DNA of 64,000 nt from an uncultured Clostridia bacterium (GTDB lineage Bacteria > Bacillota > Clostridia > Christensenellales > UBA1750): the NCBI GenBank assembly GCA_947625765.1, contig CANQPP010000005.1, forward strand, positions 10,656-74,655, in the 5' to 3' direction. Below are positions 1 to 64,000 of the stretch, piece after piece (the stretch's first letter is position 1; every line of letters begins with the position of its first letter). The notes beneath the pieces were generated by a model. It did not search any database. It was given only the letters and a program-made list of their open reading frames with translations, and was not told the origin of the DNA. A program made the position numbers and the translations under genes.

Positions 1-267
1 GAGCGCGTCCAGTATGGCCACGGAGGTGTGGGTGTAGGCCGCGGGGTTGATGACGATGGCGTCCTTCTTTCCGTAGGCAGCCTGGATGGCGTCCACGATG
101 GCGCCCTCGTGGTTGGACTGGAAGAACTCCACGTCCTCCACGCCCAGCTCCTTGCAGCAAGAACGGATATAGGCGAGCAGCTGCTCGTAGCTCTGCTCCC
201 CGTAAAGTCCCTTTTCGCGGATGCCCAGCATGTTGATGTTGGGCCCGTTAATGACCAGCAGCTTCAT
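1..267 (-). CDS. aroQ: Type II 3-dehydroquinate dehydratase, N-terminal part only (runs off the window)
   Basis: Own translation from ATG at 267 gives MKLLVINGPNINMLGIREKGLYGEQSYEQLLAYI...SNHEGAIVDAIQ...INPAAYTHTSVAILDAL, which matches type II dehydroquinase. It overlaps the aroE::aroK stop by 20 nt. Confidence 0.85.
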   Translation of the reverse strand, partial: MKLLVINGPNINMLGIREKGLYGEQSYEQLLAYIRSCCKELGVEDVEFFQSNHEGAIVDAIQAAYGKKDAIVINPAAYTHTSVAILDAL

Positions 268-1486
268 AAAATGCCTCCATCGCGGCCTTCGCCGCGTTCT
301 CTATGGTCGTATCGTTTTGGATCGTCCCATGGGCAAAGCGGGCATAGAGCGGGTCCCTTTTGGCGTGCATCGCGCGCAGGGCGGCCAGATCGCGGGAAAG
401 TGGCCGCCCCTCCATGCTGAGCATCTCCAGCGGCCGCTCCACGCGGATGAGGTAGCCGTTCTGCCGCAGATGGGCGTAGTTCTCCTCCCGTATGACCACG
501 CCGCCGCCGGTGGAGATCACCTTGCCGGACAGCTTGCCGAAGTCCGCCAGCACCTGGGATTCCAGCCGCCGGAACCATTCCTCGCCGTATTTTGCGAAGA
601 TATCCGGGATGGACATGCCCGCCCTGCGCACGATCTCCTCGTCCGCGTCCAGCGTCTCCCGGCCCAGGGCCGCGGCCGCGGCGCGCCCGATGGAGCTCTT
701 GCCGCTGCCGGGCATCCCGATGAGGATGAGGTTCATCATGGTGGCGCGCATGCTCTGCGTCACCCGCCCGATCTCGCCTTCCGGCAGCGCTTTGCCCGTG
801 AACAGCTCGCAGGCCCGCTTGGCCTGTGCCACCAGCATGGACAGCCCGCCCGCGTTGGGAAGGCCCAGCGCCTCCGCCTGCAGCAGCAGCGCGGTGCGCG
901 CGGGGTTGTAGATCACGTCCAGCACGCCCTCCAGCGCGGGGAAGCGGGCAAGGTCCACGGGGCTTTCCCCGTTGCCGGGATACATGCCCACGGGCGTTGT
1001 GTTGATGAGGATCTGGGCGTCCCTGTGGGCGTCCAGGTCGTTATAGGTCACGGGGCCCTTACGGGAGACCACGATCGTCTCCCGCGCCCCGTGTTTTTTC
1101 AGCATGGCGCGGGCGGTGAGGCTCGTCCCCCCGCTGCCCAGCACCAGCGCCTTCTTGCCCTTGAGGACCACGCCCAGCAGGCCCGCCATGTGCTCCATGC
1201 CGTACAGGTCCGTGTTGTAGCCGCTCAAACTCCCGTCCTTTTCCCGCACGATGGTGTTGACCGAGCCGATGGACAGCGCCTCGTCGGAGATGCGCGCTAA
1301 ATACGGCATCACCGCCTGCTTGTAGGGGATGGTGACGTTCAGGCCCTTGAAGTCGCCCGTGGTCAGCAGCTCGCCCAGCTTTTGAGGCGGGGTCGGGTAG
1401 AGCCTGTAATCGTAGTCGGCCAGCGCCTCATGGATGGGCACGGAATAGCTGTGGCCCAGCTTTTCGCCGATCAGTCCGTATTCCAT
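248..1486 (-). CDS. aroE/aroK: Bifunctional shikimate dehydrogenase / shikimate kinase fusion
   Basis: One 412-aa frame. The N-terminal half (GLIGEKLGHSYSVPIHE...NVTIPYKQ...NTDLYG) is AroE. The C-terminal ~170 aa (MNLILIGMPGSGKSSIGR...LDADEEI) is a P-loop shikimate kinase. Confidence 0.9.
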   Translation of the reverse strand: MEYGLIGEKLGHSYSVPIHEALADYDYRLYPTPPQKLGELLTTGDFKGLNVTIPYKQAVMPYLARISDEALSIGSVNTIVREKDGSLSGYNTDLYGMEHMAGLLGVVLKGKKALVLGSGGTSLTARAMLKKHGARETIVVSRKGPVTYNDLDAHRDAQILINTTPVGMYPGNGESPVDLARFPALEGVLDVIYNPARTALLLQAEALGLPNAGGLSMLVAQAKRACELFTGKALPEGEIGRVTQSMRATMMNLILIGMPGSGKSSIGRAAAAALGRETLDADEEIVRRAGMSIPDIFAKYGEEWFRRLESQVLADFGKLSGKVISTGGGVVIREENYAHLRQNGYLIRVERPLEMLSMEGRPLSRDLAALRAMHAKRDPLYARFAHGTIQNDTTIENAAKAAMEAFYEAAGH

Positions 1487-1495
1487 GGCCGCGCC

Positions 1496-2638
1496 TTAAA
1501 AGATTTCCTGGTAGCCGCCCAGGAAGGAGAAGCTGGTGAGCTCCTTTTCCATCTGGGCCAGTATGTTCAGCAGCTCCGGCGCGGAGGGCGAGGCTTCCAG
1601 GTCGAAGTAGAACATGAACTCGAAGTCCTTGCCGGCCATGGGGCGGCTCTCCAGCTTGTTGAGGTTGAGCCCCAGGCTGGAGAACTTGGAGATGACCGCG
1701 TACAGGGATCCCGGCCTGTGGGGCACGGTGAGCATGAGGGAGATGCGGTTGGCGCCGGGGAAGATCTGCATCTTCTTGGAGATGCAGATGAAGCGGGTGT
1801 AGTTGTGGTCGGTGTCCTGGATGCCCTCGTCCAGTATCTGCAGGCCGTACAGCTCTGCGCAGCCCACGGAGGCGATGGCGGCCACGTCCCTGCGGCCGCT
1901 GCCGGCCACGTACTTGGCGGCGGCGGCGGTGTTTTCCATCACCGTGACCTTGATCTGGGGATTGGCCTTTAAGAACTTGCTGCACTGGGAAATGGCCTGC
2001 TGGTGGGAAACCACCTCGCGCACGTTGGCCAGCTTCACGCCGCCCATGGCCAGCAGGGCGTGGTCCACCTTGAGCTTGACGCTGCGGCAGATGTAGAAGT
2101 CGTACTTCTTCATCAGGTCGTAGACCTCGGTCACGGACCCGGCGGCGCTGTTTTCGATGGGCAGTATGCCGTACTGGCACAGCCCGGCGTTCACGGCCTG
2201 GAACACGCCGTCGAAGCGGTTGAAGTACATCACGTCCGCCAGGGAGAACAGCTTGTCGCAGGCCTGCTGGGAATAGGCGCCCTCCACACCCTGGCAGGCG
2301 ACGGTGGCGCGCTGGGGGAACTGCGCCGGGGTCTCGGCCACGGCGGTCTTGATGGCCTCCGTCAGCTCGCTCTGGCCGTCGATGGCCATGAGCTGGGCGC
2401 TGCGGGACATGTCGAACAGCGTGCGGTAGAGGATCTTCGCATAGCCCTGGTAGTCCTCGCCCACGATGTCGGACACGCGGATGAGCACCTCCCGCTCGCG
2501 GCCGCGGTCCAGCACGGGCAACTTGTTCTCCTTCTTGTACTGGGCGATGGAGAGCGAGACGTCCATGCGCTCCTTGAACAGGCGGGCCAGCTGGTCGTCG
2601 ATGGCGTCGATCTTCTTGCGCAACTCTTGGATTTCCAT
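1496..2638 (-). CDS. pheA: Chorismate mutase / prephenate dehydratase (P-protein)
   Basis: 380 aa with an N-terminal chorismate mutase helix (ELRKKIDAIDDQLARLFKERMDVS), a central prephenate dehydratase domain, and a C-terminal ACT domain (PGSLYAVISKFSSLGLNLNKLESRP). Confidence 0.9.
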   Translation of the reverse strand: MEIQELRKKIDAIDDQLARLFKERMDVSLSIAQYKKENKLPVLDRGREREVLIRVSDIVGEDYQGYAKILYRTLFDMSRSAQLMAIDGQSELTEAIKTAVAETPAQFPQRATVACQGVEGAYSQQACDKLFSLADVMYFNRFDGVFQAVNAGLCQYGILPIENSAAGSVTEVYDLMKKYDFYICRSVKLKVDHALLAMGGVKLANVREVVSHQQAISQCSKFLKANPQIKVTVMENTAAAAKYVAGSGRRDVAAIASVGCAELYGLQILDEGIQDTDHNYTRFICISKKMQIFPGANRISLMLTVPHRPGSLYAVISKFSSLGLNLNKLESRPMAGKDFEFMFYFDLEASPSAPELLNILAQMEKELTSFSFLGGYQEIF

Positions 2639-2714
2639 AGGGTGTACCTTCCTCTCCTGAAACTATCCTCTTTTTGATGATATTTATTGAAACCGCGCCT
2701 TTGACAGGGCCGGT

Positions 2715-3815
2715 TCAGATGCCTGTTTCCGCCGCCCTTTGCAGCATCAGGTCCACAAGGCCCACAGCCAGCGCGGCCTCCACGCAGGGAACGGCGCGGG
2801 GAACGATGCAGGGGTCGTGCCTGCCTTCGATGGCAAGGGACCTTTCCTCCCCCGCGGACAGGCTCACGGTCCGCTGCTGCCGGGCGATGGACGGCGTGGG
2901 CTTGAACGTGGCCCTGACCAGGATGGGCATGCCGGAGCTGATGCCGCCCAGGATCCCGCCGCAGCGGTTGGTCGCGGTGCGCACGTTCCCCTCCCCGTCC
3001 AGCCGGAAGGGGTCGTTGGCCTGCGAGCCGCGCAGGGAGGCAAAGCCCGTCCCCTCGCCGAACTCCACGGCCTTGACCGCAGGGATCGCGAACAGCAGCT
3101 GGGACAGGCGGTTCTCCACGCCGCCGAACATGGGCTGGCCGAGGCCCGCGGGCACGCCCTGGCACACGGCCTCCACGGTCCCGCCCAGGGAATCCAGCGC
3201 CATGCGCGCGTTTTCGATCTCCCACCGCATTTCCGTTTCCGCCTGCTCATTCAGCGTGGGCATGTCCTTGGCCTTGAGGGCCTGCAAAACGGCGGGATCC
3301 ACGCCCATCGGGTCGAAGGGGTCGTCCTGCACGGGCCCCGCCTGCAGAACGTGCGCGCCGATGGTCACGCCCTTTTTCTCCAATATCTGTAAGCAGATGC
3401 CGCCCGCGATGCACAAAGGCGCCGTCATCCTGCCGGAGAAGTTCCCCCCGCCGCGGATGTCGTGGTACCTGCCGTACTTGACGTAGGCCGCGTAATCGGC
3501 GTGGTTCGGGCGCGGCAGGTCGCGCAGGGCCTCGTAATCCTTGGAGCGGGTATCTCCGTTGACGATCGCGGCGCAGATCGGCGCGCCGCAGGTGTAGCCG
3601 TCCACCAGGCCGGAGAGCACATGCACCTCGTCCGCCTCCCGCCTCTTGGTGGAGTGGGCGTTTTTGCCCGGCGCGCGGCGGTCCAGAAAGGCCTGCAGTT
3701 TCGCCTCATCCACGTAGATGCCCGCGGGCAGGCCGTCCAGCACCACGCCGATCTGGGCGGAGTGGGACTGGCCGAAGATCGTGAGCTTGAGTATTTCGCC
3801 CGTCAGGCATCCCAT
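2715..3815 (-). CDS. aroC: Chorismate synthase
   Basis: 366 aa with GQSHSAQIGVVLDGLPAG and GRHDPCIVPRAVP signatures. Confidence 0.95.
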   Translation of the reverse strand: MGCLTGEILKLTIFGQSHSAQIGVVLDGLPAGIYVDEAKLQAFLDRRAPGKNAHSTKRREADEVHVLSGLVDGYTCGAPICAAIVNGDTRSKDYEALRDLPRPNHADYAAYVKYGRYHDIRGGGNFSGRMTAPLCIAGGICLQILEKKGVTIGAHVLQAGPVQDDPFDPMGVDPAVLQALKAKDMPTLNEQAETEMRWEIENARMALDSLGGTVEAVCQGVPAGLGQPMFGGVENRLSQLLFAIPAVKAVEFGEGTGFASLRGSQANDPFRLDGEGNVRTATNRCGGILGGISSGMPILVRATFKPTPSIARQQRTVSLSAGEERSLAIEGRHDPCIVPRAVPCVEAALAVGLVDLMLQRAAETGI

Positions 3816-5056
3816 TCCAGCTTCCCTCCCAGCCGCTCAAATTCCTTGAAGAAATCGGGGTAGGTCTTGTTGATGGCCTCGGCCCCCTCGATGGAAACGC
3901 CGTCCCGGCTCGCGCTGCCCGCGACCGCCAGGGACATGACCATCCTGTGGTCGTTGAAGCCGCCGCTCCTTCCCCCCTGCGGGGCTCCGCCGTGGATGAA
4001 AAGCGTTTCGCCGTCCGTCTCCGACCGGACGCCGATGTGCTTAAGCGCCTCCTGGATGGCGGCTAAGCGGTCGCTCTCCTTAAAGCGAAGGCGGCGGACG
4101 CCGTCCATCCGCGTTTCCCCTTGGGCGAAGGCGGCGGTCAGGGCCAGCACGGGCCCCAAGTCCGGCGTCTGGCGGATGTCCATCTGCGCGGGGCGCAGGG
4201 CAAGGCCGCGGCAGCGGGCCGCGTCCCCGTGCGTCTCCACTTGAGCGCCCATGGCGGCAAGGCAGGTCAGCACCGCCTTGTCCCCCTGCGCGGAGTCCAT
4301 GTTGAGGCCGGTGACCTCCACGTCGCCGCCCAGTGCGCCCGCGCACAGCCAGAAGGCCGCGGCGGACCAGTCGCCCTCGGGAACGAGCGTGCCGGGGCTC
4401 TTATAGCTCTGCCCGCCCGGCACGAGGTAGCCATCCTCCAGCCTCTCCACGCGCACGCCGAAGCGTGTTAAGGTGGAGAGCGTCATCTCCACATAGGGCG
4501 CGGATTCCAGCGGCGAGGTGAGCGTGATGCGGCTGTCGCCCTCAAGCAAAGGCAGGGCGAACAGCAGGCCCGTCACGAACTGGGAGCTGACGGAGCCTGG
4601 GATGCTGTATTCCCCCGAATGCAGCCCGCCGTCCAGCGTCAGGGGCAGGCCCTCCCCTTCGGCCCGGCAGCCGTTTTTGCGCAGGGCCTCCAGCAGCGGC
4701 CCCTGGGGACGGCTGGGCAGGCGGCCCTGGCCGGTCAAACGGGCGTGGACGCCCAAGGCCGCCGTCACCGGCAGCAGGAAGCGCAGCGTCGCGCCGCTTT
4801 CGCCGCAGTCAAGCTCCGCGTTTTTAGGCCTCTTTCCCGCGCGGACGGTGCAGAAGCCGTCCTCCTCGGTTATTTCGGCGCCCAAAGCGCGCAGGCAGCG
4901 CAGCGTGGCGCGCATATCCGCGGAGGGGTCCTTCCAGGGCAGGCGGCTCTCCTGCTCGGACAGGGCCGCCGCGATCAGCAGCCGCTGCACGTCCGCCTTG
5001 GCGGGGATGGCGCGGACGCTGCCGCGCAGCGCGCCGGGGCGTATGGTCACGTTCAT
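3803..5056 (-). CDS. aroA: 3-phosphoshikimate 1-carboxyvinyltransferase (EPSP synthase)
   Basis: 417 aa, full-length EPSP synthase-like (SSQFVTGLLFALPL, DHRMVMSLAVAG). Its end overlaps the aroC start by 13 nt. Confidence 0.95.
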   Translation of the reverse strand: MNVTIRPGALRGSVRAIPAKADVQRLLIAAALSEQESRLPWKDPSADMRATLRCLRALGAEITEEDGFCTVRAGKRPKNAELDCGESGATLRFLLPVTAALGVHARLTGQGRLPSRPQGPLLEALRKNGCRAEGEGLPLTLDGGLHSGEYSIPGSVSSQFVTGLLFALPLLEGDSRITLTSPLESAPYVEMTLSTLTRFGVRVERLEDGYLVPGGQSYKSPGTLVPEGDWSAAAFWLCAGALGGDVEVTGLNMDSAQGDKAVLTCLAAMGAQVETHGDAARCRGLALRPAQMDIRQTPDLGPVLALTAAFAQGETRMDGVRRLRFKESDRLAAIQEALKHIGVRSETDGETLFIHGGAPQGGRSGGFNDHRMVMSLAVAGSASRDGVSIEGAEAINKTYPDFFKEFERLGGKLEWDA

Positions 5057-5100
5057 GCGCTTATCTCCTTAATGTCTTTATCTAACGTCTTTGGCCGTCT

Positions 5101-6156
5101 TTACCGCAGCCCAGCCTCCAAAAAGGCGCCGATCTCGCTCACGTCCACGCCGTGGCGGTAGCATTCGCCGATGCGCCTGGGCAGGATCAGGTGGATGGTG
5201 TCGCCCCGGCGCTTCTTGTCGGACAGGGCGGCCTTGAGCAGCTCCTCCGGCCCGTAGGGGCAGCGGATGGGCAGGTGGTTGTTTACGAGCGCCTGCTCGA
5301 TCTCGGGCGCACAGTTCTCCTCGCTCAGGCCCATGCGCCAGGCGGCGCGGGCGGCCACGGCCATGCCGATGGCCACGGCCTGTCCGTGCGGCACGGTGAG
5401 GCCGCTGGCCTTCTCCACCGCGTGACCGATGGTGTGGCCCAGGTTCAGCAGCTGCCGCTTGCCCTCGTCGAACTCGTCCTCGGCCACGATCTCGGCCTTG
5501 ATCTGCACGTTGCGGGCGATCACGGCCTCCTCGTCGAAGCGGCCGGGGCCCTGCTTCACCTGGTCGAACAGCCGCCTGTCGCCCAAAACGCCGTGCTTGA
5601 CGACCTCCGCCATGCCGCAGGCGTATTCCTCTTCTGGCAGGGTGCGCAGCGTGTCCACGTCCATGAGCACCAAGTCCGGCTGGTAGAACGCGCCGGCCAG
5701 GTTCTTGCCGGCGGGCAGGTCCACGGCGGTCTTTCCGCCCACGGAGGAATCCGAGGCGGCCAGCAACGTGGTCGGCACCTGCACAAAGCCCAGGCCGCGC
5801 AGGTAGGTGGCCGCGGCAAAGCCGCTCAGGTCCCCGGTCACGCCGCCGCCCAGGGCGACCACCGTGTCGGACTTGGTGAGCTTCTCCTCCGCCAAGGCGT
5901 TGAGCAGGGAGGCGTAGGTCTGCAGGTTCTTGTTCTCCTCCCCGTGGGGAAAGACGAAGGAGCAGACGCGGAAGCCCGCCTTCTCCAGGCTCTCCTTCGC
6001 CGTCTTAAGATAGAGCGGGGCCACGTTGTCGTCGCTGACCAGCATGGCGCTGCCCCTGCGGCCCACCCTGGCCATTTCGCCGCCCAGCTGCGGCAGCAGT
6101 CCGGAGCCCACCAGCACCTGGTACCCTTCGCGCACGCGCACGTCGATGACTCTCAT
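5101..6156 (-). CDS. aroB: 3-dehydroquinate synthase
   Basis: 351 aa with GGGVTGDLSGFAAATYLRG, SSVGGKTAVD and LNLGHTIGHAVE motifs. Confidence 0.95.
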   Translation of the reverse strand: MRVIDVRVREGYQVLVGSGLLPQLGGEMARVGRRGSAMLVSDDNVAPLYLKTAKESLEKAGFRVCSFVFPHGEENKNLQTYASLLNALAEEKLTKSDTVVALGGGVTGDLSGFAAATYLRGLGFVQVPTTLLAASDSSVGGKTAVDLPAGKNLAGAFYQPDLVLMDVDTLRTLPEEEYACGMAEVVKHGVLGDRRLFDQVKQGPGRFDEEAVIARNVQIKAEIVAEDEFDEGKRQLLNLGHTIGHAVEKASGLTVPHGQAVAIGMAVAARAAWRMGLSEENCAPEIEQALVNNHLPIRCPYGPEELLKAALSDKKRRGDTIHLILPRRIGECYRHGVDVSEIGAFLEAGLR

Positions 6157-6157
6157 G

Positions 6158-6997
6158 CTATCCCCTCTCCTCCAGCGCTTCTTTTTTCTCCCGGGCGTTC
6201 TTGAGCAGCAGGCACAGCTCGCGGCTGTCGCCTTCCTTAAGCACCCGGGCGTAGTTGTCCAGCCTGCGGCTCAGGCCCTCGATCTCGCGGATGAGGTCCT
6301 CCCTGTTGTCCAAAAACAGCTGGGTCCACATGTATTCGTTCAGCTTGGCCACGCGGGTCATGTCCCGGAAGCTGCCCGCGGAAAAGCCCATGTACTCGTC
6401 GGAGGTCGGGCTCTGCACGTAGGCGCAGGAGACCACGTGGGCCAGCTGCGAGGTGTAGGCGATGATGCGGTCGTGCTCCTGCGGGGTGCTCAGCTGTATG
6501 CGCGCAAAGCCGATGGAGCGGCTGAGCGTGCTCAAGGTCTCCATATCCTCCGCCCTTGCGTCCTGCGGCGGCGTCAGGATCATGGACGCGCCCTGGAACA
6601 GCTCCGCCGTGGCGGCCGCATAGCCGGACAGCTCGCGCCCCGCCATGGGGTGGCCGCCGATGTAATGAAGGCCCGTTTCCCGGCAGATGCTGTCCAGCGA
6701 GCTGTACACGGCCTGCTTGACGCCGCAGAGGTCCACCACCAGCGCGCCCGCGCGCATCTTGGGCGCTAAGGTCTTCAGCGTCTCGATCGCGTCCGCGGGG
6801 TACAGCGCCAGGTAGAGAAGATCGAGCTCTGCGGCTATCGTATCGTTCATCTGGCCCGCCAGCACGCCCTGCTCCAGCGCCATCTCCAAAATTTCGTCGT
6901 TCGTGTCCGCGCCGTAGACCGTATGGGAGGTGTATTTTGCGATGGCCTTGGCCATGGAGCCGCCGATCAGCCCCAGGCCCACGATGCCGATCTTCAT
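6158..6997 (-). CDS. tyrA: Prephenate dehydrogenase
   Basis: 279 aa with a Rossmann N-terminus (MKIGIVGLGLIGGSMA) and GGHPMAG. Confidence 0.9.
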   Translation of the reverse strand: MKIGIVGLGLIGGSMAKAIAKYTSHTVYGADTNDEILEMALEQGVLAGQMNDTIAAELDLLYLALYPADAIETLKTLAPKMRAGALVVDLCGVKQAVYSSLDSICRETGLHYIGGHPMAGRELSGYAAATAELFQGASMILTPPQDARAEDMETLSTLSRSIGFARIQLSTPQEHDRIIAYTSQLAHVVSCAYVQSPTSDEYMGFSAGSFRDMTRVAKLNEYMWTQLFLDNREDLIREIEGLSRRLDNYARVLKEGDSRELCLLLKNAREKKEALEERG

Positions 6998-7013
6998 AGG
7001 ATCTCTCCTCCCG

Positions 7014-8021
7014 TCAGTCGCGCACCGCGTAGGGCAGTATCTTCTCCAGCCTGCGCATCATGTCGTCGAAGGCCTCGGGCGTCAGGGACTGCGGGCCGTC
7101 GCACAGGGCGTGGGCGGGATCGTTGTGCACCTCCACGATCAGGCCGTCCGCGCCGGCAGCCGCGGCCGCGATGGCCAGGGGCTTGACCAGGTAGGAAGCG
7201 CCGGTTGCGTGGCTGGGGTCCACCACGATGGGCAGGTGGGTCAGGCCGCGCAGGACGGGGATGGCGGAAAGGTCCAGCGTGTTGCGGGTGTAGGTCTCGA
7301 AGGTGCGGATGCCGCGCTCGCAGAGGATCACCTGCTCGTTGCCGCCGGCCATGATGTACTCGGCGCTCATGAGCAGCTCCTGCAGCGTGTTGGCCAGGCC
7401 GCGCTTGAGCAGGATGGGCTTGCGCAGCGTGCCCAGCTGCTTGAGCAGCTCGAAGTTCTGCATGTTGCGCGCGCCCACCTGGATCACGTCCACTTCCTCG
7501 AACAGGGGCAGGGTAGCCGCGTCCATGATCTCGGTCACGATGGGCATGCCGGTCTCGCGCTTGGCCTCCAGCAGCAGCTCGATGCCGCGGCCGTGCAGGC
7601 CCTGGAAGGCGTAGGGCGAGGTGCGGGGCTTGAACGCGCCGCCGCGCAGCATGGTCGCGCCGGAGGCCTTGACCGCCTTGGCCACCTGGATGATCTGCTC
7701 CTCGCTCTCCACGGAGCAGGGGCCCGCGATCACCTGGAAGTTGCCGCCGCCGATCTTGACGCCGCCGATGTCGATCACGGTGTCGTCGGGATGGAACTTG
7801 CGGTTGGCGTTCTTGAAGGGCTCCTGGATGCGCTTTACGTCCTCCACGATGTCCAGGGCGCGGATCACGTCCATATCCACGCGGGTGGTGTCGCCCACCA
7901 GGCCGATGATGGTCTGGTTCGCGCCTACGGAAACGTGGGTCTCCAGGCCCATGGAATGGAACCAGTTGGTCAGGGCTTCCATCTGCCGGGTATCGGGGTT
8001 GTTCTTCAGCAATACGACCAT
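7014..8021 (-). CDS. aroF: 3-deoxy-7-phosphoheptulonate (DAHP) synthase, type I-beta, with an N-terminal regulatory-like extension
   Basis: 335 aa with IAGPCSVESEEQ...LRGGAFKPRTSPY...VDPSHATG. RBS GAAGGAGG lies upstream of the ATG at 8021. Confidence 0.9.
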   Translation of the reverse strand: MVVLLKNNPDTRQMEALTNWFHSMGLETHVSVGANQTIIGLVGDTTRVDMDVIRALDIVEDVKRIQEPFKNANRKFHPDDTVIDIGGVKIGGGNFQVIAGPCSVESEEQIIQVAKAVKASGATMLRGGAFKPRTSPYAFQGLHGRGIELLLEAKRETGMPIVTEIMDAATLPLFEEVDVIQVGARNMQNFELLKQLGTLRKPILLKRGLANTLQELLMSAEYIMAGGNEQVILCERGIRTFETYTRNTLDLSAIPVLRGLTHLPIVVDPSHATGASYLVKPLAIAAAAAGADGLIVEVHNDPAHALCDGPQSLTPEAFDDMMRRLEKILPYAVRD

Positions 8022-8087
8022 CGTGTTTTTCCTCCTTCGGAAGGTCTTTCGTTCGGGGTTGATTCCGTATGGGTCAGGGCCGCGGTC

Positions 8088-8130
8088 ATGAAAGAAGGCT
8101 CCTTTGCAGTTTCACCGCAAGGGAGCCTTT
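8088..8130 (-). terminator. Attenuator-type intrinsic terminator candidate in the aro leader
   Basis: The minus-strand RNA AAGGCUCC(C)UUGCGG-UGAAA-CUGCAA(A)GGAGCCUU forms 8+6 bp with a 1x1 mismatch, followed by CUUUCAU. It lies 70 nt upstream of the aroF RBS. Confidence 0.5.
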
Positions 8131-8170
8131 GTTTTTCCGCCTTCCCGTTTTCCGGGGCTCGGTGGGCTTT

Positions 8171-8284
8171 TCAGCCCTGGCTGGACGCGCTCTCGTTTTC
8201 AGCGAAACTCAAACAAACCTTACCCGCAAAGCCGGTAAAGTAAAAGTAATAATAAAAGTTCGCCGAAACTTCCCTGCGCAGCAT
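8171..8284 (-). CDS. Aromatic (Phe/Tyr-rich) leader peptide, 37 aa: MLRREVSANFYYYFYFTGFAGKVCLSFAENESASSQG
   Basis: ATG at 8284, TGA at 8171-8173, with RBS GGAAAGGAGAGG 11 nt upstream. Codons 10-16 are TTT TAT TAT TAC TTT TAC TTT. The ORF lies between a promoter-like element and the aro/phe/tyr operon and is below the ORF-track size cut-off. Confidence 0.6.
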   Translation of the reverse strand: MLRREVSANFYYYFYFTGFAGKVCLSFAENESASSQG

Positions 8285-8323
8285 TTAAGTCCAGGCCTCT
8301 CCTTTCCTCGGAAGATCATGCCT

Positions 8324-8351
8324 ATCATAGCACAGTTTTTTCCCGCTGTAA
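8324..8351 (-). promoter_or_regulatory. Sigma-A type promoter candidate for the aro leader/operon
   Basis: On the minus strand: TTACAG (8346-8351), 16-nt spacer, TGc-TATGAT (8324-8329, extended -10). Confidence 0.5.
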
Positions 8352-8531
8352 AGGGTGTGCGGAAGAAGTTTTCATTTGTAACGCATCCTATGCCCTTCCG
8401 AGAGGGAAAAAACCCACTTTTTGCAACGGACTTGCCCCTTTCGCCGTTCTATGGTACGATAAAGTCTATTCAAAAGACGGGATGCCTTTTGTCCCGCTTC
8501 CCTTTGACCGCGAAAGGAGCGTGCCCGCTCG

Positions 8532-10628
8532 ATGAAACCGTTCCTGGCCGTTTTTGTTTGTTTCTGTCTTGCCTTTAGCCTCTGCGCCTGCGAGGGGCTC
8601 GTTCCGTCGCAGACGCCCGCGGAAAGCCCCGCCGCCTCCTCCCGGCAGCTGACGATCACGGACGAGGACCGTCAGACCGAGATCGGCCCCACCGCCTGCC
8701 GCATCGTGTTCGGCGAGCAGGGCGCCGCGGCGGACGGCGGCTCCCACGTGCAGGTGGACGGCGGCGTGGTGCGCATCACCGGGCCCGGGCAATACGTGCT
8801 GGAAGGGGCCTGCGAAAACGGCCGCGTGCTGGTGGACGCGGGCAAGGACGACCTGGTGCAGCTGTTCCTGAACGGGCTTTCCCTGCAAAGCGCGGACGGC
8901 CCCTGCATCTGGGCCAGCCGCGTGGAAAAAATGGTGGTAACGCTCTGCGAGGGCACTGAAAATACGCTGACCGACGGCAGCGCCTACGCGAACGCGGACG
9001 CGGAGGACGCGCCCACCGCCGCCCTGTTCTGCCAGGACGATATGACGCTGAACGGCGAGGGCGTCCTGAATGTGCAGGGCAATTTTAAGAACGGCATCGC
9101 CTCGAAGGACGACCTGCTGATCCTGTCGGGGTCCTACACGGTCAGCGCCGCGAACGACGCCGTGCGCGGCCGCGATTCCCTGTCCGTCGCGGGCGGGAGC
9201 TTCACGCTGGAGGCGGTGGACGACTGCCTGGTCTCCAACAACGACGAGGATGCGAACAAGGGATGGGTGCTGCTGACCGGCGGCACGTTCGACTTAACGG
9301 CGGGCAGCGACGCGGTGCAGGCCGAGACCACGCTGGACATCTCCGGCGGCGAGTTCCGCATCGTCTCGGGCGGCGGCGCGGCTGCGGGCGAGGCGGCGGC
9401 GAACGACTCCTCCAGCCGGAAGGGCTTAAAGGCCGGCGGTGACCTCACGATCGAGGGCGGCCGCTTTGCGCTGGACTGCGCCGACGACGCCCTGCACGCG
9501 GGCGGCGGCGTGACGCTGGGCGGCGGCGAACTGGAAGTCGCCACCGGGGACGACGCCGTCCATGCCGACGGGACGCTCGCCATCCGGGGCGGGACGCTCA
9601 ACGTTACTTCCAGCCACGAAGGGCTGGAGGGGTGCGACGTGCACATCGAGGGCGGGCAGATCGAGCTCAACGCCCGGGACGACGGCATCAACGCGGCGGG
9701 CGGCTCGGACGGCGAGGACGCCTGGAGCGGCCCCTTCGGCGGGGACCGCTTCGCCGCGGGCGACCACAGCATCGTGATCAGCGGCGGCGAGCTGACCATC
9801 GTGACCGACGGCGACGGCCTGGATTCCAACGGCAACATCGAGATGAGCGGCGGCAGCGTGACCATCCACGGTCCCACGACCGGCGGCAACGGCTCGCTGG
9901 ACTTCGGCGGCAGCTTCCTGCTGTCGGGCGGCACGCTGGCCGCGGCGGGCAGCGGGGACATGCTGATGGCGCCGGACGAGGGCTCCGCACAGGCCACGCT
10001 GGTGGTGTACGCCACGACCTCCTTCCCCGCCGGGGAAACGGTGACGCTCGCGGACGACCAGGGCCAGAGCCTGCTGTCGATGGAAACGCGGGTGGTCAGC
10101 CAGGCGCTGATCCTAAGCGCGCCGGGGATGAAGGAAGGAGCGGTCTGCACGCTGAACATCGGCCAAAAGCAGCTGGAGCTGACGCTCACGGGCGCGGTCA
10201 GCGCCTTCGACGAGACCGGCGCAGAGACGGAGATCCGCGGCATGGGCGGTTTCGGGAAGGGCGGCTTCGGCGGCTTTGGCGACGGAGGTTTCGGTGAAGG
10301 CGGCTTCGGCGGGCGCGGTCCCGGCGGCCGCGGCGACGGAGGAGCTCGTCCCGGCATGCCCCAGCAGCCGGATGGCGATGCTCCGTCCGACCTGCCGCAG
10401 CTGCCGGACGGCGAAGCGCCGGCCCTGCCTTCCGATATGCCGCAGCCACCCGATGGAGAAGCCCCAGCGCAACCTTCAGGCATGCCCCAGCCCCCGGAGG
10501 GGGACGCTCCCGCAGCTCCCTCCGATATGCCGCAAGCGCCGCAGGGCGAAGCTCCGGCCCAACCTTCGGGCGGCACGCCCCAGCCGCCGGACGGCAGCGC
10601 GCCCGCGACCCCTTCCCCCGCGCCTTGA
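8532..10628 (+). CDS. Secreted or lipoprotein-anchored Cthe_2159-like beta-helix carbohydrate-binding protein with Gly-rich and Pro-rich repeat tail
   Basis: Signal peptide MKPFLAVFVCFCLAFSLCAC. Reiterated motifs (NDAVRG, SDAVQA, DDALHAGG, GDDAVHADG, DDGINAAG, GDGLDSNG) are typical of the PF14262-type parallel beta-helix family. The C-terminus has GGFG repeats and about six 14-aa MPQPPDGEAPAQPSG repeats. Confidence 0.6.
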   Translation: MKPFLAVFVCFCLAFSLCACEGLVPSQTPAESPAASSRQLTITDEDRQTEIGPTACRIVFGEQGAAADGGSHVQVDGGVVRITGPGQYVLEGACENGRVLVDAGKDDLVQLFLNGLSLQSADGPCIWASRVEKMVVTLCEGTENTLTDGSAYANADAEDAPTAALFCQDDMTLNGEGVLNVQGNFKNGIASKDDLLILSGSYTVSAANDAVRGRDSLSVAGGSFTLEAVDDCLVSNNDEDANKGWVLLTGGTFDLTAGSDAVQAETTLDISGGEFRIVSGGGAAAGEAAANDSSSRKGLKAGGDLTIEGGRFALDCADDALHAGGGVTLGGGELEVATGDDAVHADGTLAIRGGTLNVTSSHEGLEGCDVHIEGGQIELNARDDGINAAGGSDGEDAWSGPFGGDRFAAGDHSIVISGGELTIVTDGDGLDSNGNIEMSGGSVTIHGPTTGGNGSLDFGGSFLLSGGTLAAAGSGDMLMAPDEGSAQATLVVYATTSFPAGETVTLADDQGQSLLSMETRVVSQALILSAPGMKEGAVCTLNIGQKQLELTLTGAVSAFDETGAETEIRGMGGFGKGGFGGFGDGGFGEGGFGGRGPGGRGDGGARPGMPQQPDGDAPSDLPQLPDGEAPALPSDMPQPPDGEAPAQPSGMPQPPEGDAPAAPSDMPQAPQGEAPAQPSGGTPQPPDGSAPATPSPAP

Positions 10629-10742
10629 ACCATGGATTTCCCGGCTATTCACAAATGAACACAGGCACTATTTCCCGAATAATCTCAGCGCGAAACAAGG
10701 CCGCGGCATCTGCCGCGGCCTTGTTTCGCGCAATTCCTATAA

Positions 10743-12605
10743 TTAGCGGGAGAGCATCCTTTCCCTGCGGTCGTACATGTCCAGATAGGCTTCCTGCTTC
10801 CAGATCTCCAGCTGCCTGCGCAGCAGCTCCTGCCGCTCGGGCGTGGCCAGCAGGTCCACCACGAAGGGCGCATACTGCGTCCCCCTTTCCTCCCGCAGGA
10901 TCTCCAGCGCCTCGTCGAAGGGGACGACCGGGCGGTAGCGGCTGGCGGTCTCCTCGACGGAGGCGGCCAGCAGGTCCGACACGGCCACCAGGCAGATGAG
11001 CGGCGCGGCCTTGGGATCCCGGATGGAGAAGTCGTCCGGGTAGCCGTCCTTCCCGTCGAAGCTGCGGTGGTGGCCCCGGGCCACGTCCGCGAACAGCTCG
11101 GTGGAGGGGTGCTTGGCCAGCAGCTCCGCGCCGCACTCGGTGTGGAAGCGGATCAGCGCCTCCTCCTCCTCGAACAGGCCCCGGCAGGCGGAGGATTCCA
11201 GGTAGAGGAAGTGGACCATGCCCGTATCGTACAGCCTGCCCGCGCGCCCGGCCAGCTCGGCCAGCTCCTCCCTGTGCCAGACGGCGTCCTGGGGCGTCCG
11301 GCAGCCGGGCAGGCCGACCAGGGCCTCCGGGCAGTCGTCCGAGGCCCACAGGGCCAGCTCCCGGGCGATGCGGCCCGCGATCCACATGCGGATGTAGGTG
11401 GCCGCGTGCCGGGCCGCGAACACGTTCTGCAAAAGCTCGAAGAAGGACAGGCAACCGGGGAACTCCCGAAACACGTACAGGAACTCCCGAACGTAGAACA
11501 TGATGTGCTCGCTGTTCTCTCCCATGGGCGCGCGCACCAGCCAGCGGCACATGCGGTCGAGCATCGTATCCATGCGGGAGATGAACTTCGGCGTGTAGAT
11601 CTCCTCGCCGCCGAACTTGGCATAGCCCAGGAACATGCCCGGCAGGCCTAAGTGGCAGAAGATGCCCTGATCGCCCATATCCTCGTCGCTGCTGGCGGTG
11701 GAAAGGGCGTAGAACTTATCCAGCAGATCCTGCAGGGACATGGCCCCGCAGTGGTACAGGGCGGCGACGTAGGTATACTGCCAGCGGGGCTCCAGGGGCA
11801 CGCCGCGCTCGCGGGCGGTCCTTATCTGCTTTTCCTGCACCGCCAGGGCGGACTCCAGCACCTGGGCGAACACGTCCGGCCCGGCGTTGCCGGAGCGCAG
11901 GTAGCCAAGGAGCGTCGTGCGCTCCTGGTGGCTCTTGTAGAGGTAGAGGTCCCAGGGCAGGGACGGCGTCTTTGCGCGGATCTCCGGGTCGGTGATGAGG
12001 TCGATGGAGCGGGTGATGGCCTCCAGCTTGAGCCCGGCCGTATCGGGGTTCGTGGCGCTGTACCCAAGGGCGATGTTGCCGATGCTGCGGTGGATGTAGC
12101 CGCGGGTCTCGGGCTCCTCGATCTCATCGTAATCGGTGTCGAAGTGGGCGGCGTTTTCCTCGAAGCATTGGCGCATGGGCAGGGCGAAGAGCTGGTTCTC
12201 GCTGGGGCGCAGCATCGTGTCCATGTTGTAGAGGGACATGCCGACCAGGTACAGCTCCCGGATGACGGCGTCGCGGTCCTTCCTGCGGCGGGCGCGAGAA
12301 AGCAGGGCCGTGTGGATGCGGTAATGCAGGCCCACGTCCCTCTGGTCCACGCCGCTCATCAGCTTTCCGGCGAACTCCTCCAGAGCGGCGACCTCCTCGT
12401 CGGAGGCGGAAAGTATATCGCCCAGCACGGGAAACAGGTGCTCCCGGAGCAGCTCCGTGCCCCTTTGAACGGCGGAGCGGGAATCCGCGGCGGCCTTTTG
12501 GGCCTGTTCTACATACGTCTCCAGCCCTACTTCGCCCGCGGACGGTCCCTTGTTCTCCGCCACGAAGCGCAGCAGCTCCAAATACTCGCTCTGGTACGGC
12601 AGCAC
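10743..12605 (-). CDS. HD-GYP-type phosphohydrolase domain protein with a large uncharacterised N-terminal domain
   Basis: 620 aa. The C-terminal region has RGHHRSFDGKDGYPDDF (HHExxDGxGYP-like). GTG start with AGGAGG upstream. Confidence 0.7.
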   Translation of the reverse strand: MLPYQSEYLELLRFVAENKGPSAGEVGLETYVEQAQKAAADSRSAVQRGTELLREHLFPVLGDILSASDEEVAALEEFAGKLMSGVDQRDVGLHYRIHTALLSRARRRKDRDAVIRELYLVGMSLYNMDTMLRPSENQLFALPMRQCFEENAAHFDTDYDEIEEPETRGYIHRSIGNIALGYSATNPDTAGLKLEAITRSIDLITDPEIRAKTPSLPWDLYLYKSHQERTTLLGYLRSGNAGPDVFAQVLESALAVQEKQIRTARERGVPLEPRWQYTYVAALYHCGAMSLQDLLDKFYALSTASSDEDMGDQGIFCHLGLPGMFLGYAKFGGEEIYTPKFISRMDTMLDRMCRWLVRAPMGENSEHIMFYVREFLYVFREFPGCLSFFELLQNVFAARHAATYIRMWIAGRIARELALWASDDCPEALVGLPGCRTPQDAVWHREELAELAGRAGRLYDTGMVHFLYLESSACRGLFEEEEALIRFHTECGAELLAKHPSTELFADVARGHHRSFDGKDGYPDDFSIRDPKAAPLICLVAVSDLLAASVEETASRYRPVVPFDEALEILREERGTQYAPFVVDLLATPERQELLRRQLEIWKQEAYLDMYDRRERMLSR

Positions 12606-12657
12606 GCTTTTCTTCCCCCTCCTTTCGCTTGAAAAAACGCTTAGTTTTCCCTGTATA

Positions 12658-14595
12658 TCAGGCCTTTTTCTCCTCCGCCTCGCCTTTCAGGAAGCGGTGC
12701 ATGGCGTCAGAGAGGCTCTGCATGTTCACGGGCTTGGGCACGTGGGCGTTCATCCCGGCCCGCTTGCAGGCCCGGATGTCCTCCACAAAGGCGTTGGCGC
12801 TCATGGCCACGATGGGCACGGTGCGCCCGTCCTCCCTGGGCAGTGCGCGGATGGCCTTGGTGGCCTCGTATCCGTTCATGACGGGCATCTGTATGTCCAT
12901 GAAGATGAGGTCGTAGGTGCCCGCGGGCGCGTTTTGGAACTTCTCCACGGCCTCCTTGCCGTCCTCGGCGCAGTCGACGCTGGCGCCCAGCATGCCGATC
13001 AGCTCCTGGCCGATCTCGCGGTTGATCTCGTTATCCTCCACTAGCAGGACGCGGCTGCCCTCGAAGCTCTCCTCCTCCGGCTTTTCCTGCCCGGAGGCAG
13101 ACGCCCTGCCCTCGTCGGTGTAGGCGTAGAGTGCCTCGGCCAGGCGGGAGCGGAACAGGGGCTTGGGCACGAACGCGGACACGCCGTACTTGCGCATCTG
13201 GTCCTCGTTCAGCGTCCACTCGTAGGCGGACATGATGAGTATGGGCGTATCACTGCCCAGAAGGGAGCGCAGCCTGCGGCAGGCGCTGAGGCCGTCCACC
13301 ACGGGCAGCTTCCAGCCAAGCAGCACGGCGAAGTAGTCCTTTCCCTCCGCCTTGGCTCCTGCGGCCTTGTCCCATGCCTCCTGGGCTGTAAAGACCGCGT
13401 CGCACTCCATGCCCAGGTCGGACAAGATCTCCTTGAGGTTGTTGAGCGACGGCTCGTCCACGTCGGCGGCCAGCACGCGCAGGCCCCGCAGCGCGGAGAG
13501 CTCGGCCTCCGGGCCCTTCTCCTGCTCGAGCGGCAGCGTCACGGTGAAGCGGGTGCCCTTACCCAGCTCGCTCTCCACGGTGATCTCGCCGTTCATCAGC
13601 TTGACCAGGTTGTGGGTGATGGCCATGCCCAGGCCTGTCCCCTCCACGCGGTGCACGCTCTCGTCCCGCTCGAAGGGCAGGAAGATGCGCTCCAGGAACT
13701 CCCGGCTCATGCCGATGCCCGTATCCTGCACGCTGAACTCATAATAGGCGTATTCGCGCGGGGCGACGGGATCGCCCACTTCCCGCACGCGCAGGAAGAT
13801 GCTGCCGCCTTCGGGCGTGAACTTGACGGCGTTGGAGAGTATGTTGACCAACACCTGCTGTATGCGCATCTCGTCGCCGCGCACGCGCTCGTGGTGGATG
13901 CCGGTAAAGTCCAGCTCCACCTTCTGGCGCTTCTTGTCCGCCTGGGGACGGAACACGGCCATCAGGGAATGGATGAAGTCCGCCATGGTGAAGGACTCGC
14001 TGGCGACGGTCATCTTGCCGCTCTCGATGCGGGACATATCCAAAATGTCGTTGATGATGGCCAGCAGGTGCCGGGAGGACAGGCCGATCTTCTCCAGACA
14101 GTCCTCCACCCTCTCCCTTTCGCCGATGTGCGCCTGGGCGATGGTGGTCATGCCGATGATGGCGTTGAGCGGCGTGCGGATGTCGTGGGACATGTTGGAG
14201 AGGAAGTCCGTCTTGGCCTGGTTGGCGGCGTTGGCCGCGTCCAGCGCGCTCTGCAGGGCGGCCTTGGAGGCCTCGATCTGCTCCTGCTGGCGGCGCAGGT
14301 CCTCGCCCAGGTCGCGCAGCTGCAACAGGACCGTGCCGTCCGGGTAGCGGGTCGTGCGGGCGGCCAGCTCCAGCCCCCAGAGGACGCCGCGCCAGAAGGC
14401 CGTGCCCTCGTCCAGCTCCGGGCGCAGGATGTCCAACAGCTCCTGCTCCTTCTCGCCCACCATCGCCACGGCGGCCGCGTTGCGGTAAAGGACGCGCCAG
14501 GCGCCGCTCTCGTCCCTGCCCGTCAGGAACGCAGGCGAAGGCAGGGGATCGAACCAGGTCCCAACCCCTTGAAGCTTCTCGTCCGTCGCGCCCAT
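12658..14595 (-). CDS. Hybrid sensor histidine kinase with two receiver-like domains (the first degenerate)
   Basis: H-box FLSNMSHDIRTPLNAIIGM, HATPase_c (GTGLGMAI...GKGTRF), a REC-like domain 1 with Gly at the acceptor position (VLLGWKLPVVDG), and a canonical REC 2 (LIFMDIQMPVMNG). The ATG at 14595 (RBS GAAAGGGG) is preferred over the TTG at 14625. Confidence 0.85.
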   Translation of the reverse strand: MGATDEKLQGVGTWFDPLPSPAFLTGRDESGAWRVLYRNAAAVAMVGEKEQELLDILRPELDEGTAFWRGVLWGLELAARTTRYPDGTVLLQLRDLGEDLRRQQEQIEASKAALQSALDAANAANQAKTDFLSNMSHDIRTPLNAIIGMTTIAQAHIGERERVEDCLEKIGLSSRHLLAIINDILDMSRIESGKMTVASESFTMADFIHSLMAVFRPQADKKRQKVELDFTGIHHERVRGDEMRIQQVLVNILSNAVKFTPEGGSIFLRVREVGDPVAPREYAYYEFSVQDTGIGMSREFLERIFLPFERDESVHRVEGTGLGMAITHNLVKLMNGEITVESELGKGTRFTVTLPLEQEKGPEAELSALRGLRVLAADVDEPSLNNLKEILSDLGMECDAVFTAQEAWDKAAGAKAEGKDYFAVLLGWKLPVVDGLSACRRLRSLLGSDTPILIMSAYEWTLNEDQMRKYGVSAFVPKPLFRSRLAEALYAYTDEGRASASGQEKPEEESFEGSRVLLVEDNEINREIGQELIGMLGASVDCAEDGKEAVEKFQNAPAGTYDLIFMDIQMPVMNGYEATKAIRALPREDGRTVPIVAMSANAFVEDIRACKRAGMNAHVPKPVNMQSLSDAMHRFLKGEAEEKKA

Positions 14596-14693
14596 CGTGC
14601 CGCCCCTTTCCGCTCTTTTGTCCAAATCTTTGTCGTTCTTTTCTCGGGCTTACGGCCCGTATTTCTTGACCCTCTTATCCGGGATTTGGTAAT

Positions 14694-14722
14694 AGTATAG
14701 CGCACATCGCACCGCTTGTCTA
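14694..14722 (-). promoter_or_regulatory. Promoter candidate for the kinase/HD-GYP operon
   Basis: On the minus strand: TAGACA (14717-14722), 17 nt, TATACT (14694-14699). Confidence 0.45.
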
Positions 14723-14933
14723 GGAAAAGCGGCCCCTCTTGGGCAAAAAAGAGGCCACGCGCCTCCTTGATTTCCCTTTTCCCACCAAAATCACTGCCCG
14801 CCCGGGCACAGCTTTCACCAAAGCAGACGCTTCTCTTGCATCTTGCAGGAGCCGTTGACTTTTGCGCCTGCAAGCCGTAGACTGTTTACACAAGCACAGG
14901 CGGCCTCCGCCGTCCAAGAAAGGATGTTCAGAT

Positions 14934-15929
14934 ATGCCGGAATACGCCGCTGTCTTCCCCGCAGGTTTTGAATCCCTGATGCTGCGCCTGCCCCAATGGC
15001 TGCGCGGCGCACGGGTGCGAGGCACGGATGGCGGCATGGTGCGTTTTTCCTTTCCTGGCGATGAACGTGCCTTGCTTTCCCTTCCCTGTTTCGGCAACGT
15101 GTTTCACATCCTGTATACCTTTGACAGCGGCGCGTCCTTCGGTGCAATGGTCCGCCGGGTCGCGCGCCAGCACCCGCACACTGAAAAACCCAATGGCGGC
15201 TTCCGCATACGCTTTTGGCGGGAAGGCCGCTTTGTTTCCGTTGACGCCGCTATCATGCGGGAGGCGGAACTCTCCGTGCAGCATGCGCTGGGGCTGCGGG
15301 TCGACCGCGTCCATCCCGCGCGGGAATTTTGGTATATACTGCGCAGGGACGGAACGGGTTTCTACGCCCTGTTACTGCCTAAAAGACAAAATAAGACGAT
15401 TTTAAAAAAAGGGGAACTGCGTCCTGAGCTTGCCTACCTGCTCTGCTGCCTGGGCTCGCCGAAAAAAGGCGAATGCGTCTGCGATCCCATGGCAGGGCAT
15501 GGCGCCATTCCTCGGCAGCTATTGGAGCACTTCTCCTGCGCGAATGTCTATGCCTTCGATATCGACAAGGAGATGGCACGCGCGCTGAACGGACTGCGTC
15601 CCGGCAAGGGCGTGCAATACCGTTGTGGTGTGGGCGATGCGCGGCATCTGGATGATTTAGACGACGGCAGCCTGCATCTGATCGTCACCGATCCTCCCTG
15701 GGGCTCCTTTGATCGATCCCTCTCCAGCCATATACCCGCCTTTTATCGGGAACTGACGGCCTGCTTCTTCCGCAAACTCGTGCCGGGCGGCAGGCTGGTT
15801 CTGCTCACCGCACAGAAGGATGCGGCGACAGAGGCTATGTCACAAGCGGGCTTTCGGATGCAGGAGCGGCTGGACGTTCTTGTCAACGGCAAGAAAGCCG
15901 CCGTCTTCGCTGCGCTCAAGCCTCGCTAG
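14934..15929 (+). CDS. THUMP-like / class I SAM-dependent RNA (N2-G or N6-A type) methyltransferase
   Basis: LIVTDPPWG catalytic motif and DPMAGHGAI SAM-binding motif. The ATG at 14934 follows AAGAAAGGA. TTGACT-17-TAGACT lies upstream. Confidence 0.65.
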   Translation: MPEYAAVFPAGFESLMLRLPQWLRGARVRGTDGGMVRFSFPGDERALLSLPCFGNVFHILYTFDSGASFGAMVRRVARQHPHTEKPNGGFRIRFWREGRFVSVDAAIMREAELSVQHALGLRVDRVHPAREFWYILRRDGTGFYALLLPKRQNKTILKKGELRPELAYLLCCLGSPKKGECVCDPMAGHGAIPRQLLEHFSCANVYAFDIDKEMARALNGLRPGKGVQYRCGVGDARHLDDLDDGSLHLIVTDPPWGSFDRSLSSHIPAFYRELTACFFRKLVPGGRLVLLTAQKDAATEAMSQAGFRMQERLDVLVNGKKAAVFAALKPR

Positions 15930-16726
15930 TTCTCTCCCCGTGTCAGACGCACGGCCACCAGCTCCGGCCGGTTGTTGAGGCGCAGCGGGAAGGAGCTGTT
16001 GCCAAGGCCGCGGCTCACGACCATGCGGGTCTTTCCCATCGTGTGGATGCCCGCGGTCCTTCTGGGGAAGATGCCCTGATCCGGCGCGTATAGCCCGCCG
16101 ACGCCGGGCAGGCGGAACTGGCCGCCGTGGGCGTGGCCGCAGAACACCAGGTCGAAGCCCGCCGAGGCGTAGGCCTCCAGCCGCTCGGGCCGGTGGCTGA
16201 GCAGCACGCGAAACTCGCCTTGTCCCTTCCCGGCCAGGCGGGGAAGCAGCTCCGGCTCCCACTCGTGGAAACGGGGGTCCAGAACGCCGCAGAGGCGCAG
16301 GCCCTCCTTGGGGTACACGGCGCGCTCCTCCAGCAGGATCGCGCCCCTTTTTTGCAGCTCTGGCCGGAGGGACATATACCTCTCCCCGTGGGCCTCGTGG
16401 TTGCCGGGGACGAAATACAGCGGCGCGATGGCGGCGGCCCCTTCAATGAATTTCAGGGCGTTGCCCATGGGCCGACCGTTGACGAGGTCCCCGGTCACGA
16501 GGATGAGGTCCGGCGCGCAGGCGCGCATGGCGGCCAGCAGGCGCTTTTGTCCCCTGCCGAAGGCGCGGTCGTGCAGGTCTGACACCTGCGCAAGCACCAG
16601 CCCGTCCAGCCCCTCCGGGAGGTCCTTGTCCGCGACCGTGTACTGCGTGGTCACGAGCGCGCCGTTCTCGAACCTGCAAAAGAGGCAAAAGAGCAGCAGC
16701 GCCGCCGGAACGAGCAGCCAGAGCAT
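15926..16726 (-). CDS. Membrane-anchored metallophosphoesterase (YkuE-like)
   Basis: QVSDLHD, GDLVNG, GNHE and GHAHGGQ motifs. Start at MLWLL (16726) with AAGGAGG 7 nt upstream. Confidence 0.8.
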   Translation of the reverse strand: MLWLLVPAALLLFCLFCRFENGALVTTQYTVADKDLPEGLDGLVLAQVSDLHDRAFGRGQKRLLAAMRACAPDLILVTGDLVNGRPMGNALKFIEGAAAIAPLYFVPGNHEAHGERYMSLRPELQKRGAILLEERAVYPKEGLRLCGVLDPRFHEWEPELLPRLAGKGQGEFRVLLSHRPERLEAYASAGFDLVFCGHAHGGQFRLPGVGGLYAPDQGIFPRRTAGIHTMGKTRMVVSRGLGNSSFPLRLNNRPELVAVRLTRGEN

Positions 16727-16803
16727 GGCGTTTTCCTCCTTTTTGGGTGGCATGGAGCGGCTATACACGGCATAGCCATGGAAGCGGGGAGGTGGCGCAA
16801 GGC

Positions 16804-17037
16804 ATGACCTATTCGCAGCTCAAGCGCAAGGAAGTCGTCAACACCTGCGACGGCAGGCGGCTGGGGAACGTATGCGACCTGCACCTGTCCGACGACGGGC
16901 GCATTTTGGCTTTGGTGGTGCCGGGGAATTTCAGCCTGCAGACGCTGTTCAAGCCCGAGGGCTGTGTGATCCCCTGGAGCTCGGTGGTGATGATCGGCGA
17001 CGACGTGATCCTGGTGGACATCGGCAAGCCCGCCTGA
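16804..17037 (+). CDS. YlmC/YmxH family sporulation protein (PRC-barrel)
   Basis: MTYSQLKRKEVVNTCDGRRLGNVCDLHLSDDGRILALVV...VMIGDDVILVD. Start at 16804 after GGGGAGGTGG. Confidence 0.8.
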   Translation: MTYSQLKRKEVVNTCDGRRLGNVCDLHLSDDGRILALVVPGNFSLQTLFKPEGCVIPWSSVVMIGDDVILVDIGKPA

Positions 17038-17142
17038 ACGGGGCGGCATTTAAGCAGGCAGGGCCGCTTCCCGAAAAAGCGCATCCGGGTCGCGGCCCTG
17101 GTCGTTTGGTTTATACTATGCGGGCAGGCGGCGCTTTATTTC

Positions 17143-18630
17143 TTATGCGTGTTTTTCCCTTGCGCGGGAGAGAGCGTCCGCGAAGGCGGCCCGGATCTCC
17201 TCCTCGGTGGGCGGGCAGCCGGGCAGGAACACCATGGTCTTGTCGAAGTCCACGTCGGAGATCTTGTGTCCCCTGCGGGCGTGGTTGCGGCAGTATCCCT
17301 TCTGGCAGTCGCCGATGGCAAGCAGCAGGTCGTCCACGGCAGCCTTGTTTCTCTCCCCGCGGAAAACGGTGCGGTTGGCGGCCAGCACGCGCAGGTCCTG
17401 CAGCTCCTCGTCCGTGCAGCTCTCCAGGTACTTCTCCACCGCGTCCATGCACTTTGTGCAGACCACGTCGAACTCGGACATGGCCTTCATGTAGGCCCCC
17501 GCGTCCACGGGGCAGCCGGGGATCCAGTGGCCCAGAGAGCGGTACTCCTCGCGGATGCAGTCGCCCAGCAGCAGCGTGCGGGGGTTGATGGGATCGGGCA
17601 TCTTCCACTCGCCGGGGCCGTAGACCACGTCCACGGGCTCCAACAGGGAGGCCGGCGTGGCGGAGAAGCGGCTCATCGCGCCTTCAGCGGTGGCGCGGCA
17701 CTTGGAGCAGGAGCGCAGGTCGCACAGCGTCACCTTGCCGCCCGTGGCGCCCATGATCTCCTCTGCCGGGGTCATGAAGTGCACCTTCGCCTCCTCGATG
17801 GAAAGGCCGTGCAGGCGGATGTAGTCCAGGTCGTTGTTGCCCACGCCGTCCATGGCGGCCCACTGGATGTGGCGCACGCAGGGGTTCTGGTCCATGACGC
17901 GGGCGCTGACGGCGTCCACGGCCACGGGGTCGTTGCCCACCAGGATCACGTTGGCGGCGATGGGCTTTTCAAAATTGGTGCCGCCCGCGATGCCCTCCGC
18001 GCCCAGCCGCCCGTCCGCAAAGACCAGGTCGGCGCAGCGGGCCTTGGCGATGTCCACCAGGACCTCCTCCACCACGCCCTCCCTGTGAGCGTTCAGCTTG
18101 TCGTCGTCCGGCACCAGGCCGAAGCTGTTCTTGATGCTCACGGTGATGCCCACGCTCACGTGGTTCTTGAGCACGGGTAGAGAGATGAACACGTCCGCCT
18201 CCATCAGGGACTTGGGCAGGTGCACCACGTCGCGGTAGCGGGGGTTCTCGATGTGCACGTCCACAAACTCAGCCTTGTCCAGGTCCAGCACCTCTACGTT
18301 TTGGCGCTTTCCCATCTCGATGTAGCCGCAGTTGGTCAGGCTCTCGATGGAGCGGGACTCGTTGCCGGAGCACTCGCCCACCAGGATGCGGCCGGGCTTG
18401 GCCTCCTTGACCAGCTCCACCACGGCCTCGGCGAAGTACACGTCCGTGGTGCCGCCCGTGGAGGCGGGCATGCCCGCGGTCAGGTTGGGCTTGATGAACA
18501 CGGTGTCGCCGGGCTTTACGTATTTGGAAATACCGCCCATGGCGTCCACGCCCCGGCGCAGCGTATCCAGCAGGCTCTCGCCGGGTCTGAGCAGGCACAC
18601 GTCGCTGTAAGGATGCTTGCAGGTCTTCAT
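17143..18630 (-). CDS. DUF362 domain protein with a Cys-rich C-terminal extension
   Basis: N-terminal KPGDTVFIKPNLTAG...VGECSG...LKNHVSVGITVSIKN is DUF362-like. The C-terminal ~170 aa carries multiple Cys pairs (CSKC, CTKC, GDCQKGYC, PGCP). Start at MKTCK (18630). Confidence 0.6.
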   Translation of the reverse strand: MKTCKHPYSDVCLLRPGESLLDTLRRGVDAMGGISKYVKPGDTVFIKPNLTAGMPASTGGTTDVYFAEAVVELVKEAKPGRILVGECSGNESRSIESLTNCGYIEMGKRQNVEVLDLDKAEFVDVHIENPRYRDVVHLPKSLMEADVFISLPVLKNHVSVGITVSIKNSFGLVPDDDKLNAHREGVVEEVLVDIAKARCADLVFADGRLGAEGIAGGTNFEKPIAANVILVGNDPVAVDAVSARVMDQNPCVRHIQWAAMDGVGNNDLDYIRLHGLSIEEAKVHFMTPAEEIMGATGGKVTLCDLRSCSKCRATAEGAMSRFSATPASLLEPVDVVYGPGEWKMPDPINPRTLLLGDCIREEYRSLGHWIPGCPVDAGAYMKAMSEFDVVCTKCMDAVEKYLESCTDEELQDLRVLAANRTVFRGERNKAAVDDLLLAIGDCQKGYCRNHARRGHKISDVDFDKTMVFLPGCPPTEEEIRAAFADALSRAREKHA

Positions 18631-18911
18631 TTCTTTCTCTTCCCCCATTTTTTGTTCTGCGTTAAGGTCTGTTCTGGCTCTTTCTGTACTGTGCGGTGGT
18701 CGCTTCGCCGCACATCCCATTTAGCATAGCAGAATCCGCGCCGTTTCGCAACGCATTTTAAATAGACAGCTTCCCCAAAAATCCCCCGCCCTTTCCCCGC
18801 AGTTTCCTGTATACAACGAGCGGTGCTTTATGTTAAAATATTGAAAGGGCCTCTTTCGCCTGCTCGGACGAAAAAGGGCCCGACAAATAACGCTCAAGGG
18901 GGCTTTTGACC

Positions 18912-19781
18912 ATGACCGAGTTCGTAACGCTCAAGAAGGGGGACCTGGAGATCCACGTCCTCACGCCGCACAGTCCCGTTTACAACCGCGCCCGCTTCAA
19001 CCACGCGGGCTTCATCCCCTATGTGAGCTACAAGGGCGTCTGCTTCGCCGAGCCCGAGCAGCGCGACCCCGAGCGCGTCACCAGCGCCGGCGCGGGCCTT
19101 TGCAGCCAGTACTTCTTCACCGGCGCCGAGGAGGAGGCCCGCGAGGGCGACGACTTCCTGCGCCTTGGCATCGGCGTTATGAAGCGCGAGAAGGAGCTCA
19201 TCCACTTCATGCGCAACGCGCCCTTCACCCCGCTGGATATGCTCATGGACGCCGGCGAGGACAGCGCCCGCTTCCAGGTCTCCAGCCCGAAGGTGGGCGG
19301 CTACGCCTACGACGAGAACCGGCTGGTGGAGCTGAACGAGAACAGCATCACCATCTCCGTGGCCTTCACCAACACAGGCGATAAGCCCATCTCCACCACC
19401 GAGTACAACCACAACTTCGTCTCCCTGGGCGGCCTGCCCATCGGCCCCGCTTACACTTTGGAGCTGCCCTTCTGCAGGGACGTGGACCGCATGAAGCCGG
19501 ACTGCGGCCTCATCCAGAAGAGCCAGGGCGTCAGCTGGGCCGCCGCGCCGGAGCACGCCTTCTACTGCGAGTTCCACGACATCGCCCCCGCCGCGCCCTA
19601 TGCCTGGAAGCTGACGCATGCCGAGTCCTCCGCCTCTATCATCGAGTACGTGGACTTCGTGCCCGAGCACGTGACCGTCTGGGGCGTGGAGCACTGCGCC
19701 TGCGCCGAGGTGTTCGCGCCGTTCAGCGTGCAGCCCGGCCAGACCGCCCGCTGGAGCCGCAGGTGGGTCTTTGAGGCCTAA
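18912..19781 (+). CDS. Hypothetical protein (~289 aa), family not recognised
   Basis: The codon usage and GC3 look coding. The ATG at 18912 has GGGGG upstream. Possibly a sugar-epimerase-like beta-sandwich, which is a weak impression only. Confidence 0.5.
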   Translation: MTEFVTLKKGDLEIHVLTPHSPVYNRARFNHAGFIPYVSYKGVCFAEPEQRDPERVTSAGAGLCSQYFFTGAEEEAREGDDFLRLGIGVMKREKELIHFMRNAPFTPLDMLMDAGEDSARFQVSSPKVGGYAYDENRLVELNENSITISVAFTNTGDKPISTTEYNHNFVSLGGLPIGPAYTLELPFCRDVDRMKPDCGLIQKSQGVSWAAAPEHAFYCEFHDIAPAAPYAWKLTHAESSASIIEYVDFVPEHVTVWGVEHCACAEVFAPFSVQPGQTARWSRRWVFEA

Positions 19782-19806
19782 AGCGCCGCACACAGGAGGA
19801 AACCAC

Positions 19807-20139
19807 ATGGAAGTCTACACCTTCGACCCCAAGAAGGCCGAACCCGCCCACGAGGGCACCATACTCGCCGCGCCCGTGATCGAGGGCAGCCTACGCCCGC
19901 CCTTCCAGCACGCCTGGGGCTATCTGGATAAAAAGACCGCCATGGACAAGCACGCACACGCCCACGAGGAGGTCTACTTCGTGTTCAAGGGCGAGGGCTT
20001 TGCCGTGGTGGGCGACGAAAGATGCCCCGTGAAGGCGGGCGACGTGATCAACATCCCCTCGAACGTCCCCCACACCATGGAGAACGCCAAGGACGAGCCC
20101 TTCCTCTGGGCCGCCCTGTGGTGGGACCGGGAGGAATAA
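19807..20139 (+). CDS. Cupin domain protein
   Basis: HAHAHEEVYFVFKGEG...AGDVINIPSNVPHTMEN matches cupin motifs 1 and 2. AGGAGGA RBS. Confidence 0.7.
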   Translation: MEVYTFDPKKAEPAHEGTILAAPVIEGSLRPPFQHAWGYLDKKTAMDKHAHAHEEVYFVFKGEGFAVVGDERCPVKAGDVINIPSNVPHTMENAKDEPFLWAALWWDREE

Positions 20140-20226
20140 AGTCCTCTCCCCTGCTTAGGACCTATGCCCCGTCAGACGGGGCTGCTCAACGACGAACATA
20201 TACATAAAAAGGAGTTGTGTTTTTCC

Positions 20227-21189
20227 ATGCCCATGTTGGATATGCCCCTGGAGGAGCTGCGCGCCTACAAAGGCATCAGCCCCATGCCCGCCGACTTCGA
20301 CGCCTACTGGGACCGCGCCTTAAAGGAGCTGGACGAGACGGACCTGAACGTGGAGTACGTCCCCTCCGCCTTCGTCAGCGCCCTGGCGGACTGCTATGAC
20401 CTGTACTTTACCGGCGTGGGCGGCTCCCGCATCCACGCCAAGTTCCTAAAGCCCAAGAACCTGCAGGGCAAGGCCCCGGCCATCCTGCAGTTCCACGGCT
20501 ATTCCAGCAACAGCGGCGACTGGGTGGACAAGCTGTCCTACGTTTCCGAGGGCTTCGTGGTGGCCGCTCTGGACTGCCGCGGCCAGGGCGGCACTTCCGA
20601 GGACCTGGCCAGCGTCAAGGGCACCACGCAGAACGGCATGATCGTGAGGGGCTTGAGCGACCCCGACCCCGACAAGCTGCACTTCCGCAACGTGTTTTTG
20701 GATACCGCGGCCATCGCCCGCATCGTCATGGACCTGCCCTATGTGGATGAAACGCGCGTGGGCGCCATGGGCGGCTCCCAGGGCGGCGCGCTGACGCTGG
20801 CCTGCATCGGGCTGGAGCCCCGCATCAACCGCGCGGCCCCGGTGTATCCTTTCCTGAGCGACTACCGCCGCGTGTGGGAGATGGATATGGCCGAGCGCGC
20901 CTATGCCGAGCTCAAGACCTACTTCCGCTACTTCGACCCCCGCCACGAGCGCGAGGAGGCCATCTTCGAGAAGCTGGGCTACATCGACGTGGCCAACCTC
21001 ATGCACCGCGTCAAGTCCAAGGTGATGATGGCCACGGGCCTGATGGACAACGTCTGCCCGCCCTCCACCCAGTTCGCGGCCTTCAACCGCATCCCCACGC
21101 AGAAGGAGCACGTGCTCTATCCCGACTTCGGCCACGAGCACCTGCCCGACTTCGACGACATGACCTTCCAGTATATGCGCAAAATGTGA
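20227..21189 (+). CDS. Acetylxylan esterase / cephalosporin-C deacetylase (CE7)
   Basis: ILQFHGYSSNSGDW...LDCRGQGG...GGSQGG...DFGHE catalytic-triad context is typical of CE7. Confidence 0.8.
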   Translation: MPMLDMPLEELRAYKGISPMPADFDAYWDRALKELDETDLNVEYVPSAFVSALADCYDLYFTGVGGSRIHAKFLKPKNLQGKAPAILQFHGYSSNSGDWVDKLSYVSEGFVVAALDCRGQGGTSEDLASVKGTTQNGMIVRGLSDPDPDKLHFRNVFLDTAAIARIVMDLPYVDETRVGAMGGSQGGALTLACIGLEPRINRAAPVYPFLSDYRRVWEMDMAERAYAELKTYFRYFDPRHEREEAIFEKLGYIDVANLMHRVKSKVMMATGLMDNVCPPSTQFAAFNRIPTQKEHVLYPDFGHEHLPDFDDMTFQYMRKM

Positions 21190-21226
21190 TCTTCCCTTAA
21201 ATCACCGTTTGGAAGGAGTGTTTCCC

Positions 21227-22216
21227 ATGCCCCTTGCGACCACCTACGTTCCCAGCGACAAGCGCTATGATTCCATGGTCTACAACCGCTGCGGCCGCTC
21301 CGGCGTCAAGCTCCCGGCCATCTCCTTGGGCCTGTGGCACAACTTCGGCGGCGTGGACAGCTTCGAGAACTCCCGCGCCATGGTGCGCACGGCCTTCGAC
21401 CTGGGCATCACCCACTTCGACCTGGCCAACAACTACGGCCCGCCCTACGGCAGCGCCGAGGAGACCTTCGGCCAGATCCTGAGGAAGGACTTCCACGGCC
21501 TGCGCGACGAGCTGTTCATCTCCAGCAAGGCCGGCTACGACATGTGGCCCGGCCCCTACGGCAACTTCGGCAGCAAGAAGTACCTGGTCGCCAGCCTGGA
21601 CCAGAGCCTGAAGCGCATGGGCCTTGACTACGTGGACCTGTTCTACTCTCACCGGCCCGACCCGGAAACGCCCATCGAGGAGACGATGGAGGCGCTGGAC
21701 TACATACTGCGCAGCGGGCGCGCCCTGTACGTGGGCATCAGCTCCTACTCGGCGGACCAGACACGCGCGGCGGTCAAGGCTCTGGGGGAGCGCGGCTCCC
21801 GGCTGCTCATCCACCAGCCCAACTACTCCATGTTCAGCCGCTGGATCGAGACGGACCTGCAGGACGTGCTGGAGAAGAACGGCATGGGCACCATCGCCTT
21901 CTGCCCCCTGGCGCAGGGCCTGCTGACCAGCCGCTATCTAAACGGCGTGGCCGCGGACTCCCGCGCGGCGAAAAACGGCATGAGCATCGACGAGGGCAAG
22001 CTGCAGAAGGTGCGCGCACTGAACGAGCTGGCCCTAAAGCGCGGGGAAACGCTGGCGCAGATGGCCCTGCAGTGGGTGCTGCGCGGCGGCCGGGTGACCT
22101 CGGCCCTGATCGGCGCCAGCCGCCCCAGCCAGATCGTGGAGAACGTGCAGGCCCTGTCCTTCCCCGAGCTGACCGCGGAGGAACTCGCCGCCATCGACGC
22201 CATCCTGGGCGCGTGA
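21227..22216 (+). CDS. Aldo/keto reductase (YghZ/Tas-like)
   Basis: LPAISLGLWHNFG...HFDLANNYGPPYGSAEE...FYSHRPD. GAAGGAG RBS. Confidence 0.85.
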   Translation: MPLATTYVPSDKRYDSMVYNRCGRSGVKLPAISLGLWHNFGGVDSFENSRAMVRTAFDLGITHFDLANNYGPPYGSAEETFGQILRKDFHGLRDELFISSKAGYDMWPGPYGNFGSKKYLVASLDQSLKRMGLDYVDLFYSHRPDPETPIEETMEALDYILRSGRALYVGISSYSADQTRAAVKALGERGSRLLIHQPNYSMFSRWIETDLQDVLEKNGMGTIAFCPLAQGLLTSRYLNGVAADSRAAKNGMSIDEGKLQKVRALNELALKRGETLAQMALQWVLRGGRVTSALIGASRPSQIVENVQALSFPELTAEELAAIDAILGA

Positions 22217-22247
22217 GCGCCGCCCCTCTTTACCAACAACAGAAAAA

Positions 22248-22280
22248 GCGTCCGGAAGTCCGACCTTCCGGGCGCTTTTG
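22248..22280 (+). terminator. Intrinsic terminator (A-tract upstream, so potentially bidirectional)
   Basis: GCGTCCGGAAG-tccgac-CTTCCGGGCGC followed by TTTTG. Confidence 0.8.
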
Positions 22281-22301
22281 CGTCCCTGATTATAAAAGAA
22301 A

Positions 22302-22446
22302 GCGCGTTCCCTTTCTCTGGAAAATCCACTGAAAGCCTTCCGCGTTGGCCCACGGAGACGGCTTTCCCTTCGCCGAAAAATCCCACGAAAGATGTTTCCG
22401 GGTTTTCAATAGAAAATTCCTTTGAAGCCCTCCCCGTTTTCCCATA
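22302..22446. repeat. Copy 1 of a ~150-nt intergenic repeat built from TTTCC/GGAAA hairpin units
   Basis: Aligns by eye with 22511-22671 (gcgttccctttctctggaaaa..gaaagccttccgc..cccacggagacggctttcccttcgc..gtttccgg.ttttcaatagaaaat.cc..cccgttttccccata). Confidence 0.7.
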
Positions 22447-22510
22447 GACACTCTCCGAAATGGCCTTCCTTCATCGCGGGGGGCTTACGAAAACCCCATG
22501 GCTTAATCGC

Positions 22511-22671
22511 GCCGCGTTCCCTTTCTCTGGAAAAGCCGACGAAAGCCTTCCGCATTTCCGGCGGACGGCCCACGGAGACGGCTTTCCCTTCGCTGGAAAA
22601 CCCCACAAAACAAAAGGCGTTTCCGGTTTTTCAATAGAAAATCCCTTGAGAGCGCTCCCGTTTTCCCCATA
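22511..22671. repeat. Copy 2 of the ~150-nt intergenic repeat
   Basis: Same as copy 1. Copy 2 has a larger loop (catttccggcggacgg) between the conserved arms GAAAGCCTTCCG / CGGAGACGGCTTTC. Confidence 0.7.
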
Positions 22672-22727
22672 AGGAGACCCCCGGCGTCGGTCTCCCTCCG
22701 CCGGGGGCTTGCAGTTCAAACGCGGGT

Positions 22728-24707
22728 TCAGTCGAGCGTATCCAGGCAGAGCTCCAGGTCCGCGCCCTCGCGGAACAGAGCCAGCACCTCCGGGCACAGC
22801 TCGATGCGCACTTCTTTCGCCTGGCCCGCGGGCACGAACACCTTCTCGAACCCGGCCAGCCTGCCGTTGACGCCCGCCTCCTGGCCGTCGCGCAGGAAGG
22901 CCAGCACCGAGCGCCAGGCGTCCATGGAGCCGGTGTTGCGCACGGTCAGGCGCACTTCCGTCTCCGTCCGCGTGACATTTTCATAGGCGAAGTTCGTGTA
23001 GGACAGGCCGTAGCCGAAGGGGTACAGCGGCTTTTCGTGCATGTAGCGGTAGGTCCTGCCGTCCATGTTGTAGTCGGTGAACTCGCCCAGCTGCTCGTCG
23101 CCCTTGTAGAAGGTGATCGGCAGGCGGCCGGAGGGCGACACCGCGCCGTACAGCACGTCGGCCAGGGCGTTGCCGCCCTCCGCGCCGGGGTAGAACAACT
23201 GCACCACCGCGCGGCAGTCGTCCACGAAGGGGCGCAGGTCCACGCTGCTGCCGGTCACGTTCACCAGCACGATGGGGGTCTTGAGCTCCTTCAGGGCCTC
23301 GAACAGCTTGAGCTGGCTCTTGGGCAGGCAGAGCGTGCTCTTGTCGCCGCTCATGTCCCCGTTGTAGGCGTCTTCTTCCTCCCCTTCCATGGAGGGGTTG
23401 AGCCCTAGACACAGCACCACCACGTCGCTGTGCTGGGCGGCGATGATCGCCTCGTTGAGCGGGTGCTCCTCCCAGTCGCCCACGCCGTCCTTGAAGATGT
23501 GGCAGCCGCGGGCGTAGAGCACCTTCCCCTGCGCCGCGTCCTGTATGCCGCGCAGGATGGTGTAGTCGCGGCTGGGCGTGCCGTTGTAGTTGCCCAGCAG
23601 CACCGAGTGGTCGTCCGCGTTGGGGCCGATGACCGCGACGTTCATCTCCTTCTTCAGGGGCAGGATGCCGTCGTTCTTGAGCAGCACGATGGACTCCTGG
23701 GCCATGCGGCGGCTCAGGCTCAGGTGCTCGTCGCACTCCACCACGTCGTAGGGGATGGAATCGTAGGGGCAGTCCTCGTCGAACATGCCCAGCTTGAAGC
23801 GGGACTCGAACAGCTTCTCCACCGCGTGGGTGATGGTCTCCTCGTCGATGAGGCCCGCGTCCACGGCGGCCAGCAGCGCGGCGTAGGCGCTGCCGCAGTT
23901 GAGCGCGCAGCCCTTCCTGACCGCCAGCGCGGAGCTCTCGGCCTGGGTCTCGGTCACGTGGTGGTGGGCGTTGATGTCGTTGATCGCGCCGCAGTCGGAG
24001 ACCACGTAGCCATCAAAGCCCCACTCGCCGTAGAGTATGTCCTGCAGAAGCTGCTGGGATGCGCAGGCGGGCTCGCCGTTGACGCGGTTGTAGGCGCCCA
24101 TGACGGCGGCGGGCTTGGCGTGGTCCACGCAGTATTTGAAGGCCCAGAGGTACGTCTCACGCAGGTCGCGCTCCGTGGGGCGCGCGTCGAAGCTGTGGCG
24201 CAGGCCCTCGGGGCCGGAGTGCACCGCGAAGTGCTTGAGCGTGGCGTCCACCTTGCGGTACCTGGGGTCATCGCCCTGCATGCCCTTGACGAAGGCCGTG
24301 CCCATGCGGCCGGTGAGGTAGGGATCCTCGCCGTAGGTCTCGTGTCCCCTGCCCCACCTGGGGTCGCGGAAGATGTTGATGTTGGGCGACCAGAAGGTCA
24401 GGCCCTGGTAGATCTTCGTCTCGCCGAAGCGCTTATACTGGTTGTACTTGGCGCGCGCCTCGTCGGAGATGGCCGTGGCCACCTTATGGAGCAGCGGCGC
24501 GTTGAAGCTGGCCGCCATGCCGATGGCCTGGGGGAACACCGTGGCCGCGCCCGCGCGGGCCACGCCGTGCAGCGCCTCGTTCCACCAGTTGTAGGCGGGC
24601 ACGCCCAGCCGCTCAATGGCGGGGGCGTTGTAGCGCATCTGCGAGCATTTCTCGGCCAGCGTCATCCGGCCGACCAGTTCCTTGGCGCGTTGCAGGGCAG
24701 TTTCCAT
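22728..24707 (-). CDS. Glycoside hydrolase family 3 beta-glucosidase/beta-xylosidase
   Basis: NWWNEALHGV, KHFAVHSGPE and VVSDCGAI motifs plus a fibronectin-like C-terminus. Start at METALQ (24707) after AGGAGG. Confidence 0.9.
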   Translation of the reverse strand: METALQRAKELVGRMTLAEKCSQMRYNAPAIERLGVPAYNWWNEALHGVARAGAATVFPQAIGMAASFNAPLLHKVATAISDEARAKYNQYKRFGETKIYQGLTFWSPNINIFRDPRWGRGHETYGEDPYLTGRMGTAFVKGMQGDDPRYRKVDATLKHFAVHSGPEGLRHSFDARPTERDLRETYLWAFKYCVDHAKPAAVMGAYNRVNGEPACASQQLLQDILYGEWGFDGYVVSDCGAINDINAHHHVTETQAESSALAVRKGCALNCGSAYAALLAAVDAGLIDEETITHAVEKLFESRFKLGMFDEDCPYDSIPYDVVECDEHLSLSRRMAQESIVLLKNDGILPLKKEMNVAVIGPNADDHSVLLGNYNGTPSRDYTILRGIQDAAQGKVLYARGCHIFKDGVGDWEEHPLNEAIIAAQHSDVVVLCLGLNPSMEGEEEDAYNGDMSGDKSTLCLPKSQLKLFEALKELKTPIVLVNVTGSSVDLRPFVDDCRAVVQLFYPGAEGGNALADVLYGAVSPSGRLPITFYKGDEQLGEFTDYNMDGRTYRYMHEKPLYPFGYGLSYTNFAYENVTRTETEVRLTVRNTGSMDAWRSVLAFLRDGQEAGVNGRLAGFEKVFVPAGQAKEVRIELCPEVLALFREGADLELCLDTLD

Positions 24708-24775
24708 GGTACGGTCTCCTCCTGTCTTACGTAGGCGTTCGGGTCCCACGCCTTTTCTTTCCCTTATATTACCAT

Positions 24776-24821
24776 TTCCCAAAAGAAAAAGCAACGGCTT
24801 CCCAAAAGAAAAAGCAACGGC
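24776..24821. repeat. Perfect 23-nt tandem duplication (ttcccaaaagaaaaagcaacggc x2)
   Basis: Read directly at 24776-24798 and 24799-24821. Confidence 0.9.
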
Positions 24822-24843
24822 GCGGAGAGCCTGTCTCCGCGCC
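24799..24843 (-). terminator. copA intrinsic terminator
   Basis: On the minus strand: GGCGCGGAGA-caggc-TCTCCGCGCC followed by GTTGCTTTTTCTTTTGGG. Confidence 0.7.
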
Positions 24844-24862
24844 TCTTTTGCCTCTGTTTGCC

Positions 24863-27436
24863 TTAGTCGATGCCGACCACGTCGTAGCCCGCATCCTCCA
24901 CGGCCTGCTTGAGGGCCTGATCGCTCACGCTGCCGGTCAGCGTCACGCTGGCCTGCTTCTTCTCCAGGTCCACCTTGGCCTCAACGCCTTCCAGGGCGTT
25001 CAGGGCCTTTTCCACGCGGGCGCTGCAGTGCATGCAGCTCATGCCTTCGATATGGATCGTCTTGGTCATCGCATTGTCATCCTTTCTAATGTTTATGGGC
25101 TCGGCCGCTCTCGCGGCCGGGGTCGTCGTTTGGGGCACCTGCTCGCCCTCGTCCTTTGGGCGGCGGGGCTTAAAGAAGTTCAGGCGCAGGGCGTTGGTCA
25201 CCACGCAGAAGGAGGAAAGGCTCATCGCGGCGGCGGCCACCATGGGGCTGAGCTGCCAGTGCAGCAAGCCGTAAAACACGCCCGCGGCCAGCGGGATGCC
25301 GATGGAGTTATAGAAGAAGGCCCAGAACAGGTTCTCCTTGATGTTGGTCAGCACAGCGCGGCTCAAGTCAAAGGCGGTGACCACGTCGCGCAGGTCGCTG
25401 TGCACCAGCACGATGTCCGCCGATTCTATGGCCACGTCCGTGCCCGCGCCGATGGCAAGGCCCACGTCCGCGCGGGCCAGCGCCGGGGCGTCGTTGATGC
25501 CGTCGCCCACCATGGCCACCTTCATGCCGCGCTCCTGCAGGGCGCGCACGTGCGCCTCCTTTTCGTGGGGCAGCACCTGGGCGCGCACCTCGTCGATGTC
25601 CAGCTCCCGGGCGATGGCGCGGGCGGTGCGCTCGTTATCGCCGGTGAGCATCACCACGGAAACGCCGCGCTTCTTAAGGTCGCGCACGGCCTGCCGACTG
25701 CTCTCCTTGATGGGGTCGGCGGCGGCCACAAGGCCCGCGGGCTTGCCATTCAGGGCAAAGAACAGGGGCGTCTTGCCCTGGCCGGACAGTTCTTCGGCCT
25801 TTTTCTCAAGGCCGCCCAGCTCGATGCCGCTCTCCTGCATGAAGCGCAGGTTCCCGGCCAGGCAGGTCTTTCCGTCCAGTTCGGCCTTTAAGCCCTTGCC
25901 GGGCACGGCCTCAAAGGCGCGCACCTCGGCGGGCGCGATCGAGCGCCTTTCGGCCTCCTCCACGACCGCCTCGGCCAGCGGGTGCTCGGAGGGCTTCTCC
26001 ACGCTCACGGCCAGGCGGAGCAGGGTCTCTTCGTCGAAGCCCGCCGCGGGCACGAGGTCCGTGACCACGGGCTTGCCCTCGGTGATGGTGCCGGTCTTGT
26101 CCAGCACCACGGCGCGGACCTTGTGGGCGGTCTCCAGCGCCTCGGCGGACTTGACCAGTATGCCGCTCTCTGCGCCCTTGCCCGTCCCGACCATGATGGC
26201 CACGGGCGTGGCCAGGCCCAAAGCGCAGGGGCAGGAGATGACCAGAACGGCGATTGCAAAGCCCAAAGCCCGCTGCACGGGCGCGCCCAGCAGCAGCCAG
26301 ACGACGGCCGTGACCAGGGCGATGGAGATCACCACGGGCACGAACACGCCGCTGACCCGGTCGGCCAGCTTGGCGATGGGCGCCTTGGAGGAGGCGGCCT
26401 CCTCCACCAGGCGGATGATCTGGGACAGGGCGGTGTCGCCGCTGACCTTCTCGGCCCGCATGCGGAAGGAGCCGGTCTTGTTGATGGAGGCGGCCAAAAC
26501 GCTGTCGCCCTGCGCCACCTCGCGGGGGATGCTCTCGCCGGTCAGCGCGGCCTCGTCCACGGCGCTGGCGCCGTCCAGCAGCACGCCGTCCGCGGGCACG
26601 GCCTGGCCGGGCCGCACGAGCAGCGTATCGCCCACCGCGATCTCGGAGGCGGGCACGGTCTGCTCGCTGCCGTCGGCGTTTACGCGCACGGCGGTCTTGG
26701 GGCTTAGGTCCATCAGCTTTTCCAGGGCCTTGGAGGTGCTGCCCTTGGAACGGCTCTCCAGATATTTCCCCAGGGTGATGAGCGTTAAAATGGTGCCGGA
26801 TGATTCAAAATAAAGGTCCATCGCCTGCTGCATGGCCAGCTCCGGCTGGCCGTGGCCCAGGCCGTAGCCGATCACGTACAGGCTGTAAACGCCGTAGATC
26901 GTGGCGGCGGAGGCGCCGATGGCGATGAGGGAGTCCATGTTGGGCGCGCCGTGCATGAGCGCCTTGAAGCCCGCCGTAAAGTACCTGCGGTTGATGAGCA
27001 GGATGGGCAGGACCAGAAGGAACTGCGTCAGGCCGAAGGTCATGGTGTTAGCCGTGCCCTTAAAGAAGGAAGGCACGGGCCAGAGGCCCATGTGGCCCAT
27101 GGAAACGTACATGAGCGGCACCAGGAACACCAGCGACCAGAGGAAGCGGTGCAGCGTGTGCCGCATCTCCTGCCGGGCCAGGTCGAAGGCGCTGGGCTCG
27201 TTCGCGGCGCTTTTCTTCTGCTGCTCGTCCGCGGGGGACGCGCCGTAGCCCGCCTCCTCCACGGCGCGGCAGATGTCCGCAGCCGACAGGGAAGCGTTGT
27301 CGTAGACCACCTGCATGGAGTTGGTCATCAAGCTGACCTCCGCCTTCTCCACGCCCGTCAGCTTGGAGACGGCCTTCTCCACGTGGGCGGAGCAGGCGGC
27401 GCAGGTCATGCCGGTCACGTTGAATTTCTGCTTCAT
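24863..27436 (-). CDS. copA: Copper-translocating P1B-type ATPase with N- and C-terminal HMA domains
   Basis: N-terminal GMTCAACSAHVEKAV, CPC motif SCPCALGLATP, DKTGTIT, GDGINDAP, and a C-terminal GMSCMHCSARVEKAL. Start at MKQKF (27436). Confidence 0.95.
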   Translation of the reverse strand: MKQKFNVTGMTCAACSAHVEKAVSKLTGVEKAEVSLMTNSMQVVYDNASLSAADICRAVEEAGYGASPADEQQKKSAANEPSAFDLARQEMRHTLHRFLWSLVFLVPLMYVSMGHMGLWPVPSFFKGTANTMTFGLTQFLLVLPILLINRRYFTAGFKALMHGAPNMDSLIAIGASAATIYGVYSLYVIGYGLGHGQPELAMQQAMDLYFESSGTILTLITLGKYLESRSKGSTSKALEKLMDLSPKTAVRVNADGSEQTVPASEIAVGDTLLVRPGQAVPADGVLLDGASAVDEAALTGESIPREVAQGDSVLAASINKTGSFRMRAEKVSGDTALSQIIRLVEEAASSKAPIAKLADRVSGVFVPVVISIALVTAVVWLLLGAPVQRALGFAIAVLVISCPCALGLATPVAIMVGTGKGAESGILVKSAEALETAHKVRAVVLDKTGTITEGKPVVTDLVPAAGFDEETLLRLAVSVEKPSEHPLAEAVVEEAERRSIAPAEVRAFEAVPGKGLKAELDGKTCLAGNLRFMQESGIELGGLEKKAEELSGQGKTPLFFALNGKPAGLVAAADPIKESSRQAVRDLKKRGVSVVMLTGDNERTARAIARELDIDEVRAQVLPHEKEAHVRALQERGMKVAMVGDGINDAPALARADVGLAIGAGTDVAIESADIVLVHSDLRDVVTAFDLSRAVLTNIKENLFWAFFYNSIGIPLAAGVFYGLLHWQLSPMVAAAAMSLSSFCVVTNALRLNFFKPRRPKDEGEQVPQTTTPAARAAEPINIRKDDNAMTKTIHIEGMSCMHCSARVEKALNALEGVEAKVDLEKKQASVTLTGSVSDQALKQAVEDAGYDVVGID

Positions 27437-27542
27437 CTTAAAAAATGTCTTCCCCCCCCTTGCTTTAAGGCGCATATCCGATGAAAGAAAAAGGAAACGC
27501 AGTGCGGGGAGGAACCTTCTCGACGTTTCCTCCCAACAAAGT

Positions 27543-27572
27543 ATTATACCCCTTTGCAGGGCGGCGAATCAA
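27543..27572 (-). promoter_or_regulatory. copA promoter candidate with an embedded GC-rich inverted repeat (possible CsoR-type operator)
   Basis: On the minus strand: TTGATT (27567-27572), 18 nt, TATAAT (27543-27548). The spacer contains CCCTGCAAAGGGG. Confidence 0.5.
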
Positions 27573-27713
27573 TACGTTGAACGCCGCGTCCCGAAATTTT
27601 TGTAATTTTTTTCGCTACACGTCGAAGGCGTGCTTCGCGCGCGCGGCGAGCTGCCGCAAAGGGCAAGAAGACACGGCAGGCAAAAGCAAGCTGCGCGGCC
27701 AACAACTGCCAGT

Positions 27714-27743
27714 GTATTTTCGCGGGGCCAAGCCACAATAGTA
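27714..27743 (+). promoter_or_regulatory. Forespore (sigma-G/F-like) promoter candidate for the SASP gene
   Basis: GTATT, 17 nt, CAATAGTA, about 28 nt upstream of the ATG. The match to the GnATA / CATnnTA consensus is only approximate. Confidence 0.35.
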
Positions 27744-27771
27744 GCATGAAACGCAAGGAGGTGAAACAGCA

Positions 27772-27999
27772 ATGACGAACAGGAACAACAGCTCCAACAG
27801 CAACCGTTCCAATCGTGCCGCCGTGCCCGAGGCCAAGCAGGCTCTGGACAACATGAAGTACGAGATCGCGAACGAGCTGGGCGTGAACCTGAAGCAGGGC
27901 TACAACGGTGACATCTCTGCCCGCGACGCCGGTTATGTCGGCGGCTACATGGTCAAGCGCATGATCGAGGACTACGAGCGCCAGATGAGCGGCAAGTAA
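27772..27999 (+). CDS. ssp: Alpha/beta-type small acid-soluble spore protein
   Basis: 75 aa with ...VPEAKQALDNMKYEIANELGV...ARDAGYVGGYMVKRMIE, the canonical SASP motifs. AAGGAGGTG RBS. Confidence 0.9.
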   Translation: MTNRNNSSNSNRSNRAAVPEAKQALDNMKYEIANELGVNLKQGYNGDISARDAGYVGGYMVKRMIEDYERQMSGK

Positions 28000-28028
28000 T
28001 CCCAGAGGAAAAACGCTCCAAAAACCGG

Positions 28029-28090
28029 GAAGGAGATCAACAAGCCGCGCACAGCGGCCTGCTGGTCTCCTTCTTCCCTTTCTTTGCCCC
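28029..28090 (+). terminator. Long hairpin terminator after the SASP gene
   Basis: GGAAGGAGATCA..GCCGC-gcaca-GCGGC..TGGTCTCCTTC followed by TTCCCTTTCTTTG. Confidence 0.6.
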
Positions 28091-28136
28091 TTTTGCCCTG
28101 CGGCAAAATAATCTTGCGAAACTTGAAAAAAAGCGC

Positions 28137-28165
28137 TTGACAGGCGGCGGGCGGCGTGGTAATAT
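28137..28165 (+). promoter_or_regulatory. Near-consensus sigma-A promoter of tRNA-Ala
   Basis: TTGACA (28137-28142), 17 nt, TGg-TAATAT (28160-28165), 12 nt before the tRNA 5' end. Confidence 0.7.
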
Positions 28166-28177
28166 ATTCAATGTTGC

Positions 28178-28253
28178 GGGGCATTAGTACAGTTGGTAGT
28201 ACGCTACACTGGCAGTGTAGAGGTCAGGAGTTCGAGTCTCCTATGCTCCACCA
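28178..28253 (+). tRNA. tRNA-Ala (anticodon GGC), CCA encoded
   Basis: Hand-folded cloverleaf: acceptor GGGGCAT/ATGCTCC with the G3:U70 alanine identity pair, anticodon loop CTGGCAG, T-arm AGGAG-TTCGAGT-CTCCT. Confidence 0.9.
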
Positions 28254-28260
28254 GGAAGAT

Positions 28261-28296
28261 AACGGCTTGTCTCGCAAGAGATAGGCCGTTTTCCTT
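28261..28296 (+). terminator. Intrinsic terminator after tRNA-Ala
   Basis: 13-bp stem AACGGCTTGTCTC-GCAA-GAGATAGGCCGTT followed by a T-tract. Confidence 0.8.
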
Positions 28297-28353
28297 ATGC
28301 TTTTTCTACATATCGCCATAGTTTTTTGACGCGCAAAAGGACGGTGCAGCCCC

Positions 28354-29646
28354 ATGAAGGAAACACGGACCGCGACACTCACGGAGACATACGCGGAAAA
28401 AGCCCATTACGATGTGATCGTCGCGGGCGGCGGCGTCGCAGGCTGCGCGGCGGCTGTCTCCGCCGCGCGGGAGGGCAAGCGCGTGCTGCTGATCGAGAAG
28501 TCCTTGAAACTGGGGGGCCTTGCCACGCTCGGGCTCATCAACCTGTTCGTCCCCATGTGCAACGGCCGCGGCAAGCAGATCATCTTCGGCATGGCCGAGG
28601 AGCTGCTGCGCCTCTCGATCCGATACGGCTACGGCGGCGTCCCGGCGGACTTCGTGGACGGGAAGATCCCCGAACAAAAGCTGCGGGAATACGAGGCGAG
28701 GGGCCAAAAGCCGCCCCGCTATATGAGCCGCTTTTCCGCCGAGATCTTCGCCCTCACGCTGACCGAGCTTTGCGTTAGCGAGGGCGTGGAGCTCCTGTTC
28801 GACACCATCGTCTCCCGCGCCGTGGTGGAGGGTGGAAAAGTCGCGGGCATCCTCGTGGAGAACAAGTCTGGCGGGGCGTATTACACCGCAGAAATGTTCA
28901 TCGACGCCAGCGGCGACGGCGACCTTCTGCACCGTGCGGGCGTGCCCACCGTGGAGCGCGGCAACTTCCACACCTACATAGGCTTTGAGATCACGCTGGA
29001 TTCCTGCAAAAGGGCGGCGGAAACGGCCAACATCGAGCGGGCCCTGCGGACCTGCTCCGGCGGGAACGCCGACCTGTACGGCGGCAAGCACCCCGAAAAC
29101 ATCCCGCTCTATTATGGCGGCAGCGCCGAGGACGTGGACCGCTACCTCATAGCGAACCAGCTGGAGCTGCTGGAGAAGTTAAAGGCGGACGAGCGGCTGT
29201 CCCGGGACGTGGTCACGCTGCCGGGGATGTGCCAGTTCCGCACCTCCCGGCGGATCGACGGGGAATATGTACTACAAGAGAGCGATACCTACCGGCATTT
29301 TGACGATTCCATCGCCGCCATCTGCGACTTCGACCGGCGGGACTACCTGTTCGAGGTCCCCTACCGCACGCTGGTGAGCAAAATGGCGCCCAACCTCCTC
29401 ACCTGCGGCCGCTGCGCGGCGGGCGACGGCTACGCCTGGGACGTGCTGCGAGTGATCCCTCCCGCCATCCTGACGGGCCAGGCGGCGGGGCTTGCGGCCT
29501 GCCAGGCCATCGACACGGGCGCGCCAATCTTCGGCATCGACGTGCCGCGCCTGCAGAAAAAGCTGGAAGGGCAAAACGTCCTCATCCATTTTGACGATGC
29601 CGACATCCCGGAAACCAGCGACCGCACCATCGAGCACAACGACTGA
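28354..29646 (+). CDS. FAD-dependent oxidoreductase (PF12831-like)
   Basis: YDVIVAGGGVAGCAAAVSAAREGKRVLLIEK dinucleotide-binding motif and a C-terminal ...GRCAAGDGYAWDVLRVIPPAILTGQAAG. Confidence 0.75.
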   Translation: MKETRTATLTETYAEKAHYDVIVAGGGVAGCAAAVSAAREGKRVLLIEKSLKLGGLATLGLINLFVPMCNGRGKQIIFGMAEELLRLSIRYGYGGVPADFVDGKIPEQKLREYEARGQKPPRYMSRFSAEIFALTLTELCVSEGVELLFDTIVSRAVVEGGKVAGILVENKSGGAYYTAEMFIDASGDGDLLHRAGVPTVERGNFHTYIGFEITLDSCKRAAETANIERALRTCSGGNADLYGGKHPENIPLYYGGSAEDVDRYLIANQLELLEKLKADERLSRDVVTLPGMCQFRTSRRIDGEYVLQESDTYRHFDDSIAAICDFDRRDYLFEVPYRTLVSKMAPNLLTCGRCAAGDGYAWDVLRVIPPAILTGQAAGLAACQAIDTGAPIFGIDVPRLQKKLEGQNVLIHFDDADIPETSDRTIEHND

Positions 29647-29804
29647 CCTCCCCTGCGCTGGTCCTGACTGTTTGCACCATGGTCCTTGCAGATGGGCGGA
29701 AGCTGATAAAACACCGCAATAAACCTAAGAAAGAAACGAGGCGGCCGGCCTCTGCCCCACGTTCGGCAAAGTCGGCTGCCCCGCTTTTTTGTTTGTCTTG
29801 CGCC

Positions 29805-30083
29805 TTATTCCTCGATATCGAACTCGATGGTGTAGCTGCCCTCCGGAAGGACTTCCACCTCCACCTCGTCCACGACCGCCCAGGGGTTCGCCCAGTCGCA
29901 GGCCTTGTTTTCGTCCGTCTCCTCCCCGGTGCGATACTCATACGAGATCTTCCAGACCACCTGATAGTCGGTGCCGAGCTCGTCGGAGGCGTGAGCCTCG
30001 TACCACTCGGTCAGCGTGTGCTGGCCGAGCTTAAACTTACCTTGACGGTAATAGGGGGCCATGTCAACGATGATGGTCGTCAT
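29805..30083 (-). CDS. Hypothetical small acidic protein (92 aa)
   Basis: Start MTTIIVDM at 30083, with AAAGGAAG about 12 nt upstream. Lower GC than the flanks. No family recognised. Confidence 0.5.
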   Translation of the reverse strand: MTTIIVDMAPYYRQGKFKLGQHTLTEWYEAHASDELGTDYQVVWKISYEYRTGEETDENKACDWANPWAVVDEVEVEVLPEGSYTIEFDIEE

Positions 30084-30264
30084 ATTAAGCATTCTTCCTT
30101 TCTGCATATCCCGGGATACGGGCCTTGCTTACTTCTAAAGCAGGGCTAAATTATACCACCGATCCGGGCGGATTGCAAATACGGTCCCCCCGTCGGGTCT
30201 TGACAAACAAGCGGAAAGGTGTTTTATTGGAACAGATAAACCGCTTACGAAAGGAAGGAGCAAA

Positions 30265-30408
30265 ATGGAAGAAATGCAGGAAATGGACGAAATGACCACC
30301 GCGGAACTCAACCAGTATCTGGAACTCATCGCAACGCTGATCGAGGCAAAAGCCACGAATGTCAAAGATGCTGCGCAGATCGTGCGCGATAGGAAGATCC
30401 TGGCATAA
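30265..30408 (+). CDS. Hypothetical 47-aa helical peptide MEEMQEMDEMTTAELNQYLELIATLIEAKATNVKDAAQIVRDRKILA
   Basis: Not in the ORF track (<60 aa). Strong RBS GAAAGGAAGGAG 5 nt upstream of the ATG. Confidence 0.45.
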   Translation: MEEMQEMDEMTTAELNQYLELIATLIEAKATNVKDAAQIVRDRKILA

Positions 30409-30477
30409 AAAAGCGAGCAATTTCCTTGAAGCGAGCCGCTTGCAACGGTATTCTATCCTATAATTACAAGGAGGAAA

Positions 30478-30687
30478 ATGAAAATGGATCGTGGCTCCTG
30501 GCTGAGCGTGGGCTTCAGCGTCGGCCTCTCGATGGGCATCCTGTTCTCCGTGGTGTTCTGCAAGGTGCTGCACAGCTACGCGGGCATCGGCGTGGGCGTC
30601 TGCTTCGGCGTCGCGCTGGGTCTTATGACGGCGCTCATCATGCGCGCCTACAAGACTAAGAAGCGGCCGGACGACGACAAGCGATAG
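30478..30687 (+). CDS. Small two-TM membrane protein (69 aa) with a charged C-terminus and a Met-Lys-Met start
   Basis: CAAGGAGGAAA RBS. Two hydrophobic spans (WLSVGFSVGLSMGILFSVVF and IGVGVCFGVALGLMTALIM), then YKTKKRPDDDKR. Confidence 0.6.
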   Translation: MKMDRGSWLSVGFSVGLSMGILFSVVFCKVLHSYAGIGVGVCFGVALGLMTALIMRAYKTKKRPDDDKR

Positions 30688-30705
30688 GCATTATGGCCGC
30701 TTTCC

Positions 30706-30736
30706 CGGGCCTCCGTTTTGGGGGCCCGCGTTTTTG
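30706..30736 (+). terminator. Intrinsic terminator
   Basis: CGGGCCTCC-gtttt-GGGGGCCCG followed by CGTTTTTG. Confidence 0.75.
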
Positions 30737-30737
30737 T

Positions 30738-31462
30738 GCAATGAAAACCCCCACATACTGTGGGGGTTCCAAAAGCTTACAGCTATGAGTAGTCCATTCG
30801 TAACTCCTATGCTAAAATGGAAAAGGCCGGCCAGCCACACCCAAAAAAGAAAGGAGAAAACGAATGGACAAGAATACTCTAGCACATACAAGTTGGAATT
30901 GCAAATATCATATAGTATTTGCGCCAAAATACCGGAGACAGATCATATACGGGAAGATCAAAGTAGAAATTGGGAAGATACTGCGAATGCTATGCGAGAG
31001 AAAGGGAGTAGAGATTATAGAAGCGGAGGCATGCCCGGATCATATCCACATGCTGGTGAGTATACCGCCGAAGTACAGCGTAGCAGAATTTATGGGGTAC
31101 CTAAAGGGAAAAAGCTCATTGATGATCTTCGATAAGTTTGCGAACCTAAAGTACAGGTACGGGAACAGGCAATTCTGGTGCAGAGGATACTTTGTAGATA
31201 CGGTAGGAAGGAATAAAAAAGCGATAGAGGAGTACATAAGGAACCAATTAGCAGAGGATAAGCAGTATGAACAACTAACGATGAAGGAACTGATCGACCC
31301 GTTTACGGGTGAGCCGGTGAAAAAAGGCGAGTAAACAATGAGCCCCTTTAGGGGCGGCCAGAGGAATTGGTGCGGCTGGCAGGACTTCGGAGCGCGTGAG
31401 CGCTGCCGGTCTTATGCCCTTATAGGGCTAAAGTCAAACCACCGGCTAAGCCGGTGGTTATG
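30738..31462 (+). mobile_element. IS200-type insertion sequence (IS200/IS605 family, tnpA only)
   Basis: A ~725-bp low-GC unit. Left-end hairpin AACCCCCACA-tac-TGTGGGGGTT (30746-30768), tnpA, then right-end hairpins ending with AACCACCGGC-taa-GCCGGTGGTT (31437-31459). The boundaries are approximate. Confidence 0.8.
30864..31334 (+). CDS. tnpA: IS200/IS605 family Y1 (HUH) transposase TnpA
   Basis: 156 aa with HTSWNCKYHIVFAPKYRR, the HUH motif DHIHMLV, and a catalytic Tyr region FWCRGYFVDTVG. Confidence 0.9.
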   Translation: MDKNTLAHTSWNCKYHIVFAPKYRRQIIYGKIKVEIGKILRMLCERKGVEIIEAEACPDHIHMLVSIPPKYSVAEFMGYLKGKSSLMIFDKFANLKYRYGNRQFWCRGYFVDTVGRNKKAIEEYIRNQLAEDKQYEQLTMKELIDPFTGEPVKKGE

Positions 31463-31500
31463 ATTTATGCCTCCCTTTATACAGTTTTTATGATATCAAA

Positions 31501-31528
31501 TGAACCTGGCGCGGGGATGAAGCGTATA
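31501..31528 (+). promoter_or_regulatory. ECF-type promoter candidate
   Basis: TGAACC (31501-31506), with 17 nt between AAC and CGT, then CGTATA (31523-31528), 26 nt before the sigma-factor start. Confidence 0.4.
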
Positions 31529-31553
31529 TATTCACAGAAGGGAGGCGGCTGCC

Positions 31554-32054
31554 TTGACGGGATCCATCGGGCCCTATATCCGGCTGCACGGCAAGCGGCT
31601 TTACGGCCTGTGCCGGACGCTGTGTTTAAGCGTGCACGACGCCGATGACCTGTACCAGGAGACCTGGCTGCGGGCGCTGCGGGGCTTCTCCGGCTACGAT
31701 CCCGCGCGCGCCTTCGAGCCGTGGATCGCGCGCATCTGCGTCAACGCCTACCGCAGCTCCCTGCGCAGGAGGAAGCGCAGCCCCATCTTCGACGCCTTCC
31801 CTTCCGCGCAGGCCAAGGACGCCCTTCTGGAGAAGGCCGAAGCGCCGCCGCAGGACGAGCGCCGGGAGCTGCATGAGGCCGTGGACGAGCTGCCGGAGAA
31901 GCTGCGGCTGGCGGTGATCCTCTACTACTTTCGGGATATGGACATACGGGAGACCGCGCGGGCGCTGGGCATCCCGGCGGGGACGGTCAAGTCCCGGCTG
32001 AACGAGGCGCGCAAACGCTTAAAGGAGGCGCTGCATGATGCGTCCGATCTATGA
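31554..32054 (+). CDS. ECF-family RNA polymerase sigma factor
   Basis: TTG start after GGGAGG. Region 2 is DADDLYQETWLRAL. Region 4 is LRLAVILYYFRDMDIRETARALGIPAGTVKSRLNEARKRL. Confidence 0.85.
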   Translation: MTGSIGPYIRLHGKRLYGLCRTLCLSVHDADDLYQETWLRALRGFSGYDPARAFEPWIARICVNAYRSSLRRRKRSPIFDAFPSAQAKDALLEKAEAPPQDERRELHEAVDELPEKLRLAVILYYFRDMDIRETARALGIPAGTVKSRLNEARKRLKEALHDASDL

Positions 32055-32328
32055 CTTCGAGGGCTTTACGCCGCCCCGCCTGTCCGAGGCCGAGCTGCGC
32101 GCCCTCCTGGAACAGAGGCGGCAGAAGCGGCTGGCGCTCACGCTGACGCTGCTGTGCGCTTTGCTGATCGCGGCCGCGTTCCTCTGCGCGGCGTACTTCT
32201 CCCCCGTCGATCCCGCGCTGGCGCTGTCGCTCGCCGGCTACGGCTGCATGACCATGGCGGGGCTGTCCGCCGCGGCGCTGCTGCTTTTTAGGAGCGACGC
32301 GGGCGCAAGGCTCAAAAAGGAGGGATGA
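32035..32328 (+). CDS. Putative membrane anti-sigma factor (97 aa)
   Basis: Overlaps the sigma gene stop by 20 nt. Short cytoplasmic N-terminus, then two TM helices. Assignment rests on position only. Confidence 0.5.
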   Translation: MMRPIYDFEGFTPPRLSEAELRALLEQRRQKRLALTLTLLCALLIAAAFLCAAYFSPVDPALALSLAGYGCMTMAGLSAAALLLFRSDAGARLKKEG

Positions 32329-32332
32329 ACGG

Positions 32333-33220
32333 ATGCTCCTTCGCACACTGATCGCGGCCGTCCTGCTGGCGCTGCGGACGGCGGTCTGCATATACATCTG
32401 GCGGGACGCGCCCGCGCGCGGCCTGCGCCGCTGGCCGTGGATGCTGGCCGCCTGCCTGCTCAGCTCGCAGATCGGCCTGCTGCTCTACCTGCTGGGCCGC
32501 GCCAACCATCCGCGCCTGCAGTGCGCCGCCTGCGGGCATCATGTGGGGACGGAAACGCCGCTCTGCCCCGGCTGCGGGGCCCGGCTGCGGCCGGTCTGCC
32601 CGGGCTGTGCTGCTCCCGTGGAGGAAAGCTGGAAGCTCTGCCCCTACTGCGGCCATTCCCTGGAAGGGGCCGAGAACGATGTGAAGCCGCCCGTTCCCCG
32701 CAGGGACCGCGCGCTCCCCTATCTTTTGTGCGTCTCCTTCCTCATCCCGCTGCTGGTCTTTGGGCTTATGCTGTTTTTCTATCCGAACGCGGATGCCGTC
32801 TCCGGCCTGCGCGCCTACTCCGTGGACGAGTACCTGGATTCCCTTGGCACGAGGACCGCGCGGCGGGTCGAGGAATGGCTGGCGGCGCCCAAGGAGCGCT
32901 TGGACATGGCCTACGTGCTGTGCTGTGAGGAGGAAGACGCGGACGGGGCGGAGGCCCACTACGCGATCTACCTGCCCGCGGCGGACGGGGAAGCCTCCTG
33001 CTCCGTGGGCGTCAGGCACGAGTTCCTCTCCAGCTACCTGTGCGTTTCATTGAGCTCCGGGCAGCAGGCGGGCGATGGCGTGTTCTGCGCCTACGTGCGC
33101 GCCGACGAGGCCATGCCGCTGCAGGTGCTGCTGGACGGAGAGCCCGTCCTCAAGCAGGTCAGCTACATGTCCGACGACGGCCGCCCCGTCGATCCCCTGC
33201 CTATCGGCCAGGAGCGCTGA
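32333..33220 (+). CDS. Membrane protein with PLDc_N-like N-terminal TM pair, double zinc ribbon, and an unknown extracytoplasmic domain
   Basis: LLALRTAVCIYIWRDA...WPWMLAACLLSSQIGLLLYLLGR, then CAACGHHV..CPGCG..CPGC..CPYCG, a third TM (LPYLLCVSFLIPLLVFGLMLFFY) and a ~140-aa tail. Confidence 0.6.
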   Translation: MLLRTLIAAVLLALRTAVCIYIWRDAPARGLRRWPWMLAACLLSSQIGLLLYLLGRANHPRLQCAACGHHVGTETPLCPGCGARLRPVCPGCAAPVEESWKLCPYCGHSLEGAENDVKPPVPRRDRALPYLLCVSFLIPLLVFGLMLFFYPNADAVSGLRAYSVDEYLDSLGTRTARRVEEWLAAPKERLDMAYVLCCEEEDADGAEAHYAIYLPAADGEASCSVGVRHEFLSSYLCVSLSSGQQAGDGVFCAYVRADEAMPLQVLLDGEPVLKQVSYMSDDGRPVDPLPIGQER

Positions 33221-33227
33221 CGGCCCG

Positions 33228-33372
33228 AAAACGCGCTTTCCGCGGCAAAGAAAGGCGTTTCCCTGCAAAGAACGCCTTTCACTAGAAAGACCACCTTTCA
33301 CGCAGAAAACGCCTACCGTTTCCAGAAAGGGACTCCCATCAGAAAGCGCGTTCCCGTTAGGAATCGCCTTCC
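33228..33372. repeat. Array of 6-7 short TTTC-loop-GAAA inverted repeats with ~20-nt period
   Basis: CTTTC(33236)..GAAAG, GTTTC(33257)..GAAC, CTTTC(33276)..GAAAG, CTTTC(33295)..GAAAA, GTTTC(33318)..GAAAG, GTTCC(33350)..GGAAT. Shares the 15-mer AGAAAGCGCGTTCCC with 22297-22311. Confidence 0.6.
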
Positions 33373-33389
33373 CCGCTATGGCCACAAGT

Positions 33390-33420
33390 AAAGCCGCGCC
33401 GAGATCATCGGCGCGGCTTT
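33390..33420. terminator. Hairpin terminator between the convergent zinc-ribbon gene and ftsZ
   Basis: AAAGCCGCGCCG-agatcat-CGGCGCGGCTTT (12 bp). Confidence 0.7.
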
Positions 33421-33436
33421 GTGCTGCGTGTTTCGC

Positions 33437-34756
33437 TTACTTCTTGGGGCTCCTGCGCAGGAAAGCGGGCACGTCGGGGTTATACTCCTGGCGGCTCTGG
33501 GCAGGTGCGGGAGGAAGGTCCTCGTCGTCGCCAAAGACGCGCTGGCTGCGGGCGGGGCGCACGGGCTGCGGCCTGTCCTCGCGGTAGGCGGGCTGCTCGT
33601 CGGCCTGGGGGGCCTCGTCGTAGGCGTCATCATAGCTGCGGGCGGGCTGCTGGATGCGGTTGGGGGCCTGCCTGGAGGCGCGCTGCTCCCTCTCGCCCAT
33701 CACCCACACGGGGATGGAAGGCTCCTCGCGGGCAGCGCGGTTCTCCGCGGGGCGGACGACCTGCTTGTTGGTCCCGGCGGCGGTGCCGTCGAAGTTGTCG
33801 CCGCCGTTCTCAAAGCCGGTGGCGATCACGGTGATGCGCACCTCGTCGTCGAAGCTCTCGTCGATGCCCGCGCCGAAGATGATGTTGGCCTCGGGATCGG
33901 CGGCCTGGGCGATGAGCGACGCGGCCTCGTTGACCTCGATGATGCCCAGAGAGGAATTGCCGGTGATGTTGATCAGCACGGCGGTCGCGCCCTCGATGGT
34001 GGTCTCCAGCAGCGGGGACTGGATGGCCTGCTTGGCGGCCTCCAGCAGGCGGTTCTCGCCCTTGCCGATGCCGATGCCCATGTGGGCCATGCCGCGGGAC
34101 TCCATGATGGTCTTGACGTCCGCGAAGTCCAGGTTGATGAGGCTGGGCACCGCGATCAGGTCGGAGATGCCCTGAATGCCCTGGCGCAGGATGTCGTCCG
34201 CCATGCGGAAGGCGTCGGGCAGGGAGGTGTTCTTGCCCACGATCTGCAGAAGCCTGTCGTTGGGGATGACCACCAGGGTATCCACCTGGGCCTTAAGCTC
34301 CATGATGCCCTTTTCGGCGTTGAGCATGCGCTGGCGGCCCTCAAAGAGGAAGGGCTTGGTCACGACGCCGATGGTCAGCACGCCTAAGTCCCGCGCGATC
34401 TGCGCCACGACGGGCGCCGCGCCGGTCCCGGTGCCGCCGCCCATGCCGGCGGTGATGAACACCAGGTCGCTGCCCTTGATCATCTTGGAGATCTCCTCGC
34501 GGCTCTCCTCGGCGGCGTTGCGGCCCACGGAAGGCTGCGCGCCGGCGCCCAGGCCCTTGGTGAGCTTCTCGCCGATCTGGATCTTCTGCTCGGCCTTGGA
34601 CTGTGCCAGGGCCTGCTTGTCGGTGTTCACGGCCACGAAATCCACGCCGCGAAGGCCGTATTCCACCATGCGGTTGACCGCGTTGTTGCCTGCGCCGCCG
34701 CAGCCGATGACCTTGATCTGCGCGCCCAATACCTGTTCCATCTCAAATTCCAACAC
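33437..34756 (-). CDS. ftsZ: Cell division GTPase FtsZ
   Basis: (V)[29 protein letters not shown]...[14 protein letters not shown] start at 34756, 5 nt after GAGGGGGA, which matches the usual MLEFE N-terminus. Long Q/P/R-rich C-terminal linker. Confidence 0.95.
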
Positions 34757-34855
34757 TTGAATCCCCCTCGTCGCATTAGTTTGCCGATTGAACCGAATGA
34801 AAAAGATCGAAACGACTTTTGTCCAACGGGGCCGCCGCGGGCCGCCCCGCAACGA

Positions 34856-36046
34856 CTACTTGGTGAAGAAGTTCTTGACCATCTGCCCCAGCTTGGACTT
34901 CTTGCCGCCGTTGTCGGCGGGGCCGGCCTCCATCTGCGTCACGGACTCGTACACAAGCTCCAGCAGTCCCAGGGAAGAAGAGTAGATGGGCGAGTTGAGC
35001 TTGACGGCCACGGGCTGCGGCGCCTTGACCGGCCTTTCCACCACGGCGGAAAGGAACTCGCGGCCGCCGCGCATGAGCACCATGCCGCCGCCGGAGAGGT
35101 AGAAGGTGGAGCGGGGGTTCAAGCGGATGCCTGCGCCCTCGATGGTGTTCTGGATCATCTCGGCGATCTCCGAGGCCCTGGGCTCGATCACGGCCGCGGC
35201 CTGCTCGCGCAGGATCACGACCTCCTTGCCCTGCGGGTCGGTGACGCTGATCTCCGGCGAGCCGCTGCCGAAGCTGTACTTGCGCTTGAGCTCCTCGGCC
35301 ATGTCCATGGTCAGCTGCAGGCCGTAGGCGATGTCCGCGGTGATGTGGCCGCCGCCCACGGGCAGCACGCGCTGGTAGATGAGCGCGTCGCCCTCCACGA
35401 ACATGATCTCGGTGGAGAGGTAGCCCATGTCGATGAGCACGGCCACCTTATCCCTCTCCTCCGGCGGGATGAGCATGAGGGCTTGTCCCAGGGACGGGGA
35501 AAGGTAACCGTTGATGTGGATGGACTGGGCCTCGAAGCGGGCCTGCATATCCTCCAGGAACACGGGATCGGCCACCACGAAGGAGGCCATGCAGCGCATG
35601 GTGGAGCCGCGCATGCCGACGGGCTCCATGGTGCGCCTCTCGTCCACGCGGAACCAGGCGGGGCTGCGGTGGATGACCACCCAGCCGTTTTTGGAGGTAT
35701 AATCCAGCGCGCGGTTCATCAGCTCGTCCACGTCTTCGGCGGTGATGCGGCGCTCGTTCTCCAGGTTGAGCGTCACCTCGTTTTGCTCTATCTTGATAAA
35801 CTCACAGGGAACGCCGACGTAGATCTCCTTGATCTCCCGGCCGGAGGAAAGCTCCGCCTCGCGGATGCAGCGCAGGATCGCGTCGTCCACTTCCTCGTCG
35901 GGCTCGTTCCAGTGCCCGTCGGAATATCCGTCGTAGGGAACGACGCCGAAGCCCAGGAGCTGCGCCGGGTTCACACCGGTGCCCTCTCCCACGAGCGTTA
36001 CGATCTTGCTCGTTCCAAATTCAATGGCGGCCGCCGTACTCTTCAT
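34856..36046 (-). CDS. ftsA: Cell division protein FtsA
   Basis: MKSTAAAIEFGTSKIVTLVGE..., actin-like fold length. GGGAGG RBS. Confidence 0.9.
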   Translation of the reverse strand: MKSTAAAIEFGTSKIVTLVGEGTGVNPAQLLGFGVVPYDGYSDGHWNEPDEEVDDAILRCIREAELSSGREIKEIYVGVPCEFIKIEQNEVTLNLENERRITAEDVDELMNRALDYTSKNGWVVIHRSPAWFRVDERRTMEPVGMRGSTMRCMASFVVADPVFLEDMQARFEAQSIHINGYLSPSLGQALMLIPPEERDKVAVLIDMGYLSTEIMFVEGDALIYQRVLPVGGGHITADIAYGLQLTMDMAEELKRKYSFGSGSPEISVTDPQGKEVVILREQAAAVIEPRASEIAEMIQNTIEGAGIRLNPRSTFYLSGGGMVLMRGGREFLSAVVERPVKAPQPVAVKLNSPIYSSSLGLLELVYESVTQMEAGPADNGGKKSKLGQMVKNFFTK

Positions 36047-36119
36047 TCTTTCGCCTCCCGGTAACTTGTCTTCATGCAATGGCGATCTGCCTTACATACT
36101 TCACCCATTCTATTTTACC

Positions 36120-36148
36120 ATTATACCGCATGATTTTCGGCTTGAAAA
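36120..36148 (-). promoter_or_regulatory. ftsA-ftsZ promoter candidate
   Basis: On the minus strand: TTTTCA (36143-36148), 17 nt, TATAAT (36120-36125). Confidence 0.5.
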
Positions 36149-36242
36149 GCCCTAACCGCAAAATTCCGGCATGTGAAATTGTTTCAATTTATGCATGATT
36201 TGCTTTTTGTTCGGGTTTTGGCGCCCTTTACGGCCAGCGATC

Positions 36243-36283
36243 CGCAAAATAACGCCCTCCCGGCCCCGAAGGGAAGGAGGGCG
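36243..36283 (-). terminator. Terminator after ftsQ
   Basis: On the minus strand: CGCCCTCC..GGGAGGGCG hairpin followed by TTATTTTG. Confidence 0.6.
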
Positions 36284-36305
36284 TGGTCTTGTCTCTCTCT
36301 GGTTT

Positions 36306-37190
36306 TTAGGGCTCCTCTCCCTCGGGCTCGGGCGTGGTCTCGGGCGCAGGCTCGTCCGGCTCGTCCGTCGTCGCGGGCTCGTCCGTGCCGCCATCCTCCG
36401 GCGTCTCTTCGTCGTCCGGGGGCTCGGTGGTCTCCGGCTCGCCCGTATTTTCCGGCAGTTCGATGGGCTGCGCCTCGGCCAGGAAGCTGGCGTTCTTGCC
36501 CGTGGAGAGGTTGAGCGTCCCGCCCTCGTGCCCCTCGGAGAGCAGCACCGGGAGCGTGGCGCGCAGCCAGCGGATCTTCTCGTCCATGTCCTCGAAGTTG
36601 CCCAGCTTAACGCGGATGCCATTTGTGGTGACCATGGACAAGTCGGAGACCTCCGAGACGTTGATCTCGGAGATCAAATGCGAGGCGTCCTGTTCGATGA
36701 GCTCCGCCAGTATGATCTGCAGGGCGCTCAACTGCTTGGGGTCCTCGGACTCGATCTGCTCGCCCACGGAGTAGTTGGTCACCAGCATGCCCGTCACCAC
36801 GGGCACGGTGGTATCGCCCAGCACGTCCCGCCGCTCGACGATGAAGCCTTCCTCGTCCAGCACCACGAAGGAGCCCGCGAACTCGATCACGGCCCGCTCG
36901 GCGCGCTCGTGCACCTGGATGCGGAGCCTGTCCGGCAGCAGCAGGCCGATCTGCTCCACCTCGAAGTAGGGGCTGGCGTCGATCCTCTGGCGGATCTCGC
37001 GGAAGCGCAGCTTAAAGATGGACTCCTCGTAGTCCACGCCCGCAAGCTCCGCCACGGCCAGCGGGTCCCGCTGGTCGCATCCTTCCACCACGACCTCGCG
37101 CACGCGGAAAAGCTGCAGGCCCATGACCACGCTGATGGTCACCAGCACCAGCAGCAAAAACACGATGAGCGCGATCCTTCCGCTGCGCAT
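36306..37190 (-). CDS. ftsQ: FtsQ/DivIB-type division protein (POTRA) with an acidic Pro/Thr/Glu tail
   Basis: N-terminal TM (IALIVFLLLVLVTISVV), POTRA-like VREVVVEGC, and tail PETTEPPDDEETPEDGGTDEPATTDEPDEPAPETTPEPEGEEP. Confidence 0.75.
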   Translation of the reverse strand: MRSGRIALIVFLLLVLVTISVVMGLQLFRVREVVVEGCDQRDPLAVAELAGVDYEESIFKLRFREIRQRIDASPYFEVEQIGLLLPDRLRIQVHERAERAVIEFAGSFVVLDEEGFIVERRDVLGDTTVPVVTGMLVTNYSVGEQIESEDPKQLSALQIILAELIEQDASHLISEINVSEVSDLSMVTTNGIRVKLGNFEDMDEKIRWLRATLPVLLSEGHEGGTLNLSTGKNASFLAEAQPIELPENTGEPETTEPPDDEETPEDGGTDEPATTDEPDEPAPETTPEPEGEEP

Positions 37191-37196
37191 GTGGTT

Positions 37197-38456
37197 TTAT
37201 TCCTCCGTTTCCACCCTTCGGATGTCCGCTCCCATTTGGGAGAGCATCTCCTCCAGGCGCTCGTATCCTCTGTCGATGTAGCCGATGTGGTCCACCAGCG
37301 TCTCGCTCTCGGCGGCCAGACCCGCCAGCACCAGCGCCGCGCCGCCCCGCAGGTCGCGGGAAGCCACCCGCTGGCCAAAGAGGCGCCTGACGCCGCGCAC
37401 GATGGCGATGCGGCCCGAAATTTCAATGTCCGCGCCCATGCGGTTCAGCTCCCCCGCGTGGGCGAAGCGGTTCTCGAACACGTTCTCCAGCACCAGAGAC
37501 GTTCCCTCCGCCACGGCGAGCAGGGCCATCATCTGCGCCTGCATGTCCGTGGGGAAGCTGGGGTGCGGGTTGGTCTCCACCCGGCGGACGGCCTTCGGCC
37601 TGCCCGCGGCCCTTACGCGCACGCCCTCTTTTTCCACGCTCAGCCTGCAGCCGGTCTGCTCCAGCTTGTGCAGCACCGCCTGCATGTCCTCCGCCCTGGC
37701 GCCGCGCACGAACACGTCGCCGCCGGTCATGGGCGCGGCCAGCAGCAGCGTCCCGGCCACGATGCGGTCGGTCAGGGGCGTGTAGGAACAGCCGTGCAGA
37801 GACGCGCCGCCGCGCACGTAGATGGCCCCTTCCCCCGCGCCGCGCACGTCGGCCCCGCAGCGGTTGAGGAACCTGGCCAGGTCGCGGATCTCCGGCTCGC
37901 GGGCGGCGTTGTGAAGGACCGTGTCTCCCTTGGCGGTCACGGCCGCCATGAGGATGGTCTCCGTCGCGCCCACGGACGGGTAATCGAGGTGTATCTGCGC
38001 TCCCTTTAAGCTGCCGCTGCACAGGATGCGCCCCTGCTCCTCCCTCACCTGCGCGCCCATGGCCCGCAGGGCGGAAAGGTGCAGGTCGATGGGACGCAAA
38101 CCGATCTCACAGCCGCCCGGATATGTAAACTCGGCCTCGCCGAAGCGCGCCAGCACCGGCCCCAGCATGAAGATGGAGGAGCGCATCTGCTTGGACAGCT
38201 CCCGCGGCATCACGTGCTTGTCGGCGTTTCGGGCATCCAGCAGGATGCTGTCCCCTTCCTGCTCCGCCCGGCAGCCCAGGGCCTTGAGGATCAGGAGCAT
38301 GTTCTTTATGTCCATCAGGCGCGGGCAGTGTTCCAGGCGAACTTCCCCGCCGCAGAGCAGCCCGGCGGCCAGCAGCGGCAGCACGGCGTTCTTGGCCCCG
38401 CTCACGCGGCATTCGCCCGTGACGGGCCTGCCGCCGACGATGCGGAAGGCTTCCAT
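37197..38456 (-). CDS. murA: UDP-N-acetylglucosamine 1-carboxyvinyltransferase
   Basis: RVSGAKNAVLPLLAA and the catalytic Cys context YPGGCEIGLRPIDLH. 419 aa. Confidence 0.9.
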   Translation of the reverse strand: MEAFRIVGGRPVTGECRVSGAKNAVLPLLAAGLLCGGEVRLEHCPRLMDIKNMLLILKALGCRAEQEGDSILLDARNADKHVMPRELSKQMRSSIFMLGPVLARFGEAEFTYPGGCEIGLRPIDLHLSALRAMGAQVREEQGRILCSGSLKGAQIHLDYPSVGATETILMAAVTAKGDTVLHNAAREPEIRDLARFLNRCGADVRGAGEGAIYVRGGASLHGCSYTPLTDRIVAGTLLLAAPMTGGDVFVRGARAEDMQAVLHKLEQTGCRLSVEKEGVRVRAAGRPKAVRRVETNPHPSFPTDMQAQMMALLAVAEGTSLVLENVFENRFAHAGELNRMGADIEISGRIAIVRGVRRLFGQRVASRDLRGGAALVLAGLAAESETLVDHIGYIDRGYERLEEMLSQMGADIRRVETEE

Positions 38457-38546
38457 TTTTCTTTTTTCATCCCCTTCCCGTTGGAACGGCGGCCGCCTTT
38501 TTGTGGCCGCTTTCCGCTGTATCCTATGGGAGGGCGAGAAAAAATG

Positions 38547-40073
38547 TTACCGCTGCGCCGCCTTTGCGGCCCTGCGCCTTACGTTCTTCGGCTTTTTCAC
38601 CAGCGGGTTCTGCCTGCGGGAGACGGAGAGCAGCAGGCCCATGGAGCTTAGGAAGATCATGAGCGTGGTGCCGCCCGCCGTAAAGAAGGGCAGCGGCAGG
38701 CCCGTCGTTGGCATCCAGCCCGTGACCACGAGTATGTTGATGATGACCTGTATGCCCAGCATCGCGGTGATGCCCGCGGCCAGGTAGCAGCCGAAGCGGT
38801 CGTAGGCGTTCATGGCCACGCGGATGCCGAAGAACACCAGCAGGAAGAACCCCGCCAGGATCAGCGTGCCGCCCACGAAGCCCAGCTCCTCGCCCACGAT
38901 GGCGAAGATGAAGTCCGAGGACGAATAGGGCAGGAACAGGTGCTTCTGCCGGGACATGCCGATGCCCGTGCCGAACCAGCCGCCGTTCCCTAACGCGAAG
39001 TAGCTCTGGATCAGCTGCCAGCCGGTGTTCTTGGGGTCGGCCCAGGGGTCCTGGAAACTGATGAAGCGCACAAGGCGCGTTTCGTCGTACACGAACAGCA
39101 GAAGGAAGGTGATGGCGCCAAGGCCCAACGCGATCAGGGAGCAGTTGACCCACCACTTGGAGCCGCCTAGGTACAGCATCGTCAGCACCACCATCAGGAT
39201 CGCGCCCGTGGTGGAGAGGTTCGGCTGGAACACGATCAGCCCCGCGTAGCAGCCCGCGACCAGCAGCATGGGCAGTATGGTGTGCACGATGTCGCCCATG
39301 CGGTCGTGCTTTAGGTCCATGTACCAGGCCAGGTACAGCACCATGGTGATCTTGGCGATCTCCGAGGGCTGTATGGAAAGGTAGCTGCTCCGCGTGCCGA
39401 TGCGCAGCCAGCGGTGGGCCGAGTTGACGTAGGGGCTCCAGATGGGCGGCCCGTCCACGATGTGGGGCAGCAGCTGCACGGCGGCTAGCAGGCCGATGGT
39501 CACGGTGACGCCGGTCATGACGATCCACTTCTGCTTGAGTATGCGGTAGTCGATGTTCATCACGACCAGCAGGCCCGCAAAGCCCACCACCGCGCCGAAC
39601 ACCTGCTGGCGGAACTCGCCCAGGGAATCGCCGCTGATGCCCTCGCTGTAGCTGGACGAGGAGAGCACCATCAAAAGGCCCACCACGGTCAAAACGATGG
39701 TGCAGACCAGCACGCCGTAATCAAAGGAAAGCCCCTGTCCGAACACGAACAGGTGAACTTTCTCCTTGGGCTGCTGGGGAACGGCCTGGGCGACGGGTTC
39801 CCGGCGCGTAGTAGGCGTCGTGGCGCGTGGTTCCGTTCGGTGCGAGCGGTCCTCGGGGCGGCGCAGGCCCTCGCTGGGCAGCCGGTCCCGGCGGATGCCG
39901 CTGCGCTGGCCCGTGTGGTGCAGGGAGTCCCGGACGGCGGCGCGGTCGCTCTCGTACCTGCGGCTGCGCGTCTCCCCGGCGGAGGTCAGGCGCTCGGTGT
40001 GCCCCAGGTCGCTGCGCAGGCGGACGTTGTTCGCCGTCGGACGGTCTCCGCCGCCGCGTCGGCGCTGTGCCAT
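38547..40073 (-). CDS. ftsW: FtsW/RodA/SpoVE family (SEDS) protein with a ~105-aa Arg-rich N-terminal extension
   Basis: 10-TM SEDS core (...FQPSEIAKI...GNGGWFGTGIGMSRQK...DFIFAIVGEELG). The ATG at 40073 lies 8 nt after AGGGAGG. Confidence 0.85.
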   Translation of the reverse strand: MAQRRRGGGDRPTANNVRLRSDLGHTERLTSAGETRSRRYESDRAAVRDSLHHTGQRSGIRRDRLPSEGLRRPEDRSHRTEPRATTPTTRREPVAQAVPQQPKEKVHLFVFGQGLSFDYGVLVCTIVLTVVGLLMVLSSSSYSEGISGDSLGEFRQQVFGAVVGFAGLLVVMNIDYRILKQKWIVMTGVTVTIGLLAAVQLLPHIVDGPPIWSPYVNSAHRWLRIGTRSSYLSIQPSEIAKITMVLYLAWYMDLKHDRMGDIVHTILPMLLVAGCYAGLIVFQPNLSTTGAILMVVLTMLYLGGSKWWVNCSLIALGLGAITFLLLFVYDETRLVRFISFQDPWADPKNTGWQLIQSYFALGNGGWFGTGIGMSRQKHLFLPYSSSDFIFAIVGEELGFVGGTLILAGFFLLVFFGIRVAMNAYDRFGCYLAAGITAMLGIQVIINILVVTGWMPTTGLPLPFFTAGGTTLMIFLSSMGLLLSVSRRQNPLVKKPKNVRRRAAKAAQR

Positions 40074-40131
40074 GGCCCCCACCTCCCTTTTTATGGTCTA
40101 TGCTTTCCTGTTTCTCTTTAGCGTTCTTTCC

Positions 40132-41481
40132 TTACAGCTCCTTGACGATCTGCTTGAACACGCGGCCCCGCTCCTCGAAGTCGGTGAACATATCGAAGCT
40201 GGCGCAGGCGGGCGAGAGCAGCACCTTCTGCCCTTCCGATGCCAAAGAGCCTGCCAGCAGCACGGCCTCCTTGAAGCCCCCCGCCCGGCGGATGGAGCCA
40301 AAGCCCACGCCGCGCAGGGCTGCATCCAGCTGGTCGGCCGTCTGGCCGATGAGCACCACGGTGTGGATCTTGGATGCGGCGATCTCCTTTGCAAAGGGCG
40401 TAAAGTCGGTGTGCTTGTCGTAGCCGCCCGCGATGAGCACGCTGGGCACGTCCATGGCGCGGACGGCCTGGATGGAGGCGTCCACGTTGGTGCCCTTGGA
40501 GTCGTTGATGTAGGTGACGCCATTCACGGTGCGCACGGTCTCGATTCTGTGCTCGATGCCCGCAAAGCAGCGCAGCGTGTGCCGGATGACCGGCGCGGGC
40601 ACGCCCATCAGCATGGCCATGCAGGCGGCGGCCATGGCGTTTTGCAGGTTGTGGCGGCCGGGCAGGCGGATCTCGTCCACAGCGACGATCCTGCGCTTTT
40701 CGCCGTCCTGCACGAACACCACATAGCCGTTCTCGACGCAGCAGCCGAAGTCCACGGCCCTCTCGTCCGAGAACCAGGCCACGCGGCAGCGGGCCTTTTC
40801 GGCCAGGGCGGCGGTCAGGGGTTCCTCGCGGTTGAGTACTACGGTCTCCTCCGGCCCCTGGTTCTCAAATATACGCGCCTTCATGGCGATGTATGTGGCC
40901 ATGTCGCCGTGGCGGTTGAGGTGGTCCTCCGTGATGTTGAGGATGGCGGAAACGCGGGGCTTAAAGTCGCGGATGGTCTCCAGCTGGAAGGAGGAGACCT
41001 CGATCACCAGCCTGTCCTTCTCCGTGACGGAGGGCAGCACCTGCGTCACCGGCAGGCCGATGTTGCCCACGCAGTAGCTCAGGTACCCGGCGTTCTTGAA
41101 GATCTCGCCCAAAAGCGTCACCGTCGTGCTCTTGCCGTTGGTGCCGGTGATGGCCGCGTAGGGGCAGGGGCAGAGCTCCGCGCCCAGCTCCATCTCGCCG
41201 ATCACGGGAACGCCCGCGTCCATGGCCTTTTTCAGCACCGGCGCGGTCAGGGGGATGCCGGGGCTGGTGACCACCAGGTCGTAGGCGGCGCTGTCCGGCT
41301 CCTGTCCCAGGGAGGAGGTGACGGGAAGGCCCTTGAGGGGCTCCAGGGCGTCGCCCAGTTCCCCGGCCGTCTTGCGGTCGTAGATGGTGACGCATGCGCC
41401 TCTGCCTGCCAACAGGGCCGCAGCGGCCACGCCGGAGCGGGCCATGCCCGCGACCAGGATCTTCTTCTCTTTCAGTTCCAT
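40132..41481 (-). CDS. murD: UDP-N-acetylmuramoylalanine--D-glutamate ligase
   Basis: KKILVAGMARSGVAAA...ITGTNGKSTT. Confidence 0.9.
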   Translation of the reverse strand: MELKEKKILVAGMARSGVAAAALLAGRGACVTIYDRKTAGELGDALEPLKGLPVTSSLGQEPDSAAYDLVVTSPGIPLTAPVLKKAMDAGVPVIGEMELGAELCPCPYAAITGTNGKSTTVTLLGEIFKNAGYLSYCVGNIGLPVTQVLPSVTEKDRLVIEVSSFQLETIRDFKPRVSAILNITEDHLNRHGDMATYIAMKARIFENQGPEETVVLNREEPLTAALAEKARCRVAWFSDERAVDFGCCVENGYVVFVQDGEKRRIVAVDEIRLPGRHNLQNAMAAACMAMLMGVPAPVIRHTLRCFAGIEHRIETVRTVNGVTYINDSKGTNVDASIQAVRAMDVPSVLIAGGYDKHTDFTPFAKEIAASKIHTVVLIGQTADQLDAALRGVGFGSIRRAGGFKEAVLLAGSLASEGQKVLLSPACASFDMFTDFEERGRVFKQIVKEL

Positions 41482-41561
41482 CCGTCCTTAAACCCCCTCT
41501 ATCGCCTTTTCTCCGTTGGAAGTCATGTCCGTTCGTGTGTATCTTTTATGCGTTGTTTCCC

Positions 41562-42554
41562 TTACTCCACGCCCAGGGCCAGCAGGGCCAGGACGCAGGC
41601 CAGCGCGGTGAGCGCGGTGTAGATGGCCACGATCCGCGTCTCCGACATGCCCAGCAGCTCCAAGTGGTGGTGCAGCGGGGCCATGCGGAAGTAGCGGCGG
41701 TGGCGGAACTTATAGGAGGCGGCCTGTATGATGTCCGACACGGCGGACAGCACGTACGGCAGCGCCACCAGCGGCAGCAGCAGCGGCAGGCGCAGGACCA
41801 GCGCCGCCACGGCCACCACGGCGCCCAGCTGGAAGGAGCCCACGTCGCCCATGAACACGCGGGCGGGGTGGGCGTTGTAGCGAAGGAAGCCCAGGCAGGC
41901 GCCTGCCAGCGCGGCGCATAGCACCATCGCGCTGTCCACCACGGCCTCGTTGACACCGGAGGCCTTCATGAACAGGGCGATCAGCGCCAGCACCACGGCG
42001 GTCACCGTGGTCACGGAGGAAAGCAGGCCGTCCACGCCGTCGGTCAGGTTCGCGGAGTTGACCACCGCGATGGTGACGAACATGCTGAAGGGGATGTACC
42101 AAAGCCCCAGGTCCCATTCCACGTTCACGAAGGGCACGATGATCTTGGAGCCTATGTCCTCATGCAGGTAGCAGTAGAAGGCAAGGCCCAGCGCCAGGCC
42201 GAACTGCAGCACGATCTTCTGCCAGGGCTTTAAGCCCAAATTGCGGTGCAGCGCCACCTTGATGTAATCGTCCAGAAAGCCGATGGCCGTAAAGCCCAAG
42301 ACGAACAGGAGCATGGCCAGCATCAGGTGCAGCCTGTCGCCCGCGGGGGAAAACAGCAGCGCCGAGGGCACCAAGGCCACCAGCATGATGAGGCCGCCCA
42401 TGGTGAGCGTGCCCTGCTTCTTGAGATGGGACGCCGGGCCGTAGCTGCGCTCCGTCTGCCCGAACTTGAGCCTTTGCAGCACGGGAAGGAAGACGGGCCC
42501 CGCGGCCATCATGATGAGGAAGGACAGGATCAGCGTCAGCAGCGCGCTACGCAT
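41562..42554 (-). CDS. mraY: Phospho-N-acetylmuramoyl-pentapeptide transferase
   Basis: GFLDDYIKV, NLTDGVDGL and APLHHHLE motifs. Confidence 0.95.
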   Translation of the reverse strand: MRSALLTLILSFLIMMAAGPVFLPVLQRLKFGQTERSYGPASHLKKQGTLTMGGLIMLVALVPSALLFSPAGDRLHLMLAMLLFVLGFTAIGFLDDYIKVALHRNLGLKPWQKIVLQFGLALGLAFYCYLHEDIGSKIIVPFVNVEWDLGLWYIPFSMFVTIAVVNSANLTDGVDGLLSSVTTVTAVVLALIALFMKASGVNEAVVDSAMVLCAALAGACLGFLRYNAHPARVFMGDVGSFQLGAVVAVAALVLRLPLLLPLVALPYVLSAVSDIIQAASYKFRHRRYFRMAPLHHHLELLGMSETRIVAIYTALTALACVLALLALGVE

Positions 42555-42604
42555 GGGGAAGTCTCACGCTCCTTTGTGTTCGCCCTTTGGTGTAGCCGTT
42601 CCGG

Positions 42605-44053
42605 TCAGTCAAGGCCCATTTCCGCCAGCAGCTCGGAGACCACCACGCGCTCGTCGAAGGGGTGCTTGACGCCCTTGATCTCCTGATAGGTCTCGTTGCC
42701 CTTGCCGGCCAGCACGATCACGTCGCCCGGGCCCGCCGTCTGCATGGCGTGGCGGATGGCCTCGCGCCGGTTCTCGATCACGTCGTAGGGGGTGTTGCAC
42801 AGGGCGATGCCCTTTTCGATGGCACGGATGATGTCCATGGGGTCCTCTCCCCTGGGGTTGTCCGAGGTCAGGACGGAATAGTCCGCCAGGCGGCCGGAGA
42901 TCTCGCCCATGATGGGCCGCTTCTCCTTGTCGCGGCCGCCGCCGCAGCCGAACACGCAGATGAGCCTGCCGGGCGTGAACTGCCGCACGGTCTTGAGCAC
43001 GCTCTCCAGTGCCGCCGGAGCGTGGGCGTAATCCAGTATGATCTTGTAGGGGGTGTGGGTGTCCAGCGTCTCGATCCTCCCGGGCACCAGGGTGACGGCC
43101 TCCAGCCCCTGCTTGACGGCCTGGAAGCTCATCCCGAGCTCCAGACAGGTCACCGCCGCGCCCATGGAGTTATAGACGTTGAACAGCCCAGCCAGGTGCA
43201 GGTTCAGCTGCACCTCCAAGCCCTTCCAGTCTAGCTCGTAGGACACGCCGGACTCGCTGATCTCGATGTCCCGGGCGCAGGCGTCGGTGGCCACGGCCAC
43301 GCCGAAGCCGCAGACGGGCACGCCGCTGTCGGTCAGGTAGCTGGAGGTATCGTCGTCCATGTTGAGGATGGAGCGGCTGGTGTATTCGGGGGTGAAGAAC
43401 ACCGCCTTGGCCTTGCGGTAGGTCTCCATGTCGCCGAAGTAGTCCAGATGGTCCTGGGAGAGGTTGGTGTACAGCGCCGCGTCGTAGTGCATCCCGGCCA
43501 GACGGCGCTGGGCCAGCGCGTGGGCGGATACCTCCATCACGCACAGGGTGCAGCCCTTGTCCCGCATCTCGGCCAGCAGGCGCTGCAGCTCCACGGACTC
43601 GGGGGTGGTGAGCGTGGCCTCGTAGGTCTCCTCGCCGATCATGGTGCAGACGGTGCCGATCAGGCCCACCTTGTGCCCCGCGGTCTTGGCGATGGAGCGG
43701 ATCATGTAGCTGGAGGTGGTCTTGCCCTTGGTGCCGGTGATGCCGATCATCACCATGGAGCGGGCCGGATGGCCGTAGAAGCTCTGGGCGAAGTAGCTCA
43801 TGGCGCAGCGGGCGTCGTCCACCAGCACCTGCGGCAGCTCCACGTCCAGGCGGCGCTCCACCACCAGGGCGGCGGCGCCCTTCTCCTTGGCCTGGGCGGC
43901 GAACTCGTGGCCGTCCACGCGCTGGCCCGGCAGGCAGAAGTAGAGGTCGCCCTCCTTCACCTTGCGGGAATCGTAGCAAAGGCCCCGGATGTCGGCCTCA
44001 CCGCTCGCTTCCCTGACGCCTTCATATTCCCGAATGATCTCGCTCAGCAGCAC
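42605..44053 (-). CDS. murE: UDP-MurNAc-L-Ala-D-Glu--2,6-diaminopimelate ligase
   Basis: GITGTKGKTTSSYM and the DNPR motif (LTSDNPRGEDP), which indicates meso-DAP specificity. Confidence 0.9.
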   Translation of the reverse strand: MLLSEIIREYEGVREASGEADIRGLCYDSRKVKEGDLYFCLPGQRVDGHEFAAQAKEKGAAALVVERRLDVELPQVLVDDARCAMSYFAQSFYGHPARSMVMIGITGTKGKTTSSYMIRSIAKTAGHKVGLIGTVCTMIGEETYEATLTTPESVELQRLLAEMRDKGCTLCVMEVSAHALAQRRLAGMHYDAALYTNLSQDHLDYFGDMETYRKAKAVFFTPEYTSRSILNMDDDTSSYLTDSGVPVCGFGVAVATDACARDIEISESGVSYELDWKGLEVQLNLHLAGLFNVYNSMGAAVTCLELGMSFQAVKQGLEAVTLVPGRIETLDTHTPYKIILDYAHAPAALESVLKTVRQFTPGRLICVFGCGGGRDKEKRPIMGEISGRLADYSVLTSDNPRGEDPMDIIRAIEKGIALCNTPYDVIENRREAIRHAMQTAGPGDVIVLAGKGNETYQEIKGVKHPFDERVVVSELLAEMGLD

Positions 44054-44094
44054 GATGTATCTCCCCCTTGTTCCCCGCTTTGCTCGCGGGCCCG

Positions 44095-46539
44095 TTATTC
44101 AAACGTCACCTTCACGGTGTGCGATATGTTCTCATCGTCCAGGTCGATGCGCGTGCCCGCCTCCGGGCTCTGGGAGACGGCCAGGCCCGAGCCGGAGATG
44201 CGCATCTCCAACCCCAGGCTGCGCAGCAGGCGGTTGGCCTGGATCATGGACATGCCGGTCAGGTCCGGCACCTCCGCGTAGTTGGTCGGCACGGCCTCCG
44301 GGTCCTCCTGCTCGGTGTAGATGACCACCAGGGACCCCTCCGGCACCTCCGCGCCCGCGGCGGGCAGCTGGCCCACGATCTTGTCGCCGACGCCGTCCGT
44401 CATGGAAGTTAAGCCCGCATCGGTCAGCGCCTGGCTGGCGTCGGACAGGGACAGGAGCGACAAGTCCGGCACGACGACGGTCTTAGGTGTTAAGTCCTCC
44501 CCGTCCTCGTTCCTGGGGCTCACGCCCATGTATTTGAGGCTCTCCTCCAGTATCTGCTTGGCGTAGGGCGCGGCCACGGTGGAGCCGTAATCGGGCCGCA
44601 CGCCCGGCTCATCCACGATCAGCAGGATGGCCACCTGCGGGTCGTCCATGGGCGCAAAGCCCAAGAAGGAGCAGATGTGCACCTCGCTGGACACCTTGCC
44701 GTTGACGTACTTCTGCGCGGTGCCGGTCTTGCCGCCCACCCGGTAGCCGGGGATGTAGGCGTTCCGGCCGCCGCCTTCCTCCACAGCGGTCTCCAAAATT
44801 TGGCGCATCAGCGCGGATGTTTCCTCGGAAATGGGGTTCCCCCGGATCTCTGGGGAATATGTTACAACACTTTGCCCCTCGCTGTCCATCATTTCCTTCA
44901 CGATATAGGGCTTCATCAGGTTCCCGCCGTTGATGGCGGCGCAGGCCGCTGTCAGCAGCTGCAGGGGCGAAACGGACACGCTCTGGCCGAAGCCTATGCG
45001 GGCCAGGTCCACGTCCTTCACGTACTTCAGGGAAATGAGCTGGCCGGAGGACGCGCCGGGCAGGTCCACGGGCACCTCCTCGCCGATGCCGAAGGCGTGC
45101 AGCCCCTGATAGAAGGTATCCACGCCCATGTTCAGCGCCAGCTGCACGAAGGCGGGGTTGCAGGAGTTATTGACCGCCTCCTGCAGCGTCTGGTGGCCGT
45201 GGGGATTGCCGGAGCGCCAGCACTTGATGCGGTCCCCGCTGACCAGTATGGAGCCGCTGCAGTCGAAGGTGGAATCCATCGTGGCCGCGCCGTTTTCCAG
45301 CGCCAGGGCCGTGGTCAGTATCTTAAAGGTAGAGCCCGGCTCGTAGGCGTCCGTCACGGCCCCGTTGCGCATCAGGCGCGAAAGCTCGGTCAGGTCGTCG
45401 CGGGGCGGGTCGTTAAGGTCGAAGTCCGGCTTGTTGGTCATGGCCAGTATCTCGCCGGTGTCCGGGTCCATGAGGATGCAGCGCACGGCCTTGGCCTGGT
45501 TCTCGGTCAGCGCCGCCTCGGAGACGCGCTCGGCCACGGCCTGCAGCACGTGGTCCACGGTCAGGCGCACGGTGTAGCCGTCCTGGGCGGCCACGTATTC
45601 CTCGTCGCTGTTCTCCATCTGGTGGTTCTTGCCGTCCACCTGGGAGACCACGCGGCCGTCCGTGCCGGCCAGGTACTTATCCAGGCTCTTTTCCAGGCCC
45701 TCCTGCCCCTGGCCGGAGATGTCCGTAAAGCCGATGACCTGCGTCAGGAACGCGCCCATCGGGTAGGCACGCATCACGTCCTCGTTGACGGAGATGCCGC
45801 CGATCTTGAGCGCGCGCACCTCGCCGGCCTTTTCCAGGCTGATCTGCCGGGCCAAAACGGCCTGGGCGCGGCTTACGTCGGTGATGCGGTCGTATACGTC
45901 CTGTGCGTCCAGCTCCAGCACGTCGGCCAGGGACTGGGCCGCCTGGCGGAGCTTTAGCTCCTTCTCGGAAGTGATGGCCTCAACGCCCACCACCTCCACG
46001 GGGTTGACGCTCACGGTGCTGGGGATGATCTCCTCCCCGTTTTCGCCGGTGGCTATCACGTCGCTCTGCTTGACGGAAACGCCGCGGATGTTCAGGGCGC
46101 TCACCTGCGCGGCCAGCGCCGGGGCCACGTTCTCCTTGAGGGTGATATTCACCCGGCTGGTGTTCACGAAGCGCTCGTAGGTGGTGTTCTCGTCCAGCTC
46201 GAGCAGGGCGGCCAGCGCCTTTGCATCCTTGCGGATCTCCGTCTCCCGCTCGTCGTCGATCTTCATCAGGCCCACCACGTCCATGGGCGCGGCCACCACG
46301 GTGGCGGCGCTGGCGGACTGGGCCAATACCTTGCCGTTGCGGTCGGTGATGTCGCCCCGCTTGGCGCTGATGGTGAACTCGCGCGCCCACTGGGACAGCG
46401 CAAGGGACTGCAGGTTCTCGCCGTCGATGATCTGGATGTAGAAAAGGCGCACCACCAGAAGCGCAAATAAGCAGGCCGCTCCGATCAGCAGCCTGCCCAG
46501 GCGTTTTCTAGCGATGTCAGCGGGGCTCTTGTTGGGCAT
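44095..46539 (-). CDS. Class B penicillin-binding protein (FtsI/PBP2B/SpoVD type) with two C-terminal PASTA domains and an internally duplicated N-terminal module
   Basis: Transpeptidase motifs STFK (PGSTFKI), SCN (NNSCNP) and KTG (GGKTGTA), plus two PASTA repeats at the C-terminus. Confidence 0.9.
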   Translation of the reverse strand: MPNKSPADIARKRLGRLLIGAACLFALLVVRLFYIQIIDGENLQSLALSQWAREFTISAKRGDITDRNGKVLAQSASAATVVAAPMDVVGLMKIDDERETEIRKDAKALAALLELDENTTYERFVNTSRVNITLKENVAPALAAQVSALNIRGVSVKQSDVIATGENGEEIIPSTVSVNPVEVVGVEAITSEKELKLRQAAQSLADVLELDAQDVYDRITDVSRAQAVLARQISLEKAGEVRALKIGGISVNEDVMRAYPMGAFLTQVIGFTDISGQGQEGLEKSLDKYLAGTDGRVVSQVDGKNHQMENSDEEYVAAQDGYTVRLTVDHVLQAVAERVSEAALTENQAKAVRCILMDPDTGEILAMTNKPDFDLNDPPRDDLTELSRLMRNGAVTDAYEPGSTFKILTTALALENGAATMDSTFDCSGSILVSGDRIKCWRSGNPHGHQTLQEAVNNSCNPAFVQLALNMGVDTFYQGLHAFGIGEEVPVDLPGASSGQLISLKYVKDVDLARIGFGQSVSVSPLQLLTAACAAINGGNLMKPYIVKEMMDSEGQSVVTYSPEIRGNPISEETSALMRQILETAVEEGGGRNAYIPGYRVGGKTGTAQKYVNGKVSSEVHICSFLGFAPMDDPQVAILLIVDEPGVRPDYGSTVAAPYAKQILEESLKYMGVSPRNEDGEDLTPKTVVVPDLSLLSLSDASQALTDAGLTSMTDGVGDKIVGQLPAAGAEVPEGSLVVIYTEQEDPEAVPTNYAEVPDLTGMSMIQANRLLRSLGLEMRISGSGLAVSQSPEAGTRIDLDDENISHTVKVTFE

Positions 46540-46660
46540 CGGTTTCTACCTCCTGCGTCGGATCAACGGCTGTAAGGCCCGCCCATCGGCGGTCCCGCAT
46601 GTTCCGGCGGCGGACCTCCTCCTCTTTTGGCGTTCAAGTCTTGAGCGGCCGCGCTCCGTT

Positions 46661-47227
46661 TTAAGGGAGCGTCACGGTGCGCAGGTCCTCGGTGGCCGGG
46701 TAATCCATGCCCAGCTGGTCCCTGGCGTACTGCTGCACCTCCGCGATGTTGCTCTGCATGTTGAGCTCCACCTGCAGCGCTTCCAGTTGCTTGGTGGTGG
46801 AACTGATCTCCGAGCGGACGGAGTTCTGGTAGATGATGCGCGTCTCCACCTGCGCCTGGCGGTAGAGCAGCAGGAAGGTGAAGGCGGCCAGCACCACGGT
46901 CAGGCAGATCACGGCGGCGGCGCGGCGGCGGCCCTGGCGGTGCCGCTCCATGCGGGCGGCCTCCTCGCGGGCGCGGGCCTGCTCGGCGGCCTGCCGCTGC
47001 CGCTCCTGCTCCAGGCGGCGTTCCCGCTCCAGGGCGTAGCGGCGGGCGCGGCGCTCCCGCTCCTGCTCCCACTCGCGGTCGATGTGGGGGCTGGGCGCGA
47101 TGCGCTGCCTCTCGGGGGCGCGCATAGAACGTCCGTTTTCGCGGCGGCTCTGCCGCTCGCGCTCGATCTGCAGCGCAAGGCTCCCGTCGATGAAGGGGTC
47201 GCTGCGGCGCGTCCTTGCCTGTGACAT
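46661..47227 (-). CDS. ftsL: FtsL-like septum formation protein with a ~100-aa Arg/Glu-rich N-terminal region
   Basis: Single TM (AAAVICLTVVLAAFTFLLLY), then a coiled-coil and ...ARDQLGMDYP. Position between rsmH and pbp. The ATG at 47227 lies 9 nt after AAGGAGGTG. Confidence 0.7.
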   Translation of the reverse strand: MSQARTRRSDPFIDGSLALQIERERQSRRENGRSMRAPERQRIAPSPHIDREWEQERERRARRYALERERRLEQERQRQAAEQARAREEAARMERHRQGRRRAAAVICLTVVLAAFTFLLLYRQAQVETRIIYQNSVRSEISSTTKQLEALQVELNMQSNIAEVQQYARDQLGMDYPATEDLRTVTLP

Positions 47228-47279
47228 CTCTATGCCCACCTCCTTTTCCTCTATTCATCCAAAAGGGATATTTGCGTTT

Positions 47280-48218
47280 TTATTCTTCTGCGATCCTCCG
47301 CTCGAAGGCGCGCACCTTGGCGCTCCTGGAACGCATGTTCGCACTTAACTCCTGCTCGTCGGCCGTCTCGGGCTTGCGCGTGAGCACGCGGCCCAGCGGC
47401 TTTCTTCCGCAGACGCACACCGGCGCGTCCGGCGGGCAGATGCAGGGATCCTGCAGCTTCTGGAACGTCTGCTTGACGATGCGGTCTTCCAGGGAATGGA
47501 AGGTGATGACCACCAGCCGGCCGCCGTCGTTTAAGCAGCCGCAGGCGCTTTCCAGCGCCTCTCGCAGGCCTTCCAGCTCGCCGTTGACCTCGATGCGGAT
47601 GGCCTGGAAGCTACGCCTGGCCGGGTGGGAGACCTCCCGCCGCACCGCCTTGGGCACCGCTTTATCGATCACGCGGACCAGGTCCATGGTGGTCTCCAGC
47701 GGACGGGATGCGACGATGAACTGCGCGATGCGCCTGGCCCATTTTTCCTCGCCGTATTCAAAGAGGATGCGGGCCAGCTTCTCCTCCGGGTAGGTATTGA
47801 CGACTTCCTTTGCGGTCAGCGTCGCGCTCTGGTCCATGCGCATGTCCAGCGGCGCGTCCGCGTGGAAGCTGAAGCCGCGCTCCGGGGTGTCCAGCTGGTG
47901 GGAGGAAACGCCCAGGTCCAGGAGGATGCCGTCCACCTTGCGAACGTTTGTTCGCATGAGGATGTCGGCGATGTCGTGGTAATTGCCCCAGACGGCGGTG
48001 AATCTTTCGCCGTAGTCCTTTAACCTCTCCTCCGCCGCCGCGATGGCTTCCCTGTCGCGGTCGATGCCGATCACGCGGGCCCTCGTCCTTTGCAGGATGA
48101 GGGAAGTATGTCCGCCGCCGCCCAGCGTCCCATCCACGAAAACGCCGTCCGGCCTTCCCTCCACGTTCAGGAGGCGCAGGCACTGCTCCGGCATCACGGG
48201 AACGTGTACGAACTCCAT
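47280..48218 (-). CDS. rsmH: 16S rRNA (cytosine1402-N4)-methyltransferase
   Basis: HVPVM...DGTLGGGGHT...DLGVSSHQLD...SFHSLEDRIVK. Confidence 0.95.
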   Translation of the reverse strand: MEFVHVPVMPEQCLRLLNVEGRPDGVFVDGTLGGGGHTSLILQRTRARVIGIDRDREAIAAAEERLKDYGERFTAVWGNYHDIADILMRTNVRKVDGILLDLGVSSHQLDTPERGFSFHADAPLDMRMDQSATLTAKEVVNTYPEEKLARILFEYGEEKWARRIAQFIVASRPLETTMDLVRVIDKAVPKAVRREVSHPARRSFQAIRIEVNGELEGLREALESACGCLNDGGRLVVITFHSLEDRIVKQTFQKLQDPCICPPDAPVCVCGRKPLGRVLTRKPETADEQELSANMRSRSAKVRAFERRIAEE

Positions 48219-48626
48219 TCAGCTCTCCTCGTCCTCGTCGATGAAGCGGTAGAAGGCGTCCTTGTCCCAGACCTCCACGTGGCGGCCCGCGCCGGAGACG
48301 ACGACCTCCTTGTCCAGCCCCGCGAAGGCCCGCAGGGCCGGCGGCACCAGCAGGCGGCCCTGCTTGTCCATCTCGTTGTCGTCCACGGAGGTGGCCAGCA
48401 GGCGGCGCATCTTGCGGTACAGCGCGGGATCGGCGTCCTCGTCCACGCTCTCGTACTTCTCGTACACCTTGTTCCATTCCGAGAGGGAGTAGAGCTTCAG
48501 GCACTTGTCCTTGCCGCGCATGATGGCGATCTTCACGCCCAACTGGTCGCGGAACTTGGAGGGGATGGTGATGCGGCCCTTGGGGTCCAGCGTGTGCTCG
48601 TAGTACCCGGAGAATCTGTCGGCCAC
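48219..48626 (-). CDS. mraZ: Transcriptional regulator MraZ
   Basis: Two SpoVT/AbrB-like halves (LDPKGRITIPSKFR and MDKQGRLLVPPALR). GTG start at 48626, 8 nt after AAAGGAGGGG. Confidence 0.85.
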   Translation of the reverse strand: MADRFSGYYEHTLDPKGRITIPSKFRDQLGVKIAIMRGKDKCLKLYSLSEWNKVYEKYESVDEDADPALYRKMRRLLATSVDDNEMDKQGRLLVPPALRAFAGLDKEVVVSGAGRHVEVWDKDAFYRFIDEDEES

Positions 48627-48683
48627 TGGTTTCACCCCTCCTTTCCTTCGCTGCCGGGCTGGTGGTTTTAAGTCCCGGATTAT

Positions 48684-48760
48684 CCACAGCGTTTTCCACA
48701 GCTGTGGATATCTTCCACTTTGCACCACTCTGCGCCACTTGACCTATATTATTCTCCACT
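48684..48760 (-). promoter_or_regulatory. Phased AGTGG direct repeats (MraZ-box-like operator) upstream of mraZ
   Basis: On the + strand CCACT occurs at 48715, 48725 and 48735 (exact 10-nt phasing) and at 48756, and CCACA at 48684 and 48696. On the minus strand this reads AAGTGGCGCAG AGTGGTGCAA AGTGGAAGAT. Confidence 0.55.
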
Positions 48761-48769
48761 TAAGGCCCA

Positions 48770-48960
48770 TTTCCTGCTTCCTTTCCTCCCCTTTTCAAAA
48801 AAGGAAGGGCTCCTTTTCCCTTCCTTTTTCGCCCCTTTCATACGCAAAAAGTGCCTTATTTCAGGCGTTTTTTCGTATTCTCGCATTTCAGTTTTTTCGC
48901 CCGGTGGCGGAGGATGGCGCAAAGTGGCGTATTTTCGCCGAAAAAAGCGCGGATGGAATC
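48770..48960. repeat. TTTC/GAAA-rich hairpin-unit region (same vocabulary as 22302-22671 and 33228-33372)
   Basis: CCTTTTCaaaaaaGGAAGG, CCCTTTCatacgcAAAAAG, GTATTTTCgccGAAAAAAGC and similar units. A degenerate similarity, not an exact repeat. Confidence 0.4.
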
Positions 48961-49051
48961 TAAAAAAGAAGCGAAGCGTACACATCGGCGCCCGCTCCCC
49001 TCCACTTCGCACCCCGCCCGCGCTCAAGGAATGGGTTTTTAGAAGCCCTTC

Positions 49052-49168
49052 CCACAGAAACGACCAACGGCCCGCGCTTCTTTTGCGCGGGCCTTCGGTC
49101 GTAGGAAGGATGGAGAAATTTTAAGCGAATTGCAGGCTGCTGTTCTTCGTGCAGCAGGTCTTGACGCC
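49052..49168. repeat. Duplicated copy (~88% identity by eye) of the 3' end plus downstream hairpin of the SpoIID-SH3 gene
   Basis: 49052-49168 aligns with 49211-49328 (ccacagaa(a)cgaccaa.ggcccgcgctt.ttttgcgcgggcct.tggtcgtaggaaggatggagaaatttta.gcgaattgcagg...). The copy would encode ...GVKTCCTKNSSLQFA*, versus ...GTKTGYMKNTYLQFA* in the gene. Confidence 0.75.
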
Positions 49169-49278
49169 TTCCTATGCCTTGCGCTGCCATCTCTCCTCCA
49201 CTTTATCCCCCCACAGAACGACCAAAGGCCCGCGCTTATTTTGCGCGGGCCTCTGGTCGTAGGAAGGATGGAGAAATT

Positions 49279-52200
49279 TTATGCGAATTGCAGGTAAGTG
49301 TTCTTCATGTAGCCGGTCTTGGTGCCCACCTGCACCTTGGACCAGCTGTCGCCCTTCTCCAGGATGGTGACGGTGGTCCCCTTGGAGTAGGTGCCCAGCT
49401 TCTCGCCGCTGGCGGAGTTGGTGGCGCGCAGGTTCACCGCGGCGGTGGTCTTGGCGGTCTTCTTCTCCGCAGGCTTAGAATCCGTGCCGGAACCCGAGCC
49501 GGACTCCAGCGCCACGTACTTGGCGCTCACGTAACCGGGCCGGTCGTTGTAGCTGATGCCGTACCAGGTGCCGTGGTCGCTGTTGATCGTGACCTTGGTG
49601 CCGTGCTTGAGCACGAAGGCGATGGAGTAATCCGTGCCGGGGCCGGAGCGCACGTTCAGCGTGGCCGAGGCGCTGGAGAGGTTGATGTAGGCGGTCTTGC
49701 CCACCAGAGCGGAGTTGTTGTTGCCGGTGTTGTTGTTGGAGCTGTTATTGCCGCTATTGGTGGAAGGAGCGGCCGCGCCCTCGGTCACCTTGCCGGAGGC
49801 GTCCAGCACGCCGGTCTCGCCGGTCAAGCGGACGTAGCTCTTGAGCACGTAGCCGGTGGAGCTGCCGTAGACCACCTTGTACCAGTCGCCGTTGGAGGCG
49901 ATGACGTACACCTTCTCGCCGTGCGGGAAGCTGCCGATGGCGGAATAGGAGGAGCCCGCGCCTGCGCGCACGTTCACGGTGCTGCTGGCGGAGGAAAGGG
50001 TGATGCGGGCGATATAGACGGTGGTGCCGGAAACAGTGGTGCCCGTGTTGGAGCCGCTGTTATCCGAACCGCTCGTCGTGCCGCCGGTGGAGCCTGTGTT
50101 CTTCTCCTCCTCCACGGTGCCGGAGCTGATCTTCACGTAGGACTTCATCACATAGCCCTTGTAGTCCTGGTAGATGATCTTGTACCAGTCGCCGGTGGAG
50201 CTGATGATCTCGATGTCCGTGCCGTGGCGCAAGTTGGCCACGATGGCGGAACTGGTCGAGGGCTCCTTGCGAAGGCGCAGCGTGGAGTTGGTGTTGCTCA
50301 GCTGGATCTTGCCCTGGGCAAAGACGGAGCTCTCGTTTCCGGTGCTGCCGGTGCTCCCGGTGTTACCCGTGCTCCCGGTGTTACCCGTGCTGCCGGTGTT
50401 GCTGCCGCTGTCCGGGGTCTGGGTGTCGGGCTTTGTGCCGTCGGGCGCGGAGCCCGTGGCGGTCAGTATGTACTTCTTGTACACGAAGCCCTTGGTCCCG
50501 GCGTCCGCGCGGATGTAGTAGAGGTCGTCCACCACGCCGATGACGGTCACGCCGCTGCCGTTCTCCAGGTAGCCCAAGGTCGTGGACTTGTTGAGGTCGG
50601 AGTAGATGGTGAGCGTCGTGCCGCTCTCGATCTGCACCACGCCGCGCACGCCGCCGTCGGGGATCTCCGCCTCGGTGAGGCCGCCCAGAACGCCGGAGCT
50701 CGGGACATCAGGGGTGGTGCTGGTGCCGGGCTGGGTCGTATTGCCGCCGGTCTGGCCGCCGCTGATCGTCACGTCCGTCACGTACTGCATGGAGACGTAG
50801 CCCACGCCGGTGCCGTAGCTGATCTTGTACCAGCCGTTCAGCTCGGCCAGGATCACCACGCTGTCGCCGTTGCGCAGCCGTCCGATAACGGACGAGGAAG
50901 TGGAGTTGCTGGCGCGCACGTTGAGCGTGGAGGAGCTGTTGAGCTTCACCTTGCCGGTGACGGTGGGCGCCGGGGCCTGCGTGTCGGGCTGGGCGGGCGT
51001 CTCGGGCGCGGTGGTGTCGGGCGTGTTGGGATCGGTGGTCGTGGCCGCGGGGGTGAAGCGCACGTAATCGGCGCTGACGAAGCCGGCCACGTTGGCCGAG
51101 GTCTTGACGCGGTACCAGTTGGTCGCGGTCTTTTCATACACGGTCAGCTGGGTGCCGTTGGGCAGGCGCTGCACGATGCTGGAGGCGCTGGACGCCGCCG
51201 AGCGCAGGTTCAGCGTGGAGGAGCTGACGGAGAGGGTCACGATGCCGGTGCCGATGGGCGTCTCGGGGTTCGCGGGCTGCTGTGCGTTGGGATTGGTGGT
51301 CGTGCCCGCATTGGGGTCAAGGCTGTCCACCAGGATGTACTCGGCGGAAACGTAGCCCACGTCCGCGCCGTAGTTGATCTCGTACCAGCCGTCCAGCTTG
51401 GCGGTGATGCTCACCTTGGAGCCGCGGGTGACGGTGCCCAGGCGGGAGGCGGAGGTGGAAGGCTTGGAGCGCACGTTCAGGCTGGAGGCGTTCACCGTAC
51501 CGGTGCCGATCACGGGCTTGTTGGAGTTGACGGCGTTCTGGGTCGTCTCGTCGCGCTGGAAGGTGCGGGTCTCCAGGACCACGTCGTTAAAGTAGAAGTG
51601 GATGATCTCGTCGTAATTCTTGCCCTCGTTGGCCATCTGCTGCGCGCCGCGCTGGCTCATGCCGACGCCGTGGCCGTAGCGGGCCAGCGTGAGGGTGTAG
51701 CTGCTGCCGTTCTGCTGGAGGCTGAACAGGCGCAGGTCGCTGTCGTTGCCGAAGAGCAGGTACTTGATCTCGCTGTCCAGATCGAAGCGGATGTCCGCGC
51801 TGCCGGGGATGCCGAAACCGTCGTCATAGGAGACGTTCATGTTCATGGTCTTGTAGTTGCGGCTGATGCCAACGCTCGCGGGGTCGTTGGTCACGGGATC
51901 GGACAGGGTGACGCTGTTGATATACTTGGGTGTCACCCAAGAACCCACCTGGGAGTAGAGCTTCTGCTGGATGAGGTTGGACAAGTCGTTCCAGCTGGTG
52001 GTCATGTCCGCGCTGAAGGAATAGGACGCGGTGCGGGACTGGGGGTTGCGCAGGTCGTAGGGGTCGTCCTTCATCACGTAGCAGCCAAGGCTGGAGCCGG
52101 AGCCGCTCCAGGCGTTGCGGGGCAGCTCGATCTGGCCGCCGTTGGAGGCGCCGAAGTAGGCGTTGACGTAGGAATTGCCGTACTTGAGCAGCACGCCGCG

Positions 52201-52859
52201 GTCTCGTTCACCGCGCGCATGATCACGTCGTTAGCGGAGTTGTAGCCCTTGTAGACCTGGTCGGAGGAGGTATCGTTGATCTCGTAGTTGGGCTGGCCGG
52301 AGATCATGCGGTTATAGACGTAGCTGCGGGCGATGATGGCCTGGGCCTTTAAGCACTCCAGCGGGAAGGAGTTGGAAAGCTCGCCGGCCAGAACGCCGTA
52401 GAGGTAATCCTCCAGATAGACGCGGTTGATCAGGCGCAGGCCGCCGTCCTTGATGTCGAACTTCATGTCGCCCCGGTAGCTGCGGTTGCCATAGCGGGGG
52501 TTGTAGAAGCTGATGGCGCCCAGCTTGCCCTCTGAGTCGGTGTACTGCTTGAGGGTGAAGGAGGTGCCCATGTCCACGGACGAGGCCAGGCCGTCGCCGG
52601 AAAGATACAGGGTATTGCCCAGCAGCTGCACCGTGTAGCTGCCGCGGGAAGATAAGATGATCTCGGGCCGGGACTCGATGGCGTAGCTGCCGTTGGTGGT
52701 GAACGTCAGGCTCGTGATGGATCCGTAGTAATTCAGGGAGGCCAGATACACGCGCACCATGCCGTTCTCGGCCGCGTAAGCGCTGCCCTGCGGAACGACC
52801 AGCGCCGTAACGATCAGCGCCACAGCCAGGATCGCCGCCCATATCCGTTTGCCCTTCAT
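49279..52859 (-). pseudogene. SpoIID/LytB-domain protein fused to 8 SH3b domains, interrupted by a 1-nt frameshift near 52195-52201
   Basis: ORF 52074-52859 (signal peptide plus SpoIID N-terminal half ...DVIMRAVNETA) and ORF 49279-52194 (...(G)VLLKYGNSYVNAYFGASNGGQIE, then 8 SH3b units such as LNVRS.PS...GWY.I.Y....GYV...Y) are consecutive halves of one protein in frames offset by 1 nt. Confidence 0.7.
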
Positions 52860-52965
52860 AACCTTCATACCTCCGTTGCCGTATTGAAAACCGAAGGGAT
52901 GCCCGCGGCCTTCTCCCCTGCTGTGGGGGCCGCCGCATCCGGGAAAGCTCTCGATCTCATTTGAC

Positions 52966-52994
52966 ATATTACAATATCATGACGGTAAAATCAA
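52966..52994 (-). promoter_or_regulatory. Promoter candidate for the SpoIID-SH3 gene
   Basis: On the minus strand: TTGATT (52989-52994), 17 nt, TAATAT (52966-52971). Confidence 0.55.
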
Positions 52995-53211
52995 CGCCAG
53001 CAACTGCCAAAAAGCCCTGTAAAAAGCGAAATAAACAACTTTGAAACAGAGAAATGACATCTTTGGCTACATTTGTTTTGATCTGGAAACAAGTGCGGCG
53101 GCCCTTCCCGCCCCCAGAGGACGAGCGCGCGCCGCCCGTCTCCCCTTTCCAATATAGACAAAGCAGTCCCGCGCGGAGCAGGCGCATGGAGCCATGGGAC
53201 CCTTTCTTATG

Positions 53212-53252
53212 AAATAGAAAAACCGCCCCGGCGCTGCTCAGCGTCGGGACGG
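53212..53252 (-). terminator. Intrinsic terminator after the XRE-cupin gene
   Basis: On the minus strand: CCGTCCCGACGCTG-ag-CAGCGCCGGGGCGG followed by TTTTTCTATTTC. Confidence 0.7.
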
Positions 53253-53279
53253 CTGAAATGGAGCTTTAGGTTTTTCCGT

Positions 53280-53834
53280 TTAGATGACCACGGCCAGGAA
53301 CACGGCCTCCTCCGCGCCCACGGCCTGCATGCCGTGCGGGAACTCGGAGTTAAAGTAGATGGAGTCGCCCTCGTTCAGCGTGATCTCCTTGCCGTTGACC
53401 TGCATCCGCAGGCTGCCCTTGAGCACGTAGTCGAACTCCTGCCCCACGTGGGCGTTGAGCACCAGGGGCGTTCCGGTGGGCACGGGGCCGGCGGTCACGT
53501 AGAAGGGGTCCACCTTTTTTGCGCCGAAGTTGAACGCCAGGGACTGGTAATCGTAGCCCTTGTTGCGCTCGATGCCCTTGCCGCGGCCCGCGCGGGTGAC
53601 GCAGAACTCGTGCAGCTTGGGCTCCTCGCCGGTGAGCAGTATGCTGGGCTCCACCTTGCACTTTTGGGCCACCTCCAGCACCACGCTGATGGGCAGGTCC
53701 TTCTGGCCGCTCTCGTACTTGGCATATTCCTCCACGGGGACGCCGACGGCGCCGGCCATCTCCTCCAGGCTGAAATCGCAGATCTGGCGCAGCTCGCGCA
53801 GCCTCTCGGCGATCTCCATAAGCTGGTCGCTCAT
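53280..53834 (-). CDS. XRE-family HTH regulator with a C-terminal cupin domain
   Basis: HTH: LRELRQICDFSLEEMAGAVGVPVEEYAKYESGQKD. Cupin: ...GQEFDYVLKGSLRMQVNGKEITLNEGDSIYFNSEFPHGM. Start at MSDQL (53834) after GGGAGG. Confidence 0.8.
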   Translation of the reverse strand: MSDQLMEIAERLRELRQICDFSLEEMAGAVGVPVEEYAKYESGQKDLPISVVLEVAQKCKVEPSILLTGEEPKLHEFCVTRAGRGKGIERNKGYDYQSLAFNFGAKKVDPFYVTAGPVPTGTPLVLNAHVGQEFDYVLKGSLRMQVNGKEITLNEGDSIYFNSEFPHGMQAVGAEEAVFLAVVI

Positions 53835-53912
53835 TGATAAGGACCTCCCTTTATCTGGTTTCATTCATATAGTATAGCGCAGGGCGCGCCCTTTGCGCAA
53901 GCCCGTTTCCGT

Positions 53913-55214
53913 TCAGCCTCTGGTGGTGTCGGCCATGTCGACCATGTTCTGGGCCAGCTTCTTGATCTGCTGCTTGAGTATGTAGATGCAGTCCAGCTCC
54001 ACCGCGTAGCCGAAGGCGATGTCCTCGGCCAGGGCGCGGCAGGAGGGCGAACCGCAGGAGCCGCAGTCCAGCCCGGGCAGGCCCTCTGTGATCTCCTCGA
54101 TGCGCTGCATCTTCTGCAGGGCCACGGAGATGTCGTCGTCCAGCTTCATGACGGGCTTGGCCTCCAGCTGGCGGGTGGTGTGGGCCTCCGAGTCGGTCAG
54201 CTCCTGCACGTCCTCCATGGTCATGCGGCTCTTGGGCAGCTTCTCGATCAGCTTGCGCAGGCGGTTCTTGGCCACATAGGTGTTCTCCACGGTGAGCGGC
54301 CCGCCCAGGCAGCCGCCGGTGCAGGCCAGGCCCTCGAAGAACTCCAGGTCGGAGAGCTGGCCGTTCTCGATGGCCTCCAGCACCTGGATCACGTTCTCGA
54401 TGCCGTCCACGTTCAGGGAGTTCTCCACGCCCACGGCCAGCATCTCGCCGCCGCTGCGCGCCCAGCCCACGCCCATGTTCCCCGCCTCGGACAGCTTCTG
54501 GTCGCGCCTGGGGCTGGAAAGTATGGCGTTGATCTGGCCGTACAGGTCCAAAATGGAGATAACGCCGCTCACGGGCGATTCGGGCGAAAACAGGGGCGAG
54601 CGGACCGCCGTCATCTTCGCCGGGCAGGGCGTGATGAAGAACACGCCCACCTCCTCCGCGGCGCAGCCGGTGCGCTCCATCATGCGCTTGCGGGCCACGA
54701 TGGCCGCCGCCTCCATGGGGGAGATCACGTCCACCACGTTGGGCAGCAGCTCCGGGAAGCGCACCTGCAAAAGCCGCAGGATGGCCGGGCAGGCGGAGGA
54801 GATCAGCGGCACGCCGTTGTGCAGCTTGCGGTCGCGCACACGCTGGGCGATGTAGGGCGTCACCATCTCGGCCCCGCGCGCGACCTCGAACACGTCGTCA
54901 AAGCCCAGCACCAGCAGGGCCTCCAGCAGCTTGTCCACGGTGGACGCGGTCTTGAACTGGCCGTAAAGCGTGGGGGCGGGCAGGGCGATCTTGTACTTAT
55001 AGTCCTCGATGATCTTCAAGGGATCGGTCACGGCCACCTTGGCGTGGTATGGGCACACCTTGATGCACATGCCGCAGTCGATGCACCTTTCCGCGATGAT
55101 GTGCGCGCAGCCGTCGTAGACGCGGATGGCCTCCGTGGGACAGTGGCGCAGGCAGGTCGTGCAGCCCTTGCACTTGGCCTTATCCAGCTTCACGGAATGA
55201 TTGTATGTCGGCAT
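53913..55214 (-). CDS. [FeFe]-hydrogenase-like protein (2x[4Fe-4S] ferredoxin, hydrogenase large-subunit C-domain, C-terminal CxxCxxxxC Fe-S domain)
   Basis: CKGCTTCLRHCP and CIDCGMCIKVCP. H-cluster-like motifs ISSACPA (versus TSCCP), TPCPAKM (versus MPCxxK) and ACTGGCLGG (versus CxxGCxxG). C-terminal LDCGSCGSPSCRALAEDI. Confidence 0.75.
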   Translation of the reverse strand: MPTYNHSVKLDKAKCKGCTTCLRHCPTEAIRVYDGCAHIIAERCIDCGMCIKVCPYHAKVAVTDPLKIIEDYKYKIALPAPTLYGQFKTASTVDKLLEALLVLGFDDVFEVARGAEMVTPYIAQRVRDRKLHNGVPLISSACPAILRLLQVRFPELLPNVVDVISPMEAAAIVARKRMMERTGCAAEEVGVFFITPCPAKMTAVRSPLFSPESPVSGVISILDLYGQINAILSSPRRDQKLSEAGNMGVGWARSGGEMLAVGVENSLNVDGIENVIQVLEAIENGQLSDLEFFEGLACTGGCLGGPLTVENTYVAKNRLRKLIEKLPKSRMTMEDVQELTDSEAHTTRQLEAKPVMKLDDDISVALQKMQRIEEITEGLPGLDCGSCGSPSCRALAEDIAFGYAVELDCIYILKQQIKKLAQNMVDMADTTRG

Positions 55215-55258
55215 AGCTTAAAACCTCGCCTTTTCTCGTGAAATGCGGGCCGGGCGGC

Positions 55259-55684
55259 TCACTTTAAGTGGAAGCGCATGTGGATCTTGGTCCCCACGCC
55301 CACGGTGGATTCGATAGAGAACTCGTCCGCGTTGCGCTTCATGTTGGGCAGGCCCATGCCGGCGCCAAAGCCCATCATGCGCACCTCTTCCGGCGCGGTG
55401 GAATAGCCCTCGCGCATGGCAAGGTCGATGTCCGCGATGCCGGGGCCGACGTCGCTGACGTCCAGTGTGATGCCGCCCTCGTCCACGGAGAAGCAGATCT
55501 CGCCGCCCAAGGAGTGGATGATCAGGTTCAGCTCCACCTCGTAGGCGGCCACGGAGATGCGCCGGGTGAGGCCGCTGTCCACGCCCAGCATGCGCAGCGT
55601 GCGCTTGATGCTGCCGGATACCTCGCCCGCAGAGGTGAAGTCGCCCTTCTGCACAGGGTAGACCGTTCGGATGTTCTGCGGCAT
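55259..55684 (-). CDS. SpoIIAB-like anti-sigma-type Ser/Thr kinase / HATPase domain protein
   Basis: 141 aa with EVELNLIIHS...DVGPGIADIDLAMREGYST...GFGAGMGLPNMKR (N, G1 and G2-like boxes). Confidence 0.7.
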   Translation of the reverse strand: MPQNIRTVYPVQKGDFTSAGEVSGSIKRTLRMLGVDSGLTRRISVAAYEVELNLIIHSLGGEICFSVDEGGITLDVSDVGPGIADIDLAMREGYSTAPEEVRMMGFGAGMGLPNMKRNADEFSIESTVGVGTKIHMRFHLK

Positions 55685-55685
55685 G

Positions 55686-56039
55686 TCAGCACCTCTTCTC
55701 GTGGCCGCGCAGACCCGCCTGGTACAGCAGGCCGCAGGAGGTATACAGCGTATGGGGCGAGCAGAGGATGCACATGCCGGCCTCGCGCGCCATTTCCACG
55801 ATCTCGTCGGTGGGCTTCTTGCCGCGCACGAAGACGATGCAGCGGATGTCCACCATATCGCAGGTGCGGACCACGTGGGGGTTGGTCATGCCGGTGAGCA
55901 GCACCGTGTGCCCTTCCACGAAGGCCAGCACGTCGCTCATCAGGTCCGAACCGCAGGCCGCGCGGATGTCGTCCTGCAGCATGTCCTCGCCGCAGATGAT
56001 CTCCGCGCCTAAGGTTGCAATGATCTGCTCCACTTTCAT
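55686..56039 (-). CDS. DRTGG domain protein
   Basis: 117 aa with ...SDLMSDVLAFVEGHTVLLTGMTNPHVVRTCDMVDIRCIVFVRGKKP.. Its end abuts the kinase-like gene start (1-nt gap). Confidence 0.7.
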   Translation of the reverse strand: MKVEQIIATLGAEIICGEDMLQDDIRAACGSDLMSDVLAFVEGHTVLLTGMTNPHVVRTCDMVDIRCIVFVRGKKPTDEIVEMAREAGMCILCSPHTLYTSCGLLYQAGLRGHEKRC

Positions 56040-56081
56040 GGGTATACCCTCCTTCTCCCTTTGGGAAAAGGGGCGGCCCGT

Positions 56082-56990
56082 CTAAGCGAGCAGCCCCTTT
56101 GCGTAATTTCGGTACTGCGCGATACACGCAATATGAGTATACTTTATTTTTGCGGAAATTGCCATAGCAGATTGTTCCGAAAAAGAAATTGTTTGTAAAT
56201 ATCCGGCGCAATTCGTCAAACAATCCTCCCAGCCGGAGAGCGCCTGCGCCTCTCCCTCGATCAGCGCGCCGTCGAAGGCCGCCGTCCGGGCCCTTTCCAG
56301 GCCCTGTTCCAGCGCCGAGGCCTTCGCCGCCGCGTCCGCTGCCTGCATTTCTCCCCGGTCCAGCGCGCGCCAGGTCTTGTCCAGCTCCGCCAGCGCGTTT
56401 GTAAATTCCGTGTAACTTTCCTCGATGGCCCGGGCGCGCTCCTCCCCGCAGGCGATGGTAAGGGCCGCCCCTTCGGCGCTTAAGTCCACCACCTGCGTCT
56501 GGAGCCTGCCCGCCTCGGCCAGGCGGGCCGCCACCGTCCGGGCGGCCTCCTCCCCGTCGTAGACGCTCAGCAGCACCAGATATCCCTCGTCCTCATCCTG
56601 CCGGAAGATGTACCCCGCGCCGCCTCGGCCCTGCAGGAGCAAGGCGCTCTCGTTGGCCTTCTCTAAGTCCTCATAGGGCCCCGCGCCCACCGCGAAGGCG
56701 GCAAGGCCGGGCGGCGTCACCGTCCGCTCCTGCGCTTGTGCTTCCTCCTGGTTGAGGGCCTCCACCAGCCGCCGGTCGTCAGTTTCCGTTTCTGTGTCCG
56801 TTTCCGCCTCCGCCTGGCTTTCCAGACCGCTCTGCGCCAGCGGCAGCAGCCAGCGCTTGGAGATCGCCACGCCCACGAACACCGCCAGTCCCAGGTAGCC
56901 CGCGGCCAGCAGGCCCGTCAAGATACGCAGCGCGCCGCTCCTCCGTGCCCGGCTGCGGTGGGCGCGCCGCCTTCTCCTCCGCTTGTTCAT
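56082..56990 (-). CDS. Membrane-anchored protein with a SPOR-like central domain
   Basis: MNKRRRRRRAHRSRARR, then a TM, then ...AFAVGAGPYEDLEKANESALLLQGRGGAGYIFRQDEDEGYLVLLSVYDGEEAARTVAARL. The SPOR assignment is tentative. Confidence 0.5.
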   Translation of the reverse strand: MNKRRRRRRAHRSRARRSGALRILTGLLAAGYLGLAVFVGVAISKRWLLPLAQSGLESQAEAETDTETETDDRRLVEALNQEEAQAQERTVTPPGLAAFAVGAGPYEDLEKANESALLLQGRGGAGYIFRQDEDEGYLVLLSVYDGEEAARTVAARLAEAGRLQTQVVDLSAEGAALTIACGEERARAIEESYTEFTNALAELDKTWRALDRGEMQAADAAAKASALEQGLERARTAAFDGALIEGEAQALSGWEDCLTNCAGYLQTISFSEQSAMAISAKIKYTHIACIAQYRNYAKGLLA

Positions 56991-57147
56991 CCCGATTTTC
57001 TCCCCTTTCCCTTGGCATTGCTCATCCTTATGCGCGCTTGTCCATCCGTTATGACGGGCGGGCAAAATTCGCCTTGACAAAACGGGGCGTTTGGCAAATA
57101 CTTAAAGGAAAGAGAAAACGCTAAAGATAAGGAAGGAGTAAAGCGCC

Positions 57148-57933
57148 ATGCCGCAGCAGCACCTGGACACCATCCCCATCTGGGAAGCCTACCACGAGGA
57201 CAGCGAGTGCCCCTTATGCGCCATGGAAGAGCGCTGCGAGAGCCAGTTCCTGGATACCGCGCTGGGCGGCGCGCTCATGGAGCCGGACACCCGCATCATG
57301 ACCAACCAGGCGGGCTTCTGCGCCCAGCACCTGCGCATGCTCTACGGCCGCGAGAACCGCCTGGGCTTCGCGCTGACGCTGCACACCCACCTGAAGGACT
57401 ACATGGAGAGCCTGGGTAAGCAGACCGAGGCGCTGGAAAAGGAGCTGCAGAGCGAGCAGAAGAAGAACGCGCTGGCAAAGGGCGCGGCCGGCATCTCCAA
57501 GTCCGACCCCTTCTTCCGCAGGCTGGACGCAGCCATCTCCCACATGGAGGAGCGCAGCGGCTCCTGCTATATCTGCGGCCGCATCGACAAGACCATGGAC
57601 CGCTACGTGGAGACCGTCCTGTACATGTACCGCAAGGACCCGGAGTTCAAGAAGGCGTTCCTGGCCTCCCGCGGCGTGTGCATGCGGCACTATCCCCTGT
57701 TGCTGCGCGGCGCGAAGGCGCACCTGCACGGGGAAACGCGGCTGCAGTTCGTCCACGACCTGATGGAGTTGCAGCAGAAGAACCTAAAGCGCATGGAAGA
57801 GGAGCTGGAGTGGTTCACCCTGAAGTTCGACTACCGCAACCAGGCCAAGCCCTGGGGCAACTCCAAGGACGCCGTGGAGCGGACGATCAAGAAGCTGCAG
57901 GGCAACGTGTTCAGCGAGGAAGGCAAGAAATGA
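57148..57933 (+). CDS. Conserved Cys-rich hypothetical protein (CPLC ... CYIC pairs)
   Basis: 261 aa with GAAGGAG RBS. Possibly a DUF6062-type family, recalled from memory and not verified. Confidence 0.55.
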   Translation: MPQQHLDTIPIWEAYHEDSECPLCAMEERCESQFLDTALGGALMEPDTRIMTNQAGFCAQHLRMLYGRENRLGFALTLHTHLKDYMESLGKQTEALEKELQSEQKKNALAKGAAGISKSDPFFRRLDAAISHMEERSGSCYICGRIDKTMDRYVETVLYMYRKDPEFKKAFLASRGVCMRHYPLLLRGAKAHLHGETRLQFVHDLMELQQKNLKRMEEELEWFTLKFDYRNQAKPWGNSKDAVERTIKKLQGNVFSEEGKK

Positions 57934-58001
57934 CCCTTGCGCAGGCGGCCTCCAACGTGCTATACTGAAATTCCTCCCGGGATACAGAGTTCCCGGCCCA
58001 T

Positions 58002-58349
58002 GGGGGCGTACTGGTTTCGACGGGGGGCGCCGAGGACCGGCAAGCGAGCCGCGGACCCGCGACCGCGTATCAAGCGGGACAAAAAACAACTGACAACAAT
58101 AACGTAGCTATCGCGGCCTAAACCCCGCGACGTCGGCCCCAGGCCACCTGTAGCCTGGGTCACCGGCGCAAGAAATACAGGGACCGAACCCGCCTAAGCT
58201 TTGCGGCGGGCCGTACTTATGAAGCTACCCAGCCCCGTATCCTGCCGCCGGGAGACGGACGCCGGGGAATTTGAAACCAGCGGCTGCGCTCGGAGAAAGC
58301 CGATCTAAGGCCCTTTCGGACAGGGGTTCGACTCCCCTCGCCTCCACCA
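58002..58349 (+). ncRNA. ssrA: tmRNA (SsrA)
   Basis: 5' GGGGGCGTACTGGTTTCGACGGGG and 3' GGACAGGGGTTCGACTCCCCTCGCCTCCACCA form a tRNA-Ala-like acceptor with G3:U70. The tag frame at 58074-58121 (GCG GGA CAA AAA ACA ACT GAC AAC AAT AAC GTA GCT ATC GCG GCC TAA) encodes (A)GQKTTDNNNVAIAA*. Confidence 0.9.
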
Positions 58350-58685
58350 CAGGAGAGCCAGGCGAACCTTGGTTCATCTAAGGAAGCCTGTTCTCACCAC
58401 GTTAGAGCGGACCTCGCTCGCTCCGTTTCCAGGCGGTCCCTTTTGGGGCCGCCTGAAAACTGCGTATCGCTCGAGTCGCTCCTCCTCCCCGAACCGGGGC
58501 CCGAGCAAGTCGCCTGTTCGCTTGCAAGCGCGCTCACGACGGCTTTGTTGCGCTGCCACCCCGTTTCGGTGCCGCGCCGCGGGCGCGGGAACGGCAAATC
58601 ATCCCTTTCAACTTCTTAAATCATAGAAAATGAACAGGTCGGCGTCGATAAGAAGAACGATATCGGCCTAGGAGAGGTGCGCGGC

Positions 58686-59714
58686 ATGAAAAAATGTGGA
58701 ATCATTACATTAATAACAGTCATCTTGATGTTGCTTTCGGCGTGTGCGATAAAGCCCGCCGCGCCTTCTTGTCAGGAAGAAACCGAGGCCCCGCAGGTCG
58801 AGACCGAAGCTCCGCAGGATGAAAGCGGGTCAGGACCAGATGTTGAAGCGCCCACCGAGACCGCATCCGTATCGAATACGGCAAGTGAATACAAAACCGA
58901 TTGGGACACTTTTGAGTGTACTTATTTCGGCGATCTCCCTGTCGGCTTGCTTACCGTCCCGGATGCCACGGTAAAGGAAGTCGAGAAGTATGTGAACGAG
59001 CGGCTGAGCCTGAACAGCTCGCTCGAAGTTCACGATATCCATAATGCCTACATGTCATATCAGGTGGAACTGGATCAGGTCTTCAGCTTTTACGGATACA
59101 GCGGACAGGCAATATTCCAGTTTGACTGGGACGGGACGCTTTCCAATATCGTTTTTGAATTTGATACGGAAACCGGCATAACTCCCGAGGTCATCCAGCA
59201 GCTCCACCACAACTTGGAAGAAGCTTTTGATTCCGAGAGTGCGTGGCTGTTGGACGAGCAGCCGGATTGGGGCGCCGCAGCAGATTGTTTTTGGTCGCCT
59301 GAATATGACGGGACCCCATTTAAGATCAGGCTTTCCAGCATGTTTTCAGATTCTCGTCCCACGAAGAACGACATGGAATTTGAGCGAACGGTCACAAGGA
59401 TAAAAATGAACGAGGATGCCGCCGGCGACATTTACGGTGGCAAGAGCGCGAGCATTACTCAAAATGGCTTGACGATCAAAGCGCTTTACCACGGCGGAAA
59501 GTATCCTTATGTGAGCGGCTCCATCACGAACCATTCTGATTCCACGGTAAAGTTTATACGGGTCAAGGTGGCTTTGCTCGACTCCTCTGGAAATGTCAAG
59601 GATACGACTTGGACTTACGCGGTCGGCGCGGAGGGACTTGCCCCAGAAGAAACTTCACAATGGGAAGTGTTCTGCACGGAGGCCAGTTCCATCGAGGTCT
59701 CCATAATGGATTAA
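58686..59714 (+). CDS. Lipoprotein of unknown function (lower GC than surroundings)
   Basis: MKKCGIITLITVILMLLSAC lipobox, with GGAGAGG RBS. The C-terminal ~90 aa (..GSITNHSDSTVKFIRVKVALLDSSGNVKD..) resembles small beta-sandwich domains of FxLYD type; this is tentative. Confidence 0.7.
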   Translation: MKKCGIITLITVILMLLSACAIKPAAPSCQEETEAPQVETEAPQDESGSGPDVEAPTETASVSNTASEYKTDWDTFECTYFGDLPVGLLTVPDATVKEVEKYVNERLSLNSSLEVHDIHNAYMSYQVELDQVFSFYGYSGQAIFQFDWDGTLSNIVFEFDTETGITPEVIQQLHHNLEEAFDSESAWLLDEQPDWGAAADCFWSPEYDGTPFKIRLSSMFSDSRPTKNDMEFERTVTRIKMNEDAAGDIYGGKSASITQNGLTIKALYHGGKYPYVSGSITNHSDSTVKFIRVKVALLDSSGNVKDTTWTYAVGAEGLAPEETSQWEVFCTEASSIEVSIMD

Positions 59715-59742
59715 CCAGTTTTTCCCCTCTCCACAAAAAAGC

Positions 59743-59785
59743 ATCCCCGCCCGGCTCGTGTTTTCGCCGGACGGGGATCTTTTGC
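59743..59785. terminator. Bidirectional intrinsic terminator
   Basis: ATCCCCG.CCGGC-loop-GCCGG.CGGGGAT, flanked by AAAAAA upstream and CTTTTG downstream. Confidence 0.8.
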
Positions 59786-59794
59786 TGCCTTGTT

Positions 59795-60604
59795 TTAGTT
59801 GCGGATGCCTTCCACGGGCTTTAGGCCGATGAACTTCAGGAAGTGCTGGATGTGGTCGTCCCAGAAGTCCCAGGTGTGCGCGCCGGGGTCCTCCTCGTAG
59901 GTGTAGTCGAAGGGGTTGCCGGGGATGGCCTGGAAGAAGTCGCGGGTCTCGTGGGCGGACTCCAGCACGAAGTCCGAGCTGCCCACGGCGTGGTAGATGC
60001 GCGGGATGGGCAGGCCCTGTTCCAAAATCTTGTTCGCGTTGAACATCGGGTCCTCCTCGGTCCCGGCGGGGTCGCGGTCGCCCATGGTCATCAGGCGGCG
60101 CCGCTCCCAGGCGGGGTTGCTGGAGGCGGGCGCGCGGTGGCGGTTGATGGCGCCGGCGCTCAGGCAGCCGATGGCGGCGTAGTTCTCCGGGTTGGCCAGG
60201 CCGATCTTCATGCAGCCCGCGCCGCCCATGGACAGGCCGGCGATGTAGTTGTCCTCGCGCTTGTCGGACAGCGGGAAAAACGTACGCATTTTCTCGGGCA
60301 GTTCCTTGGCGATGTAGTCATAGAAGCGGCCGCCGTGCGCCATGTTGGCGTAGGAGGAAAGGTGCGCGGCGGGCATCACCACGGCCAGGCCCAGGGGCGC
60401 GGCGTAGCGCTCGATGGAGGTGCGCCTCTGCCAGATGGTGTGGTCGTCGGAGGCGCCGTGCAGCAGCCACAGGGTCGGGTGCCTGCCCTGGCGGGAGGCG
60501 GCGGCCATGCCGATCTGCTTGGTGGCGCTCTGGGGCAGGATCACGTCGCAGTTGACGGCCATGCCGAGTACGTCGGAAAAAAAGCCAATGTGGATAAGTG
60601 CCAT
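59795..60604 (-). CDS. Esterase family protein (tributyrin esterase / CE1-like serine hydrolase)
   Basis: 269 aa with PTLWLLHGASDDHTIWQRRTSIERY and the nucleophile elbow GLSMGG. Confidence 0.8.
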   Translation of the reverse strand: MALIHIGFFSDVLGMAVNCDVILPQSATKQIGMAAASRQGRHPTLWLLHGASDDHTIWQRRTSIERYAAPLGLAVVMPAAHLSSYANMAHGGRFYDYIAKELPEKMRTFFPLSDKREDNYIAGLSMGGAGCMKIGLANPENYAAIGCLSAGAINRHRAPASSNPAWERRRLMTMGDRDPAGTEEDPMFNANKILEQGLPIPRIYHAVGSSDFVLESAHETRDFFQAIPGNPFDYTYEEDPGAHTWDFWDDHIQHFLKFIGLKPVEGIRN

Positions 60605-60625
60605 TGCAAGATACCTCCCGTTCCG

Positions 60626-61411
60626 TTATTTTTGCAGGGGCAGCCAGGAAAGGACCGTCTGGATCTTCTCGTCCCAGTACTTCCACTGGTGGTCGCCGGG
60701 GCTCTCCTCGTAGGTGAGGTCGAAGCCCAGCTTCTTTAAGTGGTCGCGCATGGCGGTGTTCTGCTGGTAGAGGAAGTCCTCGGTGCCGCACCACATGTAC
60801 ACGCGGGGCTTGGGCTTGTCCGAGGCGGCCAGGCGCTCGGCCACGGCGAAGAGGTCGTTGTCGCTGCCCTGCACCTTGTCCGCGGGGCCGAAAATATCGT
60901 ACCAGAGGGTGTTGTCGGCATTCGCATTGTTCTTGCAGGTGCTCACCGCGTCCAGCCCGCCGGACAGGGACGCGCAACAGGAGAAGGTCTCCGGGGCCAG
61001 CAGGCCGCACTTGAGCGCGCCGTAGCCGCCCATGGACAGGCCCGCGGCGAAGGTATCCTCCCGGCGGCTGCTCATCTGTGGGAAGAAGCTGCGGCAGATC
61101 GCGGGCAGCTCCTGGGAGATGAACGTCCAGTAGTCAAAGCCTAAGTACATGTCCGTGTACCAGCCCAGATGGGTGGTGGGCATCACCACGGCCACCCCTA
61201 AGTCGGCGACGTAGCGCTCGATGGAGGTGCGCCTCTGCCAGATGGTGTGGTCGTCGCTCATGCCGTGCAGCAGGTACAGTGTGGGGCACTTCCCGTCGGA
61301 CGCGCGGCCTTCCATGCCGATCTGCCCGTGGGTCTTTTCGGGCAGGATCACGTCCATCGAGGTGCACATGCCCAAAACGTCGGAGAAAAAGTCAACATGC
61401 AACAGCGCCAT
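60626..61411 (-). CDS. Esterase family protein, paralog of 59795-60604
   Basis: 261 aa with PTLYLLHGMSDDHTIWQRRTSIERY and GLSMGG. Colinear similarity to the downstream gene. Confidence 0.8.
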   Translation of the reverse strand: MALLHVDFFSDVLGMCTSMDVILPEKTHGQIGMEGRASDGKCPTLYLLHGMSDDHTIWQRRTSIERYVADLGVAVVMPTTHLGWYTDMYLGFDYWTFISQELPAICRSFFPQMSSRREDTFAAGLSMGGYGALKCGLLAPETFSCCASLSGGLDAVSTCKNNANADNTLWYDIFGPADKVQGSDNDLFAVAERLAASDKPKPRVYMWCGTEDFLYQQNTAMRDHLKKLGFDLTYEESPGDHQWKYWDEKIQTVLSWLPLQK

Positions 61412-61457
61412 ATCGGTCGATCCCTCCTAATTGATTTGGTGGTTCTTGCCATTCCTT

Positions 61458-61486
61458 AGTATAACCGAAAGTTTACGAACTAGCAA
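61458..61486 (-). promoter_or_regulatory. Promoter candidate for the esterase pair
   Basis: On the minus strand: TTGCTA (61481-61486), 17 nt, TATACT (61458-61463). Confidence 0.5.
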
Positions 61487-61620
61487 GGGATTTTGCGTCC
61501 CCTCCCCTCTCCTTTTCCTCTTTGGAACGGAACGCGTTTCCCCCGTTTTTTGCCTTCTCCGCCCGCTTTTTTGCGGGAAAACGCCATGCGGAACGGTCAA
61601 CGGGAATTTAAACTAAGACG
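61487..61620. repeat. TTTCC/GGAAA-rich hairpin-unit region between divergent promoters
   Basis: ccttttcctctttggaacggaacgcgtttcccccgttttttgcc...cccgcttttttgcgggaaaacgcc...cggaacggtcaacgggaat. Same word usage as the other arrays. Confidence 0.4.
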
Positions 61621-61706
61621 CCTTGTCCCGCACCTTGCGCCTTTGCAAACTCTATGGTATACTTTTCTTTGTATGGAAACCAAAAAACGCTAGGGAGGTC
61701 ATACCA

Positions 61707-62840
61707 ATGAAGATGCGTACCTTTGGAAAGCTGGGCATTCAAGTCTCCGCCTTCGGCGTGGGCTGCATGCGCTTTCCCATGATCGAAAAGAACGGTGAGC
61801 GCGTGGTCGACGAGGAGCGCGCCATCGCCATGATCCGCACCGCCATCGACAACGGCGTGAACTACGTGGACACCGCCTACGGCTACCTGGGCGGCCAGAG
61901 CGAAGTGGTCGTGGGCAAGGCCTTGAAGGACGGCTACCGCGAGAAGGTCAACCTGGCCACCAAGCTGCCCTGCTGGATGGTCAACGAGAGCGCCGACATG
62001 CAGAAGCTGCTGGACACCCAGCTGGGCCGCCTGCAGACGGACCACCTGGACTTCTACCTGCTGCACGCCCTGAACGCCGAGCGCTGGGAAAAGATGAAGG
62101 CCTTCGGCGCCCGCGAGTTCCTGACCGAGCTCAAGAAGAAGGGTGTCATCAAGTACGCCTGCTTCTCCTTCCACGACAGCTTCGACGCCTTCAAGAAGAT
62201 CATCGACGAGTACGACTGGGATATGTGCCAGGTGCAGTACAACTTCATGGACGTGGAGAACCAGGCCGGCACCAAGGGCGTGGAGTACGCCGGCTCCAAG
62301 GGCATCCCCGTCGTCATCATGGAAGGCCTGCTGGGCGGCAAGCTGGCCAACGCGCCCGAGAACGTCCAGGCCCTGTATGACAGCTATCCCGTCAAGCGCA
62401 GCGCCGTGGAGTGGGCGTTCCGCTGGCTATGCGACCACAAGGAAGTGGGCACCGTGCTCTCCGGCGTCAACGACATGGAGCAGGTGCGCGACAACCTGCG
62501 CATCTTCGACACCGTGGAGCCCGGCTGCATGACCCAGAGCGAGAAGGCCCTGATCGCCCAGGTGCGCGCCGCCTACAAGAGCCGCATCCTGGTGGACTGC
62601 ACCGGCTGCGAATACTGCATGCCCTGCCCCAAGAACGTCAACATCCCCCGCACCTTCTCCATCTGGAACAACGCATCCCTGTACGGCGGCCTGGAGAAGG
62701 GCAACAAGGACTACCAGCGCATGGTGCAGGAGGGTAACGACCCCGCCGCCTGCGTGCGCTGCGGCAAGTGCATGAGCAACTGCCCCCAGCACATCAAGAT
62801 CCCCGATATGCTCAAGGAAGCCCGCGCCGCGCTGGAATAA
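61707..62840 (+). CDS. Aldo/keto reductase fused to a C-terminal 2x[4Fe-4S]-type ferredoxin domain
   Basis: FGVGCMRFP...YVDTAYGY...LLHAL, then CTGCEYCMPCP and CVRCGKCMSNCP. Start at MKMRTFGK (61707) after GGGAGG. Confidence 0.85.
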   Translation: MKMRTFGKLGIQVSAFGVGCMRFPMIEKNGERVVDEERAIAMIRTAIDNGVNYVDTAYGYLGGQSEVVVGKALKDGYREKVNLATKLPCWMVNESADMQKLLDTQLGRLQTDHLDFYLLHALNAERWEKMKAFGAREFLTELKKKGVIKYACFSFHDSFDAFKKIIDEYDWDMCQVQYNFMDVENQAGTKGVEYAGSKGIPVVIMEGLLGGKLANAPENVQALYDSYPVKRSAVEWAFRWLCDHKEVGTVLSGVNDMEQVRDNLRIFDTVEPGCMTQSEKALIAQVRAAYKSRILVDCTGCEYCMPCPKNVNIPRTFSIWNNASLYGGLEKGNKDYQRMVQEGNDPAACVRCGKCMSNCPQHIKIPDMLKEARAALE

Positions 62841-62854
62841 ACCCCTCGAACCTC

Positions 62855-62894
62855 AACGGCCTCCCATCTATTGCGGATGGGAGGCCGTTTTTTG
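62855..62894 (+). terminator. Intrinsic terminator
   Basis: AACGGCCTCCCATC-tattgcg-GATGGGAGGCCGTT followed by TTTTTTG. Confidence 0.85.
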
Positions 62895-63263
62895 TATATG
62901 GAAAAGCGTCCAAGTTTTTACGCTTGAACGCCGTGGGCGAGCATCAGGATACTCCCGATTCGAGTATCTCTATTTTTGGAACGTCGCAGTTGATCTCCAT
63001 CAACGCCCCGGTTGGAAGTATGGTCATAGGCGTTCTGTGAATGTGATCCACATTTTCCAATATGACCATGTCCGGCCTATGCACTTCCTTGATTCCGAAA
63101 AGAGAGCCGCATTTCTGCGGCCCTCTCCACGTAGTTCGGTGCTTTGGCGGGCGTCGCCTCTCCCGCATCTCTCGGGTCTCCCCTGTCAGTACCATCGGCG
63201 TGTGGTCGCAACGAAATTTACCACCTCAAAGCACCTATCTATCCTACCAGTATTATAGCAGTC

Positions 63264-63656
63264 TTATTCCTTTTTGTAAATTATCTTTTTGTTGCTTATA
63301 TAGTTCTTCCAACGATCCTCCCCAATACGCCATGCGGACAGGATGGAGTTTTTGTACCCCTTTGCCTCGTTTATGGTATGGAGGCGAAGGATCATTTGAA
63401 AGCGCAACTCATTTCTTTCTATCAATTTGAGGATTATGCCTGTGTTTTCCTTTTTATCTTCCAAAATGTAATCCGGGTCGGAGATCGCTTCTTGAAAAAA
63501 GGGCCTGACCATCTCGTAATCGCCCGGATGCCCTTCTCTTATGTGCGCTATCCTCTCGTCGGTGATGACCACCTCGTCCGTTGCGATGTCCGGCGTTATG
63601 CACCTGTATTTTTCAATGTCGATCCTGCCAACGATCTGCACGGCCCTTTTCACCAT
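63264..63656 (-). CDS. Hypothetical 130-aa protein, possibly a PBECR-type (Barnase/EndoU/ColicinE5-D/RelE-like) nuclease-fold domain
   Basis: Low-GC ORF. The ITDERIAHIREGHPGDYE...ISDPDYILEDKKENTGIILKLI...NSILSAW pattern recalls phage/plasmid PBECR domains; this is from memory and not searched. Confidence 0.45.
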   Translation of the reverse strand: MVKRAVQIVGRIDIEKYRCITPDIATDEVVITDERIAHIREGHPGDYEMVRPFFQEAISDPDYILEDKKENTGIILKLIERNELRFQMILRLHTINEAKGYKNSILSAWRIGEDRWKNYISNKKIIYKKE

Positions 63657-63805
63657 CGCCCGTCATTTTTCTTTCATTATAGCAGGATCTCGGGGAATAG
63701 CAACGGTTTCAGAAGCGCCGGGAGCGCGGTTTTTTCCTTCCCATCAGGAAAAGCCTCCCATCATCAAAGGACGGGAGGCTGTGTGTCTACTATATGTGGC
63801 GTTTC

Positions 63806-64000
63806 TCACGCGATGGCCTGCAGGCCGCGCTCGATCCAGTTTTCGGCCACGCCGCTGTGGTGGGCGATGTCCTGGGCCAGGGCCTTGAGGGCGCGCGCGT
63901 CCAGCGACAGGTCCAGGTCGCGCAGGCTCACCGGGCAGCGCAGCGTGTCGCGCAGGAAGATGCGCACCTGCTTTTCCCCGATGCCCGCAATCTCGCCGGT
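63806..64000 (-). CDS. C-terminal end of an unidentified protein (gene continues beyond the window)
   Basis: Own translation gives ...TGEIAGIGEKQVRIFLRDTLRCPVSLRDLDLSLDARALKALAQDIAHHSGVAENWIERGLQAIA*. High GC3 consistent with coding. The family is not certain. Confidence 0.4.
   Translation of the reverse strand, partial: TGEIAGIGEKQVRIFLRDTLRCPVSLRDLDLSLDARALKALAQDIAHHSGVAENWIERGLQAIA

Follow-up and report, generated by a model that had tools for sequence, protein, structure and literature searches.

The aroF-tyrA-aroB-aroA-aroC-pheA-aroE/K operon is probably (with a likelihood of roughly 80%) tied to the charging of tRNA-Phe and tRNA-Tyr by a ribosome-mediated leader-peptide transcription attenuator. 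Conservation of the leader, covariation in its stems and the absence of any Rfam match support the original prediction of a Phe/Tyr attenuator of this kind, as opposed to a T-box. All coordinates refer to the window, that is, the whole 64-kb stretch of DNA analyzed here, and are collected in Table 1. The operon starts with aroF and extends down to position 248, its genes overlapping or being separated by gaps of 76 nt or less. The genes other than aroF are also matched by profiles; pheA encodes a CM-PDT, aroE-aroK is a fusion, and trp genes are absent. These matches bear out the earlier description of the operon as the shikimate pathway plus pheA and tyrA, with no trp gene. In the annotation, a leader ORF and an attenuator should replace what is an empty 510-nt intergenic region upstream of aroF.

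Table 1. Elements of the candidate aroF attenuator and their positions in the window.
Feature	Position	Strand	Sequence	Description
Sigma-70-type promoter-like site	8324..8352	-		-35 TTTACA 8352-8347, 17-nt spacer, extended -10 TGcTATGAT 8332-8324
Shine-Dalgarno of leader ORF	8296..8304	-	AAGGAGAGG	11 nt 5' of ATG
Leader ORF (putative)	8171..8284	-	MLRREVSANFYYYFYFTGFAGKVCLSFAENESASSQG (product)	37 codons + stop, ATG 8284 to TGA 8173-8171
Region 1	8256..8268	-	UUUCGGCGAACUU	5' strand of 1:2 helix; 13-bp MFE helix
Codon run FYYYFYF	8237..8257	-	TTT TAT TAT TAC TTT TAC TTT	codons 10-16
Inner hairpin	8217..8241	-	ACUUUACC (8241-8234) with GGUAAGGU (8224-8217)	MFE fold
Region 2	8197..8210	-	GAGUUUCGCUGAAA	switch strand; partner is region 1 or terminator apex
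Terminator hairpin 3:4	8095..8129	-	AAGGCUCCCUUGCGGU / ACUGCAAAGGAGCCUU	15 bp, loop GAA, MFE fold
Region 3 core	8108..8117	-	CGGUGAAACU	upper 5' arm, loop and first 3'-arm bases of terminator
U-rich tail	8088..8096	-	UUCUUUCAU	about 4 U in 8 nt after stem
aroF (DAHP synthase)	7014..8021	-		first operon gene; NCBIfam NF006421, 490 bits

The leader region has a GC content of 45-47%, against 63.6% across the window, and as a whole folds more stably than its shuffles (z = -3.2, MFE folding). In a promoter scan, TTTACA-17-TATGAT with an upstream TG is the sole such site between 7000 and 9500, where 0.2 would be expected, and its position predicts a transcription start near 8317. The putative leader ORF that follows a Shine-Dalgarno sequence would be translated into a peptide containing FYYYFYF. 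No other stretch in the six frames of the window reaches five consecutive Phe/Tyr codons. TTT and TAT are used in this run, whereas the operon genes favor TTC (61 v 14) and TAC (58 v 12). The clustered codons match the end products of an operon that carries both pheA and tyrA. Reading of the sequence and its translation confirms what had been noted for this region, namely a 37-codon ORF (8284-8171) with 9 aromatic residues out of 37 and no Trp, a ribosome-binding site 11 nt 5' of its ATG (AAGGAGAGG at 8304-8296), seven consecutive Phe/Tyr codons at positions 10-16 (8257-8237), and an AT-rich island within GC-rich DNA. The promoter, originally given as TTACAG-16, corresponds to this site with the reading shifted by one base.

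Region 1 is located directly 5' of the codon run and shares the first codon with it, so that stalling in the run would put region 1 under the ribosome. In the MFE fold of the window, region 1 (8268-8256) is paired with region 2 (8210-8197) in a 13-bp helix of -14.8 to -18.3 kcal/mol (1:2). Region 2 can also pair with the terminator apex, through AGUUUCGCUG (8209-8200) and GAG (8194-8192), forming 10 + 3 bp at -15.8 kcal/mol (2:3); the target of this antiterminator is the region 3 core together with CUC (8125-8123). A stable G+C-rich hairpin, the terminator, separates the leader from the structural gene; it lies 73 nt 5' of the aroF ATG and has an energy of about -22 kcal/mol (3:4 = -22.9). The strong hairpin originally noted at 8095-8129 is confirmed, but the U-rich tail UUCUUUCAU is weaker than described. 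This U-tract is interrupted and poorer than in nearly all relatives (mostly 5-8 U in 8 nt), and intrinsic termination could therefore be inefficient here. The inner hairpin, whose 5' arm consists of the final run codons plus ACC, is possibly a pause hairpin. The stop codon lies 24 nt 3' of the end of region 2, which means that a terminating ribosome would be off region 2 and that 1:2 would have to re-form behind it, as we infer for the window.

The leader is conserved in relatives. With a leader defined as a short ORF upstream of aroF in which at least 5 of 8 residues are Phe or Tyr, and the reverse strand as control, leaders were found at 61/81 genome loci (reverse strand 6/81) and at 49/71 independent metagenome loci (3/71). 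Among 81 distinct leaders, 76 are preceded by an SD-like sequence and 39 start the run exactly 9 codons after the start codon, a pattern that includes the window. Their median length is 29 aa (range 16 to 41 aa), and their runs comprise 262 Tyr, 241 Phe and a single Trp. Outside the run the peptide sequence is highly variable, with the recurrent motifs AAEYFYF and GK[AV]; the G-K-A/V motif is explained by the RNA constraint of the inner hairpin. By inspection of the relatives' alignment, this hairpin occurs in covarying versions (CUUUGCC/GGCAAGG, CUAUUAC/GUAAUAG, AUCUAC/GUAGAU, and GCGGGU/ACCCGC). A hairpin of -12 kcal/mol or lower with a U-tail follows 52 of 57 leaders (median -19.6), and the relatives' terminators are mostly located 15-90 nt 5' of the aroF ATG. 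Compensatory changes are found in both main stems: all 14 of 14 pairs of the terminator helix and 10 of 13 pairs of the 1:2 helix show changes on both sides in the family alignment. In the terminator, 88% of cells are paired, compared with 36-49% when partners are slid.

The element is specifically linked to aromatic biosynthesis genes. A 21-nt core motif has 111 genomic matches, 98 of them with an identifiable downstream ORF; 92 of these 98 precede aromatic biosynthesis genes (88 aroF, 3 tyrA, and 1 pheA). A covariance model matches the window exactly once, at 8090-8286 (69 bits), and it matches 45/79 genome and 43/80 metagenome aroF loci, in all cases directly 5' of aroF and on the same strand. 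Altogether, the species-level genomes and metagenome contigs that keep the element number well over 100. The closest AroF proteins share 77% identity in the genome scan and 75% in the metagenome scan, and a look-up of the exact protein returned none. The nearest leader relative, L059, shows the same 2:3 pairing as the window by inspection of the sequences.

Taken by itself, the window has 1:2 and 2:3 duplexes that are no better than shuffles (z = -1.1 and +0.9, respectively). When a ribosome footprint was masked, constrained MFE folding of the window left 2:3 unformed and paired the 5' arm of the terminator with the SD region of the leader. This SD-region pairing is not conserved (z = -0.33) and is for this reason treated as incidental. 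At the family level, MAFFT and RNAalifold applied to 29 leaders recovered the terminator alone. For regions 1 and 2 there are two registers, a UUGGCUG type and a UUGCUGCAAA type, which neither MAFFT nor the covariance model reconciled; the analysis therefore relied on duplex energies computed locus by locus and controlled by shuffling and by swapping partners. The same mixture of registers explains why the 1:2 helix is only about 62% paired column-wise.

By this per-locus test, 48% of loci have a 1:2 duplex better than its shuffles at p ≤ 0.05, and the share is 48% for 2:3 as well. Native partners pair far better than swapped ones (z = -9.5 for 1:2 and -8.5 for 2:3), with 0 of 10,000 permutations reaching the observed value; six controls, for composition or with irrelevant pairs, gave z = -0.3 to -2.1. 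In 42/51 loci (25.5 expected), the best partners for 1:2 and for 2:3 share at least 6 nt of region 2, and the terminator loops covary with region 2 (e.g., in L016, L060, L068, L047, L051, and L032). The swap test and the covariation support a family 2:3 antiterminator that is mutually exclusive with the terminator, and a 1:2 anti-antiterminator whose 5' strand could be covered by a ribosome that stalls on the Phe/Tyr codons. In 32/47 loci the leader ends inside or beyond region 2, and in the other 15/47 its stop codon precedes region 2 by 20 nt or less, with none further upstream, a placement that would let a non-stalled ribosome prevent 2:3. In L038, L039, and L075 the region 2 motif is kept although it lies beyond the stop codon.

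These results revise the 1:2 / 2:3 / 3:4 layout first proposed: a switch is supported by the locus-specific complementarity, but the pairing partners drawn by hand are not the conserved ones. The conserved switch consists of region 1 (8268-8256), region 2 (8210-8197), and the terminator apex (8117-8108). Of the two segments previously assigned to it, GGCUUUGCGG (8233-8224) is the apical part of the inner hairpin, and GGGCUGAAAAGCCC (8177-8164) is a self-contained hairpin that folds on itself at -8.0 kcal/mol. Their proposed pairings are weak (-9.8 kcal/mol for GGCUUUGCGG:GGGCUGAAAAGCCC and -8.6 kcal/mol for GGGCUGAAAAGCCC with the terminator arm). The stretch 8177-8152, which contains GGGCUGAAAAGCCC, is unique to the window in the alignment of 29 leaders.

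In the proposed mechanism, transcription would begin near 8317 and the 37-codon leader would be translated. When Phe-tRNA or Tyr-tRNA is scarce, the ribosome would stall within FYYYFYF (8257-8237), its footprint covering region 1 (8268-8256) and opening the inner hairpin. Region 2 (8210-8197), now free, could base-pair with the nascent terminator at its apex and loop (8117-8108, plus 8125-8123), which would block the 3:4 hairpin and allow RNA polymerase to read into aroF. When both aminoacyl-tRNAs are plentiful, the ribosome would pass region 2 and reach the stop codon at 8173-8171. Region 2 would be occluded, or would return to region 1 once the ribosome has passed; the terminator at 8129-8095 would form, and transcription would end near 8090. 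Stalling, termination at the weak U-tract and the response to both amino acids are predictions of this model. The conserved aromatic nascent chain might conceivably add to the stalling itself, a more speculative idea.

The weak U-tract leaves some room for a regulatory uORF and hairpin that act here by means other than intrinsic termination, through Rho-dependent termination, mRNA stability or processing, or control of aroF translation. Such an arrangement would also suit a hairpin that is 73 nt from the aroF ATG, with more folded sequence between them, and a terminator 5' arm that can pair with the leader SD region. It is nevertheless unlikely, since nearly all relatives have a canonical U-tract right after the homologous hairpin, the aroF SD (8037-8031) lies outside the hairpin at 8129-8095, and the SD-arm pairing is not a conserved one. 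Clearly less probable is a ligand- or protein-binding RNA (a riboswitch, or a TRAP/PyrR-like target) in which the ORF is incidental. The strong conservation at the RNA level would fit it, as would the persistence of region 2 outside the ORF in L038, L039 and L075 and the fact that base pairing accounts for peptide motifs such as AAE and GKA. Against it, the start codon, SD, frame and 9-codon spacing are conserved, the run is almost purely Phe/Tyr, and the stop codon keeps a consistent position relative to region 2. Moreover, the window and 20 canonical members all stay below threshold with the Rfam models for riboswitches, T-boxes and protein-binding leaders, and the structure consists of simple alternative hairpins, with no conserved multi-stem ligand pocket beyond them.

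TnaC is a nascent arrest peptide that senses Trp. A comparable arrest peptide for free Phe/Tyr, or a functional small hydrophobic peptide, would be in keeping with a conserved aromatic-rich product carrying recurrent AAEYFYF and GK[AV] motifs. This reading is given marginally less credence again: the product varies greatly in length and in sequence outside the run, its recurrent motifs fall where the RNA is paired, and sensing at the codon level fully accounts for the terminator/antiterminator architecture. As for chance, an AT-rich intergenic stretch that merely happens to hold an ORF and a hairpin would be in line with the non-significant duplex statistics of the window. The run is unique in the window and is accompanied by a promoter, an SD and a hairpin, and the comparative data from the many genomes and metagenome contigs effectively refute this reading. 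Codon-level attenuation by the leader peptide is the preferred explanation.

Scans against Rfam place the element outside the catalogued families. No family matched the window at E ≤ 10, T-box (RF00230) and Phe_leader (RF01859) included, and neither a T-box nor any other model covers the leader region. None of 20 family members reached a gathering score; the canonical member L038 scored below threshold with Phe_leader (15.8 bits, GA 55) and His_leader (17.4 bits, GA 49). A trpB-motif candidate was rejected, its sub-threshold score of 31.5 bits (GA 59) being driven by the terminator, with the first stem deleted. T-boxes are the usual means by which Firmicutes couple the aminoacyl-tRNA status to a terminator/antiterminator switch before amino acid genes. 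They sense uncharged tRNA directly and without translation, in contrast to the window element, which has no T-box match. Among 20 related aroF loci, mostly without a match to the leader model, only one T-box was found, downstream of aroF, indicating that T-boxes are not the substitute for the leader at these loci.

The classical attenuators pheL-pheA and trpL of E. coli comprise an SD-led ORF with codons for the end product, mutually exclusive 1:2, 2:3 and 3:4 hairpins, and an intrinsic terminator. The window element resembles them in its SD-led short ORF with tandem end-product codons and in the alternative hairpins placed before the first biosynthetic gene, but shows no sequence or model similarity to Phe_leader (RF01859). 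Moreover, the run of the window family mixes Phe and Tyr about equally, and its regulatory target would be the common shikimate pathway together with tyrA and pheA. The arrangement also departs from the textbook layout, in that region 1 of the family precedes the codon run, the last codons of that run are taken up by an inner hairpin, possibly a pause hairpin, and the antiterminator invades the upper arm and loop of the terminator.

Several leader peptides described in other bacteria are comparable. In Corynebacterium glutamicum, the leader aroR contains an F-Y-F motif before aroF, and stalling raises transcription; according to the review, Phe limitation alone had an effect, and Tyr availability had none (Neshat 2014 via PMC11802643). 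As in the window, the leader upstream of the DAHP synthase gene contains Phe and Tyr codons. The two differ, on a comparison of descriptions, in that aroR belongs to Actinobacteria and has a three-codon motif, whereas the window leader has seven codons and an SD. The aroR transcript is reportedly leaderless. In Acholeplasma, a lineage related to Firmicutes, uORFC-13-1 is a predicted uORF with Phe codons followed by an intrinsic terminator, solely before aroF (Brewer et al. 2021, PMC8632094). It has 24 representatives, from Acholeplasma and unassigned environmental sequences, in which a U-run codes for at least one Phe (PMC8632094). The window fits this description, with a Phe-codon uORF before a terminator upstream of aroF, the comparison being one of descriptions only.

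In Firmicutes, leader-peptide attenuators are known from the his operon of bacilli (PMC2965389) and from the Leu-rich ilv leader of S. aureus (PMC5794164). These share the mechanism class and the phylum with the window element, and differ in amino acid, targets and sequence. Leader-peptide attenuators are thus not confined to Proteobacteria, and the earlier remark that such an element would be unusual in a Firmicute was overstated, as the his leader (PMC2965389), uORFC-13-1 (PMC8632094) and C. glutamicum aroR (Neshat 2014 via PMC11802643) had already been reported. No described Clostridial aroF leader was found in the literature covered, most of it outside subscription journals, and an earlier description is possible. 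The mechanism itself is textbook, and the understanding of attenuation is unchanged; leader-peptide attenuation is apparently commoner in Firmicutes than usually assumed.

The wider proposal, to which we give slightly less than an even chance, is that the window holds one member of a large family of dual Phe/Tyr attenuators in Clostridia, listed in none of the catalogues searched. In many anaerobes of gut and rumen, this family would take precedence over T-boxes as the main transcriptional control of shikimate/Phe/Tyr operons. In the scans, neither uORFC-13-1 nor the Clostridial leader family matches any Rfam 15 model, and the absence of the element from Rfam 15 amounts to a gap in RNA family databases. 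A testable model follows, in which many uncultured or little-studied gut and rumen Clostridia would sense the charging of Phe- and Tyr-tRNA jointly, through one leader peptide. The family is also a source of a compact Phe/Tyr-responsive genetic part. Its members come from Oscillospiraceae, Acutalibacteraceae, Anaerovoracaceae, Lachnospiraceae and other lineages.

The leader upstream of aroF is a real, conserved regulatory element. Among 80 species-level genome loci, whose AroF relatives share 65-77% identity and are almost all Clostridia, a short ORF with at least five aromatic residues in eight lies upstream of aroF in 61/81 regions (the window counted with the 80 loci), against 6/81 on the reverse strand. 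A second set of 80 loci, taken independently from metagenomes, yields 49/71 vs. 3/71. An SD-like sequence precedes 76 of the 81 distinct leaders, which are 16-41 aa long (median 29), and in 39, one of them the window's, the distance from the start codon to the first aromatic codon is exactly nine codons. The aromatic runs consist of 262 Y, 241 F and a single W. Beyond the run, conservation of the peptide sequence is poor; the exceptions are A-A-E, which precedes it, and G-K-A/V, which follows it, and each of these motifs maps to a base-paired stretch of the RNA.

In the window, the promoter, SD, ORF, aromatic run, hairpin and operon content of the original prediction are borne out in every particular, the tail of the hairpin apart. 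The run (seven codons, 8257-8237) is the sole run of at least five F/Y codons in the 64-kb window, all six frames counted, and the leader has a GC content of 48% compared with 63.6% for the window. Its codons are TTT and TAT, minor codons of this genome; the seven operon genes favor TTC over TTT (61 vs. 14) and TAC over TAT (58 vs. 12). This usage fits constraints from RNA pairing (UACUUU with GGUAAG), slower decoding, or both. The tightly packed operon is ordered aroF, tyrA, aroB, aroA, aroC, pheA (chorismate mutase-prephenate dehydratase) and an aroE-aroK fusion, with no trp genes among the genes downstream of the leader. The part of the operon within the window, which reaches close to the window edge, contains no dehydroquinase gene (aroD/aroQ). 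The divergent neighbor (8532-10628, plus strand) shares the intergenic region with the aro leader; its N-terminus, MKPFLAVFVCFCLAFSLCACEG, reads as a lipoprotein-like signal peptide, and a small hairpin (8478-8496, plus strand) lies in its 5' region.

Features of the aroF leader and its operon (window positions; 1:2, anti-antiterminator; 2:3, antiterminator; 3:4, terminator)
Feature	Position	Strand	Remarks
Intergenic gap, 510 nt	aroF ATG 8021 to divergent gene ATG 8532 (+)		leader features on minus strand
Promoter-like site TTTACA-17-TGcTATGAT	8352-8324	minus	sole such site in 7000-9500, 0.2 expected
SD of leader ORF, AAGGAGAGG	8304-8296	minus	
Leader ORF, product MLRREVSANFYYYFYFTGFAGKVCLSFAENESASSQG	ATG 8284 to TGA 8173-8171	minus	
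1:2 helix, 13 bp	8268-8256 with 8210-8197	minus	in MFE fold
Inner hairpin	8241-8231 with 8227-8217	minus	in MFE fold
Family-consistent 2:3, AGUUUCGCUG with CGGUGAAACU	8209-8200 with 8117-8108	minus	
Extra 2:3 pairing, GAG with CUC	8194-8192 with 8125-8123	minus	
Two small hairpins	between leader ORF and 15-bp hairpin (the next two rows)	minus	
Small hairpin GGGCU-GAAA-AGCCC	8164-8177	minus	GNRA-like loop; between region 2 and terminator
Small hairpin CCCG-GAAAA-CGGG	8144-8156	minus	GNRA-like loop; between region 2 and terminator
Terminator hairpin (3:4), 15 bp	8129-8095	minus	about -22 kcal/mol; tail UUCUUUCAU
aroF SD and start codon	start codon 73 nt past 15-bp hairpin	minus	
Fused shikimate dehydrogenase-shikimate kinase (aroE-aroK), 412 aa	248-1486	minus	last operon gene in window

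The RNA-level motifs emerge from a side-by-side reading of related leaders and could not be read from one sequence alone. Directly 5' of the run is region 1, which is typically UUUGCAGCUGAA and covers the F-A-A-E codons. Region 2, whose usual sequence is UUUUGCUGCAAA or UUUGGCUG, begins a median of 24 nt past the run and is kept whether it falls within the ORF or past the stop codon (L038, L039 and L075, three of the related loci). The upper 5' arm and loop of the terminator, typically CGCAGUGAAAC, resemble region 1, and therefore region 2 can pair with either partner. When this was tested locus by locus with RNAduplex, the 1:2 and 2:3 duplexes were each better than shuffled sequence (p<=0.05) in 48% of 52 loci. 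Native partners pair better than partners swapped between loci by 3.4 (1:2) and 3.2 (2:3) kcal/mol (z = -9.5 and -8.5), with 0/10,000 permutations as good, and the controls (reversed sequences, region 2/3' arm, region 1/region 3, region 1/region 4, SD region/region 3) give z between -0.3 and -2.1. The segments of region 2 picked by the two pairings overlap by at least 6 nt in 42/51 loci vs. 25.5 expected. Terminator loops are also complementary, locus by locus and without other reason for constraint, to the 5' part of region 2 (for example L016, GUGAAAC/GUUUCAC; L060, CAAAUCA/CGAUUUG; L068, GCGAUACC/GGUAUCGC; L032, GCAAAAUACA/UGUAUUUUGC). The leader stop codon lies within or past region 2 in 32/47 loci and at most 20 nt before it in the remainder, as expected if a non-stalled ribosome must neutralize region 2. 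Between regions 1 and 2, the last run codons (CUUUACC) pair with GGUAAGG in an inner hairpin, which by inspection covaries (CUUUGCC/GGCAAGG, CUAUUAC/GUAAUAG, with variable apical extensions). This pairing explains the G-K-A/V peptide motif, and the hairpin may have a pausing role.

The window's own candidate switch has energies of -15.8 (2:3), -18.3 (1:2) and -22.9 (3:4) kcal/mol; taken alone, its 1:2 and 2:3 duplexes are no better than shuffles. Among the leaders, L059 is its nearest relative; the C-terminal tail is similar, and on inspection the L059 sequence retains a 12-bp 2:3 pairing in which both strands differ from the window. The original prediction rightly drew a 1:2 / 2:3 / 3:4 layout and assigned its strands wrongly, the family pairings being formed by other segments. 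It took 8233-8224 for a near copy of the terminator arm and 8177-8164 for the partner of both; these pairings are weak, at -9.8 kcal/mol for the two segments and -8.6 kcal/mol for 8177-8164 with the arm. Segment 8177-8164 forms a hairpin on its own and falls in a stretch (8177-8152) unique to the window among 29 aligned leaders; that stretch also holds the 5' arm of the second small hairpin. Less favorably for the switch, region 2 of the window ends 24 nt upstream of the leader stop codon, which spans the stem-loop junction of the first small hairpin with U8173 in the stem. Constrained MFE folding favors a different partner for the terminator 5' arm, the purine-rich leader SD region (8299-8315 with 8112-8125, 12 bp). 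This pairing is not conserved in the family (swap test z = -0.33) and is therefore probably incidental purine/pyrimidine complementarity.

A hairpin of -12 kcal/mol or better (median -19.6) with a U-rich tail separates the leader from aroF in 52/57 leader-bearing loci. RNAalifold recovers the terminator helix from an alignment not fitted to structure, with compensatory changes in 9/9 predicted pairs. Across 46 leaders aligned with the model, pairing in the 14-bp helix reaches 88%, with both-side changes in 14/14 pairs, and sliding the partners lowers pairing over the whole structure from 76% to 36-49%. The terminator is also present in the window MFE fold. The hairpin originally predicted there stands; the tail after it is a poor, interrupted U-tract. 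Because this U-tract is weak, the main rival supposes that the same uORF logic acts, in this genome, other than via efficient intrinsic termination, which is considered unlikely. Ribosome-stalling attenuation is the preferred reading, with a probability of roughly 0.8.

Under attenuation, limiting Phe-tRNA or Tyr-tRNA would stall the ribosome in the F/Y run, where its footprint would cover region 1 and melt the inner hairpin. Region 2, left single-stranded, would capture the terminator apex on emergence, so that the 3:4 hairpin could not close and the polymerase would proceed into aroF. With both tRNAs abundant, the ribosome would pass region 2, which would be occluded or re-paired with region 1; the terminator would then form and transcription end. 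The leader elements are conserved and complementary across relatives, and the original prediction read the kind of element rightly; translation, stalling, termination and a response to each amino acid are inferred. By mechanism class the leader is best placed with the classical trpL/pheL/hisL attenuators, all sequence-level defining features tested being present, the interrupted U-tract here apart.

The 21-nt core motif GCAGCWGAATAYTTYTAYTTT, sought in 185,579 species genomes, occurs 111 times, overwhelmingly in Clostridia. It is followed by aroF 88 times, by tyrA three times and by pheA once; 13 loci are truncated, and six unrelated matches, in other phyla, are probably due to chance. Since the same core precedes tyrA (L143, L156, L172) or pheA (L160) instead of aroF in these few genomes, the attenuator has passed from one gene of aromatic biosynthesis to another. 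A covariance model with 29 leaders as its seed matches directly upstream of aroF in 45/79 genome and 43/80 metagenome loci (E<=1e-4), many of them absent from the seed. The window is matched exactly once (8090-8286 on the minus strand, with 69 bits), by construction, since it is in the seed.

Most similar among known systems are the aroR leader (F-Y-F) ahead of aroF in Corynebacterium glutamicum (PMC11802643), the predicted uORFC-13-1 motif ahead of aroF in Acholeplasma (PMC8632094) and leader peptides reported in other Firmicutes (PMC2965389; PMC5794164). No description of the Clostridial aroF leader family was found in the literature searched, which takes in few subscription journals. It is probably a large uncatalogued family within a well-known kind of system, mechanistically unsurprising yet of use in annotating genomes and in understanding how gut Clostridia control aromatic amino acids.

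The leader belongs to no curated RNA family and is not a T-box: no Rfam model matches the leader region of the window at E<=10, and none matches 20 canonical family members at gathering score (Phe_leader, 15.8 bits vs. 55). Among 20 related aroF loci, most of them without a leader-model match, the sole T-box found (L067, 5259-5503) is located downstream of aroF rather than ahead of it. One leader (L038, 1920-2024) has a sub-threshold match to the trpB ncRNA motif RF04312, an orphan riboswitch/attenuator candidate of Firmicutes (31.5 bits vs. gathering 59, E = 0.009); it rests on the terminator, with the model's first stem deleted. Elsewhere in the window, gathering-level Rfam matches are a skipping-rope RNA, a structured RNA motif without known function (63139-63234, minus strand, 51.7 bits), a tRNA (28178-28250, plus strand, 66.7 bits) and a tmRNA (58002-58349, plus strand, 154.5 bits).
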